IMG/VR virus record: IMGVR_UViG_3300028646_000003 | Coordinates: 110,086 to 130,085 of that record | DNA length: 20,000 nt | Source: an uncultured virus (IMG/VR IMGVR_UViG_3300028646_000003) | Lineage: Duplodnaviria; Heunggongvirae; Uroviricota; Caudoviricetes | Reading direction: 5' to 3' (one strand) | Part shown: positions 1 through 20,000 of the stretch, in pieces | How positions within the stretch are numbered: the stretch's first letter is position 1 | Layout of the letters: every line of letters begins with the position of its first letter | Notes under the pieces: generated by a model | Told to the model about the DNA's origin: nothing | What the model saw: the letters and a program-made list of their open reading frames with translations, nothing else | The model's database searches: none | Program-made: the position numbers and the translations under genes

Positions 1-493
1 CTTCTAATTCTGATTTTCTTATACCTTCAGCAATTTCTTCTTTTCTTGCTCTTATATATAATTCCACTTTTTCGGCAATAAGATATTTGTTAGTATTTTT
101 CAAATAAACTAATAATGATAAGAAAGAGTCTATTGTTGACATTTTATCTATTTGAGTTATCTTTGTTAATATTGTGTCATTAGGTTGTAGGATCATTCTT
201 TCTATTTCATCTCTTGAATAAGAGTTTTTGTCTTTATTAACGTCTATTCTTAATTGTTTATAGGCTTGGTCTTCAATATTTGGTGAGAATCTAATAGCTT
301 GATTCTTGAAGTTTTCTGATTTCATATTAGCTTTCATAATATCTTTCCATAGTACAGATACATAATATGGTTCTCCATCAATCTTAGGAGGTAATTCATA
401 TCCTGCGTCTAAAGGATTTTCACTTGCTATAAATGTTTTATAATCATAATCGTGGTATACATCCACATAGTCTATTTCTTTTATCATTTCCAT
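1..493 (-). CDS. Hypothetical phage protein downstream of the major capsid gene (partial, runs off the window)
   Basis: Hand translation: ATG at 493 with upstream AAGGAGAG RBS; open frame MEMIKEIDYVDVYHDYDYKTFIASENPLDAGYELPPKIDGEPYYVSVLWKDIMK...IRARKEEIAEGIRKSELE to position 1. Absent from the ORF track because its stop is outside the window. Confidence 0.8.
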   Translation of the reverse strand, partial: MEMIKEIDYVDVYHDYDYKTFIASENPLDAGYELPPKIDGEPYYVSVLWKDIMKANMKSENFKNQAIRFSPNIEDQAYKQLRIDVNKDKNSYSRDEIERMILQPNDTILTKITQIDKMSTIDSFLSLLVYLKNTNKYLIAEKVELYIRARKEEIAEGIRKSELE

Positions 494-531
494 AATTATC
501 TCTCCTTGAATTTTATATTATTTATTTTATT

Positions 532-562
532 AAGAAAGGGCATGTAAATTAATACACACCCT
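532..562 (-). terminator. Intrinsic terminator after the major capsid gene
   Basis: Minus strand AGGGTGTGTA-ttaatt-TACATGCCCT followed by TTCTT, about 10 nt after the MCP stop. Confidence 0.65.
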
Positions 563-572
563 AATGTTATAA

Positions 573-1613
573 CTAAGAAATAGTTATTTTTGAAATGTAT
601 TGAGTATCAGTTACACAAATTCCAAATTCAACTCCAGAGAATTTGAATGAAATCTTTTCACCATTGTTTTCTTCAGTAGTTCTAGTAAACATTTGTCCTT
701 TTGTATACATTTCTCCAATTGTTCCTGAAAAACCAAATACTCTATTTTCTGGTAATAATGTTTGATCGTCTCCTGTTTTCTTACCTTTTAATACTGGAAC
801 TAACTTACAACCATTTAATACTTGTAGTAATGATAAATCATTTAATGTTCCTTTCATTGTTTCAGAATAGAAATCAGCACCGATGGCTCTGCACATTTCT
901 CTTATTCTGTTAGATAATCCAACAATTAATGGTTCTTTACCTGTAACTGCATTATCATATGTATAATCAGTTAAGCTTTGAGTAGCACCAGCAGTCCATG
1001 CACCAGTAACACCAAATACTTGAGTTCCACCAGTGATTAATTTATCTACATAGCTTAATATTGCTTTAAATTTTTGTTTGTCAAATTCTTCAATAGCATA
1101 CATAGCTAAAGTTGCTACTCCAACTGCACCGTCTCTTCTTAAATTAGACATTGGGATTTCAGTTTCGATTTGTAAAACTGTTTCCATTGTGTTTCCTTCT
1201 GCTACATCTAGGTAAGATTTATCTACGTTACCTGTTCTGTTAGCAACTTGTCTTGCAACTAATGTATTCTTTGGTGATTTTCTAATTCTAACCATATCAA
1301 ATTCGCCATAAGAACCCTTATCTGTTAAGAATTGAGTTAATACTTCATTTGGTACTTCAAATATAATTGGTTCAATTATATCTACAACTATTTGTGCAAT
1401 ACTTTCTCTAGCTTCTGTTTTACCATATTTCCAAGCATCATTTACCATTGTATTAACTACTTGTGAAAATGCTTCTTCGTCTTCTGATAATACTATATCC
1501 TTTTCTCTTAATACATTTTTAGAATATACATTTTTAGCCCATTGATATGCTTCTCCACTTTTAAATCTTTTTACTACTTCTTCTTCGCTTAATTCTATGT
1601 TTCTGTTTATCAT
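573..1613 (-). CDS. Major capsid protein (probable)
   Basis: 346 aa; position after portal, protease/scaffold and decoration genes; strong RBS (GAAGGAA); downstream terminator. Assigned from synteny and size. Confidence 0.75.
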   Translation of the reverse strand: MINRNIELSEEEVVKRFKSGEAYQWAKNVYSKNVLREKDIVLSEDEEAFSQVVNTMVNDAWKYGKTEARESIAQIVVDIIEPIIFEVPNEVLTQFLTDKGSYGEFDMVRIRKSPKNTLVARQVANRTGNVDKSYLDVAEGNTMETVLQIETEIPMSNLRRDGAVGVATLAMYAIEEFDKQKFKAILSYVDKLITGGTQVFGVTGAWTAGATQSLTDYTYDNAVTGKEPLIVGLSNRIREMCRAIGADFYSETMKGTLNDLSLLQVLNGCKLVPVLKGKKTGDDQTLLPENRVFGFSGTIGEMYTKGQMFTRTTEENNGEKISFKFSGVEFGICVTDTQYISKITIS

Positions 1614-1648
1614 AATTAATATTCCTTCTTTCTTTTATTATTTTTTTA

Positions 1649-2110
1649 TTAAACTAATCTAAATCCTAATAATTTGTGTCCATTGTCATAAATCCAACCA
1701 AGGCTATAAAAAGCAGAACCAGTAGTTCCTTTTGCTAATTCTCCATTTACAACAGTTAATAAAGAACCTTCAACCACATCAGCATCAACTAATGCAGAAG
1801 CAAATAATTCTGTTGCATATCTTTCTCCTTTTTGAATTGTTTCAACTCCAGCGTATGCACCTGTTAAAACAAGATCTTGAGAAGTAGAATAATCTGAAAC
1901 TGGCATACCCATTGCTACATCTACATCAACAACTACATCTCTTGTTAAAATTCCTACAACATTTGCGTCTGCAACTGCTTTTATCAATGTTGTGATTTTA
2001 TTAGTGGCATCATAACTCTCGTTTACGAATGTCCCCCTTTTCATATCAACCTTTACTGTGTTTTGAGCATTAAATACTTTTCCTGAGTTTACTTGTAATC
2101 TTCTATACAT
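1649..2110 (-). CDS. Head decoration / capsid-associated protein (probable)
   Basis: 153 aa, rich in Gly/Val/Ala, between scaffold and MCP; shares an identical 30-bp translation-initiation region with MCP. Confidence 0.6.
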   Translation of the reverse strand: MYRRLQVNSGKVFNAQNTVKVDMKRGTFVNESYDATNKITTLIKAVADANVVGILTRDVVVDVDVAMGMPVSDYSTSQDLVLTGAYAGVETIQKGERYATELFASALVDADVVEGSLLTVVNGELAKGTTGSAFYSLGWIYDNGHKLLGFRLV

Positions 2111-2168
2111 ATTAATATTCCTTCTTTCTTTTATTATTTTAATTTATTATTTAATTAATTTAAATTAA

Positions 2169-3752
2169 TTATCTTTTAATATTTCTTCTAGCATAATTTA
2201 ATAATGCAGAACTTGAATTTTCATACTTATAGTTTGTATTTGCGTTTAAATCAGTAGAAACTTCTACTTCTTTTTCACTTGTTTCAACTTCTGCTTTTTC
2301 TTCTTTAGTAGTTATTTCTACTTTTGAAGCTTGTTCAACAACTCTTTCAGCTATTAGACATTTAATTTGTTTTTCGTCTAAATTTGAAATTGCTTCTTTA
2401 ATTGCTTCTGAATTCTCAATATCTTCTTCTGTAAAATATTTACTAGATAAAGCCATTTTCTTTAAGTTTTCTTTTTTTTCTGCAATTTCGGCTTCTAATT
2501 TCTTTGCATCAGCTTCAGCCTTTTCAATTCTAAGTGGTTCTAATTCAGCTATAGCCTTTTCTTTTTCTGCAATAGTTTCTTGTTGACTTGTAATTGTCTC
2601 ACCAAGTTTCACAATTTCATCTATTTTTGTAGAAAGTTCCTCGTTCTTAGTTGATAATTCATCATTAACACCATTTAATTGTGCTTGAATTTCTTGAATT
2701 TGTTCATCAATTTGAACTGATGGAACAAAAGTCATTTTAACTGGTGTTTGGCTTGTAATAGATATACTTTCATCTGAATTAACAGTGTAAGCATATTCTA
2801 TAAAGTCATCTTCGCTCTCTGCATTCCAATCATACCCTACTGCTCTAAATTCATACGGATATACTCTTGATATGCAAATCCATTTGTTTGTGTCTATTGA
2901 ATTAATAGCAACTCTTAATTTATCATATAAATCATTTGTTGTTATAGATGACACTTCTGTTTTGTTTTTATTTTCTGCCATATCGACAATTCCTCCTTTT
3001 TCTTCTATGTTTTCGTTTAATTTATTTTCAACTGATTTTTCATCAGACTGAATGCTTGTTTCTATGTTTTCTTGGTTCTCTGATATTTGTTCAAAACTAT
3101 TGATTTCACTTAAATCGTTTATAAATGCTTCTGCAAATTCGTCTTCTTGTTGTGTTTCTTCGGCAACTTCTAACATACCACTACAATCATATGCAGGACT
3201 TGTATATTTAGAAAGCAACGCATGTCCTATAAAAATACCATCGTTAATAACTTTAACTTGTTTTCCACCTATTGCATTTATATTACTATTTACAATTGAT
3301 ATTTCCCAAGATGTATTTAATGGTTCATCACTATCAAATCTATCTTGTATTATTTTGCAACAATTTTCAAACCTACGCCAAACTCTACAATTAGCTGTAA
3401 TATATTCTACCTCATCAATAGTTTCAATTTGAACAGTATCAAATACTCCAAAGGCATCAGTTCCAAACTTTAATTTTTCTTGAAGTTGTCCATTAATTAA
3501 CTCATAAACTTTTTTTGCTTGATGTGAAGTAAAATCCAACTCATCATCCTTATTTGGTTTTATTAATCCAACTAGTGGCTTCATTACTAAAGTATTTAAC
3601 CAATTTTCTATAGTATCTCTATTTAACATTACATTATTTCTATTGGGATCAAAATTACATATAATGAATTTTACATTCATATATGAATCATCTTGAGATT
3701 CTGATATTTCTATTTTGTTATTACTATATAAAATTATTTTATCTTCGTCCAA
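2169..3752 (-). CDS. Prohead protease / scaffold fusion protein
   Basis: 527 aa, TTG start with AAGGTGGTGA RBS. N-terminal globular domain (NRNNV..., TSHQ, TSWEI, FIGHALL) fits a phage maturation protease; C-terminus is an acidic E/K-rich coiled coil; follows portal. Confidence 0.7.
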   Translation of the reverse strand: MDEDKIILYSNNKIEISESQDDSYMNVKFIICNFDPNRNNVMLNRDTIENWLNTLVMKPLVGLIKPNKDDELDFTSHQAKKVYELINGQLQEKLKFGTDAFGVFDTVQIETIDEVEYITANCRVWRRFENCCKIIQDRFDSDEPLNTSWEISIVNSNINAIGGKQVKVINDGIFIGHALLSKYTSPAYDCSGMLEVAEETQQEDEFAEAFINDLSEINSFEQISENQENIETSIQSDEKSVENKLNENIEEKGGIVDMAENKNKTEVSSITTNDLYDKLRVAINSIDTNKWICISRVYPYEFRAVGYDWNAESEDDFIEYAYTVNSDESISITSQTPVKMTFVPSVQIDEQIQEIQAQLNGVNDELSTKNEELSTKIDEIVKLGETITSQQETIAEKEKAIAELEPLRIEKAEADAKKLEAEIAEKKENLKKMALSSKYFTEEDIENSEAIKEAISNLDEKQIKCLIAERVVEQASKVEITTKEEKAEVETSEKEVEVSTDLNANTNYKYENSSSALLNYARRNIKR

Positions 3753-3773
3753 TCTATATCACCACCTTTCAAA

Positions 3774-5522
3774 TCATACTTTTAATGCTTCTTTTCGTGA
3801 TTGATCTGATTCTTGCTTATCTATATTTTCATTTTTTTTACTATTATTCTTATTGGTATTAGAATCTAGATTATTATGTGTTACCGTGTCTCCGTCTTTT
3901 CCCGATGTTGTGAAAGATGTTATATGAGGACTCATAATATCATCAGTAGTCATTTCTACGCCATCTATTGTTACTTTATTTTCTTTTACACGTTTATTAA
4001 TTTCAATTTCAGGATTTAATCCTAGCATTGTCAAAATAGTATCGTAGCTTAATCCAATTTTTGAGTACATAGTTTCTACTAACCTTAATAATGTTTCTAA
4101 ATCCAGCAACTTAGTAGATTCAATAGTTATAGTAGGTGAATATTCCAAAGGAAAACCATTTTCTTCACATACCAACTGATAGTATTTATTAAGGATTGGT
4201 TCTAAACTCTTAGTTATTCTATTAACCATTTTTAATAGTTCGTCATAGTTTATTTTAGTAGTTGTTATAGATTTAGAACCTTCTGAACTAATAAATGATA
4301 TTCCTAATGCTTCTAATATTCTTAACTTATAACCTGATTTAGTTTTTTCATCAGTCAACTCAGTTTTAGGTTCAATCAATTTTAAATCTTGTACTTGTGG
4401 GTCAGCAGTATATATAATAGTATCTTTTGACATAGCTTCAAGTAAACTCACATGTGCATGACCTATCATATTAATGGCATTTGGCTTTTCCATTAATTCT
4501 TTTTCAGTTAATTGCAAATAAATCTTTTTAGTCTTTTGAATTAATACTTTTTGGTCACTTTTATCAACCGTTTCCAACATTAATTGAGGTTGTAGTGCTT
4601 TAAATATAGGTGTTAATCCATATAGCCCTTTTAAATTATTTATCCTATTTAATCCTATTTTTTGTGGATTTAATAAAGCATATTGGTCTTTCCCTTTATA
4701 AGCGTCATATATTTCAGTAGGATAACATTTTTTAACTTCGTCTTCTATTGTTTTTTCAATATCAATAAGTTTATTTGTTTTTAATCTTCCATATTTTGTT
4801 CTACTCTCTTGTAACCTTGATGATAATTCAGTAACATTAAAAGACACTACTGGGTCGTCATCAATTCTCATTGGTGTGATTTCAGTAATATCCATTGGAT
4901 AATTTACTATAGAATAACCATTTTCACTATCACCCATTAAATAGAATATAAAATTACCTTCTGTATATGTAATAACTGCATTATCGGCTATTAACTTAGG
5001 TATATTAATTTGTTTATTAAACTTTTCTATTACTACTTTTAATTCGTCTTCCATTTTTTGTTCTTTTTTTAGTTTAGTACCTTTTTTACTGCTAGGAGAT
5101 GGATAATCAATTTTGTAATTTATGTTTATATTATTTTCTATAGTTTCAACCACTCTACCAATTAAATCTTCTTTGTTTATGTAATATTTAACTATTCCGT
5201 TTATTTTCTTTATTTTATCTATACTAGTTTGAGTGTTCTGTGCTAATGAGGATAATTCGTCCATAGTTGTAACATAAGATGATGTATTTTTATCTAATAC
5301 AGTACTATAAATATTACTTAATCTTTGTGCATCATATGTAGCTTGTTGTATGTAGTTTGGATCAAAATAATCTTTAGTAGTAGATGTTTCTATATCTGAT
5401 AAGATGTAATTCCCACCGATATTAGACACTTGTTTTGTTTCGCCTTCTGATAGAACTGGTATAGTTAAATCTATCTTTTGTAGTTGAGGGATTGGGATTT
5501 CTGTAGATTGTTTTTTTGTCAA
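3774..5522 (-). CDS. Portal protein (probable)
   Basis: 582 aa, TTG start with AAAGGAGG RBS, directly after terL; YGLTPIFKAL segment resembles portal YG.SP motifs. Confidence 0.75.
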   Translation of the reverse strand: MTKKQSTEIPIPQLQKIDLTIPVLSEGETKQVSNIGGNYILSDIETSTTKDYFDPNYIQQATYDAQRLSNIYSTVLDKNTSSYVTTMDELSSLAQNTQTSIDKIKKINGIVKYYINKEDLIGRVVETIENNININYKIDYPSPSSKKGTKLKKEQKMEDELKVVIEKFNKQINIPKLIADNAVITYTEGNFIFYLMGDSENGYSIVNYPMDITEITPMRIDDDPVVSFNVTELSSRLQESRTKYGRLKTNKLIDIEKTIEDEVKKCYPTEIYDAYKGKDQYALLNPQKIGLNRINNLKGLYGLTPIFKALQPQLMLETVDKSDQKVLIQKTKKIYLQLTEKELMEKPNAINMIGHAHVSLLEAMSKDTIIYTADPQVQDLKLIEPKTELTDEKTKSGYKLRILEALGISFISSEGSKSITTTKINYDELLKMVNRITKSLEPILNKYYQLVCEENGFPLEYSPTITIESTKLLDLETLLRLVETMYSKIGLSYDTILTMLGLNPEIEINKRVKENKVTIDGVEMTTDDIMSPHITSFTTSGKDGDTVTHNNLDSNTNKNNSKKNENIDKQESDQSRKEALKV

Positions 5523-5547
5523 TCGGATTCCTCCTTTCTTGCTTTAA

Positions 5548-7442
5548 TTATATAGAATTGAAATTTACTGATGAAACAAATGTTGGTGCTGTTGACCAAT
5601 CAACTTGTGGTGCTTGCTTATTAACTATTCCGTCACGTCTAAGGTTTTTTAAATGCCAAGCTAACATTACCATTGTGTAAGCTCTATCATCATGCATTTT
5701 ACTCTTTTTATCAGGAGGCAGTTCATATTTATAATTTATATCATCACCTTGTCTTCTTATTGCAATTAATTCTTCTTTTGCGTTATCAATTTGCTTTAAT
5801 GCCAATTCTTCGTCCCAAGATAGATTGTATTGTTTATAATCTATTGATTTTACCTTTTTCTTTTCATTCGTATCCTCATCAATTTCTTCAATCTCTTTTC
5901 CTTCCTGTGGTAGACTTAAGTACCCTTTCATATCATAATTATCTGTAAATTCAATTAGTCCTAAATTTAATAATTCTACAAAATCATCATACATTTCTGT
6001 TTTATATTTTTTAGGTGATACTAATTTTAATTTTCCTACTGCATTCGGATAAGAATTTACATGTTCAGCACAGGCTTCTTTATCAATTAATCCCCTATGT
6101 TTATTTCCTTGTTCATCTTCCCAGTCGTCCATAAAATAATCTGCGATTATCGGACCACCACCTCCTGAACCAGCATCAACTAGTAAACAATCTATATTCT
6201 CATAATCAGCCTTGCCTTTTCCGTTATAATTTATTAGCATTTGTTTTATCTCTTTAATTTGTTCTGGCGTTCTCATTGGAGTTTTTTTCTTTTTCCCTAA
6301 ATCCACAAGACTTACACAGTTTTGAATTATTAATTTCCATCCAACTTGTTCATCATATATATATTCTCCTACTGATGTCGCTGAATTATCATAATCATGT
6401 GCTGGATCATATGAAATTGCAATGTGTCTTTTTATATTTCCTTCATTAATTAATAATGGTTTTCTAACTGATGAATTTTTCATAATTACTGCACGTTTTA
6501 TAGGTTGTTTATTTCCACCATCAGCATCAAAACGATTAAAATATTCTCGATTTGCTTTCTCTGAGTTTGACCTTATTTCATCATCAACTTTAGATTGTGA
6601 TAACAATGGTATATTTAATTTTTTACCTTTTAATGTAGCTCCTATTATAACCTCACAATTTAAGTCAGCTACAAAATGGTCTTTACTTCCTGCAAACATT
6701 AACTTTGCCCACTCTTTATATAATGTATAAAATGCAGAATCCGTACTACTAGCAGATGAACAAAACAATAATTGATTAGGAATATTCATCGGTATAGTTT
6801 CGGTGTTTATACCACCACCTAACTTAAACGACGAATCCTGTGTACAAAATGATTTTGTAACTGAAATATAGTTTTCACTTATGAAACCACTTTCATCATA
6901 CAAATTTAAATTTGATCTTTTCCCTCTAATATTATCTTCTTCCCCAGAAACAGTAGTAACTTGACTGTTGTTAAATAGCTTACATCTAAATCCTTGAGGA
7001 GAGTGAACAAATCCATCATGGTTAGCACTTGCAGAAACTTCTCCTAAAAATATATCTGTTAATCCACAAAAAGATTCTATTTGTTTTTTTGCTATTGACT
7101 CCATTTTAAGTTGTCAAAGAAAGGTATCTTGGCTTTGACTTGCGGTTAATGAAAGTATAAAGCTTTGAAAGTTTGGAAATAACATCATTTTTGTCATTAT
7201 AAATGGAGAACTTAAAGTTGATTTACTCAGCCTCCATTACGAGACATCAACCATAATGCAAATTGTTTGCTCCATGATTCTTGAAATGTATATTTTTGAT
7301 AATCCATAAGTTCAAGTCCCAACACTAATTCTGCGAACTTTACAGGATTTCTTCTTCCCCATACAAGTATTTCATTGTATTTTAAATAACCTTCTAACTT
7401 TTTTTGAGTCAAATTACCTTTATTTATAATTGTGATACCCAT
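5548..7442 (-). CDS. terL: Terminase large subunit, interrupted twice by short TGA-led inserts (7225-7229 and 7108-7116); reconstructed about 626 aa
   Basis: Segment 1 (7442-7230) ends LMSRNGG. Segment 2 (7224-7117, different frame) reads KSTLSSPFIMTKMMLFPNFQSFILSLTASQSQDTFL. Segment 3 (7107-5548) reads KMESIAKK...IRGKRSNLNLYDESGF (Walker B)...YDPAHDYDNS...VDAGSGGGG...HDDRAY (nuclease). Joining restores Walker A SRNGGKST. Confidence 0.9.
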
Positions 7443-7493
7443 AATGAATTTAATTCACCTCCTTCTTATATCAATAAAGTTTGCTTAAACGCA

Positions 7494-7517
7494 ACAAAAG
7501 ACATGTTACCATGCCTT
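7494..7517 (-). terminator. Terminator-like hairpin between terS and terL
   Basis: Minus strand AAGGCATG-GTAA-CATGTCTT then TTGTTG (GNRA loop, short U tract). Confidence 0.45.
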
Positions 7518-7633
7518 CAGTTATTGAAACATATTTTTTTATTTAAATGCCTATTCACTATTATTATTATTATTATCATTTAATAACAATCTTAATTTAT
7601 CTCTACTAATACCCACTAATTTTGAAGCTTCGC

Positions 7634-9007
7634 TTATTCACTTATAACACTATTCAATATTTTTTGTTTTTCAATTTCTTTTTTATTTTTAATAACCTTA
7701 TCAATATGCTCCATAGTGTCAATAGGTACTATTTCCTCAACCATATTATTAAAACTTATTTGGTCTTCTTTATAATTCTGCTTTTGAATAGAGTCTTGTC
7801 CATCCTTTATGTCTCCGTAGTCCAAAACATCATAATAATCTGTTTCTAAAACATCTTGTTTATAATCTACATCATTGAAAGAGCAAATCGCCTTTAATTT
7901 TCTATTTTCTTCTCTTAATTTACTGTATTCTTGTTCATAAAAATTTATTTTTTCGTTTTGGAATTTTACCATATCTATTAAATCATCATCGCCAAAATTA
8001 AGATTTTCTACAATTGCTTTTGCGGATAATCTTGCTGTTTGTAACATACCATTAGAAGTCTGAATATCAAATAAATTAACTTGTGCTTCTTTTAAATCTA
8101 TTTCTTTTAACTTTTTAACCATGCCCGTTAATGTATTTGCACCGATTGTTTTATGACCACTATATAAATCACTAATCTTATTGTCTTTCGCTAAAGCCAA
8201 TAAACTTTTATTTAGTTTTTCTTTAGTGTCGGTTAAGCTTTTAATAGTTCCAATATTGTCTTTTATACTTTTTATATCAGAACTTAAATTTGTTATAACA
8301 TCATTTATTTTATTTTCTTGATTTTGACCTTTTATAATACTTATTATTGCACTATTTTTAAGCTCATCATTTTGACTATCTTCATCTAGCATATTTATCA
8401 ACTTGGCATACATTTTTGATTTATCTTCTTCTATTTCATTCTGAAAAGGATCATATCCGATTATTCTAATAATATCTTCTTTATTTTGTTTATCTCTTAC
8501 TCGTTGTTCAATTTCTTCGTCAGTAAACTCTTTAGGCTTAGATATAATTAAGCTATTTTCTTTTTCTTTGGTAGTATCATCCTCAACAATACTCATTCCT
8601 AAATCAATTTTATCTCCATGTTCAAAAGCATAACCTTTATAATTTTTAAGAGAATTTATTGTTTTTATGTATTTTTTCCATACTTCTAATCCATTTTGTA
8701 CTATAGTGAAATCTTTATTCCATCCTGCTTCTGTTAATGAACTATTGTATATTCCTTCGAGATATACAAAATCCAATAACTCACATATTTTATATATTGA
8801 TATTTTTATATCATTAGTTTCTTCTAAAAGTGATACATAAAAATTAGTTAAACAATCTTTACATAAAGATACTCTTCCAGTATAAGTATGTAATTTTGAA
8901 CTCGATGTGTAAAAATTATTTGTATTACTAAGTATTGTTCCACACTTAGTACATCTAGTTTTCCCTTTCATCTGCTCATCTAAATCTTTTGTCTTAAAAT
9001 CTGCCAT
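7634..9007 (-). CDS. Terminase small subunit-like protein with N-terminal Zn finger (probable)
   Basis: 457 aa with CTKC...CKDC at the N-terminus and a helical/coiled-coil body; immediately upstream of terL, as in SPbeta-like phages. Confidence 0.55.
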   Translation of the reverse strand: MADFKTKDLDEQMKGKTRCTKCGTILSNTNNFYTSSSKLHTYTGRVSLCKDCLTNFYVSLLEETNDIKISIYKICELLDFVYLEGIYNSSLTEAGWNKDFTIVQNGLEVWKKYIKTINSLKNYKGYAFEHGDKIDLGMSIVEDDTTKEKENSLIISKPKEFTDEEIEQRVRDKQNKEDIIRIIGYDPFQNEIEEDKSKMYAKLINMLDEDSQNDELKNSAIISIIKGQNQENKINDVITNLSSDIKSIKDNIGTIKSLTDTKEKLNKSLLALAKDNKISDLYSGHKTIGANTLTGMVKKLKEIDLKEAQVNLFDIQTSNGMLQTARLSAKAIVENLNFGDDDLIDMVKFQNEKINFYEQEYSKLREENRKLKAICSFNDVDYKQDVLETDYYDVLDYGDIKDGQDSIQKQNYKEDQISFNNMVEEIVPIDTMEHIDKVIKNKKEIEKQKILNSVISE

Positions 9008-9054
9008 TATATTTTCACCTACTTAATTTTTTACATAATAAAAAGTCACCAAAA

Positions 9055-10416
9055 TTAATTAGCAACTTCTAATTTTTTTAATATTTTATTACTTCTATAT
9101 TGTTCTTCTAACTGTTCGTCAAATGCTCCTTCAAAAAATCTAATTAAGAACTCATCAAACTGACTATGTGTATTTCTTCCATATCCATAATTTTGATGAA
9201 ATATTTTATGATATTCTTCTTTCATACATTTCCCTAATGGATACCTGTAATGAATTTCTGTACATTTACATATAATTTGTTTTATTTCCATATCTGTATA
9301 ATTACTTATAGTTTCATATATAGGTAATTTTAATTCTTCTAAAGTATCTCTAACTATATTATCAAAACTATATAAGTGATGAATATGATCAAACCTTTCC
9401 CCTGTAATAATACATTTGAAATTGCATTCTTTCATACTATCTAATTTCCATTGGTTAATATTTCTTCTTAATTCATTTTCTATATTACTAATTCCACCTT
9501 TATAATTAGGATTTAAACTACCAAATCTTGCAGAACCAAACATTGGATTATTTTCGCCTTTTGATTTTCCATTTTTAAGTCGAGTCTCACTTATTTTATT
9601 TCTCCATTCCTCAGTTTGTGCGTCATTTGTTGCTCTTAATTTACTTTCATCACTTTTATGTAAATTTAAACTATGAGCTTTATCCATAATTTGATTAATT
9701 GTTAAATGTGGGAAAAATTCATTCTTCATTTCATTATTGGTCATATCTGAATAATTATTTTGAATAATTATTACTTCTTCATCTTTCCATATGTATGAAT
9801 CAGATATTGCATAGTTCTCACCTTTACATTTTTTGCATACGTTTCTAAAACCATCACTACAAGTATTATCTTTTGGAAAATATAAAAATTCTAATGGTAA
9901 ATATTCATTACAGCACTTGCATAATTTGTATCTTTTGCCTTTAATGTCTTTATATTTTATTTTGTCATAATCTTCTACTACATTATTTATTTTATATAAT
10001 CCTAGTTTTTTACTCATATGTAATACAGATTTTTCAGTACGATTAACGCTAAGCAATGGAATTATCTCTTTGATTATTAATTTATTATAATTAGCTATAA
10101 TAATATCTTTATCCCTTTGACTCCATGTATCTTTCTCATTAGAACAATTTAAACACTTAGACAAATATCCATCTTTAGCTTTAGCATATAATCCAAATTC
10201 TGATACCTCTTTTTTAATATTACAACATTTGCAAACTTTATATCCATCTTTAGCATAGAACTTTTCTCTATATTTAATTTCTTGTTCTGTTTTTGCTTTA
10301 TTCCTACAAGCTTTACATGTATTTTCAAAACTTCCATTTTTGTTTTTATAAAAATTTTCCTCGTTTAATTCTTTTTCTTGTCCACATTTTTTACATTTTC
10401 TTATTTCCATAATCAA
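9055..10416 (-). CDS. Modular HNH (homing) endonuclease with Zn-finger repeats and NUMOD-like motifs
   Basis: Three CxxC...CxxC repeats, two W(S/K)xxxxxII-type repeats, TEEWRNKISETR/GENNPMFG/NPNYKGG motifs, C-terminal CIITG...HIHHLY...YHKIFHQNYG HNH-like core. Confidence 0.7.
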   Translation of the reverse strand: MIMEIRKCKKCGQEKELNEENFYKNKNGSFENTCKACRNKAKTEQEIKYREKFYAKDGYKVCKCCNIKKEVSEFGLYAKAKDGYLSKCLNCSNEKDTWSQRDKDIIIANYNKLIIKEIIPLLSVNRTEKSVLHMSKKLGLYKINNVVEDYDKIKYKDIKGKRYKLCKCCNEYLPLEFLYFPKDNTCSDGFRNVCKKCKGENYAISDSYIWKDEEVIIIQNNYSDMTNNEMKNEFFPHLTINQIMDKAHSLNLHKSDESKLRATNDAQTEEWRNKISETRLKNGKSKGENNPMFGSARFGSLNPNYKGGISNIENELRRNINQWKLDSMKECNFKCIITGERFDHIHHLYSFDNIVRDTLEELKLPIYETISNYTDMEIKQIICKCTEIHYRYPLGKCMKEEYHKIFHQNYGYGRNTHSQFDEFLIRFFEGAFDEQLEEQYRSNKILKKLEVAN

Positions 10417-10467
10417 ATTCCTCCTAAATTGCTAATATCACATAGCTCATTATTTTATAATTTATTT

Positions 10468-11136
10468 CTATAAATAACTTTTAACTTTTTCATCATCAAT
10501 TTTTACTAAACCAAATAACTTCAAACTATCTAAATCTAGTTCTTTCCCTGAAGCATAATATTCTGGATTTATGTAAATAGCTTTTTTATGACCATATTGA
10601 ACTCTTTTTAACATATTTTTATCTTCCAAAGATTTTAAAGCAGTAATTATACTTCTTTCAGTTAATCCTATAATTGGTTCTAGTTCTTTAATAGTAGGAA
10701 TATGATCATTAATTACAATACAATTAGTAGGATACTGAATGAAATCTCTCATTATATAAAATACTAGCTTTTCATTTGTATTTAATTTCATATTCATCAC
10801 TCCCTCAATTTTATTCCTATAAACTATATTGAACTCACCGTTATCAAAATTCTCCCTTGCTTTACCACTCTTTTTCCTTTTAACTTTCTTCTTAGTTAAA
10901 CTTTGTTCATTCTCTATGCCAAATTCAGTATTAGACACATAATTAGCAGTAGCAAACATTTCTGTTTTATACTTTTCTAATTTAGTTTGTATTATTTTGT
11001 CATGCTCTGATTTTGTTATAAATTCACCAGTTTCAGACTGAATAAAACTACCACCTTGTATTTCTAAAAATTTACTATCTTCTTCAATTATAAAATATCT
11101 TATTAATTCACCTATATTATTGTTTTGCATCTTCAT
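10468..11136 (-). CDS. Winged-HTH protein, RepL/MarR-like C-terminal domain
   Basis: PTIKELEPIIGLTERSIITALKSLEDKNML...AIYINPEY resembles the firmicute RepL-type HTH; AAGGAGG RBS. Confidence 0.6.
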   Translation of the reverse strand: MKMQNNNIGELIRYFIIEEDSKFLEIQGGSFIQSETGEFITKSEHDKIIQTKLEKYKTEMFATANYVSNTEFGIENEQSLTKKKVKRKKSGKARENFDNGEFNIVYRNKIEGVMNMKLNTNEKLVFYIMRDFIQYPTNCIVINDHIPTIKELEPIIGLTERSIITALKSLEDKNMLKRVQYGHKKAIYINPEYYASGKELDLDSLKLFGLVKIDDEKVKSYL

Positions 11137-11165
11137 AATGCCTCCTTAAATTTATTTTTACGCAC

Positions 11166-11216
11166 AACAAAAGACTGAATATCACAACAGTTAATACTGC
11201 ATGTAGTTCAGTCTTT
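11166..11216 (-). terminator. Terminator-like hairpin
   Basis: Inverted repeat AAAGACTGAA (11170-11179) / TTCAGTCTTT (11207-11216); on the minus strand followed by TGTTGTG. Confidence 0.45.
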
Positions 11217-11274
11217 CATACTTAATACTCATATTTAATTTATTTAACATTAGTTGTATCAGCACTTTACAAAC

Positions 11275-11571
11275 TTACTCTTCTTTGTTCTTCATATTAT
11301 TTTGAGTTCTAATAGCGTCAGCTATTACCCTTTTTATCTGTAATAATTTGTTGATATAATCTTGTAGACATATATTAGTTTTATTTTTAAAATCTTGTTC
11401 CAATTTAATCAAATCTTCTTTATAGCCTTCAATATAAAAAAATACTTTGTAATCACTTTTATATCTTTTATTTTCTTTCACCTCAATATTATTATATGTA
11501 TAACCATTAAGAAGTAAGTAAGCTACCATTTCAGATTGACTATATTTGTAATTAACTTTTTCCATATTCAA
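11275..11571 (-). CDS. Small hypothetical phage protein
   Basis: 98-aa ORF with AGGAGG RBS. Confidence 0.7.
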   Translation of the reverse strand: MNMEKVNYKYSQSEMVAYLLLNGYTYNNIEVKENKRYKSDYKVFFYIEGYKEDLIKLEQDFKNKTNICLQDYINKLLQIKRVIADAIRTQNNMKNKEE

Positions 11572-11728
11572 ATTCCTCCTATATAATTTATTTTAGGTAT
11601 TCTACAAGATAATTTTACCATATAGAATACTAATTTACAATACTTTATTACATTAATTTATTATTTCTAGCTATCCACCTAATAGGCAAATATCATAAAA
11701 ACAATAAGCATTATACGTTAAAAATAGA

Positions 11729-11767
11729 CTAGACAACAACTCATCTAGACAACAACTCATCTAGACA
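11729..11767. repeat. Tandem direct repeat, 16-bp unit CTAGACAACAACTCAT x about 2.4
   Basis: ctagacaacaactcat (11729-11744), ctagacaacaactcat (11745-11760), ctagaca (11761-11767). Confidence 0.9.
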
Positions 11768-11869
11768 CCTTAAAACCATATTAAATTAATTATATGTTGT
11801 AAGTAATCTTTGATTACGCCACAACAAATCATGCTTTAGCATGACAACCCCGTAGAGTATAATAATCTA

Positions 11870-12484
11870 TTAATTACCTTGCTTCATATCTTGTAATACT
11901 TTAATTTGCTTTAATATATTTTCCCTTGATAACGTTGTATTTTTATTCTTAGGTGTTTCAGCGTATTCAATCATTAATTCTTCTATTTGAGTATCACAAA
12001 AACTACTACGAGTAATTTTAGACTGTCTACTATCTATATATTCAATATTATCATTAGTAATCATGCAATATATTTGTTTAACGTCCATAGGTTTTAATAT
12101 ACTATCAATATATTCTTTATTTAAATAACATTCGTCAAAGAAAGCAATTTCAATATTTCTACACGCTTTAAATTGAGTATTAGGATTAATATAAAACACT
12201 TCTAATTTGTTACCATCATTAAATTCTATAGAATCCCTTTCTCTAGATGATTTATATAATTTTATAGAATTACTTTCTTTATATGTGTATTCTTTAAAAT
12301 AATCTTGTAGTATTCTACTTGAAAATGGTGAAATATATAAATACTTCCCGTTCTTATTCTCTATGATCTTCCTAAACACAGAATAAGTTTTTCCTTCTCC
12401 TCGTTCCCAATTACATACTACAATTTCCTTTTTACTATTTAACATTTTGTCTTGATAAACTCTCATCTCACTCATTTTTATCAA
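11870..12484 (-). CDS. Small P-loop protein resembling a terminase ATPase N-terminal domain
   Basis: VVCNWERGEGKT (Walker A-like), YLYISP, IAFFDE (Walker B-like); 204 aa, no nuclease domain. Confidence 0.6.
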   Translation of the reverse strand: MIKMSEMRVYQDKMLNSKKEIVVCNWERGEGKTYSVFRKIIENKNGKYLYISPFSSRILQDYFKEYTYKESNSIKLYKSSRERDSIEFNDGNKLEVFYINPNTQFKACRNIEIAFFDECYLNKEYIDSILKPMDVKQIYCMITNDNIEYIDSRQSKITRSSFCDTQIEELMIEYAETPKNKNTTLSRENILKQIKVLQDMKQGN

Positions 12485-12631
12485 ACTCCTTCTTATATAA
12501 TCTTTATTTACCTATCCATCTTGATAAGCATAACTAAAATTACATATAAAAAGGACTAGATATATTTCAACCTAATCCTAATAAGGACATAAAATTTTAC
12601 TTTTAACTGCTTTTTATATTAATTTATTAAC

Positions 12632-13261
12632 TTAAATATGATCAATACTTTCTCTAACGTCCTTTAAACAATCATCGAATCCTTCTTCGTAGCCCATCTC
12701 AATAGCATCAGAAATTGTATCTTTAATTAAATTATAGATATTTCCAACTAAGTATTTGTCTAAATCCAGTTCGTCAATGCTTGATAAAAGTTCTTCAAAT
12801 AAAATCTCTGTTGTATCTTCTTCTTCAATTTCTTTTTCGTAATCTTCGTCGTCACTATATTCACAATTATCGCAGTCATAATTACATTCTTCTTCTGAAT
12901 CATTTTCATATGTACATTCAACTAACATTACCATTCCAGAAAACTTCTTTATATCAATGCAATCAGCTAAATCGGAGTCTATAAAAACAATATCACTATC
13001 ATCTTCTAATGTTTCTCCATCTTTACTGAAGACTTTTTCTATAAAATATTCTATTTCTCCATCTTCATAAATGTTTTTAGCAATTGCTAATATATCATTT
13101 TCTTCTATTAGATTTTCAACATAATCAAAATCAGCTTCACAGAATTGAACTCCATCTTCCATTAATTCTAAAACTGTTTCACCAATTTCTATGCCATCAC
13201 CAATAAATACTGTACCTGATTCTTCTGAATTTAGTATCATTTCTTTAATTAATTCTTGCAT
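12632..13261 (-). CDS. Highly acidic hypothetical protein with CxxxCxxC motif
   Basis: 209 aa, very D/E-rich, ECNYDCDNCE; GAGGGAG RBS. Confidence 0.75.
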   Translation of the reverse strand: MQELIKEMILNSEESGTVFIGDGIEIGETVLELMEDGVQFCEADFDYVENLIEENDILAIAKNIYEDGEIEYFIEKVFSKDGETLEDDSDIVFIDSDLADCIDIKKFSGMVMLVECTYENDSEEECNYDCDNCEYSDDEDYEKEIEEEDTTEILFEELLSSIDELDLDKYLVGNIYNLIKDTISDAIEMGYEEGFDDCLKDVRESIDHI

Positions 13262-13299
13262 TTTTTATTATCTCCCTCACTTATAATATTTAATTTATT

Positions 13300-13650
13300 T
13301 TATACTTGACTATCATCTTGAATATCTTGTTTAATTTTTGTGGCTTCTAAATTCATTCTACCTGTACTTTCATTAAGAATATATTGAAAAGCATCAGCAT
13401 TATTTACTCCTACAGATACTAATCCGATAAATTGCCCACAAGCAAAACTAATATCTTTCAAACCTTTTTTAAATATATCTTCGTCTAATTCAAATCCATT
13501 TAACTCATCAGTATTGATTTCAATCCTAGGTGTTATTTCTTCTATAATATCTAAAACTTCATCTTTACTATAATATTCTTGTTCTTCCATAGGCTGATTT
13601 GGTTCTATTTCTTCAACTTTATTTAACTCTTCTTTACACATAATTCTCAC
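13300..13650 (-). CDS. Hypothetical acidic protein
   Basis: 116-aa ORF (start GTG 13650 or ATG 13641), co-oriented within the operon. Confidence 0.7.
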   Translation of the reverse strand: MRIMCKEELNKVEEIEPNQPMEEQEYYSKDEVLDIIEEITPRIEINTDELNGFELDEDIFKKGLKDISFACGQFIGLVSVGVNNADAFQYILNESTGRMNLEATKIKQDIQDDSQV

Positions 13651-13659
13651 CTATATCCT

Positions 13660-14256
13660 TTATATAATTATTTCATCAGCAACATTTAATTTTAAAGCAG
13701 TAGCACCATCCATATAAAAGTCTTTATTACTCTTTGTATAGCTATCAAATTGTTCTTTAGTTATACCTGTTTTCTCAGTTATTAAATCAACTATTAACTT
13801 GTACCATCTATCGCATTGCTCTCTATCATTTACAGTATCTTGATATGTCTCAGTACCGTATCTAAATCTATTCCATTGGTGTCACATTAAATCACTTCTC
13901 TTATATACAAATCTTTTAGATCCACATATAAATATTTTGAATGCCATTGAATAAGCATAGCTTGTACAATATGTATGAATTTCTATCCCTTTATTAATGT
14001 AATATTCCATTAGGTCACAAAAATGCATTCCATCAACTAAACTTCCTCCTGGAGAAGCTATGATTAATTTTATTGGTGTTCTATCTTCCTTGCTCAATGA
14101 TAGTTGTTTAGTGGCAAGTTTCTTTAATTGTCTTGATAACATTATTATAAATTCAGTTGTAATTTCATCATCAATATATAGTGTATTATTATCTTTGTAA
14201 TCTACTAATTTGATTTCTTCTAGCAATAAATTCCGTTGTTGATATACTTCTCCCAT
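13660..14256 (-). CDS. ClpP-like protease with an in-frame TGA (13882-13884) just before the catalytic His; 198 codons if read through
   Basis: PIKLIIASPGGSL, AYSMAF (catalytic Ser), KRFVYKRSDLM*HQW, continuing in frame ...EKTGITKEQFDSYTKSNKDFYMDGATALKLNVADEIII-TAA, which matches the ClpP C-terminal D.YM...A...G..D.I pattern. Confidence 0.85.
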
Positions 14257-14286
14257 AACTTTTCACCATTAATCCTTTATTTTATT

Positions 14287-15522
14287 TTAATTGATTTGTA
14301 AATTTATATCTCTTATATATTCAACTCCATCATAGTTAACTAAAATTAGAGTTTGACTTGCATGTGTTGTACATTGAAGTTTGTCCACACTATATGGATT
14401 CATACCAAATAATGAACCTATAGTTGTTACGTACCCACCATTATTTTGTGAACTTACACCAAAATTATGATAATGTCCTCTTATTAACATAGCATACTTT
14501 ATATTATTCATACTTGTTTCTGTGTCATAGAATTTCTTATCTTCTTTAGGACTTTTATCACCATGTTTAACTTTTATAACTCCAAAACCTAAGTCAAACT
14601 CTCCACAATCTTCTTTAAAATCAATATCACAAACGTTGACTCTATCATTCTTAGCTAAAGTAAACCACTTCTTTAAATTCTTAACTATGGTATAATTGTT
14701 GTTATCTCCTTCAATATTTCCATCTTTATAAGCTTGGTTTCCACGCTGATGGTTTCCACCTACTGAATATAAGTCTACATTTACCTTCATTTCTGATATA
14801 CTTGTAATAAATCCATATAGCAATTCCTCAGCCATAACAATCTGTTCATTACTATTAAATTCACAACTATATGATTGATCTTGTCCACGCATATAAATTC
14901 CTTCAGTTAAATCTCCAGCTTGCACTACTATAACTTTAGATATATCATTTTTATGTATTTCTTTTTCTATTTCAGATAAGAATCTAGATAATCTCTTTTT
15001 AGCTATTTCATAATTATAACTATTTCCTCTATAATCCTTAATAATGTATCCTATATGCCAATCTGAAATGCAACAAATTAGTGTTTTTTCTGATTCATCT
15101 TCAATTCTTTTATAAGATAAAGGTAGAAAGTTTTCACATTCTCTATCAATATACTCATTTATGTAATTTGCAATTTCAATATTCTTTATAAAGTCTTTCT
15201 TTATTCTGTTAAGTTTATTAGTATCATTACGAATTAATTGCTTTTTAACATCTAACTCACCAATCAATTCAGTGACTTCGTCTATTTTATTTTTTACTGC
15301 TTTATCACCTTTTAAAGATTCCAAACATTCAGCACACGCAATTTCATAAATTTTATATATACCACGGAAATAACTCTCTTGGAAGTCAGTTCCAAGTTCT
15401 TGATTAATTACTTCTGCAATTTCTCTATTAATCATATTAAATTGTGTTTTGTTAGAATACATTCTATGTATATATTTTTCTCTTGACTCGATTTCCGATT
15501 TTAAATATCTTTCATCTTCCAT
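14287..15522 (-). CDS. Calcineurin-like metallophosphoesterase
   Basis: Motifs ISDWHIG, AGDLTEG, GGNH, KHGD, RGHYH; N-terminal coiled-coil extension. Confidence 0.85.
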   Translation of the reverse strand: MEDERYLKSEIESREKYIHRMYSNKTQFNMINREIAEVINQELGTDFQESYFRGIYKIYEIACAECLESLKGDKAVKNKIDEVTELIGELDVKKQLIRNDTNKLNRIKKDFIKNIEIANYINEYIDRECENFLPLSYKRIEDESEKTLICCISDWHIGYIIKDYRGNSYNYEIAKKRLSRFLSEIEKEIHKNDISKVIVVQAGDLTEGIYMRGQDQSYSCEFNSNEQIVMAEELLYGFITSISEMKVNVDLYSVGGNHQRGNQAYKDGNIEGDNNNYTIVKNLKKWFTLAKNDRVNVCDIDFKEDCGEFDLGFGVIKVKHGDKSPKEDKKFYDTETSMNNIKYAMLIRGHYHNFGVSSQNNGGYVTTIGSLFGMNPYSVDKLQCTTHASQTLILVNYDGVEYIRDINLQIN

Positions 15523-15565
15523 AATAATTCTCCCTCATTATTATTTTACTTTCATAATTTGTTTT

Positions 15566-15772
15566 CTAAAGCTTTATAATATCTGTACTTTCTCCACATT
15601 TATTGCAATAAAAAATATATTCTTCATTTGTGCCTATCTTTTCAAAATCCTGCAAAGACACTTTTTCATCAATATCTATATTACTTTTGCAATTCTTACA
15701 TTTAACATCTTTATACTTTTTGTGTTGTTTCTTTTTATCTTTATTACTCATTCTTCCATCTTCTTTTAACAT
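15566..15772 (-). CDS. Small Zn-ribbon protein
   Basis: CKNC...CNKC; start may be the downstream Met (MSNKDK). Confidence 0.65.
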   Translation of the reverse strand: MLKEDGRMSNKDKKKQHKKYKDVKCKNCKSNIDIDEKVSLQDFEKIGTNEEYIFYCNKCGESTDIIKL

Positions 15773-15820
15773 CTCATATCTTCCCTTTACTCTTTAATTT
15801 TTAATTAATTTTAAATACAT

Positions 15821-15853
15821 TAAAAGCTCATAACATCACATGCAATGAGTTTT
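15821..15853 (-). terminator. Terminator-like hairpin
   Basis: Inverted repeat AAAAGCTCAT / ATGAGTTTT, U-rich on the minus-strand 3' side. Confidence 0.35.
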
Positions 15854-16096
15854 ATCATATATTTAATTTATTTCCTATTCATTTTACTATTTACATATTG
15901 CACATTTAAGTTTATAATATAAATTGGTATATTATACAATAAACTTATCTGGAACAATATTTAATCCCTATCCGTAATGTTCTATTCATCTAATCCCATA
16001 GGGTAAAACTCTTGTACTTCGAGTTTCATATAATCGGAAGCTTTTCCAGTTAACAAAGAACTATCGTAATTCATTAATCCTGTTGAAGGCTTTATT

Positions 16097-16186
16097 TGGA
16101 GGAGAGTGAGGGATTCTAACCCTCGATACGAATAAACGTATGCTGATTTAGCAAACCAGTGCATTCGGACACTCTGCCAACTCTCC
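16097..16186 (-). tRNA. tRNA-Ser(GCT), long variable arm, encoded CCA
   Basis: Acceptor GGAGAGT/ACTCTCC; anticodon arm CTGGT-TTGCTAA-ATCAG; variable arm ATACG-TTTATT-CGTAT; T arm GAGGG-TTAGAAT-CCCTC; 3' end TCCA. Confidence 0.92.
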
Positions 16187-16189
16187 GTG

Positions 16190-16860
16190 TAATGTGATAT
16201 TATTATTTAACCTCCCATATATCACAAAAGGGAATACATCTTTTTTGTTAGAGCCATCATAACTCAATTCATTATTTGTGTGGATATATTCCAACCCAAT
16301 ATCTAATCATTCTAGAATGAACAATTAGTCACGATGGTACAGCTAGAATGCCTCCATCTATCAATACAATGTATTTTTGTCGCACATTGTGAAGCGTATT
16401 TGTATCATAGGTTTTTATTTTTCAAGATCAAATCTCTAGTTACACCTAAGTTTACCTAAAACTCTAAATAAGACTCCATATTTACCCGTAACAAGGCAAA
16501 TACTTCATTGTCGTTCTCTCAACTTAAAGTATTGAGTATGAGGTAAGTATATTACCAACTAATAAAATTCACTGTTTGTAGTATTTAGTATGTTATTAGT
16601 AAATTTTTAGTATTGATTTCCTTATTCCCACTTGGGCAAAATTCTTCTTTGTCTGAGTTTCTAACTCACTTCAATATTTGTTGGGAATCTATACCTCGTT
16701 CTTTATAATCTTTGAATAACAGACTATGTATTACCCAATAGCCAAGCAAATCATGGTATTATTATTCCCCCACTAGGGAAAGGATCGTTATTCTTTTACT
16801 CCTTATAAAACAGTTCTTTTAATGAAAGGTCACGTCTATTTCTAGTACATGCCTTTGTTC
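16190..16860 (-). ncRNA. Candidate large structured non-coding RNA upstream of the tRNA
   Basis: About 670 nt with no ORF of 60 aa or more in a gene-dense operon; many hairpins (e.g. TATTTGCC/GGTAAATA, TGAGTT/AACTCA, TTCCC/GGGAA, CTCAAT/GTTGAG, AAAGG-CATGT/ACGTG-ACCTTT). Family not identifiable by eye. Confidence 0.35.
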
Positions 16861-16865
16861 ACATT

Positions 16866-17057
16866 TTATTCTTCAGATGGTATATCATTATCCTTTTTAA
16901 TTGTTACAGTTAGTCCGTCTTCTCCAATCCATTTTCTAATTTGATTTGTTAGATTGTATGTTTTAGAATCATCTTTTCCAACTTCTGTAATCTTAAATTC
17001 TCCATCTTCCTCAGTTATTACTGCTTTTGAAAAACTTACATTTTTAGTTTCTTTCAT
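16866..17057 (-). CDS. YonK-like small phage protein
   Basis: 63 aa; ITEVGKDDSKTYNL...GEDGLTVTIKKDNDIP resembles SPbeta YonK in size and pattern; AAGGTGGAG RBS. Confidence 0.6.
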   Translation of the reverse strand: MKETKNVSFSKAVITEEDGEFKITEVGKDDSKTYNLTNQIRKWIGEDGLTVTIKKDNDIPSEE

Positions 17058-17059
17058 AA

Positions 17060-17182
17060 TTATTTCTCCACCTTTTCGTTATTCTTTTTCTTTTCATTTA
17101 ACATTTTAATTGGTTGGTTTTGTAAATTATTTAAGGACTGATAGTTAAATCCTGATAATGTACGCTTAGTTGAATTTTTCAT
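17060..17182 (-). CDS. Small 40-aa ORF below the track cutoff
   Basis: AAGGAGAG RBS, then MKNSTKRTLSGFNYQSLNNLQNQPIKMLNEKKKNNEKVEK-TAA; fills the gap between the MBL and YonK-like genes. Confidence 0.5.
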   Translation of the reverse strand: MKNSTKRTLSGFNYQSLNNLQNQPIKMLNEKKKNNEKVEK

Positions 17183-17215
17183 TCTATTTCTCTCCTTATT
17201 TCTACATTAATTTGT

Positions 17216-18691
17216 TTATAAAATGAATTGTGAAGCAAATTTACTTACTCCTACAATTTTAGTTGTTTTATTTTTACTTTGTAGATATTCAGTTCCCTTT
17301 TCTTTCATTTCAATTTTTCCTTCTTCAGTACAATGGTGTATTAGAATCTTATTTGTGTTTATTTGACTCCAGTAGCTAAAAATTTCTTCTTGTTGAATGT
17401 GGCTCGAAAATGTTTTCTGAGTAAGAACATCACAACTTTTTATTAATGTACTTCCATCAATTTTAATAGGAGTGCCTATTGGTCTAGTAACTAATTCATG
17501 AGAAATTGAACCTTCAGCTCCGTAATATCCTACGAAACAAATTAGATCTCCTGTAACTCCCATAAAATTTTTAACATAGTCACAACTACGTGTTTTAGGT
17601 TGAACAAATCCACTAGAACTTATGTAAATTCCACATTCTCTTTTAGATAATATTCCCAAAGTACCTTTATATTCTTTATTATAACGAAAATTCTTCCAGT
17701 TTTTTATTCTCTCCCAGTCCTCAAATTCATCATATTTTAATATCTTGCTATAAGTATCACATATAGAATTAGTTAATCTTCCATCAATTGTTACTGGTAT
17801 TTCATTAAACCATTCTTCATCTTTAAAAAACGAATTTATTAAAAATTGTAACTCTTGGGTACGCCCGAAAGAAAAGGAAGGAAAAAATACTCGGTGTCCA
17901 CTTTTTAAATATTTAGTTAAAGTTTCTTTTAGTTCATTTCTTTCTTTTTCTACTAAATTTTTATCAAAGCACTTTTCAGAGTTTGAATAAGTTGCCTCAA
18001 AAACGTACATTGAAGCCTTAGGAATTATATCTCTTTTCTTTACAAATGGTTTATATTTTAAATTGTAATCTGATCCCAAATCGCTTGTGTAAACTAAGGA
18101 TTTTATATTATTGTTAGGTAGTCTAAAAGTAAGTTTCAATTGAGTACCACCTAATACATGTCCAGAATTATAAAATTCATAACTTAACCAATCATCAAAT
18201 TTATATACTTGATGTGTTTCAACTGTTTTTACCTTCTCTAACATCTTATACATATCTAATTCAGTATATAAGTTTTTAGGTCTTTTCCCTTTTGCTTTTA
18301 AACCTTTTATTAAACAATCATGTAAATACACACTATCTTTTAATAATTCTTTAGATATCATTAAACATTCTTCTGTTGTAATTATTTCACCTTTGAATAT
18401 ATCTTGTCCAAATATAGGTGTGTTCCCAATATGGTCTACTCAGACGTGGGAGTGCATTAAAAACACTCCCGAAATACCTCCTACTGGAATATTTTCAACC
18501 ATTTTTTTATTCATTGAATATTCTATCTCTGGTTTTGATTCTCCTTGTATCATGCCACATTCTAGACAAACGCATTTATGTTTGTCATTTCCTATAGGAT
18601 AGCTAATTAATAAAGCAGATCCACAAATATCGTCCCTACTTCCACCGACAAAACTTAAAATTATATCATTATCCTTATTCTTTTTGCTCAT
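17216..18691 (-). CDS. Metallo-beta-lactamase / beta-CASP (CPSF/RNase J-like) hydrolase, interrupted by a 6-nt TGA-led insert in HxHxDH; reconstructed about 489 aa
   Basis: N-terminus LSFVGGSRDDICGSALL, LECGMIQ, FLMHSHV*VDHIG, continuing in frame through TPIFGQ...EECL into the 381-aa ORF with SGHVLG, YTSDLG, EATY, PSFSFGRTQE, SSGF, FSSHI, ILIHH. Confidence 0.9.
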
Positions 18692-18808
18692 AAGTAAGTC
18701 TCCCTCTATTATATATTATGTCTATTGACAAAGTGAATAATAGTCAAAGAGAGACTTAATATAAGTAAAACTCAATTAAATCTCTTTTGATATATCCAAT
18801 TTATTTAA

Positions 18809-19060
18809 TTACTTAACCTTTGGTTCTACATATTTAACTTTAATAATTACTTCTTCATCTTTTAGCTTCTTTTCTATATGTAAATTACCAATTACTAATT
18901 TTTCACCAACTTTTAAGAAATCTGTATATTCTTTTATAACTGCATTTAATTCTGCACCTCGAGCTTCTTCATTGGCTTTAGCGACTCTTGATCTTTCAGC
19001 TTTTGACTTAAATTCTCCTTGTGCGAACAACTCTTCTTTTCTATCTTTATTTAATAACAT
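18809..19060 (-). CDS. Small basic protein, possibly a divergent HU-like DNA-binding protein
   Basis: 83 aa; NK..EEL...FKSKAE...LKVGEKLVIGNLHIEKK echoes the HU helices and first strands, with a shortened beta-arm; GAGGAG RBS. Confidence 0.4.
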   Translation of the reverse strand: MLLNKDRKEELFAQGEFKSKAERSRVAKANEEARGAELNAVIKEYTDFLKVGEKLVIGNLHIEKKLKDEEVIIKVKYVEPKVK

Positions 19061-19167
19061 AATATTTCTCCTCTTTCTCTCTGTTTTAATTTAATTTATT
19101 TATAACCCTTTAATTAGGGATATTTACTATTTGTTTATACATTAATTTGTCATTTAAAAGTTATATT

Positions 19168-19638
19168 TTATATACTTTTGCTTTCAGTAACCCACTTATT
19201 ATCAATTTTTCTAGCATGAATTTCATAATTATACTTCCCAATCTTCATAGGAATAGTTAATCTATCTTCTTCTATAATATAATCATTACTCAGCTCAATT
19301 TTTATAGTAGGTACTTCTTTTTCTACTTTAAATGTTCTATGATTTCTTATTTCATCACCTTTTTGTTCCCAAGTGGCAATATATTCATTATCGCCTTTTT
19401 CTATTTCTCTACCCTCGTAATAATGAGAACTCTTTTCTATCCAAGTTTCTCTAGGTATATTAGCTAATTCCTTTTGTTTCAAAGAAGTTACATCTGCTAA
19501 AGCTCTAATTAGATTCTTATAAGTACCAAAATCCTTATTATCTCTTGAATGTTTGATCTTTTGTAGTAATTCATTTTCTTCGGTTATCAGTGATTCAATT
19601 AAAGAATCTCTATTTTGTTCAATTGTTTTATTATCCAT
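19168..19638 (-). CDS. Hypothetical protein
   Basis: 156-aa ORF with AAGGAGG RBS. Confidence 0.75.
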   Translation of the reverse strand: MDNKTIEQNRDSLIESLITEENELLQKIKHSRDNKDFGTYKNLIRALADVTSLKQKELANIPRETWIEKSSHYYEGREIEKGDNEYIATWEQKGDEIRNHRTFKVEKEVPTIKIELSNDYIIEEDRLTIPMKIGKYNYEIHARKIDNKWVTESKSI

Positions 19639-20000
19639 TTCTATTCCTCCTTGCGTAATCAGTTCGCAACCCTATAATTTATTTAAAACAACAATTAAGT
19701 TGAATTAATCTTATTAAATCTGTATTTCTTTATACATTAATTTATTACAAACTCATATTACTCCTACTTATTTCTTTCTCCAACAAGGCAAGAATACCTG
19801 TTTGTACCTTGCCAATGTCAGGAGAGAGATTAAAATATTAATAAAGGGAGTTATGAAAAATGAATTAATGAAAGGTATTTCGCCCACTTAAGGGCGTTGG
19901 TATAATAAACTCAAAATTGAGCAATACTATCTTTTTATTTTATTTAATTTGTTTTATTTTTTATGTAGGGCAAATATGCTAGGCATAATCTACCCTACTG

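What the first reader, a model, noticed from the sequence alone, without database searches (positions are those of the whole stretch)
7108..18445. Candidate multi-gene recoding system: four TGA-led interruptions at or near catalytic motifs of three phage enzymes
Seen in sequence (mRNA sense): TerL Walker A GGA GGC [TGAGT] AAA TCA ACT; TerL TTT CTT [TGA CAA CTT] AAA ATG; MBL CAC GTC [TGA GTA] GAC CAT; ClpP ATG [TGA] CAC CAA. Each TGA immediately follows the last correct codon, and the rest of each gene is intact. The contexts pair up: CTGAGTA twice and TGACA twice. Of the 19 tracked minus-strand gene ends I checked, 15 are TAA, 3 TAG and only 1 TGA, so four TGAs out of four is not the local stop bias. 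No other lesions are visible in the operon. Established knowledge: T4 gene 60 bypassing uses take-off codon + stop + matching landing codon + hairpins, and a short bypass has been proposed for the Streptomyces phage phiHau3 terminase. Inference: this phage gates DNA packaging, proteolysis and RNA processing through one shared UGA-dependent event (ribosomal stop-hopping, RF2-limited recoding, or excision of micro-inserts from RNA), possibly as a host- or stage-specific switch. Alternative: scars left by lost mobile introns/elements that target conserved motifs, giving a defective prophage.
Basis: partly seen in the sequence, partly recalled or inferred. Interest (0 to 1): 0.93.

Follow-up and report, generated by a model that had tools for sequence, protein, structure and literature searches.

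The report
Stop-led ribosome hop sites in phage genes
Three tiny TGA-led inserts break the DNA-packaging and RNase-like genes of this peat phage, and their design, shared with many related phages, suggests that ribosomes hop over them; the fourth TGA is an ordinary point change.

Summary
Three are insertions relative to every homologue compared: 5 nt in the TerL Walker A loop, 9 nt at TerL DTFL|KME, and 6 nt in the HxHxDH motif of a beta-CASP metallo-beta-lactamase-fold protein (MBL). The fourth, in ClpP, is a TGC-to-TGA substitution at an invariant Cys codon, so it is a different kind of lesion.

The inserts are not decay. In TerL genes of related Clostridium and Paenibacillus (pro)phages I found 15 more micro-gaps of 2-14 nt. 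Counting the window's three, that makes 18 versions at 12 sites:
- A stop follows the last good codon in 15 of 18 (about 1.4 expected).
- The last gap triplet is synonymous with that codon in 13 of 18 (about 1 expected).

With the gaps skipped, five relatives' TerL genes read as single ORFs of 612-626 codons. Pairs sharing a gap are saturated at synonymous sites, with dN/dS about 0.04. The MBL insert is kept in a 95% relative, with dN/dS 0.04-0.09 on both sides.

Best reading: programmed short translational bypassing ("stop-hops"), triggered here by UGA. The closest published case is the phiHau3 terminase. The Walker A gap lies one codon from an intein homing site. No protein evidence exists yet.

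The parts
5548..7442 (-). Large terminase (TerL) gene in three coding pieces: codons 1-71 (7442..7230), 72-107 (7224..7117) and 108-625 (7107..5551), plus the stop
   Evidence: Alignment to full-length homologues of 620-636 aa. The pieces translate cleanly. dN/dS against L034 is 0.08, 0.07 and 0.10 for the three pieces.
7225..7232 (-). W1: take-off GGC (7232..7230) followed by the 5-nt gap TGAGT (7229..7225) inside Walker A (SRNGG|KSTL). The landing triplet AGT (7227..7225) pairs only at positions 2 and 3. Decoding resumes at AAA (7224..7222).
   Evidence: Relative L039 has GGC|TGACATAATAC|GGT at the same site, and W1 equals that gap minus 9 nt. The gap is retained in contigs of three other studies.
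7108..7119 (-). W2: take-off CTT (7119..7117), gap TGA CAA, landing CTT (7110..7108); a +9 in-frame stop-hop at DTFL|KME. Decoding resumes at AAA (7107..7105).
17216..18691 (-). Beta-CASP metallo-beta-lactamase-fold (MBL) nuclease-like gene in two pieces (18691..18443 and 18436..17219), plus the stop
   Evidence: Pfam Beta-Casp. PDB matches to Ysh1, IntS11, CPSF73 and TTHA0252. Homologue alignment. dN/dS against L022 is 0.086 (N part) and 0.043 (C part).
18437..18445 (-). W3: take-off GTC (18445..18443), stop TGA (18442..18440), landing GTA (18439..18437). Nine nucleotides specify one Val inside HSHV|DH.
   Evidence: The site is identical in the 95% relative L022.
18448..18470 (-). Predicted 8-bp hairpin (GGGAGUGU / GCACUCCC) ending 2 nt upstream of the W3 take-off codon
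   Evidence: MFE -20.5 kcal/mol, z = -2.9, 1 of 200 shuffles folds as well. Function is inferred only.
7202..7238 (-). Predicted hairpin (AAUGGAGG / UUCUCCAUU) enclosing the W1 take-off codon, stop and gap. It includes the SD-like GGAGG formed by GGA GGC.
   Evidence: z = -1.85, 9 of 200 shuffles fold as well. GGAGG is also present in gap-bearing L039 and absent (GGT GGA) in gap-free L034. This is weak evidence.
13660..14256 (-). ClpP-family protease gene with an in-frame TGA (13884..13882) at the invariant Cys next to the catalytic His (LM[C]HQ). This is a different lesion class from the three gaps.
   Evidence: Pfam CLP_protease. L028 has TGC. Cys in 11 of 11 homologues. No downstream hairpin, z = +1.7. 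dN/dS is 0.098 and 0.099 on the two sides.

Best explanation
The two TerL gaps and the MBL gap are programmed short-range translational bypass sites ('stop-hops').

Proposed mechanism: a ribosome carrying peptidyl-tRNA on the take-off codon (GGC, CTT or GTC) meets UGA in the A site. Termination there is slow. The peptidyl-tRNA unpairs, the mRNA slides 5, 9 or 6 nt, and the same tRNA re-pairs with a synonymous or near-cognate landing triplet (AGT, CTT or GTA). Decoding then resumes at the next codon. The products carry the canonical motifs NGGKSTL, DTFLKMES and HSHVDHIG with no extra residue.

Shown here:
- The gaps exist and are absent from homologues.
- The architecture of stop plus matching landing codon recurs far beyond chance.
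- Genes with such gaps stay under strong purifying selection on both sides.

Inferred:
- The ribosomal mechanism itself and its efficiency.
- Any dependence on RF2 level.
- That the gaps persist because they break the target sites of homing inteins or endonucleases, as proposed for the T4 gene 60 gap.

The ClpP TGA is separate. It is a nonsense substitution at an invariant Cys that either kills the gene or needs low-level UGA misreading.
For: 1. Recurrence. 27 of 80 IMG/VR TerL-relative loci (five of them contigs of the window's own phage) and 2 of 6 genome-contig loci (one of them the same Paenibacillus pini contig as an IMG/VR locus) carry micro-gaps of 2-14 nt. With the window's three there are 18 sequence-distinct versions at 12 sites.
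2. A stop sits in the 0-frame directly after take-off in 15 of 18 (12 TGA, 2 TAG, 1 TAA), against 1.4 expected.
3. The landing triplet shares nt 1-2 with, and is synonymous to, the take-off codon in 13 of 18, against 0.7-1.2 expected. Sliding the landing triplet by 1-3 nt gives 0-1 of 18 for nt 1-2 and 0-2 of 18 for synonymy. The mismatches are at wobble positions (GAA/GAG, GAG/GAA, GTC/GTA, CAG/CAA, CTG/CTA, GGC/GGT). That is codon-anticodon logic, not DNA duplication.
4. With gaps skipped, TerL of L036, L037, L109, L052 and L091 reads as one ORF of 612-626 codons with 0 stops.
5. Long maintenance. L036 and L037 share a 12-nt gap with different interiors, at dS about 1.9 and dN/dS 0.02 upstream and 0.05 downstream. 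L052 and L091 share a 4-nt gap at 60% aa identity. The window and L022 share the MBL gap at dS 0.33 and 0.59 and dN/dS 0.086 and 0.043.
6. L037 and L109 have two tandem stops in the gap (TGA TGA), which argues against simple readthrough.
7. Cultured-isolate genomes carry such gaps: Clostridium cuniculi has three in one TerL, and Paenibacillus pini JCM 16418 has one.
8. Contigs from two RNA libraries and a third run labelled RNA-Seq (which the tool judged probably DNA), all from other habitats, span W1 with 0 gaps.
9. Precedent, from passages I read. The 10-nt UUA-led gaps of phiHau3 TerL were supported by a junction peptide (PMC10732093). Synthetic 'stop-hops' in which 9 nt specify one amino acid are described in PMC5009743.
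Against: - There is no protein, ribosome-profiling or reporter evidence, and the efficiency is unknown. TerL needs two successive hops.
- The W1 landing triplet AGT is not cognate to GGC (first-position mismatch). The same holds for L052, L091 and L089. L039b (CTG|CG|GTA) does not match at all. L042 and L101 (CGA|A|CGA) have no stop after take-off.
- One contig (L006/L035) combines the TGAG gap with a 4-nt deletion 38 nt downstream. That would undo a hop, so it is either a defective variant or evidence that the gap is not hopped there.
- Predicted hairpins are modest (z -1.6 to -2.9) and overlap coding sequence. There is no common SD-like element.
- The family also contains plain nonsense codons: TAA at a Tyr codon in L105 and L106, and the window's ClpP TGA. 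Some copies may therefore be decaying.
- No cultured phage in the GenBank phage set has a close TerL relative; the best match is 27% identity. No gap-bearing element is therefore known to make virions.
- The 18 versions are not all independent, and I read the gap boundaries from alignments myself.
Confidence: 0.7

Rival explanations
1. Conventional recoding without a hop. The shifts would be +1 or +2 frameshifting with out-of-frame A-site decoding (W1: GGC TG AGU, adding Ser) and UGA readthrough (W2, W3). The resulting proteins would carry 1-3 extra residues.
For: At W1, L052 and L091 the shifted-frame codon is AGY (Ser), and reading it also restores the frame. The phage's only tRNA is tRNA-Ser(GCU), which reads AGY.
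Against: - The extra residues would fall between the invariant G and K of Walker A, and between HxHx and DH of the metal site. No homologue has any length variation at either place.
- L039's gap at the same Walker A site has a stop in the +2 frame, so only the +14 hop restores the frame.
- Tandem stops in L037 and L109 argue against readthrough.
- Frameshifting does not explain why the triplet 4-14 nt downstream is synonymous with the take-off codon.
Confidence: 0.1
2. Plain pseudogenes. The element would be a defective prophage or plasmid-like relic, and the inserts would be inactivating scars, for example of lost introns or inteins.
For: - ClpP carries an ordinary nonsense substitution.
- L105 and L106 carry a TAA at a Tyr codon, and L006 carries a further 4-nt deletion.
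- There are no close cultured phage relatives.
- A RepL-like gene could allow plasmid maintenance.
- The gaps co-localise with intein sites.
Against: - dN/dS is 0.02-0.10 on both sides of gaps shared by lineages with dS of 0.3 to about 1.9.
- There are 0 other stops in 612-626 codons once the gaps are skipped.
- The excess of stops and of matching landing codons is non-random.
- The same phage, with its gaps, is found in at least 18 peat runs, and near-identical sequence occurs in three other habitats.
Confidence: 0.08
3. Removal of the micro-inserts at the RNA level, by an unknown micro-splicing or editing activity, before translation.
For: The mRNA sequence has not been tested directly. The sites coincide with homing sites of mobile elements.
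Against: - Contigs from two RNA libraries (X21, X22) retain the W1 gap. The caveats are that these are contigs and that DNA carry-over is possible.
- No Rfam family hits the window at the gaps.
- No known mechanism removes 2-14 nt, and wobble-level synonymy between take-off and landing codons is not expected from an RNA-cutting mechanism.
Confidence: 0.06
4. A changed genetic code, with TGA read as an amino acid (table 4 or 25), or selenocysteine, explains the TGAs.
For: The ClpP TGA replaces an invariant Cys, which is the classic Sec/Cys pattern. The genome is 27% GC.
Against: - W1 is a 5-nt frame shift that no code can fix.
- Table 11 gives 95% coding. There are 10 ordinary TGA gene ends and no suppressor tRNA.
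- There is no stable hairpin after the ClpP TGA (z +1.7) and no SECIS hit.
Confidence: 0.03

Closest known systems
Candidate UUA-triggered bypassing in the large terminase of Streptomyces phage phiHau3 and the StrepC.1 and S. catenulae prophages (Smith et al. 2013, as described in PMC10732093; I read passages)
   Same: Short frame-disrupting blocks (7-10 nt) interrupt TerL, including two blocks in one gene. A slow-to-decode codon sits at the 5' end of each block. The flanks are contiguous in relatives. The proposed mechanism is a hop rather than a frameshift because the junctions are invariant.
   Different: The trigger here is a UGA stop, or TAG/TAA in relatives, not the rare sense codon UUA. 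The hosts are low-GC Firmicutes. The gaps span 2-14 nt. There are many more sites (12) and lineages, and a second gene (MBL) is affected. No experiment has been done here.
Synthetic 'stop-hops' in E. coli (Weiss et al. 1987, as cited in the review PMC5009743; I read passages)
   Same: Matched codons flank a stop, so that 9 nt specify one amino acid. This is exactly the form of W3 (GTC TGA GTA) and of L040b (CAG TGA CAA).
   Different: Those were laboratory constructs of low efficiency. The 2016 review states that no natural occurrences of in-frame stop-hopping were known. Here the form is natural and conserved under selection.
T4 gene 60 50-nt bypass cassette and its homologues (abstracts of bioRxiv 10.1101/2022.08.31.505936 and 10.1101/2024.12.09.627546, seen in the listing; review passage)
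   Same: Both have a take-off codon, an adjacent stop and a matched landing codon. Both are associated with a homing-endonuclease element, and the gap is proposed to protect against cleavage.
   Different: The gaps here are 5-9 nt, not 50. I saw no sign of the gene 60 nascent-peptide signal or its take-off stem-loop. The genes are TerL and MBL, not topoisomerase.
Magnusiomyces capitatus mitochondrial 'byps' (mentioned in PMC5009743 and PMC10732093)
   Same: Many short inserts are translationally 'corrected', with several per gene and matched codons.
   Different: Those are 27-55 nt GC-rich mobile clusters (this detail is recalled, not from a call) in a mitochondrial translation system. Here the gaps are 2-14 nt and stop-led, in phages.
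prfB (RF2) +1 frameshift site CUU UGA C (recalled knowledge)
   Same: W2 and L036 contain the same heptamer, CTT TGA C. CTT is the take-off codon in 5 of 12 TGA-led gaps. UGA recognition by RF2 would be the competing reaction.
   Different: At W2 the +1 frame ends in a stop after 7 codons, so a +1 shift cannot give TerL. There is no SD-like element at the prfB spacing.

Membership tests
Programmed translational bypassing (hop) | A non-coding gap interrupts an ORF whose flanks are contiguous in homologues | tested here: met
   the gaps are 5, 9 and 6 nt and are absent from 14 of 14 TerL and 12 of 12 MBL homologues.
Programmed translational bypassing (hop) | Take-off and landing codons are readable by the same peptidyl-tRNA | tested here: inconclusive
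   Met at W2 (CTT/CTT) and W3 (GTC/GTA). Only positions 2-3 match at W1 (GGC/AGT). Across the family 13 of 18 match.
Programmed translational bypassing (hop) | A slow-to-decode A-site codon (a stop or a rare codon) lies directly 3' of the take-off codon | tested here: met
   TGA at all three window gaps, and a stop in 15 of 18 across the family.
Programmed translational bypassing (hop) | A junction peptide or full-length product is made from the two frames | not testable with these tools
   No proteomic data. Purifying selection on both sides is only indirect support.
Programmed translational bypassing (hop) | Stimulatory signals are present (hairpin, SD-like element or nascent peptide) | tested here: inconclusive
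   Predicted hairpins have z of -1.85, -1.63 and -2.92. GGAGG lies at W1 and at L039a only. WG(R) lies upstream of three relatives' sites, as KGWG does in phiHau3.
T4 gene 60 cassette homologues | A gap of about 50 nt with GGA take-off and landing codons, in a topoisomerase subunit gene | tested here: not met
   The gaps are 5-9 nt, the codons differ, and the genes are TerL and MBL.
phiHau3-type UUA-triggered bypass | The rare codon UUA lies at the 5' end of the gap in a host where its tRNA is limiting | tested here: not met
   The gaps start with TGA. The genome is 27% GC, and TTA occurs as an ordinary sense codon in the TerL sequence read.
Stop-codon reassignment (table 4 or 25, recoded phages) | TGA is frequent inside ORFs, is not used as a terminator, and a suppressor tRNA is present | tested here: not met
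   95% coding under table 11; 10 ordinary TGA gene ends; the only tRNA is tRNA-Ser(GCU).
Selenocysteine insertion (ClpP TGA only) | UGA lies at a Cys position of homologues and a SECIS hairpin follows just downstream | tested here: not met
   The Cys part is met, with 11 of 11 homologues. The hairpin part is not met: z +1.7 and no Rfam hit. The host's Sec machinery cannot be tested.
RF2-type +1 programmed frameshift | CUU UGA C with a +1 frame that encodes the rest of the protein | tested here: not met
   The heptamer is present at W2, but the +1 frame reads DNLKWSQ and then a stop.

The most novel reading that the evidence does not exclude
This would be the first natural family of UGA-triggered 'stop-hops'. 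Tiny gaps of 2-14 nt would arise or spread at the homing sites of inteins, introns and endonucleases in phage genes. They would immunise the gene against invasion while ribosomes hop over them. They would also make synthesis of the packaging motor depend on how fast the host's RF2 terminates at UGA, which would act as a built-in sensor of host translational state.
Probability: 0.3. Interest if true: 0.9.

Novelty: new variant of a known kind. Interest (0 to 1): 0.8.

Why it matters
Utilised translational bypassing is known from very few systems. The 2016 review I read in passages says that no natural in-frame stop-hop was known.

This finding offers 12 sites and 18 versions of one simple architecture, kept under selection in an essential phage gene. 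Two cultured hosts, Clostridium cuniculi and Paenibacillus pini JCM 16418, carry gap-bearing copies. The rules of short hops would therefore become directly testable: how far the ribosome slides, how much landing mismatch is tolerated, and what the stop context contributes.

The finding also bears on annotation. About half of the 120 best TerL homologues in the protein collection are called as N-terminally truncated ORFs starting just after such sites. It further suggests a link between selfish homing elements and recoding.

Tried and rejected
- **Alternative code.** Tables 4 and 25 were rejected.
- **MBL TGA as the second His.** I considered that the MBL TGA sits at the second His of HxHxDH with no indel, as an ungapped PDB alignment suggested. 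I rejected this after aligning 12 close homologues.
- **A fifth lesion.** The candidate at genome position 107412 is an ordinary ATGA start/stop overlap.
- **Tandem duplication as the origin.** This fits only L042 (CGAA CGAA), not the window gaps.
- **Group I or II introns.** There were no Rfam hits at E <= 0.01 in nine relatives' loci with 200-1030 nt inserts. The inserts at Walker A turned out to be in-frame inteins.
- **SECIS after the ClpP TGA.** None was found.
- **A phage release-factor gene.** PF00472 was not found in the record, which is 74% complete.
- **MBL homologues in five relatives' records.** None was found with that query.
- **GenBank phage set.** There was no match to the window TerL by DNA or protein, and only 27%-identity terminases to a relative.
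- **Metagenome-contig scan.** It added only contigs already seen, plus one L034-like contig.
- **Earlier notes of this scan.** There are none for this genome or for the TerL sequence, and a first word search also found nothing. A search for 'translational bypassing terminase' found analogous cases in other genomes; I used them as leads only.
- **Depth and uncovered parts.** These were not interpreted.

Full report
**What the window is.** The window is the last 20 kb of a 130,085-bp single-contig virus record. The record is 27% GC and CheckV rates it 74% complete. Table 11 gives 95% coding in ORFs of 100 aa or more. The record encodes one tRNA, tRNA-Ser(GCU). Nearly all genes in the window are on the minus strand. 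They include:
- TerL, 7442..5548;
- a ClpP-family protein, 14256..13660 (Pfam E 1e-19);
- a beta-CASP metallo-beta-lactamase-fold (MBL) protein, 18691..17216 (Pfam Beta-Casp; PDB matches to Ysh1, IntS11, CPSF73 and TTHA0252).

The quoted strings are present.
- TerL: 14 of 14 homologues read SRNxGKSTL and DTF[LMI]KME without a gap. W1 is therefore a 5-nt insert and W2 a 9-nt insert.
- MBL: an ungapped PDB alignment first suggested that the TGA might stand for the second His of HxHxDH. Twelve of 12 full-length close homologues read H-x-H-[IVCA]-D-H, so the window has a 6-nt insert.
- ClpP: 11 of 11 homologues have Cys at the TGA, with no length change. An 87% relative has TGC there. This site is a substitution, not an insert.

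The inserts are identical in other IMG/VR contigs of the same phage. The 88% and 85% TerL relatives lack W1 and W2.

TGA is otherwise an ordinary terminator in this genome. Thirteen of 137 ORFs end in TGA. Three of those are the W1, ClpP and MBL stops, and the other ten have normal gene boundaries. The W2 TGA ends a 36-codon piece that was too short to be listed. I found no further lesion in the record.

**The decisive evidence comes from relatives.** I scanned IMG/VR with an alignment of full-length TerL proteins and obtained 80 loci. A tblastn junction analysis found short frame-breaking or stop-containing inserts in 27 of them. Five of the 27 are contigs of the window's own phage. Two of six loci from isolate or MAG genomes also carry such inserts. 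Clostridium cuniculi has three gaps in one TerL. Paenibacillus pini JCM 16418 has one, and its contig is the same as IMG/VR locus L091.

Counting the window's three gaps, there are 18 sequence-distinct versions at 12 sites. They fall into four groups. Each is written as take-off | gap | landing, with the shift in nt.

Full match between take-off and landing codon, with a stop directly after take-off:
- CTT|TGACAA|CTT (+9, W2)
- GTC|TGA|GTA (+6, W3)
- GAA|T|GAG (+4) and GAG|T|GAA (+4)
- CTT|TGACGAAGG|CTT and CTT|TGATGAAAG|CTT (+12)
- GTG-to-GTA, overlapping (+2, followed by TAA)
- GGC|TGACATAATAC|GGT (+14, at the same site as W1)
- CTG|TGAG|CTA and CTT|TGAA|CTA (+7)
- CAG|TGA|CAA (+6)

Full match without a stop:
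- CGA|A|CGA (+4), at two different sites

Match at codon positions 2 and 3 only:
- GGC|TG|AGT (W1), CGT|T|AGC, CGA|T|AGT, CTT|TG|ATT

No match:
- CTG|CG|GTA

A stop follows take-off in 15 of 18 versions, against 1.4 expected from the local triplet frequency. The landing triplet is synonymous with take-off in 13 of 18, against 0.7-1.2 expected. Sliding the landing triplet by 1-3 nt gives 0-2 of 18. All the differences between matched pairs are at the wobble position, which fits re-pairing of a tRNA and not duplication of DNA.

The statistic has limits. The versions are not all independent, and I set the gap boundaries from alignments.

**These genes are alive.** Skipping the gaps turns TerL of L036, L037, L109, L052 and L091 into single ORFs of 612-626 codons with no stop.
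- L036 and L037 share the 12-nt gap, with different interiors. They have dS of about 1.9, and dN/dS of 0.02 upstream and 0.05 downstream.
- L052 and L091 share a 4-nt gap at only 60% amino-acid identity.
- For the window's own MBL gap, the 95% relative L022 carries the identical TGAGTA. The flanks differ at dS 0.33 (N part) and 0.59 (C part), with dN/dS 0.086 and 0.043.
- The window's TerL pieces against L034 give dN/dS of 0.08, 0.07 and 0.10. L034 lacks W1 and W2, so this comparison cannot date them.
- W1 equals the L039 gap minus nine bases. The frame offset was therefore conserved while the length changed.

**Reads.** The stretch is held by at least 18 peat-metagenome runs, which may belong to one campaign. 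Three contigs span W1 with 0 gaps:
- X21, a wastewater RNA library, positions 7189-7339, 3 differences;
- X22, a rice-paddy RNA library, positions 7119-7359, 9 differences;
- X19, a run the tool judged probably DNA.

The gap therefore travels with near-identical phages in other habitats and is present in material sequenced as RNA. These are contigs, and DNA carry-over cannot be excluded.

**Mechanism.** The best-supported reading is short translational bypassing. UGA in the A site is slow to terminate, the P-site peptidyl-tRNA unpairs and the mRNA slides. The tRNA then re-pairs at the landing triplet and decoding resumes. This yields the canonical motifs with no extra residue.

Readthrough or simple frameshifting would instead insert residues between the invariant G and K of Walker A, or inside HxHxDH. 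It also cannot cope with the tandem stops of L037 and L109, or with the +2-frame stop in the L039 gap.

Possible stimulators are predicted but weak:
- an 8-bp hairpin ending 2 nt before the W3 take-off codon (z -2.9);
- hairpins that enclose W1 (z -1.85) and W2 (z -1.6);
- a GGAGG formed by GGA GGC at W1 and at L039a, which gap-free relatives lack.

G or C follows TGA in 8 of 12 TGA-led gaps of these AT-rich genes. From recalled knowledge, this fits weak termination contexts.

**Link to mobile elements.** In six relatives, in-frame LAGLIDADG inteins (GK|ALxLDT...THN|ST) sit in the Walker A loop, one codon downstream of the W1 and L039a gap. The six are L049, L083, L062, L081, L053 and L110. 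L094 has a mini version. Other relatives have 200-320 nt non-coding inserts near Walker B. Five truncated MBL homologue calls start a few codons before VDH/IDH, which hints at other inserts at the W3 site. A gap next to a homing site would split the endonuclease's target, as has been proposed for T4 gene 60 (review passage). This part is inference.

**ClpP.** The TGA replaces an invariant Cys next to the catalytic His. No landing codon is available, no hairpin follows (z +1.7), and no SECIS family matches. It is either a recent nonsense mutation or depends on UGA misreading. dN/dS is about 0.10 on both sides, which cannot date the change.

**Results against my reading.**
- The W1 landing codon is imperfect.
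- One version (L039b) has no match, and two versions have no stop.
- L006/L035 carries a compensating 4-nt deletion.
- L105 and L106 carry a plain TAA at a Tyr codon.
- No close cultured phage exists in the GenBank set searched.
- There is no protein evidence.

**Comparison with what is known.** The closest published case is phiHau3 TerL, with two 10-nt UUA-led gaps and a junction peptide found in E. coli (PMC10732093, passages read). W3 has exactly the form of the synthetic 'stop-hop'. The 2016 review states that no natural in-frame stop-hop was known (PMC5009743, passages read).

My three literature searches found no paper describing stop-led micro-gaps in Firmicute phage terminases. The library lacks most subscription journals, and I did not look at supplements. 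Earlier unchecked notes of this scan describe analogous terminase gaps in other genomes.

**Verdict.** This is a new variant of a known kind, with high interest and about 0.7 confidence in the hop reading for the three gaps.

Noticed in passing
window 16097-16186 (-): This is the only tRNA of the 130-kb record, tRNA-Ser(GCU). Its codons AGY are the shifted-frame or landing triplets at W1 (AGT) and at two relatives' gaps (AGC, AGT). This may be coincidence.
   Followed up: partly
window 16404-16513 (-): A near-threshold match to the 'drum' RNA family lies next to the tRNA, in a 1.4-kb stretch without long ORFs. The score is 40.2 bits against a gathering score of 43, E 1.4e-4.
   Followed up: no
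window 10468-11136 (-): The protein has weak RepL (plasmid replication) and HTH_36 matches. This hints that the element may be maintained as a plasmid-like prophage.
   Followed up: no
L049, L083, L062, L081, L053 and L110 (about 1 kb each); L094:1383-1799: In-frame inteins in the TerL Walker A loop (GK|ALxLDT...THN|S/T) begin with Ala rather than Cys. The long ones carry a LAGLIDADG_3 domain. L094 has a mini form of about 137 codons with no Pfam hit.
   Followed up: partly
L042-L048 (TerL, locus positions about 1768-1972 and 2493-2811): Non-coding inserts of about 200 nt and about 317 nt interrupt TerL, and residues 169-203 are encoded twice. No Rfam intron family matched. L038, L040, L053 and L080 have inserts of 250-270 nt after RGK, just before Walker B.
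   Followed up: partly
L006 / L035 (IMG/VR contig of 16.8 kb): This contig has the TGAG gap plus a 4-nt deletion (AATC) 38 nt downstream. The 0-frame is restored after 13 garbled codons. It is either a defective variant or a compensated frameshift.
   Followed up: partly
L105, L106 (TerL position about 2893): A TAA replaces a conserved Tyr codon (DDRA*). This is a plain nonsense change in prophage copies from isolate-derived records.
   Followed up: no
Protein collection, TerL homologues P0001-P0120: About half of the 120 best homologues are called as ORFs of under 600 aa that start at the first Met after known gap, intein or intron sites (MDYQKY, MGIQFLD, MTKGKST, MESIAK, MKRSNLNLYDE). Interrupted TerL genes are therefore routinely mis-annotated in this family.
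   Followed up: partly
Relatives L052, L091, L042 (TerL residues about 27-32): The take-off codons follow the peptide WGR or WGRR. The phiHau3 gaps follow KGWG, where a nascent-peptide effect has been suggested.
   Followed up: no

What the first reader, a model, noticed from the sequence alone, without database searches (positions are those of the whole stretch)
7105..7139. TerL site 2: perfect CTT-TGA-CAA-CTT take-off/stop/landing arrangement
The frame reads QSQDTF-L(CTT)-TGA-CAA-L(CTT)-KMESIAKK. Skipping 9 nt between identical CTT codons gives QDTFLKMESIAKK, a plausible continuous helix; the exact spacing needs a homolog alignment. A 7-bp stem GTCAAAG (7139-7133) / CTTTGAC (7119-7113) contains the take-off codon and stop. 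The same arrangement could also be a 3-bp target duplication around a 6-nt footprint TGACAA left by a mobile element.
Basis: partly seen in the sequence, partly recalled or inferred. Interest (0 to 1): 0.8.

Follow-up and report, generated by a model that had tools for sequence, protein, structure and literature searches.

The report
Tiny skipped inserts in phage terminase
A phage DNA-packaging gene is interrupted by a 9-base insert that carries a stop codon between two identical leucine codons, and comparison with many relatives suggests that ribosomes hop over such inserts, a very rare way of reading a gene.

Summary
On the minus strand the large-terminase (TerL) gene reads ...QDTF CTT TGA CAA CTT AAA ATG... 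(7119-7102). Uninterrupted homologues read QDTF[L/M/I]KME, so exactly 9 nt are extra. The same gene has a second, 5-nt insert inside the Walker A codons (GGC TGAGT AAA, 7232-7222). Both inserts recur unchanged in 7 other contigs and in contigs of further sequencing runs.

The decisive evidence is comparative. 27 of 48 distinct TerL sequences of this family carry 1-17-nt inserts at about 12 sites, all within the first 183 codons. In 14 of 17 curated events a stop codon (mostly TGA) directly follows the last aligned codon. In 12 of 17 the codon before resumption lies in the same codon box as that codon. Two neighbouring genes have no such inserts, and dN/dS is 0.03-0.12 downstream of the inserts.

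Best reading (about 0.6): short translational bypassing ("stop-hops") that yields full-length TerL. It resembles T4 gene 60 and the candidate bypass in the Streptomyces phage Hau3 terminase, but here the gaps are shorter, UGA-led and found across the family. No protein-level proof exists. The 7-bp stem is real but statistically weak.

The parts
7458..7462 (-). GGAGG Shine-Dalgarno-like sequence 15 nt upstream of the TerL start codon (ATG 7442-7440)
   Evidence: Read. No comparable purine-rich motif precedes ATG 7104 or the ATGs after site 1, which argues for one translation unit (inference from sequence).
7230..7442 (-). TerL piece A: codons 1-71 (MGITI...LMSRNGG), ending with take-off codon GGC 7232-7230. 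GGAGG lies at 7235-7231.
   Evidence: ORF 7227-7442. 80% identical to residues 1-71 of the full-length homologue P0004.
7225..7229 (-). Site 1: 5-nt insert TGAGT between the Gly and Lys codons of Walker A (NGG|KST). TGA is in frame directly after GGC.
   Evidence: Homologues read SRNGGKSTL. Relatives L061/L082 carry a 14-nt insert and L080 a 17-nt insert at the same junction, with Gly-Gly matched codons. Contigs of two other DNA runs and one RNA-library contig span the site with no gap.
7117..7224 (-). TerL piece B: codons 72-107 (KSTLSSPF...SQSQDTFL), ending with take-off codon CTT 7119-7117
7108..7116 (-). Site 2 (the finding): 9-nt in-frame insert TGA CAA CTT (equivalently CTT TGA CAA, 7119-7111). 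The landing codon is CTT 7110-7108.
   Evidence: Absent from all uninterrupted homologues. Present in 8 of 8 copies of this phage's TerL. X9 and X10 contigs span it without a gap, and a diverged co-occurring relative lacks exactly 9 nt.
7113..7139 (-). 7-bp stem GUCAAAG/CUUUGAC with a 13-nt loop. The 3' arm holds the take-off codon, the stop and the next C.
   Evidence: MFE -9 kcal/mol, z -1.68, 17 of 200 shuffles as good. Removing the insert from the surrounding segment changes its MFE from -9.0 to -3.2 kcal/mol.
5548..7107 (-). TerL piece C: codons 108-625 (KMESIAKK... to the stop), holding Walker B (LYDESG), SSAS and the C-terminal nuclease domain
   Evidence: ORF 5548-7104. 887 homologues. 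The Foldseek top hits of a homologue's model are large terminases.

Best explanation
The gene at 7442-5548 (minus strand) is one large-terminase (TerL) gene of a roughly 175-kb uncultivated phage. It carries two short non-coding inserts that ribosomes skip. At site 2, peptidyl-tRNA-Leu sits on CUU in the P site and UGA (context UGA-C) sits in the A site. Termination is slow, the tRNA uncouples, the mRNA slides 9 nt and the same tRNA re-pairs with the next CUU. Decoding then resumes at AAA and gives ...QDTFLKMES..., exactly as in homologues. At site 1 the ribosome must pass 5 nt (GGC UGAGU AAA) to restore the Walker A sequence NGGKST. Shown here: the inserts are real, they are absent from homologues, they recur in independent samples, and they belong to a family-wide class of inserts with the order take-off codon, stop, cognate landing codon, in a gene under strong purifying selection. 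Inferred: that ribosomes hop, how efficiently, and why. My preferred reason is that the inserts break the target sites of the inteins and introns that riddle this gene family, as proposed for T4 gene 60. They may also throttle TerL synthesis through RF2-dependent termination at UGA.
For: (1) Nine nt are extra. Homologues read QSQDTF[L/M/I]KME with F and K invariant.
(2) 27 of 48 distinct family TerL sequences have 1-17-nt frame-breaking or stop-bearing inserts at about 12 sites, and none lies beyond codon 190 of about 620.
(3) 14 of 17 curated events have a stop directly after the last aligned codon. 12 of 17 have a same-box landing codon. Among frame-breaking events only, the counts are 10 of 13 and 9 of 13.
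(4) A 63%-identical relative (L061/L082) is interrupted at the same two junctions by different inserts. L080 has a third version at site 1, GGA...GGA over 17 nt.
(5) In-frame analogues exist: CAG TGA CAA (aa48), CTT TGA TGA AAG CTT (aa182, tandem stops) and CGC TAG GTT AAC TAG CGT (L120, two stops in a 6-bp hairpin). Simple readthrough is unlikely for these.
(6) dN/dS is 0.03-0.12 in every segment. For lineages that share the aa182 insert, pS is 0.56-0.70 against pN 0.04-0.10 downstream of it.
(7) Two neighbouring genes in the same loci have no such inserts wherever they align well.
(8) Take-off codons are biased. All Leu take-offs use CTN (29% of Leu codons overall) and all Arg take-offs use CGN (19% overall). 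At aa30, 5 of 5 insert-bearing sequences have CGN against 6 of 43 without an insert.
(9) The inserts are not errors. There are 8 identical copies from different contigs, contigs of two further runs span both sites, and a 151-nt contig from an RNA library keeps the 5-nt insert.
(10) Precedents in print: T4 gene 60, synthetic stop-hops, and candidate bypass of 10-nt inserts in the Hau3 terminase (passages read).
Against: There is no protein or reporter evidence. Everything is comparative and from metagenomes.

At site 1 the landing codon AGU matches GGC only at positions 2-3. The same holds for three other events (CTT/ATT, CTG/GTA, CGA/AGT), while GAC/GTC matches only at positions 1 and 3. So a simple matched-codon rule does not cover all cases.

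Two bypasses in series would multiply inefficiencies.

The stem at site 2 is weak (z -1.68). Across 23 sites the inserts do not significantly add structure (mean z -0.99 against -0.66 with the insert removed, Wilcoxon p 0.19).

One relative (L018) adds a 4-nt deletion 31 nt after its insert, which a hop cannot rescue. This shows that at least some copies may be dead or misassembled.

Insert placements were curated among equal-scoring alignments, and events at one site in related lineages are not independent.

Synonymous sites are near saturation in several pairs, so dN/dS values are rough.

Recombination (mosaic pS) could move inserts between lineages and so shorten the time they have been under selection.
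Confidence: 0.6

Rival explanations
1. Inactivated gene. The phage copy is a decaying or defective element, and the two inserts are ordinary disabling mutations.
For: Two lesions lie in one essential gene. The record is an incomplete metagenomic virus contig (74% by CheckV). The relative L018 carries an extra 4-nt deletion that no hop can repair. About half of the family's gene calls are N-terminally truncated.
Against: Random lesions would not start with an in-frame stop in 14 of 17 events or end with a cognate codon in 12 of 17. They would not recur at identical junctions in lineages only 63% identical. They would not avoid the last 70% of the gene, nor spare the neighbouring genes. dN/dS of 0.03-0.12 downstream of shared inserts shows continued selection on the protein.
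Confidence: 0.15
2. Stop-codon readthrough at site 2 (UGA read by a near-cognate tRNA, adding three residues L-X-Q-L), combined with a +2 or -1 frameshift at site 1 that adds one or two residues.
For: The site 2 insert is in frame. UGA-C is recalled as a leaky context (not tested here). A phage tRNA-Ser(GCU) gene could read the AGU that follows UG at site 1.
Against: No homologue tolerates extra residues at either junction. Site 2 lies inside a predicted long helix (residues 99-121 of the model). Site 1 would put Ser between the Gly and Lys of the P-loop. Readthrough cannot explain the 14- and 17-nt inserts at the same site 1 junction, where the +2 frame hits TAA at once, nor the tandem stops at aa182 and in L120. 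It also gives no reason for identical flanking CTT codons.
Confidence: 0.12
3. Split gene. TerL is made as separate polypeptides by termination and re-initiation (for example at ATG 7104), and the pieces assemble.
For: Gene callers call a 518-aa ORF from ATG 7104 here and in relatives (P0002, P0007). The ATG lies 3 codons after the stop.
Against: No Shine-Dalgarno-like sequence precedes ATG 7104. The Met is Ile or Leu in many homologues. Site 1 cuts inside the P-loop (GG|KST), and a break there could hardly leave a working ATPase. Many inserts in relatives are not followed by any start codon.
Confidence: 0.05
4. The insert is a DNA-level footprint of a mobile element (3-bp duplication CTT around TGACAA) or a remnant of a degenerate intron. 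Its form reflects how it arose, not how it is decoded.
For: The family is full of mobile elements. There are LAGLIDADG inteins one codon from site 1, group I introns in L092, and other 263-446-nt inserts, one at exactly the aa182/183 junction. The short 4-5-nt inserts look like internal deletions of longer ones (TGA...GT, TAG...T). TGACAA also occurs at aa48 of L001.
Against: This view explains origin, not persistence, because the gene stays under purifying selection. Imperfect 'duplications' mostly differ at wobble positions. It is compatible with the best explanation rather than exclusive of it.
Confidence: 0.2
5. Sequencing or assembly artefact, or TGA reassigned as a sense codon (code 4 or 25).
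For: Low-GC metagenomic DNA. Only TerL is affected.
Against: The sequence is identical in 8 contigs and in contigs of further runs. TGA ends 13 of 114 ORFs of 100 aa or more in the phage record. Other genes are long and open under code 11. Reassignment cannot repair the 5-nt insert.
Confidence: 0.01

Closest known systems
Phage T4 gene 60 translational bypassing (50-nt coding gap)
   Same: A take-off codon is followed at once by a stop, and a matched landing codon lies directly before resumption. The insert is absent from homologues. The gene belongs to a family beset by homing endonucleases, and the insert is thought to protect against one (review passage; preprint passages). Some relatives here, such as L120 and L048 and the aa182 inserts, place take-off and landing codons at the base of a small gap hairpin.
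   Different: The gaps are 2-17 nt (9 nt here), not 50. The stop is UGA rather than UAG. There are many sites and variants in one gene family. No homology to the gene 60 cassette, no MobA/MobE gene and no identified nascent-peptide signal. Efficiency is unknown.
Streptomyces phage Hau3 (and two prophages) terminase: 7-10-nt frame-breaking inserts led by the rare UUA codon, candidate bypass (PMC10732093, passages read)
   Same: Short non-coding blocks in a large-terminase gene. Flanks abut in homologues and junctions are highly conserved. The first Hau3 insert follows ...KGWG and precedes K, a Gly|Lys junction like site 1 here (NGG|K). That this is the Hau3 P-loop is my inference.
   Different: The trigger there is a hungry sense codon (UUA, bldA tRNA) in a high-GC host. 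Here it is a stop codon, mostly UGA, in low-GC phages. There 3 of 100 terminase genes are affected, here 27 of 48 distinct sequences. It is a different terminase family (no detectable similarity was sought or found).
Synthetic 'stop-hops' in E. coli (Weiss et al. 1987; O'Connor et al. 1989, as described in PMC5009743 and the 2022 preprint)
   Same: [quoted passage not shown] CAG TGA CAA at aa48 of L001/L063/L067 has exactly the 9-nt-for-one-residue form.
   Different: Those were artificial, low-efficiency constructs. The 2016 review states that no natural in-frame stop-hop was known. Site 2 here uses 12 nt for one residue.
Mitochondrial bypass elements ('byps') of Magnusiomyces capitatus (mentioned in PMC5009743)
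   Same: Many short inserts are tolerated by translational correction, and a mobile origin is suspected.
   Different: Those are 81 elements spread over many mitochondrial genes. Here they are confined to the first 183 codons of one phage gene.
prfB (RF2) +1 programmed frameshift site CUU UGA C
   Same: The identical heptanucleotide CTT TGA C occurs at site 2, with tRNA-Leu on CUU facing a poorly terminated UGA.
   Different: There is no Shine-Dalgarno sequence 3 nt upstream. The +1 frame closes after 8 codons (read), so a +1 shift is unproductive here.

Membership tests
Large terminase subunit (TerL) | N-terminal ATPase with Walker A and Walker B, C-terminal RNase H-like nuclease, terminase fold | tested here: met
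   Motifs SRNGG|KST and LYDESG, plus conserved acidic residues in the C-terminal half, are invariant in alignments. The AlphaFold model of the 81%-identical homologue P0004 (mean pLDDT 57, C-terminal half 80-90) has large terminases as its top Foldseek hits: herpesvirus 6m5r E 2.5e-7, T4 gp17 3cpe, D6E, HK97, and the RB49 nuclease domain at TMt 0.64. Sources name homologues 'terminase'. Sequence profiles gave nothing (Pfam, PHROGs, NCBIfam, PDB).
Programmed translational bypassing | Block of nucleotides absent from homologues, with conserved protein sequence abutting on both sides | tested here: met
   9 nt at site 2 and 5 nt at site 1.
Programmed translational bypassing | Matched take-off and landing codons for one peptidyl-tRNA | tested here: met
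   CTT/CTT at site 2. Across the family, 12 of 17 events fall in the same codon box. Not met at site 1 of this window, where GGC/AGT matches at positions 2-3 only.
Programmed translational bypassing | Slow-to-decode A-site codon (a stop) directly 3' of the take-off codon | tested here: met
   TGA at both sites of the window. 14 of 17 events in the family.
Programmed translational bypassing | Stimulatory mRNA structure or nascent-peptide signal | tested here: inconclusive
   7-bp stem, z -1.68. No general gain of structure over 23 sites. Nascent-peptide effects cannot be tested with these tools.
Programmed translational bypassing | A single polypeptide spanning the gap is made | not testable with these tools
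   Only indirect evidence: dN/dS 0.03-0.12 downstream of the inserts, and no RBS for the downstream pieces.
Hau3-type UUA-triggered terminase bypass | Insert begins with the rare UUA codon, whose tRNA is developmentally limited | tested here: not met
   The inserts begin with TGA (TAG or TAA in a few). TTA is the commonest Leu codon in this family, 1374 of 2458 Leu codons.
prfB-type +1 frameshifting | A +1 shift at CUU UGA C opens the productive frame, stimulated by a Shine-Dalgarno sequence 3 nt upstream | tested here: not met
   The +1 frame reads 8 codons and stops. No SD lies upstream.
Stop-codon reassignment (TGA as sense) | TGA frequent inside genes and not used as a terminator | tested here: not met
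   TGA terminates 13 of 114 long ORFs of the record. Other window genes are open under code 11.

The most novel reading that the evidence does not exclude
A whole family of large Firmicute-type phages and prophages makes its terminase by natural short-range ribosome hops of 2-17 nt over UGA-led mini-gaps. Site 2 of this window would be the first natural in-frame 'stop-hop'. The mini-gaps would be kept because they destroy the recognition sites of the inteins and introns that home into the same conserved codons (P-loop and others). Because they depend on slow RF2 termination at UGA, they would also tie terminase output to the translational state of the host.
Probability: 0.3. Interest if true: 0.92.

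Novelty: new variant of a known kind. Interest (0 to 1): 0.85.

Why it matters
Known uses of translational bypassing are very few: T4 gene 60 and its homologues, one yeast mitochondrial lineage, and a candidate in three Streptomyces phage or prophage terminase genes. The 2016 reference review says no natural in-frame stop-hop is known.

Here a single gene family offers about 12 sites and more than 20 sequence variants, with gaps of 2 to 17 nt, matched and partly matched landing codons, and with or without hairpins. That is a natural mutational series for working out what a minimal bypass signal needs, and it is directly testable with reporters and mass spectrometry.

It also has a practical side. 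Gene callers and public annotations truncate or split these terminases, and such phages may be wrongly scored as defective.

If the inserts protect against homing endonucleases, this would be a second, independent case of the gene 60 logic. That would suggest a general evolutionary route from selfish-element conflict to recoding.

Tried and rejected
- Sequence-profile naming of the gene failed. Pfam, PHROGs, NCBIfam and a PDB sequence profile gave no terminase hit.
- blastn against cultured phages found nothing. tblastn found only 24-27% identical Bacillus-phage terminases, so no cultured close relative is at hand.
- The first genome-contig scan with a single protein found nothing. The alignment-based scan worked.
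- One search failed on a frame slip and was corrected.
- My first, global version of the protein-to-DNA aligner produced spurious 'inserts' in the first ~10 residues and in diverged C-terminal tails. The local version was used for counts. Events within 8 residues of the alignment start or 25 of its end, all events of L036, and loci scoring below 1400 were dropped before counting. This removes, for example, two C-terminal events of L083.
- Rfam recognised only L092's two long inserts as group I introns. The 263-446-nt inserts of other relatives got no match even at E up to 1.
- The idea that inserts generally create RNA structure was not supported.
- Reading TGA as a sense codon, a +1 shift at CTT TGA C, and re-initiation at ATG 7104 were considered and rejected (see rivals).
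- Earlier findings of this scan: nothing on record.
- RNA runs held only small shares of the stretch. Apart from one 151-nt contig over site 1 (X22) and one from a library that is probably DNA (X19), they gave no cover of the sites. No RNA contig covered site 2, so nothing can be said about transcripts there.
Three further viral scans mostly returned contigs already held, plus one new event, L120.
Full report
**What is there.** All long ORFs of the window lie on the minus strand, and GC is about 27-28%. Around the finding the minus strand reads ...AGT CAA AGC CAA GAT ACC TTT CTT TGA CAA CTT AAA ATG GAG TCA..., with CTT at 7119-7117, TGA at 7116-7114 and the second CTT at 7110-7108. The ATG at 7104 opens a 518-aa ORF that runs to 5548.

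Upstream lies a 71-aa ORF (7442-7227) that ends ...LMSRNGG-TGA. Between the two, in a third frame, lies KSTLSSPF...SQSQDTFL. The gene is therefore in three pieces. It is cut by 5 nt inside a Walker A motif (GGC TGAGT AAA, 7232-7222) and by the in-frame stop of the finding.

It is not clearly better than chance, with z -1.68 and 17 of 200 shuffles as good.

**What the gene is.** Pfam, PHROGs, NCBIfam and a PDB sequence profile give no hit. The big protein search finds 887 homologues, several named 'terminase' in Bacillus, Brevibacillus, Metabacillus and Paenibacillus.

Full-length members have about 610-636 aa and share invariant Walker A (RNGGKST), Walker B (LYDESG) and C-terminal acidic motifs. 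A model of the 81%-identical homologue P0004 has low overall confidence (pLDDT 57, but 80-90 in the C-terminal half). Its Foldseek top hits are all large terminases: herpesvirus 6m5r, T4 gp17, D6E, HK97, and the RB49 nuclease domain at TMt 0.64.

The window is the last 20 kb of a 130,085-bp virus record rated 74% complete. No cultured phage is closer than 27% identity.

Homologues read ...SQSQDTF[L/M/I]KME[S/A/K]IAK... and ...SRN[G/A]GKSTL.... So exactly 9 nt are extra at site 2 and 5 nt at site 1. In the alignment F and K at site 2 are invariant. No family member aligned has extra residues at either place.

**The inserts are real DNA.** Seven other contigs carry the identical TerL with both inserts. 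At least one pair of them is the same contig held in two collections. Eighteen runs hold at least half of the stretch's sampled words.

Contigs of two runs not marked as the possible source span both sites with no gap. A diverged co-occurring contig (24 differences in 189 nt) lacks exactly the 9 nt. A 151-nt contig from a metatranscriptome library (3 differences) keeps the 5-nt insert, although such a library can contain DNA.

**The family-wide pattern.** I aligned the reference protein P0004 to 111 fetched loci plus the window with a frameshift- and gap-aware dynamic programme of my own. Thirteen later loci were added.

Of 48 distinct TerL sequences (score at least 1400), 27 carry at least one insert that breaks the frame or brings an in-frame stop. 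One of these is a lone 1-nt insert that may be an error. None lies beyond codon 190 of about 620.

The catalogue, written as take-off codon, [insert], next codon:
- aa30: CGA[ACGA]AAT; CGA[TAGT]AAA; CGA[TAGC]AAA; CGT[TAGC]AAG; CGC[TAGGTTAACTAGCGT]AGA
- aa34: CGA[ACGA]TTC
- aa40: CTT[TGAACTA]GGA; CTG[TGAGCTA]GGA; CTG[TGACCTA]GGA
- aa43: GAA[TGAG]TTA; GAG[TGAA]TTC
- aa45: CTT[TGATT]GAC
- aa47: GAC[TGAGTC]TAC
- aa48: CAG[TGACAA]AAG
- aa51: TAC[TGAGCTCTTAA]GTT
- aa71: GGC[TGAGT]AAA (this window); GGC[TGACATAATACGGT]AAA; GGA[TGACTTAATGTTAAGGA]AAA
- aa79: GTG to GTA, +2, over TAA
- aa107: CTT[TGACAACTT]AAA (this window); CTG[CGGTA]AAG
- aa182: CTT[TGATGAAAGCTT]TCT and two variants

A relative only 63% identical (L061/L082) is thus cut at the same two junctions as the window, by different inserts.

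Counting 17 events that I take as distinct, 14 have a stop directly after the take-off codon (null 0.09) and 12 have the landing codon in the same codon box (null 0.08). One of the 12 is TAC/TAA. Restricted to the 13 frame-breaking events, which were not selected for containing a stop, the counts are 10 and 9, with binomial p about 8e-9 and 7e-8.

Where the two codons differ they differ at the wobble base (GAA/GAG, CTG/CTA, CTT/CTA, CAG/CAA, GGC/GGT, GTG/GTA, CGC/CGT).

Take-off codons are also unusual for these AT-rich genes. Every Leu take-off is CTN (29% of Leu codons overall) and every Arg take-off is CGN (19% overall). At aa30, 5 of 5 insert-bearing sequences have CGN against 6 of 43 without an insert.

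Caveats apply. I chose placements among equal-scoring alignments, and events at one site in related lineages may share ancestry.

**Selection and controls.**
- Pairwise Nei-Gojobori dN/dS for TerL is 0.03-0.12 among the closer lineages, in every segment including those downstream of inserts.
- Among the lineages that share the aa182 insert (L001, L020, L021, L061, L067), synonymous differences are near saturation (pS 0.56-0.70). Non-synonymous ones stay at 0.04-0.10 in codons 183-620. The reading frame beyond an in-frame (often tandem) stop has therefore been kept for a long time.
- More distant pairs give 0.18-0.33, at saturated pS.
- The same aligner was run with the window's 582-aa downstream and 457-aa upstream neighbours on the 48 distinct loci. 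It finds no frame-breaking or stop-bearing insert wherever these genes align well: L001, L025, L027, L029, L061 and L063 for the first; L001, L020, L021, L027, L035, L061, L063, L067 and L082 for the second.
- The phenomenon is thus specific to the first third of TerL and is not general decay or error.

**Mechanism.** The simplest account of all this is translational bypassing over very short gaps. Peptidyl-tRNA waits on a four-box or two-box codon with a poorly terminated stop in the A site. It then uncouples, the mRNA slides, and the tRNA re-pairs with a cognate codon directly before the resumed frame.

Site 2 of the window is the in-frame version of this, with 12 nt giving one Leu. Site 1 needs a 5-nt move to a codon (AGU) that matches only at positions 2-3. 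That minimal pairing can suffice for landing is something I recall from work on gene 60 and did not check here.

The 4-5-nt inserts look like internal deletions of longer ones. TGA...GT at aa71 compares with the 14-nt form, and TAG...T at aa30 with the 15-nt form.

Some gaps fold so that the take-off and landing codons sit at the base of a small hairpin. Examples are L120 (CGCUAG/CUAGCG), L048, and aa182 (CUUU/AAAG with U-A to U-G changes). Over 23 sites, however, the inserts do not significantly raise predicted structure. The role of the site 2 stem therefore remains an inference.

A preprint, of which I saw only the listing abstract, argues that pairing of mRNA leaving the ribosome drives forward bypassing in gene 60.

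**Why the inserts might be there.**
- Relatives carry in-frame LAGLIDADG inteins between Lys72 and Ser73 of the P-loop, one codon from site 1 (PF14528 on long homologues).
- L092 has group I introns at aa37 and aa96 (76.6 and 47.6 bits).
- Unclassified 263-446-nt inserts lie at aa169-171, aa183 and aa342. The one at aa183 sits at the very junction of the aa182 mini-insert.
- The review read states that the gene 60 insert may protect against the nuclease of its associated homing element.

By analogy I propose that the mini-inserts immunise TerL alleles against intein or intron homing. The co-location is suggestive only: three of five long-insert sites fall within two codons of a mini-insert site, and that is not significant by my rough estimate. 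A throttle on TerL synthesis linked to RF2 is an alternative or additional role. Both are inferences.

**Comparison with what is known.** Passages of PMC10732093 describe two 10-nt and one 7-nt UUA-led inserts in 3 of 100 Streptomyces phage or prophage terminase genes, with MS and mutational support for bypass at one site in E. coli.

Passages of PMC5009743 describe synthetic stop-hops and say that no natural in-frame case is known. Passages of the 2022 preprint extend gene 60-type cassettes to dozens of homologues, one with a 20-nt gap.

Six full-text searches found nothing on short UGA-led inserts in terminases of low-GC phages. Supplements of these papers were not opened. Subscription-only papers are outside the library.

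I therefore rate this a new variant of a known kind. It works like bypassing, and it meets the sequence-level criteria. The product-level criterion is untested.

**What speaks against.**
- There is no protein evidence.
- Two bypasses in series would be costly.
- Five of 17 events lack a same-box landing codon and three lack the adjacent stop.
- L018 has an additional 4-nt deletion that only a readthrough-plus-garbled-segment product could tolerate.
- About half of the 120 best protein hits are N-terminally truncated calls, with starts clustering at MDYQKY, MNSW, M..PF/MTK, ME.IAK and MKRSN. This fits interruptions but could also reflect contig ends.

**Verdict.** I put the probability that site 2 is hopped over to give functional TerL at about 0.6.

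Noticed in passing
window 16097-16186 (-): A tRNA-Ser(GCU) gene is the only tRNA in the 130-kb record. AGU or AGC is the triplet that directly follows the stop-derived bases in the shortest inserts (site 1 here: UG-AGU; L002, L005, L062: U-AGU or U-AGC). A role of this tRNA in out-of-frame decoding is conceivable.
   Followed up: partly
window 9055-10416 (-): A 453-aa Cys-rich protein matches PHROGs annotated as endonuclease VII and HNH endonuclease (E 1e-13 to 1e-10), two genes upstream of TerL. It may be a terminase-associated or a homing nuclease.
   Followed up: no
L003, L036/L084, L037, L046/L071, L054/L055/L091, L090 at TerL aa72: In-frame inteins (144 to 374 aa) begin with Ala, end with His-Asn and are followed by Ser. 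They sit between Lys and Ser of the P-loop. The long ones carry a LAGLIDADG-type domain (PF14528 on long homologues).
   Followed up: partly
L027-L033/L078 (aa171, aa342); L035, L063, L082 (aa169); L111 (aa183, aa419); L114 (aa169, 1143 nt): Inserts of 263-1143 nt in TerL get no Rfam match even at E up to 1. They may be introns of a type the group I model misses. Gene calls starting MKRSNLN... show that the aa169 element is common.
   Followed up: partly
L018:2416-2460 compared with L019, L053, L066: L018 is identical to three other contigs except for a 4-nt deletion 31 nt after the GAA[TGAG] insert. The deletion restores the original frame but garbles 12 conserved residues. It may be a dead variant, an assembly error or an alternative rescue. 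Unexplained.
   Followed up: partly
L120:1180-1300 (TerL aa30): A 15-nt in-frame insert, CGC TAG GTT AAC TAG CGT, has two stops, matched Arg codons and a perfect 6-bp hairpin (CGCUAG/CUAGCG) that places the take-off and landing codons side by side. It is the most gene-60-like mini-gap seen.
   Followed up: partly
L001 compared with L061, TerL segments: Synonymous divergence differs about threefold between segments of the same gene pair (pS 0.50 in codons 1-70 against 0.17 in codons 183-620). This indicates recombination within TerL, which could move inserts between lineages.
   Followed up: no
protein clusters P0105, P0116 and others (named 'terminase' or 'hypothetical protein' by sources): Public annotations of Paenibacillus prophage terminases start downstream of the aa30 or P-loop interruptions (540-569 aa instead of about 620). 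The inserts therefore cause systematic mis-annotation.
   Followed up: partly
window 14287-15522 (-), 10468-11136 (-), 2169-3752 (-), 7634-9007 (-): Other phage genes in the window: an exonuclease (phrog_284, E 7e-65), a weak replication-initiator or DnaD-like match, and two conserved proteins of unknown function (phrog_3313, phrog_3314) that flank the TerL region.
   Followed up: no

What the first reader, a model, noticed from the sequence alone, without database searches (positions are those of the whole stretch)
7216..7252. TerL site 1: 5-nt frame-breaking insert in Walker A, bulged out of a two-helix hairpin
SRNGG|KST is split by TGAGT. Neither readthrough (next stop 4 codons later) nor a -1 shift (gives G-L-S-K) rebuilds GK[ST]; only a 5-nt skip does. 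The mRNA can fold as GGTTGAT-GTCTC-gtaatg-GAGGC-[TGAGTAA]-ATCAACT, two stacked helices with the insert looped out. An SD-like GGAGG sits directly before the stop. The landing triplet would be AGT for a GGC take-off (first-position mismatch), so this site fits hopping less well and fits RNA-level excision or an element scar equally. It shares CTGAGTA with the MBL site. Without repair, the annotated 518-aa ORF lacks Walker A and could not power packaging.
Basis: partly seen in the sequence, partly recalled or inferred. Interest (0 to 1): 0.82.

Follow-up and report, generated by a model that had tools for sequence, protein, structure and literature searches.

The report
Five-base gap in phage terminase
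The only DNA-packaging motor gene of this large phage has five extra bases, beginning with a stop codon, inside its ATP-binding loop, and comparison with relatives suggests that ribosomes hop over them, a very rare way of reading a gene.

Summary
On the minus strand, TGAGT (7229-7225) sits between the Gly and Lys codons of the terminase Walker A motif (SRNGG|KST). The same five bases occur in 13 independent loci and in contigs from four other sequencing runs, one of them an RNA library. Close relatives lack them. It is not an assembly error, an alternative genetic code or an obvious pseudogene.

The best reading is a programmed ribosomal hop of +5 over UGA, with the glycine tRNA moving from GGC to AGU. 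Two diverged relatives have longer gaps at exactly this junction: GGC-[14 nt]-GGT and GGA-[17 nt]-GGA. Both are stop-led, blocked in the target frame, and have take-off and landing codons that change together. The window's gap looks like the 14-nt form minus 9 nt.

The same gene has a second gap (CTT TGA CAA CTT). The MBL nuclease gene has GTC TGA GTA inside HxHxDH. That gap is kept in a 95%-identical relative whose differences are 101 synonymous to 23 nonsynonymous codons.

Across 87 distinct terminase sequences I read 21 short gap alleles at 9 positions. None begins with TAA.

Translation across the gap was not shown directly. This is a new variant of translational bypassing.

The parts
7227..7442 (-). 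Terminase large subunit, N-terminal piece: 71 codons ending ...LWLMSRNGG, then TGA.
   Evidence: It aligns with residues 1-71 of full-length homologs.
7231..7235 (-). Shine-Dalgarno-like GGAGG formed by the Gly-Gly codons, overlapping the take-off codon.
   Evidence: It is also present in gap-free relatives L009 and L010, so it is not specific to gap alleles.
7230..7232 (-). Take-off codon GGC, the second Gly of Walker A.
   Evidence: It is identical to the take-off codon of L188.
7225..7229 (-). The 5-nt coding gap TGAGT. The stop TGA is 7229-7227. The putative landing triplet AGT is 7227-7225.
7222..7224 (-). Resume codon AAA, the Lys of GK[ST].
7216..7252 (-).
   Evidence: It is the minimum-energy fold, but z = -1.54 and 16 of 200 shuffles fold as well.
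7202..7238 (-). Alternative hairpin. The 5' arm holds AUGGAGGCUGAGU, the loop holds the resume codon, and the 3' arm is in the S-P-F codons.
   Evidence: z = -2.63 (3 of 200 shuffles). An analogous fold in L188 has z = -2.94 and in L037 z = -1.33. Suggestive only.
7117..7224 (-). Terminase middle piece, KSTLSSPF...QSQDTFL, 36 codons.
7108..7116 (-). Second coding gap, TGA CAA CTT (9 nt). Take-off CTT is 7119-7117, landing CTT is 7110-7108, and the resume codon AAA is 7107-7105.
   Evidence: Homologs read QDTF-[L/M/I]-KME with 3 fewer residues. DNA alignment. L188 has a 4-nt gap at the same spot.
5548..7107 (-). Terminase C-terminal piece. The annotated 518-aa ORF starts at ATG 7104.
   Evidence: Fold matches.
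18437..18442 (-). Sister site in the MBL/beta-CASP nuclease gene (18691..17216): the 6-nt in-frame gap TGA GTA between GTC (18445-18443) and GAC, inside HxHxDH.
13882..13884 (-). In-frame TGA in the ClpP-like head-maturation protease gene (14256..13660), where a relative has TGC (Cys). Not a hop design. Unexplained.

Best explanation
The 5 nt are a very short coding gap that begins with a stop codon, and translating ribosomes bypass it.

Proposed mechanism:
1. The ribosome decodes ...AAT GGA GGC, and UGA enters the A site.
2. UGA is read by only one release factor (established knowledge), so termination is slow.
3. The peptidyl-tRNA(Gly) leaves GGC.
4. The mRNA moves 5 nt.
5. The tRNA re-pairs with AGU through codon positions 2 and 3.
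6. Decoding resumes at AAA, giving SRNGG-KSTL with an intact Walker A.

A second hop, CUU to CUU (+9), 36 codons later, completes a full-length terminase of about 627 residues.

What is shown: the gap is real and stable. It lies where relatives have none. Relatives have homologous, longer gaps at the same junction that can only be crossed by bypassing. Sister gaps are kept under purifying selection.

What is inferred: that ribosomes, not RNA processing, cross the gap; that the step is +5 and not a -1 or +2 shift; and its efficiency.

Why the gaps exist is speculative. They sit in the most conserved catalytic motifs of a genome rich in homing endonucleases. They may spoil homing-endonuclease or intein target sites, as proposed for T4 gene 60, or throttle late-gene expression.
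For: The gap is real and stable.
- The identical gap occurs in 13 of 133 terminase loci from separate assemblies.
- It also occurs in contigs from 4 other runs, from peat, wastewater and aquatic samples.
- Two of those contigs are variant alleles with both gaps. They differ from the window at 21 codons, 20 of them synonymous.

Relatives have longer gaps at the same G|K junction.
- L188 reads GGC [TGA CAT AAT AC GGT] AAA. L037 reads GGA [TGA CTT AAT GTT AA GGA] AAA.
- Gap lengths of 17, 14 and 5 nt are all 2 mod 3.
- Both longer gaps contain TAA in the target frame, so a simple shift at the stop cannot work.
- Take-off and landing codons change together: GGC/GGT versus GGA/GGA.
- L188 and L037 are 82% identical in protein downstream of the gap, with pN 0.114 and pS 0.707.
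- In alignment A8 the window's GT aligns with the GT of L188's GGT.

The family-wide pattern fits tRNA re-pairing.
- I read 21 gap alleles at 9 terminase positions.
- 12 have a landing triplet in the same codon box as the take-off codon.
- 7 pair at positions 2 and 3 only. These include an independent +5 gap, CTT TGA TT GAC.
- 13 alleles begin with TGA, 6 with TAG, 0 with TAA and 2 with sense codons. TAA ends 106 of 144 ORFs in this genome.
- At residue 44 the fourth base covaries with the take-off codon: GAA/TGAG, GAG/TGAA, GAT/TGAC.

The MBL sister gap behaves like a functional site.
- GTC TGA GTA restores the family motif MHSHVDH.
- It is kept in L027, which differs at 101 synonymous and 23 nonsynonymous codons (91 to 19 downstream of the gap).
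- It is kept in L068, whose flanks are only about 35% identical in DNA.

Other support.
- A PHROGs scan of 84 ORFs of 90 aa or more outside the window, plus 10 window proteins, found no second terminase and no RNA ligase (five ORFs that span locus boundaries were not scanned).
- A metatranscriptome contig retains the 5 nt.
- Precedents in print are the phiHau3 terminase (PMC10732093, passages read) and synthetic stop-hops and T4 gene 60 (PMC5009743, passages read).
Against: - No protein or ribosome data exist for this phage, so translation across the gap is inferred.
- The landing triplet AGU matches the glycine tRNA at only 2 of 3 positions. The window allele could be a recently damaged derivative of an L188-like gap, with the 9-nt loss removing the first G of the landing codon.
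- A -1 or +2 shift into the same frame is not excluded here, because the target frame is open from 7236.
- Presence and absence of the gap do not follow the tree. The window's closest relatives (88-97% protein identity) lack it, and gap-free L009 is as close to L188 and L037 as they are to each other. Selection on the downstream ORF may therefore partly predate the gap or arrive by recombination.
- Two terminase alleles fit no re-pairing rule: L036 GAC[TGAGTC]TAC and L188 CTG[CGGT]AAG.
- No stimulatory RNA structure is statistically secure.
- The RNA-library contig may derive from carried-over DNA, and contigs drop rare variants.
- Two hops in one gene imply a low yield.
Confidence: 0.6

Rival explanations
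1. Ribosomal frameshifting instead of a hop. At the UGA-stalled ribosome the frame moves -1 or +2, and the gap bases are translated. The product is SRNGG-LS-KST or SRNGG-S-KST.
For: The target frame is open from 7236. A Shine-Dalgarno-like GGAGG next to a stop recalls the RF2 frameshift cassette (recalled, not tested). The phage's only tRNA is tRNA-Ser(GCU), which reads AGU.
Against: There is no slippery heptamer. The product would put 1-2 residues between G and K of a P-loop that is contiguous in all 13 aligned homologs. The homologous gaps in L188 and L037 have TAA in the target frame, so they cannot be crossed this way.
Confidence: 0.13
2. The terminase is inactivated. The 5-nt and 9-nt inserts are disabling lesions in a decaying or helper-dependent element.
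For: There are two interruptions in one essential gene. A third gene, the ClpP-like protease, has a plain TGC-to-TGA change. The landing codon is imperfect. The nearest relatives lack the inserts.
Against: The allele is widespread and has variants whose differences are 20 of 21 synonymous. Apart from the two gaps, the roughly 627 codons contain no other stop or shift. A PHROGs scan of 84 ORFs outside the window plus 10 window proteins found no other terminase. Random lesions would not begin with TGA or TAG, avoid TAA, and carry matching flanking codons in 12 of 21 alleles. The MBL gap is conserved under purifying selection.
Confidence: 0.1
3. The 5 nt are removed from, or edited in, the mRNA before translation.
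For: A 5-nt removal at any of three registers restores GG[CT] AAA. The region can fold with the insert bulged out.
Against: An RNA-library contig spans the site with 0 gaps and no joint was reported. This evidence is weak. The PHROGs scan found no RNA ligase. Gaps of 4 to 17 nt share no splice-like boundary, but they do share codon matching, which is what tRNA re-pairing predicts. The fold is not better than chance.
Confidence: 0.05
4. The site reflects an assembly or sequencing artefact, or an alternative genetic code in which TGA is a sense codon.
For: Under code 4 several split ORFs merge.
Against: Independent assemblies and runs agree. Site 1 needs a frame change, not a sense reading. TGA ends ordinary genes that are followed by a ribosome-binding site and ATG. 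Reading TGA as a residue would lengthen the HxHxDH motif by 2 residues relative to homologs.
Confidence: 0.02

Closest known systems
Candidate translational bypassing in the large terminase of Streptomyces phage phiHau3 (PMC10732093; passages read)
   Same: The gene is a phage large terminase with two short frame-breaking inserts. The sequences flanking each insert are adjacent in relatives. A slow-to-decode codon begins each gap. The reported junction peptide GWG|KDPLL looks like the same P-loop G|K position (my reading of the peptide). A 5' stem-loop and a Shine-Dalgarno-like element were proposed as stimulators.
   Different: The phiHau3 gaps are 10 nt and begin with the rare sense codon UUA, which depends on the bldA tRNA. 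Here the gaps are 5 and 9 nt and begin with the stop UGA. The terminase family and host phylum differ. In this family the gaps occur at 9 positions, and a second gene (MBL) also has one.
Phage T4 gene 60 50-nt bypass (PMC5009743 passages; 10.1101/2022.08.31.505936 abstract)
   Same: A take-off Gly codon is followed directly by a stop, and the landing codon matches (L037: GGA UGA ... GGA). The insert lies in an essential enzyme gene. The genome is rich in homing endonucleases. The T4 insert is thought to protect against a homing nuclease.
   Different: The T4 gap is 50 nt, against 5 to 17 nt here. The T4 nascent-peptide signal and take-off stem-loop are defined experimentally, and nothing comparable is shown here. 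The window's landing triplet is not fully matched.
Synthetic 'stop-hops' in E. coli (Weiss et al. 1987, as described in PMC5009743)
   Same: Matched codons flank a stop, so 9 nt specify one residue. GTC TGA GTA in the MBL gene and CAG TGA CAA in L042 have exactly this design. +5 and +6 events are named in that paper's title.
   Different: Those were engineered, low-efficiency events. The 2016 review states that no natural in-frame stop-hop was known. I did not read the original 1987 paper.
Mitochondrial bypass elements ('byps') of Magnusiomyces (cited in PMC5009743 and PMC10732093; originals not read)
   Same: Many short non-coding inserts within conserved genes are corrected during translation, and the elements appear mobile.
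   Different: Those elements are longer, occur in mitochondria, and have a different sequence character (recalled).
Inteins with LAGLIDADG endonucleases in the terminase P-loop
   Same: They occupy the same hotspot. Homologs carry an intein between K and S of GK|ST, for example ..NGGK|ALALDT.. and ..VTHN|STL. That is 3 nt from this gap.
   Different: Inteins are in-frame, hundreds of codons long, and are removed from the protein. This insert is 5 nt and breaks the frame.

Membership tests
Programmed translational bypassing (coding gap) | Two ORF pieces together encode one conserved protein, and the intervening bases have no counterpart in homologs. | tested here: met
   SRNGG and KST are adjacent in all 13 aligned homologs.
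Programmed translational bypassing (coding gap) | The take-off codon is followed at once by a stop or other slow-to-decode codon. | tested here: met
   GGC is followed by TGA. 19 of 21 family alleles begin with TGA or TAG and none with TAA.
Programmed translational bypassing (coding gap) | The landing codon matches the take-off codon. | tested here: not met
   At this site GGC would land on AGT, which matches at positions 2 and 3 only. The feature is met at the same junction in L188 (GGC/GGT) and L037 (GGA/GGA).
Programmed translational bypassing (coding gap) | Stimulatory signals are present: an mRNA stem-loop at take-off, a Shine-Dalgarno-like element, or a nascent peptide. | tested here: inconclusive
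   GGAGG is present but is also found in gap-free relatives. Hairpin z-scores are -1.54, -2.63, -2.94 and -1.33.
Programmed translational bypassing (coding gap) | A single polypeptide spanning the gap is made. | not testable with these tools
   No proteomic or reporter data are available.
Programmed -1 or +1 ribosomal frameshift | A slippery site allows tRNA re-pairing in the new overlapping frame, and the product is colinear with the mRNA. | tested here: not met
   There is no X XXY YYZ heptamer. The +1 frame hits TAA at once. The -1 product breaks GK[ST].
Large terminase subunit (TerL) | An N-terminal ATPase with Walker A and B motifs, plus a C-terminal RNase H-like nuclease fold. | tested here: met
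   SRNGGKST and LNLYDE motifs. Foldseek of the model of homolog P0007 gives large terminases as top hits: 6m5r at 7.4e-10, T4 gp17 3cpe at 1.7e-8, then D6E, HK97 and Sf6. The model is of low confidence (pLDDT 58.6). Pfam, PHROGs and PDB sequence searches found nothing.
Stop-codon-reassigned genetic code (tables 4 or 25) | TGA is read as a residue throughout and is not used as a terminator. | tested here: not met
   TGA ends ordinary genes that are followed by a ribosome-binding site and ATG. Site 1 needs a frame change. Reading TGA as a residue would lengthen HxHxDH relative to homologs.
Intein or self-splicing intron | An element of hundreds of bases with splicing motifs or a ribozyme fold. 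| tested here: not met
   The insert is 5 nt. No Rfam intron family was hit in the window.

The most novel reading that the evidence does not exclude
This clade of large Firmicute phages and prophages uses ultra-short coding gaps of 4 to 17 nt, led by a stop codon, as a routine genome feature. The gaps sit in the catalytic motifs of essential genes: the terminase Walker A and Walker B regions, and MBL HxHxDH. Ribosomes cross them by stop-hopping. These would be the first natural in-frame stop-hops, and the +5 hops would need only two re-paired bases. The gaps behave as small mobile or convertible cassettes that spoil homing-endonuclease and intein target sites, which would generalise the T4 gene 60/MobA idea to a whole gene family.
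Probability: 0.4. Interest if true: 0.9.

Novelty: new variant of a known kind. Interest (0 to 1): 0.8.

Why it matters
Efficient natural bypassing is known from very few systems: T4 gene 60 and its homologs, yeast mitochondria, and a candidate in phiHau3. The passages I read in the 2016 review (PMC5009743) say that shorter natural counterparts had long been presumed and that no natural in-frame stop-hop was known.

This site offers a series of natural alleles at one junction, with gaps of 5, 14 and 17 nt, plus about 20 other alleles in the same gene family. Together they amount to a ready-made mutational series. They can be used to test how far a peptidyl-tRNA can move, how much re-pairing it needs, and why UGA and UAG serve but UAA does not.

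There is also a practical consequence. Gene callers split these terminase and nuclease genes, and many database entries start just after the gaps. As a result, essential phage genes are mis-annotated as truncated or missing.

If the link to homing endonucleases holds, it would show a general route by which selfish-element conflict creates recoding sites.

Tried and rejected
- **Terminase family searches.** Pfam and PHROGs scans of the terminase pieces gave 0 families. A PDB sequence-profile search with A5 gave no terminase (best E = 0.36). A blastn search of the phage collection gave no match. Identity had to come from source names and a fold search.
- **Code 4 or TGA as a sense codon.** Rejected.
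- **A look-alike site elsewhere.** ATT TGA CAA ATT at genome position 41849 is an ordinary gene end followed by GAAGGAG and ATG. I dropped it.
- **The 3774/3752 junction.** Two in-frame TGA codons there are an ordinary gene boundary.
- **CTGAGTA as a shared element signature.** Not enriched.
Not better than shuffles. Folds at terminase site 2 and at the MBL site have z-scores of -0.05, -0.20 and -0.67.
- **The neighbouring HNH-like ORF (9055-10416) as a gene 60/MobA-style partner.** It has a homolog next to the terminase gene in the record that holds L023 and only weak matches in the record that holds L007. The query found nothing in the records that hold L188 and L042. L037 is not held and was not searched. 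There is no clear correlation with the gaps.
- **Group I introns.** Rfam at gathering thresholds found none in the window, L017, or the split polA and thyA regions. The roughly 200-nt and 320-nt inserts in the L017-type terminase remain uncharacterised.
- **RNA runs.** They cover only parts of the stretch: X22 covers 10 of 30 bins and X19 covers 18 of 30. They say nothing on expression level or on site 2.
- **Literature.** Searches found no paper that describes these gaps.
- **Structure model.** The AlphaFold model of the ATPase domain is poor, with pLDDT below 50 for residues 160-308. No structural statement about the P-loop is made.
Full report
**What is at the site.** All genes of the window lie on the minus strand, and G+C content is about 27%. 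A 71-codon ORF (7442..7227) ends ...LWLMSRNGG and then TGA. The sequence is AAT GGA GGC TGA GTA AAT CAA CTT TAA. The frame that starts at AAA 7224-7222 reads KSTLSSPFIMTK... It is in phase with the annotated 518-aa ORF (7104..5548), apart from one more in-frame TGA at 7116-7114. The gene is therefore interrupted twice.

A search for homologs returned 2089 proteins at E <= 0.001. The full-length ones have about 610-630 residues, and sources name some of them 'terminase'. In alignment A1, all 13 homologs read G-K-[ST]-T without any extra residue where the window has TGAGT. They read QDTF-[L/M/I]-KME where the window has F-L-*-Q-L-K. Site 1 is thus an exact 5-nt insert between the G and K codons of Walker A. 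Site 2 is a 9-nt insert, CTT [TGA CAA CTT] AAA.

**Is the gene a terminase?** Pfam, PHROGs and a PDB sequence-profile search gave nothing. An AlphaFold model of homolog P0007 is poor overall (pLDDT 58.6). Its Foldseek matches are nevertheless large terminases: 6m5r at 7.4e-10, T4 gp17 at 1.7e-8, then D6E, HK97 and Sf6. With the Walker A and B motifs and the source names, I accept the terminase assignment.

**The insert is real.** The window is the last 20 kb of a single 130,085-bp virus record.
- Six independent IMG/VR assemblies carry both inserts letter for letter, and 8 relatives lack both.
- Over all terminase loci fetched, the window-type allele occurs in 13 of 133.
- The stretch is held by 18 peat-metagenome runs.
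- DNA contigs from two runs not flagged as the possible source span both sites with 0 gaps. Their 23 listed differences change 21 codons, 20 of them synonymously.
- A 151-nt contig from a wastewater metatranscriptome library covers 7189-7339 with 0 gaps. Its one listed change (3 differences in all) is synonymous.
- A contig from an aquatic run does the same.
- Contigs cannot exclude rare variants, and the RNA library may contain DNA.

**It is not another genetic code.** Reading TGA as a sense codon merges some ORFs, but site 1 still needs a frame change. TGA ends ordinary genes that are followed by a ribosome-binding site and ATG, including ATGA overlaps. The genome has a single tRNA, Ser(GCU).

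**The same junction in relatives.** Mapping a full-length homolog onto all loci by tblastn exposed frame breaks.
- Locus L188 is about 65% identical in protein to the window and comes from a 96.5-kb contig. It reads AAT GGA GGC [TGA CAT AAT AC GGT] AAA AGT.
- Locus L037 is also about 65% identical. It reads AAT GGA GGA [TGA CTT AAT GTT AA GGA] AAA AGT.
- Both gaps begin with TGA directly after the second Gly codon.
- Both end with a Gly codon that the take-off tRNA can read: GGC to GGT, and GGA to GGA.
- Both contain TAA in the target frame, so a simple shift at the stop cannot cross them.
- The two gaps share TGAC.TAAT, and the lengths 17, 14 and 5 are all 2 mod 3.
- MAFFT aligns the window's GT with the GT of L188's GGT. 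The window gap equals the L188 gap minus 9 nt.
- L188 and L037 are 82% identical in protein downstream of the gap, with pN 0.114 and pS 0.707.
- Protein cluster P0023 (109 members) starts just after Walker A and matches the L037 type.

One caveat applies. Gap-free L009 is as close to L188 and to L037 as they are to each other, and the window's nearest relatives lack the gap. Gaps are therefore gained, lost or converted often.

**A family-wide pattern.** Of 133 terminase loci, 87 are distinct sequences, and 25 of those have at least one interruption. Two of the 25 are inteins, and one has TAA in place of a Tyr codon. From I read 21 short gap alleles at 9 positions:

| Position | Alleles |
|---|---|
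| Residue 31 | CGA[ACGA]AAT; CGA[TAGT]AAA; CGT[TAGC]AAG; CGA[TAGC]AAG; CGT[TAGC]AAA; CGA[TAGA]AAA; CGC[TAG GTT AAC TAG CGT]AGA |
| Residue 41 | CTG[TGAG CTA]GGA |
| Residue 44 | GAA[TGAG]TTA; GAG[TGAA]TTC; GAT[TGAC]TTT |
| Residue 46 | CTT[TGATT]GAC |
| Residue 47 | GAC[TGAGTC]TAC |
| Residue 49 | CAG[TGA CAA]AAG |
| Residue 71 | the three alleles described above |
| Residue 107 | the window's 9-nt gap; CTG[CGGT]AAG |
| Residue 182 | CTT[TGA TGA AAG CTT]TCT; CTT[TGA CGA AGG CTT]TCT |

- Twelve alleles have a landing triplet in the same codon box as the take-off codon. By my arithmetic, chance would give about 1 in 16.
- Seven pair only at positions 2 and 3, with the A of the stop as the first base. 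This class holds the window's site 1, the independent +5 gap CTT TGA TT, and the CGN TAG N series. In that series the fourth base is T, C or A and never G, as expected if an inosine-bearing tRNA(Arg) re-pairs. That last point is my inference.
- Two alleles fit no rule.
- Thirteen begin with TGA, six with TAG, two with sense codons and none with TAA. TAA ends 106 of 144 predicted ORFs in this genome. UGA and UAG are each read by only one release factor (established knowledge), which fits a need for slow termination.
- Some gap-bearing alleles are in cultured isolates: Clostridium cuniculi and several Paenibacillus species.

**The MBL sister site.** The beta-CASP/MBL nuclease gene (18691..17216) reads CAC TCC CAC GTC TGA GTA GAC CAT. 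HMMER aligns the stop to the second His without a gap. Family members, however, read VF[LV]MHSH[VI]DH, so the window has 6 extra bases and a Val-to-Val hop restores the motif.
- The gap is identical in L027. That relative differs from the window at 124 codons, 101 of them synonymously; downstream of the gap the split is 91 to 19.
- The same 15 nt occur in L068. Its flanks are about 35% identical in DNA to the window's, and its His and Ser codons differ synonymously.
- Of 120 listed homologs, 105 have H.H.DH. Five of the other 15 are ORF calls that start just before [VI]DH. This suggests other gaps at that spot.

This is the best evidence that such gaps are compatible with function.

**Mechanism proposed for site 1.** With GGC in the P site and UGA in the A site, the peptidyl-tRNA(Gly) detaches, the mRNA advances 5 nt, the tRNA re-pairs with AGU at two positions, and AAA is decoded. 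The gap is shown. The hop is inferred.

GGAGG overlaps the take-off codon, but it is also present in gap-free L009 and L010. A hairpin that encloses the take-off codon, the gap and the resume codon scores z = -2.63 in the window, -2.94 in L188 and -1.33 in L037.

**Why the gaps might exist.** The genome looks like a large siphovirus-type phage. At least 9 of 84 scanned ORFs match HNH or homing-endonuclease families. The polA and thyA genes are split. No second terminase and no RNA ligase was found among the scanned ORFs. Homologs carry LAGLIDADG inteins between K and S of the same P-loop, 3 nt from this gap. By analogy with T4 gene 60 and MobA (PMC5009743, passages read), the gaps may spoil nuclease target sites. 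This was not tested. A check of the neighbouring HNH-like gene was inconclusive.

**Known parallels.** Streptomyces phage phiHau3 has two 10-nt UUA-led gaps in its terminase, with mass-spectrometric support in E. coli (PMC10732093, passages read). Synthetic stop-hops and the statement that no natural in-frame stop-hop was known are in PMC5009743 (passages read). My three literature searches found no description of the present gaps. The scan has therefore seen this phenomenon before on other DNA.

**Verdict.** The rivals are frameshifting (0.13), inactivation (0.10), RNA-level removal (0.05) and artefact or alternative code (0.02).

Noticed in passing
window 13882-13884 (-), in gene 14256..13660: The ClpP-like head-maturation protease gene has an in-frame TGA (ATG TGA CAC) just before the HQ of its catalytic region. 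An 87%-identical relative has TGC, encoding Cys. There is no matching codon nearby, so this is not a hop design. It could be readthrough, a Cys- or Sec-like reading, or a dead gene.
   Followed up: partly
window 7108-7116 (-): The terminase gene has a second gap, CTT [TGA CAA CTT] AAA. It is in frame, 9 nt long and has identical take-off and landing codons. L188 has a different 4-nt gap (CGGT) at the same spot.
   Followed up: yes
window 18437-18442 (-); L027, L064, L068: The MBL/beta-CASP nuclease gene has GTC TGA GTA inside HxHxDH. This is a textbook stop-hop design. It is conserved in relatives that are 95% and about 40% identical in protein.
   Followed up: yes
window 16097-16186 (-): The genome's only tRNA is tRNA-Ser(GCU), which reads AGU and AGC. 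AGU is the triplet at the putative landing position of site 1. This may be a coincidence.
   Followed up: no
L209 715-950 (+) and ORF 970-2220 (genome coordinates): A HEARO RNA (RF02033, 90.1 bits) lies directly upstream of a 416-aa HNH-endonuclease ORF. This is the arrangement of an IscB-type RNA-guided nuclease (the name is recalled), here inside a phage genome.
   Followed up: no
L209 12815-17439 and L211 4239-6315 (genome 12815-17439 and 44239-46315): The DNA polymerase and thymidylate synthase genes are each split into two ORFs with an endonuclease ORF between them. Rfam found no group I intron at gathering threshold.
   Followed up: partly
L017-L023, L041 (terminase, about 85% identical): This terminase allele has a 4-nt tandem duplication gap, CGA[ACGA]AAT, with no stop codon. 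It also has two larger inserts of about 200 and 320 nt, at residues ~203 and ~342. The nature of the larger inserts is unknown.
   Followed up: partly
L006/L129 versus L007: One variant keeps the GAA TGAG gap but also has a 4-nt deletion about 30 nt downstream. This puts the stop back in frame. It is either a compensating indel or an assembly difference.
   Followed up: no
L159/L160 (terminase, about 50% identical): TAA replaces the Tyr codon in the conserved HDDRAY nuclease motif.
   Followed up: no
window 9055-10416 (-): A 453-aa ORF with HNH/endonuclease VII and Lar-like matches lies two genes upstream of the terminase gene. A 60%-identical homolog lies directly next to the terminase gene in the record that holds L023.
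   Followed up: partly

Follow-up and report, generated by a model that had tools for sequence, protein, structure and literature searches.

The window, a stretch of 20,000 nucleotides from a phage contig of 130 kb, carries on its minus strand an interrupted gene of the MBL/beta-CASP type (18691-17216). Its reading frame is preceded by the RBS GAGGGAG and runs from 18691 to an in-frame TGA ending at 18440, after which 407 codons stay open up to the TAA at 17216. Around the stop the DNA reads CAC TCC CAC GTC TGA GTA GAC CAT, and the arrangement H-S-H-V(GTC)-TGA-V(GTA)-D-H described in an earlier note is indeed present on this strand, with the TGA in frame. The features of the locus are as follows.

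18443-18691, minus strand: ORF1, the N-terminal nuclease part, from the ATG at 18691 to the proposed take-off codon GTC at 18445-18443; 83 codons, ending in LMHSHV
18448-18470, minus strand: 5' stem-loop, with arms GGGAGUGU (18470-18463) and GCACUCCC (18455-18448) and the loop UUUUAAU (18462-18456)
18446-18457, minus strand: codons ATG (18457-18455), CAC (18454-18452), TCC (18451-18449) and CAC (18448-18446)
18443-18445, minus strand: proposed take-off codon GTC, which encodes Val and at 3.9% is the least used codon for it in this genome
18434-18445, minus strand: take-off mini-hairpin GUCU-GAGU-AGAC, 4 bp, -2.5 kcal/mol
18437-18442, minus strand: six extra bases, the stop TGA (18442-18440) and the proposed landing codon GTA (18439-18437)
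18431-18436, minus strand: codons GAC (18436-18434) and CAT (18433-18431)
17216-18436, minus strand: ORF2, from the resume codon GAC (18436-18434), beginning DHIGN, with the Beta-Casp domain, to the TAA (17218-17216); 406 sense codons

The assignment of the product to the MBL/beta-CASP nucleases was supported by a match to PF10996 (Beta-Casp) of 30.9 bits against a cut-off of 27.7, and by MBL motif 2 (HxHxDH), which is whole only if the six nucleotides are skipped. The match to phrog_36352 covers residues 3-464 and runs across the stop. The conserved His residues of the C-terminal motifs are invariant in alignment A3. With the uninterrupted homolog P0004 as query, the best solved relatives were INTS11, archaeal and eukaryotic CPSF73 and the Thermus RNase TTHA0252 (E about 1e-20). 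Like the CPSF73/INTS11/RNase-J-type nucleases, the phage protein has the Pfam Beta-Casp domain, but it belongs to a phage-specific branch (phrog_36352) and is a putative nuclease of RNA or DNA.

The six bases are extra, since the homologs have a plain HxHxDH. The motif was found in all 53 full-length relatives (about 485-507 aa) among the 120 proteins examined; the other 67 comprised 5 calls that begin at xDH, 10 that are truncated and 52 forms (about 600-636 aa) in which the motif falls outside the 160 residues covered by the search. It was canonical in the 7 uninterrupted homologs seen as DNA (7/7) and present in four of four distant phage homologs. Skipping six nucleotides had been said to restore HSHVDH, and this is the very motif of the close uninterrupted relatives P0007, P0009 and P0044, with HSHIDH in P0005. 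Interrupted forms recur in the family: of 9 N-terminal fragment clusters detected, 8 either stop at HSHV or HSHC or continue beyond it out of frame (for 7-38 codons in some variants), 5 C-terminal calls start just before xDH, and the normal C-terminus is reached by at least 10 clusters of C-terminal fragments from across the family. On a quick tree, the interrupted form was gained or lost at least three times, and interrupted forms have close uninterrupted relatives.

Three independent interrupted lineages were seen as DNA, namely window/L005, L032 and L036. L005, a relative diverged by 9%, differs from the window at 139 of 1476 nt without any indel, and it has the same CACGTCTGAGTAGACCAT (15-nt core). 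Omega between the two was 0.048 overall and 0.043 over the 407 codons downstream of the stop, where 96.3 synonymous and 24.7 nonsynonymous changes were counted and where there is no further stop or indel. The 26 codons between the stop and the first ATG show 4 synonymous changes and 1 nonsynonymous change. Judging from these substitutions, strong purifying selection acts on the part of the gene behind the stop. The longest run of identical codons between the window and L005 spans 28 codons and contains the stop (permutation test, P = 0.002 at the stop and 0.03 anywhere). This run could be a recombination tract instead of a sign of RNA constraint, and in that case the insert may postdate the split of the window and L005 and the omega argument would be weaker.

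The other two lineages are more distant. L032, with about 38% identity and on a different phage contig of 147 kb, has the identical GTC TGA GTA GAC CAT within different flanks, while its nearest relative, P0044, is uninterrupted; the Val-stop-Val arrangement with synonymous take-off and landing codons is therefore conserved at this distance. L036, a relative of about 60%, has GTC [TGAG] GAT, a 4-nt insert at this position that shifts the frame; the next 409 codons are intact. The TGA directly follows the GTC in the window, L005, L032 and L036. A cognate landing codon directly precedes the resume codon in the first three (GUC to GUA). As far as sequence comparison goes, the extra bases are real and the feature is beyond chance, because independent lineages share its core and the stop lies within the longest stretch of identical codons.

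The hop reading of the earlier note was borne out wherever it could be checked, apart from the weakness of the hairpin over the stop; its RNA signals were found too. The GC-rich stem that it placed just 5' of the stop is present and stable: it has 8 bp and a 7-nt loop, its 3' arm stops 2 nt before the take-off codon, and a fold of -16.6 kcal/mol (z = -3.4) is predicted for the 45 nt that precede GTC. The stem of L036, GGCUGUGU/GCACAGCC, shows two compensated base pairs relative to the window, and L032 has a different stem at the same place, UGUGAAU/AUUCACA. A 5' hairpin ending 1-2 nt upstream of GTC was present in all three independent interrupted lineages (z = -2.3 to -4.3) and in none of the 7 uninterrupted homologs (z +0.4 to -1.0). 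The 4-bp hairpin over the stop exists but is weak, at -2.5 kcal/mol; in L036 a hairpin of 7 bp begins at the same take-off codon. As proposed, the stem is built from unusual codons; these and the take-off codon are rare within their synonymous sets in this genome (TCG 2.7%, TCC 2.7%, GTC 3.9%, GTG 7.8%, CAC 16.7%). The take-off codon is GTC in 3/3 independent interrupted lineages even though it makes up only 3.9% of Val codons, and the same position is GTT in the uninterrupted L035 and GTA in L033. The stem and the rare take-off codon thus track the interruption. A conserved NKK(M/L) about 20 residues before the take-off codon also occurs in uninterrupted relatives and is therefore uninformative on a nascent-peptide signal.

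Two other genes of the window are interrupted by TGA.

5548-7442, minus strand: large terminase-like gene with two further TGA-led inserts (5 and 9 nt)
7225-7229, minus strand: terminase site A, TGAGT, inside the Walker A motif, frame-shifting
7108-7116, minus strand: terminase insert TGACAACTT, in a CTT...CTT context (CTT-TGA-CAA-CTT)
13660-14256, minus strand: ClpP-like prohead protease gene, with an in-frame TGA (13884-13882) adjoining the catalytic His

Both terminase inserts are absent from the five aligned relatives (L022, L023, L027, L025 and L026), which have SRNGGKST or SRGSGKTT and DTFLK, ETFMK or ECFLK at these positions, and once they are omitted the Walker A motif or the sequence of the relatives reappears. 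These inserts carry the same signature as the nuclease insert. The terminase relatives also show GAA-T-GAG and GAG-T-GAA. In L023 a TGAG insert is accompanied by a 4-nt deletion about 34 nt downstream; hopping in this copy would yield a dead product, leaving read-through as the one workable route, unless the copy is decaying. At three terminase sites, 5' stems showed no association with the interruption (z -0.9 to +0.3). The TGA of the ClpP-like gene is a substitution and not an insert, the relative G004 having TGC (Cys) there, and a CLP_protease match (28-197) spans the stop. All four disruptions of the window begin with TGA and lie in or beside catalytic motifs or conserved sequence.

These four were the only TGA interruptions found in the 130 kb. 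A heuristic scan for interrupted genes in five contigs gave mostly false positives from weak RBS calls, and its length cut-offs made it miss terminase site A and site C. Elsewhere TGA behaves as a stop, terminating 14 of the 132 purine-rich ORFs of the contig, many of them in ATGA overlaps with an RBS, and the only tRNA on the contig is a Ser-GCU. Genome-wide recoding of TGA was thus rejected, given its normal use as a stop, the few interruptions and the lack of a suppressor tRNA.

From the arrangement at the nuclease gene and the comparison with its relatives we infer, with somewhat better than even confidence, a UGA-triggered hop of the ribosome from Val codon to Val codon that would make one full-length beta-CASP metallo-nuclease, a miniature of T4 gene 60. 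What the comparisons show is that the insert is extra and conserved, that purifying selection still acts on the gene, and that the stem and the rare take-off codon go with the interruption; the efficiency of such a hop, the part played by the stem and a possible use in regulation are, like the hop, conjectural. The hop would start with GUC (Val) in the P site and UGA in the A site. As a rare codon that is probably decoded through wobble, GUC would pair weakly with the tRNA. Termination at UGA would be slow, and the peptidyl-tRNA-Val would detach while the mRNA slides by 6 nt, a movement that the stem-loop, whose 3' arm lies just behind the P site, may help by tending to re-form as the mRNA exits. 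The tRNA would then re-pair with the fully cognate GUA, and decoding would restart at GAC to give HSHVDH. Ribosomes that terminate would release the 83-residue fragment, so the site probably also keeps the nuclease low or regulated. The suggestion that the nuclease has a role in processing the inserts was not supported, as a contig from an RNA library retains the 6 nt.

Some observations point the other way. Against a strictly stop-triggered hop, P0122 and P0126-P0129 appear to have a junction without a zero-frame stop, as inferred from the proteins only; a pattern search with back-translated DNA for this variant gave no match. Against a hop more generally, two inserts seen at the DNA level, terminase site A (GGC then ..AGU) and L036 (GUC then GAG), have no cognate landing codon. 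The weak mini-hairpin, the lack of a 5' stem at the terminase sites and the L023 copy count against it as well.

Read-through of the UGA, whether by a near-cognate Trp or Cys tRNA or through insertion of selenocysteine, giving an HSHV-X-VDH enzyme that works, perhaps at a low level, is in our view unlikely. It would suit the 6-nt insert being in frame in three lineages, the TGA of the ClpP-like gene facing TGC in its relative, which makes a Cys/UGA pair, and the compensated frameshift of L023, which leaves an in-frame TGA. However, the motif is free of extra residues in all 53 full-length relatives, no suppressor tRNA was found on the contig, and the duplicated Val codon, the rare GTC and the 5' stem would stay unexplained. 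Moreover, the L036 4-nt and terminase 5-nt inserts change the frame and are beyond rescue by read-through. A bacterial selenoprotein was rejected on related grounds: homologs have no residue at the position, the 4-nt variant shifts the frame, and the separate hairpin that a bacterial SECIS requires, close behind the UGA on its 3' side, is not predicted. An Rfam search of the window returned only the tRNA and no intron, a result to be read with the caution that a bacterial SECIS model may be missing from Rfam.

Loss of function is a slightly poorer explanation, and we give it a low probability. The insert would then have inactivated a dispensable gene in a phage or prophage that is decaying or was damaged recently, and its apparent conservation would reflect recent spread. 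One identical copy is classed as a provirus, and the same phage has two terminase disruptions and a plain nonsense difference in the ClpP-like gene, so some decay may have occurred; the close uninterrupted relatives of the interrupted forms fit such a history too, and the identical 28-codon run, if a recent recombination tract, would do so as well. Against it stand the omega of 0.04, the 407 codons free of any other stop or indel, the C-terminal fragment clusters that reach the normal C-terminus, and the compensated stem and rare GTC, found in three lineages compared with 0/7 uninterrupted homologs. Nor would random decay produce four disruptions that all begin with TGA and lie in or beside catalytic motifs or conserved sequence.

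Removal of the six nucleotides from part of the DNA, by GT..GT slippage, or from the mRNA, followed by ordinary translation, seems improbable. In its favour, two-nucleotide repeats flank the insert and a small palindrome contains it. Three runs covered the site (run X22 left it uncovered), and the RNA-library contig and the DNA contigs of the two other runs all keep the 6 nt, with no gap or joint at the site and no difference over 18401-18551; as all three are contigs, from which rare variants drop out, a minor repaired form is possible. Apart from the tRNA, no known RNA family or intron was found in the window, and we know of no process that excises 4-9 nt of differing sequence.

A split enzyme, in which the 83-residue N-fragment assembles with a separately initiated C-fragment as do the split topoisomerase subunits of some T4-like phages, has a precedent in the functional complexes from genes split at metal-binding sites that are described for the gene 60 element (Manning and Atkins preprint), but it is the most doubtful of these readings, since the C-fragment needs the Asp-His directly after the stop with no ATG, GTG or TTG before them, the first ATG (18361) lies 27 codons downstream without an RBS and after 26 conserved codons, and the variants that run on out of frame would yield N-fragments with junk tails.

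Other candidates were set aside more simply. The same sequence occurs in at least five assemblies, which rejects a sequencing artefact, and 21 runs contain half or more of the sampled words. The insert is far too short for an intron or intein, there is no homopolymer for transcriptional slippage, and quadruplet decoding was considered and dropped.

To our knowledge, natural programmed bypassing has long been limited to a few cases, namely T4 gene 60 and its relatives, the byps of yeast mitochondria and a candidate in the terminase of phage Hau3. The byps of Magnusiomyces capitatus, 27-55 nt long, are paralleled here by terminase site A and L036, but they are longer and mitochondrial, the codon in their A site is an unused one, and they are said to be independent of context. 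The proposed nuclease hop resembles T4 gene 60, with its 50-nt gap and mobile element MobA, in that an insert splits the metal-binding site of a phage enzyme and in that many phages carry the cassette at one and the same position (Manning and Atkins preprint; Atkins 2016 review). It differs in its gap, which is 6 nt and not 50, is in frame and is too short to hold an internal Shine-Dalgarno; the two share no sequence homology and sit in different host genes. Furthermore, the 5' stem here tracks the interruption, whereas the Manning and Atkins preprint describes the 5' SL of gene 60 as not conserved between clades. Descent from the gene 60/MobA cassette of the topoisomerase large subunit was rejected, given the different host gene and gap; in the window, no endonuclease was found in or next to the insert, nor an endonuclease domain in the neighbours of the MBL gene. 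The gene directly downstream in G006 is HNH_3-like (24.4 bits, just under the cut-off of 24.8).

Closer in size are the 10-nt inserts of Streptomyces phage Hau3, the terminase included, which are bypassed at UUA and would disrupt function even with a 1-nt frameshift; a 5' stem-loop and a Shine-Dalgarno have been proposed as signals, and a junction peptide in E. coli supports bypassing (PMC10732093). Very short inserts in phage genes, the terminase included, are thus shared with Hau3, but there the trigger is a hungry sense codon that depends on the supply of host bldA tRNA in a high-GC actinophage (PMC10732093), whereas here it would be a UGA stop, with gaps of 4-9 nt in low-GC phages and the nuclease as best-supported case. 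The GUC-UGA-GUA geometry is that of the synthetic stop hops of E. coli (+5/+6; Weiss et al. 1987 and later work), in which the peptidyl-tRNA pairs anew with a matching codon just past the stop and 9 nt give one amino acid, but those were engineered and low-level (Atkins 2016 review). According to the same review, no natural case of in-frame stop hopping was known (Atkins 2016 review).

Taking the nuclease and terminase genes together, we tentatively propose, with a little less than even confidence, that a group of large low-GC phages routinely tolerates, and perhaps exploits, UGA-led micro coding gaps in catalytic motifs of key enzymes, over which ribosomes would hop. Such gaps would measure 4-9 nt, possibly up to about 17 nt, and would lie in the beta-CASP HxHxDH and the terminase P-loop. 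The nuclease site would then be the first natural in-frame stop hop, equipped with a 5' stem-loop that co-evolves with it and with a weak take-off codon dedicated to it. The repeated gain of such gaps could be explained by their spoiling conserved DNA targets of homing endonucleases, or by their tying enzyme output to host release-factor-2 activity, and their recurrence in catalytic motifs would bear on the ways in which conserved phage DNA is shielded from selfish endonucleases and on a possible sensing of the host's termination capacity. If the hop is true, a 6-nt gap with compact co-varying signals would be the smallest natural bypass cassette, at less than 60 nt, and gene callers would be systematically splitting or discarding active phage enzymes; at least 8 N-terminal and at least 5 C-terminal fragment clusters of this nuclease family are present in the protein database.

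Wider searches added little to these loci. There was no match of the nuclease gene by blastn, or of the terminase by tblastn, in the phage collection, and a profile scan of named genomes for MBL relatives gave 19 pattern matches but no relatives. A genome-wide nucleotide comparison with G005 was too mosaic, with 8.6 kb alignable. The scan of metagenome contigs returned only three loci, one being a copy of a known contig, and a DNA pattern derived from VFxMHSHV returned seven loci in viral contigs, four of them known copies and three unrelated chance matches. The exact core CAYGTNTGAGTAGAYCAY matched 25 viral and 90 genome stretches, about what chance gives for a 31-bit pattern. A His two codons upstream was found at 11 of the 105 loci examined, and only the five known phage loci among them were real. 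Of the other six, all cellular, four (L119, L137, L140 and L107) were translated and rejected as junk frames in DNA of 59-65% GC, and the remaining two have stops in the flanking frame.

The window forms the final 20 kb of a 130,085-bp viral contig (GC 27%, completeness estimate 74%), and its real genes all lie on the minus strand with strong Firmicute-type ribosome-binding sites. An identical copy of the region on contig G001 runs 18.7 kb past the end of the window contig (G001 20961-39648) at similar GC (25%), and the G001 record is classed as a provirus. The gene of interest is the following.

18691-17216, minus strand: beta-CASP/MBL gene (Pfam Beta-Casp 30.9 bits, cut-off 27.7; phrog_36352 across residues 3-464)

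The solved structures nearest to an uninterrupted homolog were INTS11, CPSF73 and the Thermus RNase TTHA0252. Codon 84 is an in-frame TGA (18442-18440, minus strand), and the local reading is CAC TCC CAC GTC TGA GTA GAC CAT, or H S H V stop V D H. The Val-stop-Val site, the 8-bp stem at 18470-18448 and the GUCU-GAGU-AGAC hairpin over the stop were all present where the earlier note had placed them, the last being weak in the window (-2.5 kcal/mol) and 7 bp long in L036, a homolog of ~60% identity. A small YonK-like gene (E about 5e-4, under the Pfam cut-off) lies after the MBL gene at 16866-17057 on the minus strand and likewise in L036 (L036:2440-2634), so this gene pair is conserved.

Opposite the HSHV*VDH of the window, four distant phage homologs read HVH-QDH, HAH-QDH, HAH-IDH and HAH-ADH. 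Among the uninterrupted close relatives, P0005 carries HSHIDH and P0007, P0009 and P0044 carry HSHVDH, exactly the motif that a 6-nt skip had been said to restore. We examined 120 listed proteins from a search in which 211 had E <= 1e-10. H.H.DH was found in all 53 full-length relatives (~485-507 aa), none of which had a plain in-frame sense insertion at the motif; five calls began just before xDH, ten were shorter truncated calls, and 52 were ~600-636 aa forms whose motif lay outside the 160 residues searched. The six bases are thus extra relative to the homologs.

The related locus L005, on a separate contig, differs from the window at 139 of the 1476 nt of the gene, with no indel and no further stop, and CACGTCTGAGTAGACCAT is unchanged between the two.

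Nei-Gojobori substitution rates, window against L005
Whole gene: dS 0.537, dN 0.026, omega 0.048
Upstream of the stop: omega 0.088
Downstream of the stop: omega 0.043 (96.3 synonymous, 24.7 nonsynonymous changes)

The 26 codons from the stop to the first ATG (18361), which is without a ribosome-binding site, hold four synonymous differences and one nonsynonymous. No run of identical codons in the gene exceeds the one of 28 codons (60-87) that includes the stop; by permutation, P is 0.002 for such a run located there and 0.03 for a run anywhere. This is consistent with an RNA constraint. The run could instead be a recombination tract, in which case the insert may postdate the split of the window and L005, and the omega argument would be weaker.

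The interruption recurs in the family. L032, on a 147-kb phage contig and ~38% identical, reads GGT CAT TCA CAT GTC TGA GTA GAC CAT GTT, sharing an identical 15-nt core with the window while the flanking codons differ, and L036 reads CAC GTC [TGAG] GAT CAT, where an insert of 4 nt shifts the frame and 409 intact codons come after it. The protein database yielded nine N-terminal fragment clusters (67-86% identical), of which three end directly after HSHV or HSHC, five continue out of frame after HSHV, and the ninth is a 57-residue piece with an earlier end; five C-terminal calls (90%, 50%, 41%, 40% and 39% identical) start a few residues before xDH. Back-translated from protein only, the fragments would imply inserts of 7 and 5 nt that lack a zero-frame stop, as well as longer TGA-led ones; one search with the back-translated pattern gave no match. 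In a maximum-likelihood tree built by a quick search from 65 C-terminal parts, from which P0015 (duplicate of L036) and P0043 (too short) were left out, the four DNA-confirmed interrupted rows require at least three changes, and P0044, the sister of L032, and P0010, a neighbour of L036, are uninterrupted.

The 45 nt upstream of the take-off codon (the GTC before the stop) were folded for each homolog.

Minimum free energy (MFE) and z-score of the 45 nt upstream of the take-off codon
Window: -16.6 kcal/mol, z -3.4
L005 (same sequence as the window): -16.6 kcal/mol, z -4.3
L036: -16.9 kcal/mol, z -3.7
L032: -9.8 kcal/mol, z -2.3
Seven uninterrupted homologs (L035, L033, L034, L006-L009): -3.1 to -7.2 kcal/mol, z +0.4 to -1.0

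The RNA signals go with the interruption, in a small sample of three independent lineages against seven uninterrupted homologs. In every interrupted lineage the 3' arm of the upstream hairpin stops 1-2 nt before the take-off codon, which is GTC in all three although GTC makes up 3.9% of Val codons here; the same position holds GTT in L035 and GTA in L033. Covariation of the stem, a check proposed in the earlier note, was found between the window (GGGAGUGU/GCACUCCC) and L036 (GGCUGUGU/GCACAGCC) as two fully compensated pairs: where the window has Gly GGA and Ser TCC, L036 has Ala GCT and Ser AGC. L032 has a stem at the same place (UGUGAAU/AUUCACA) that is unrelated to that of the window. The window stem is indeed made up of codons rare here, as had been claimed (TCG 2.7%, TCC 2.7%, GTG 7.8%, CAC 16.7%).

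This comparative evidence supports the hop interpretation, and a stop hop, as the best fit to the nuclease site, is in our judgement reasonably probable. In low-GC bacteria, one tRNA-Val with a modified U34 reads both GUC and GUA. Anatomy, conservation, selection and covariation are what the analysis shows at the site; by inference, peptidyl-tRNA-Val, weakly paired on GUC, would meet UGA, detach and re-pair 6 nt on at GUA, with decoding picking up at GAC. The 5' stem-loop may drive the mRNA forward by re-forming at the exit, a role also discussed for gene 60 (Atkins 2016 review; Manning and Atkins preprint). Termination and the hop would compete, and the site is therefore likely to keep the nuclease scarce or to couple its level to release factor 2.

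Removal of the six bases from DNA or RNA would leave a joined form. Contigs of four runs were compared with window 17100-18800: a 151-nt contig of a metatranscriptomic library spans 18401-18551 with no differences or gaps, contigs of the DNA runs X18 and X21 span the site without gaps, and those of X22 lie outside it. No joined form was present in the contigs of the three runs spanning the site, though contigs drop rare variants. This favours a translational mechanism, if weakly, since an RNA library can hold DNA. A code change at TGA is ruled out: TGA terminates 14 of the 132 purine-rich ORFs (>= 60 codons) on the contig, many of them as ATGA overlaps followed by a ribosome-binding site and start, treating it as sense joins no more than a handful of ORFs, and the sole tRNA on the 130-kb contig is Ser-GCU (90 nt, window 16097-16186, minus strand). 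A sequence artefact is likewise ruled out by identical copies from other assemblies (L002-L004) carrying the same sequence at the site and by 21 peat-metagenome runs holding at least half of the gene's sampled words, which are possibly one campaign and possibly include the source sample.

Two further genes of the window are interrupted by TGA.

7442-5548, minus strand: terminase-like gene with two TGA-led inserts, sites A and B
7225-7229, minus strand: site A, AAT GGA GGC [TGAGT] AAA TCA ACT; 5 nt, frame-shifting, inside Walker A
7108-7116, minus strand: site B, TTT CTT [TGA CAA CTT] AAA; 9 nt, CTT...CTT flanks
14256-13660, minus strand: ClpP-like protease gene with an in-frame TGA at 13882-13884 beside the catalytic His

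All five aligned terminase relatives have an uninterrupted Walker A motif at site A (SRNGGKST or SRGSGKTT) and F-L-K or F-M-K, insert absent, at site B. A third site, C, reads GAA [TGAG] TTA in the 88% relatives L022, L023 and L027 and GAG [TGAA] TTC at the identical position in the 55% relative L026, and is intact in the window and L025. L026 and the other three carriers share just 55% identity. Site C lies in the N-terminal region (about locus positions 1790-1800), where the landing codon overlaps the stop (GAA-U-GAG, GAG-U-GAA). At three of the four terminase inserts, decoding would resume just after a triplet synonymous with the codon that precedes TGA; site A is the exception (GGC, then AGU, without a cognate landing codon). 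A 5' stem is absent from all the terminase sites. About 34 nt beyond its TGAG insert, L023 lacks 4 nt, a deletion that restores the frame, leaves TGA in frame and scrambles 12 residues, so this copy needs read-through or is broken; it is either decaying or evidence for UGA read-through in that lineage. The ClpP-like TGA is a substitution, the 85%-identical relative G004 having TGC (Cys), and no hop geometry fits it; a simple nonsense change and a UGA/Cys pair are both possible readings. Outside the window, a heuristic flagged a possible further micro-gap in genome G000 (24178-24180, plus strand), where TGA closes an ORF of 68 codons and a frame of 139 codons picks up at +4.

Full-text searches, with subscription journals outside their coverage, turned up no account of UGA-led gaps of 4-9 nt in nuclease or terminase genes of phages. 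The 2016 recoding review describes synthetic stop hops, where a single amino acid is specified by 9 nt, and says that none of the in-frame kind was known in nature (Atkins 2016 review). Parts of a report on the Hau3 terminase describe 10-nt UUA-led inserts, with the junction peptide obtained in E. coli (PMC10732093). A preprint shows the gene 60 cassette to be a mobile element that interrupts a metal-binding site and protects the DNA against the MobA endonuclease (Manning and Atkins preprint). A link of the gaps to endonuclease genes in the present phages is only suggestive. Neighbours of the MBL gene in the window and L036 include no nuclease domain. On the G006 contig, an HNH_3-like gene (20789-21643; L047:789-1643, minus strand; 24.4 bits against a cut-off of 24.8) lies directly downstream of that phage's interrupted MBL gene. 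Two genes upstream of the interrupted terminase of the window, the gene at 9055-10416 (minus strand) encodes a 453-aa protein with HNH/endonuclease VII-like and Lar-like PHROG matches, which may be a homing-type endonuclease.
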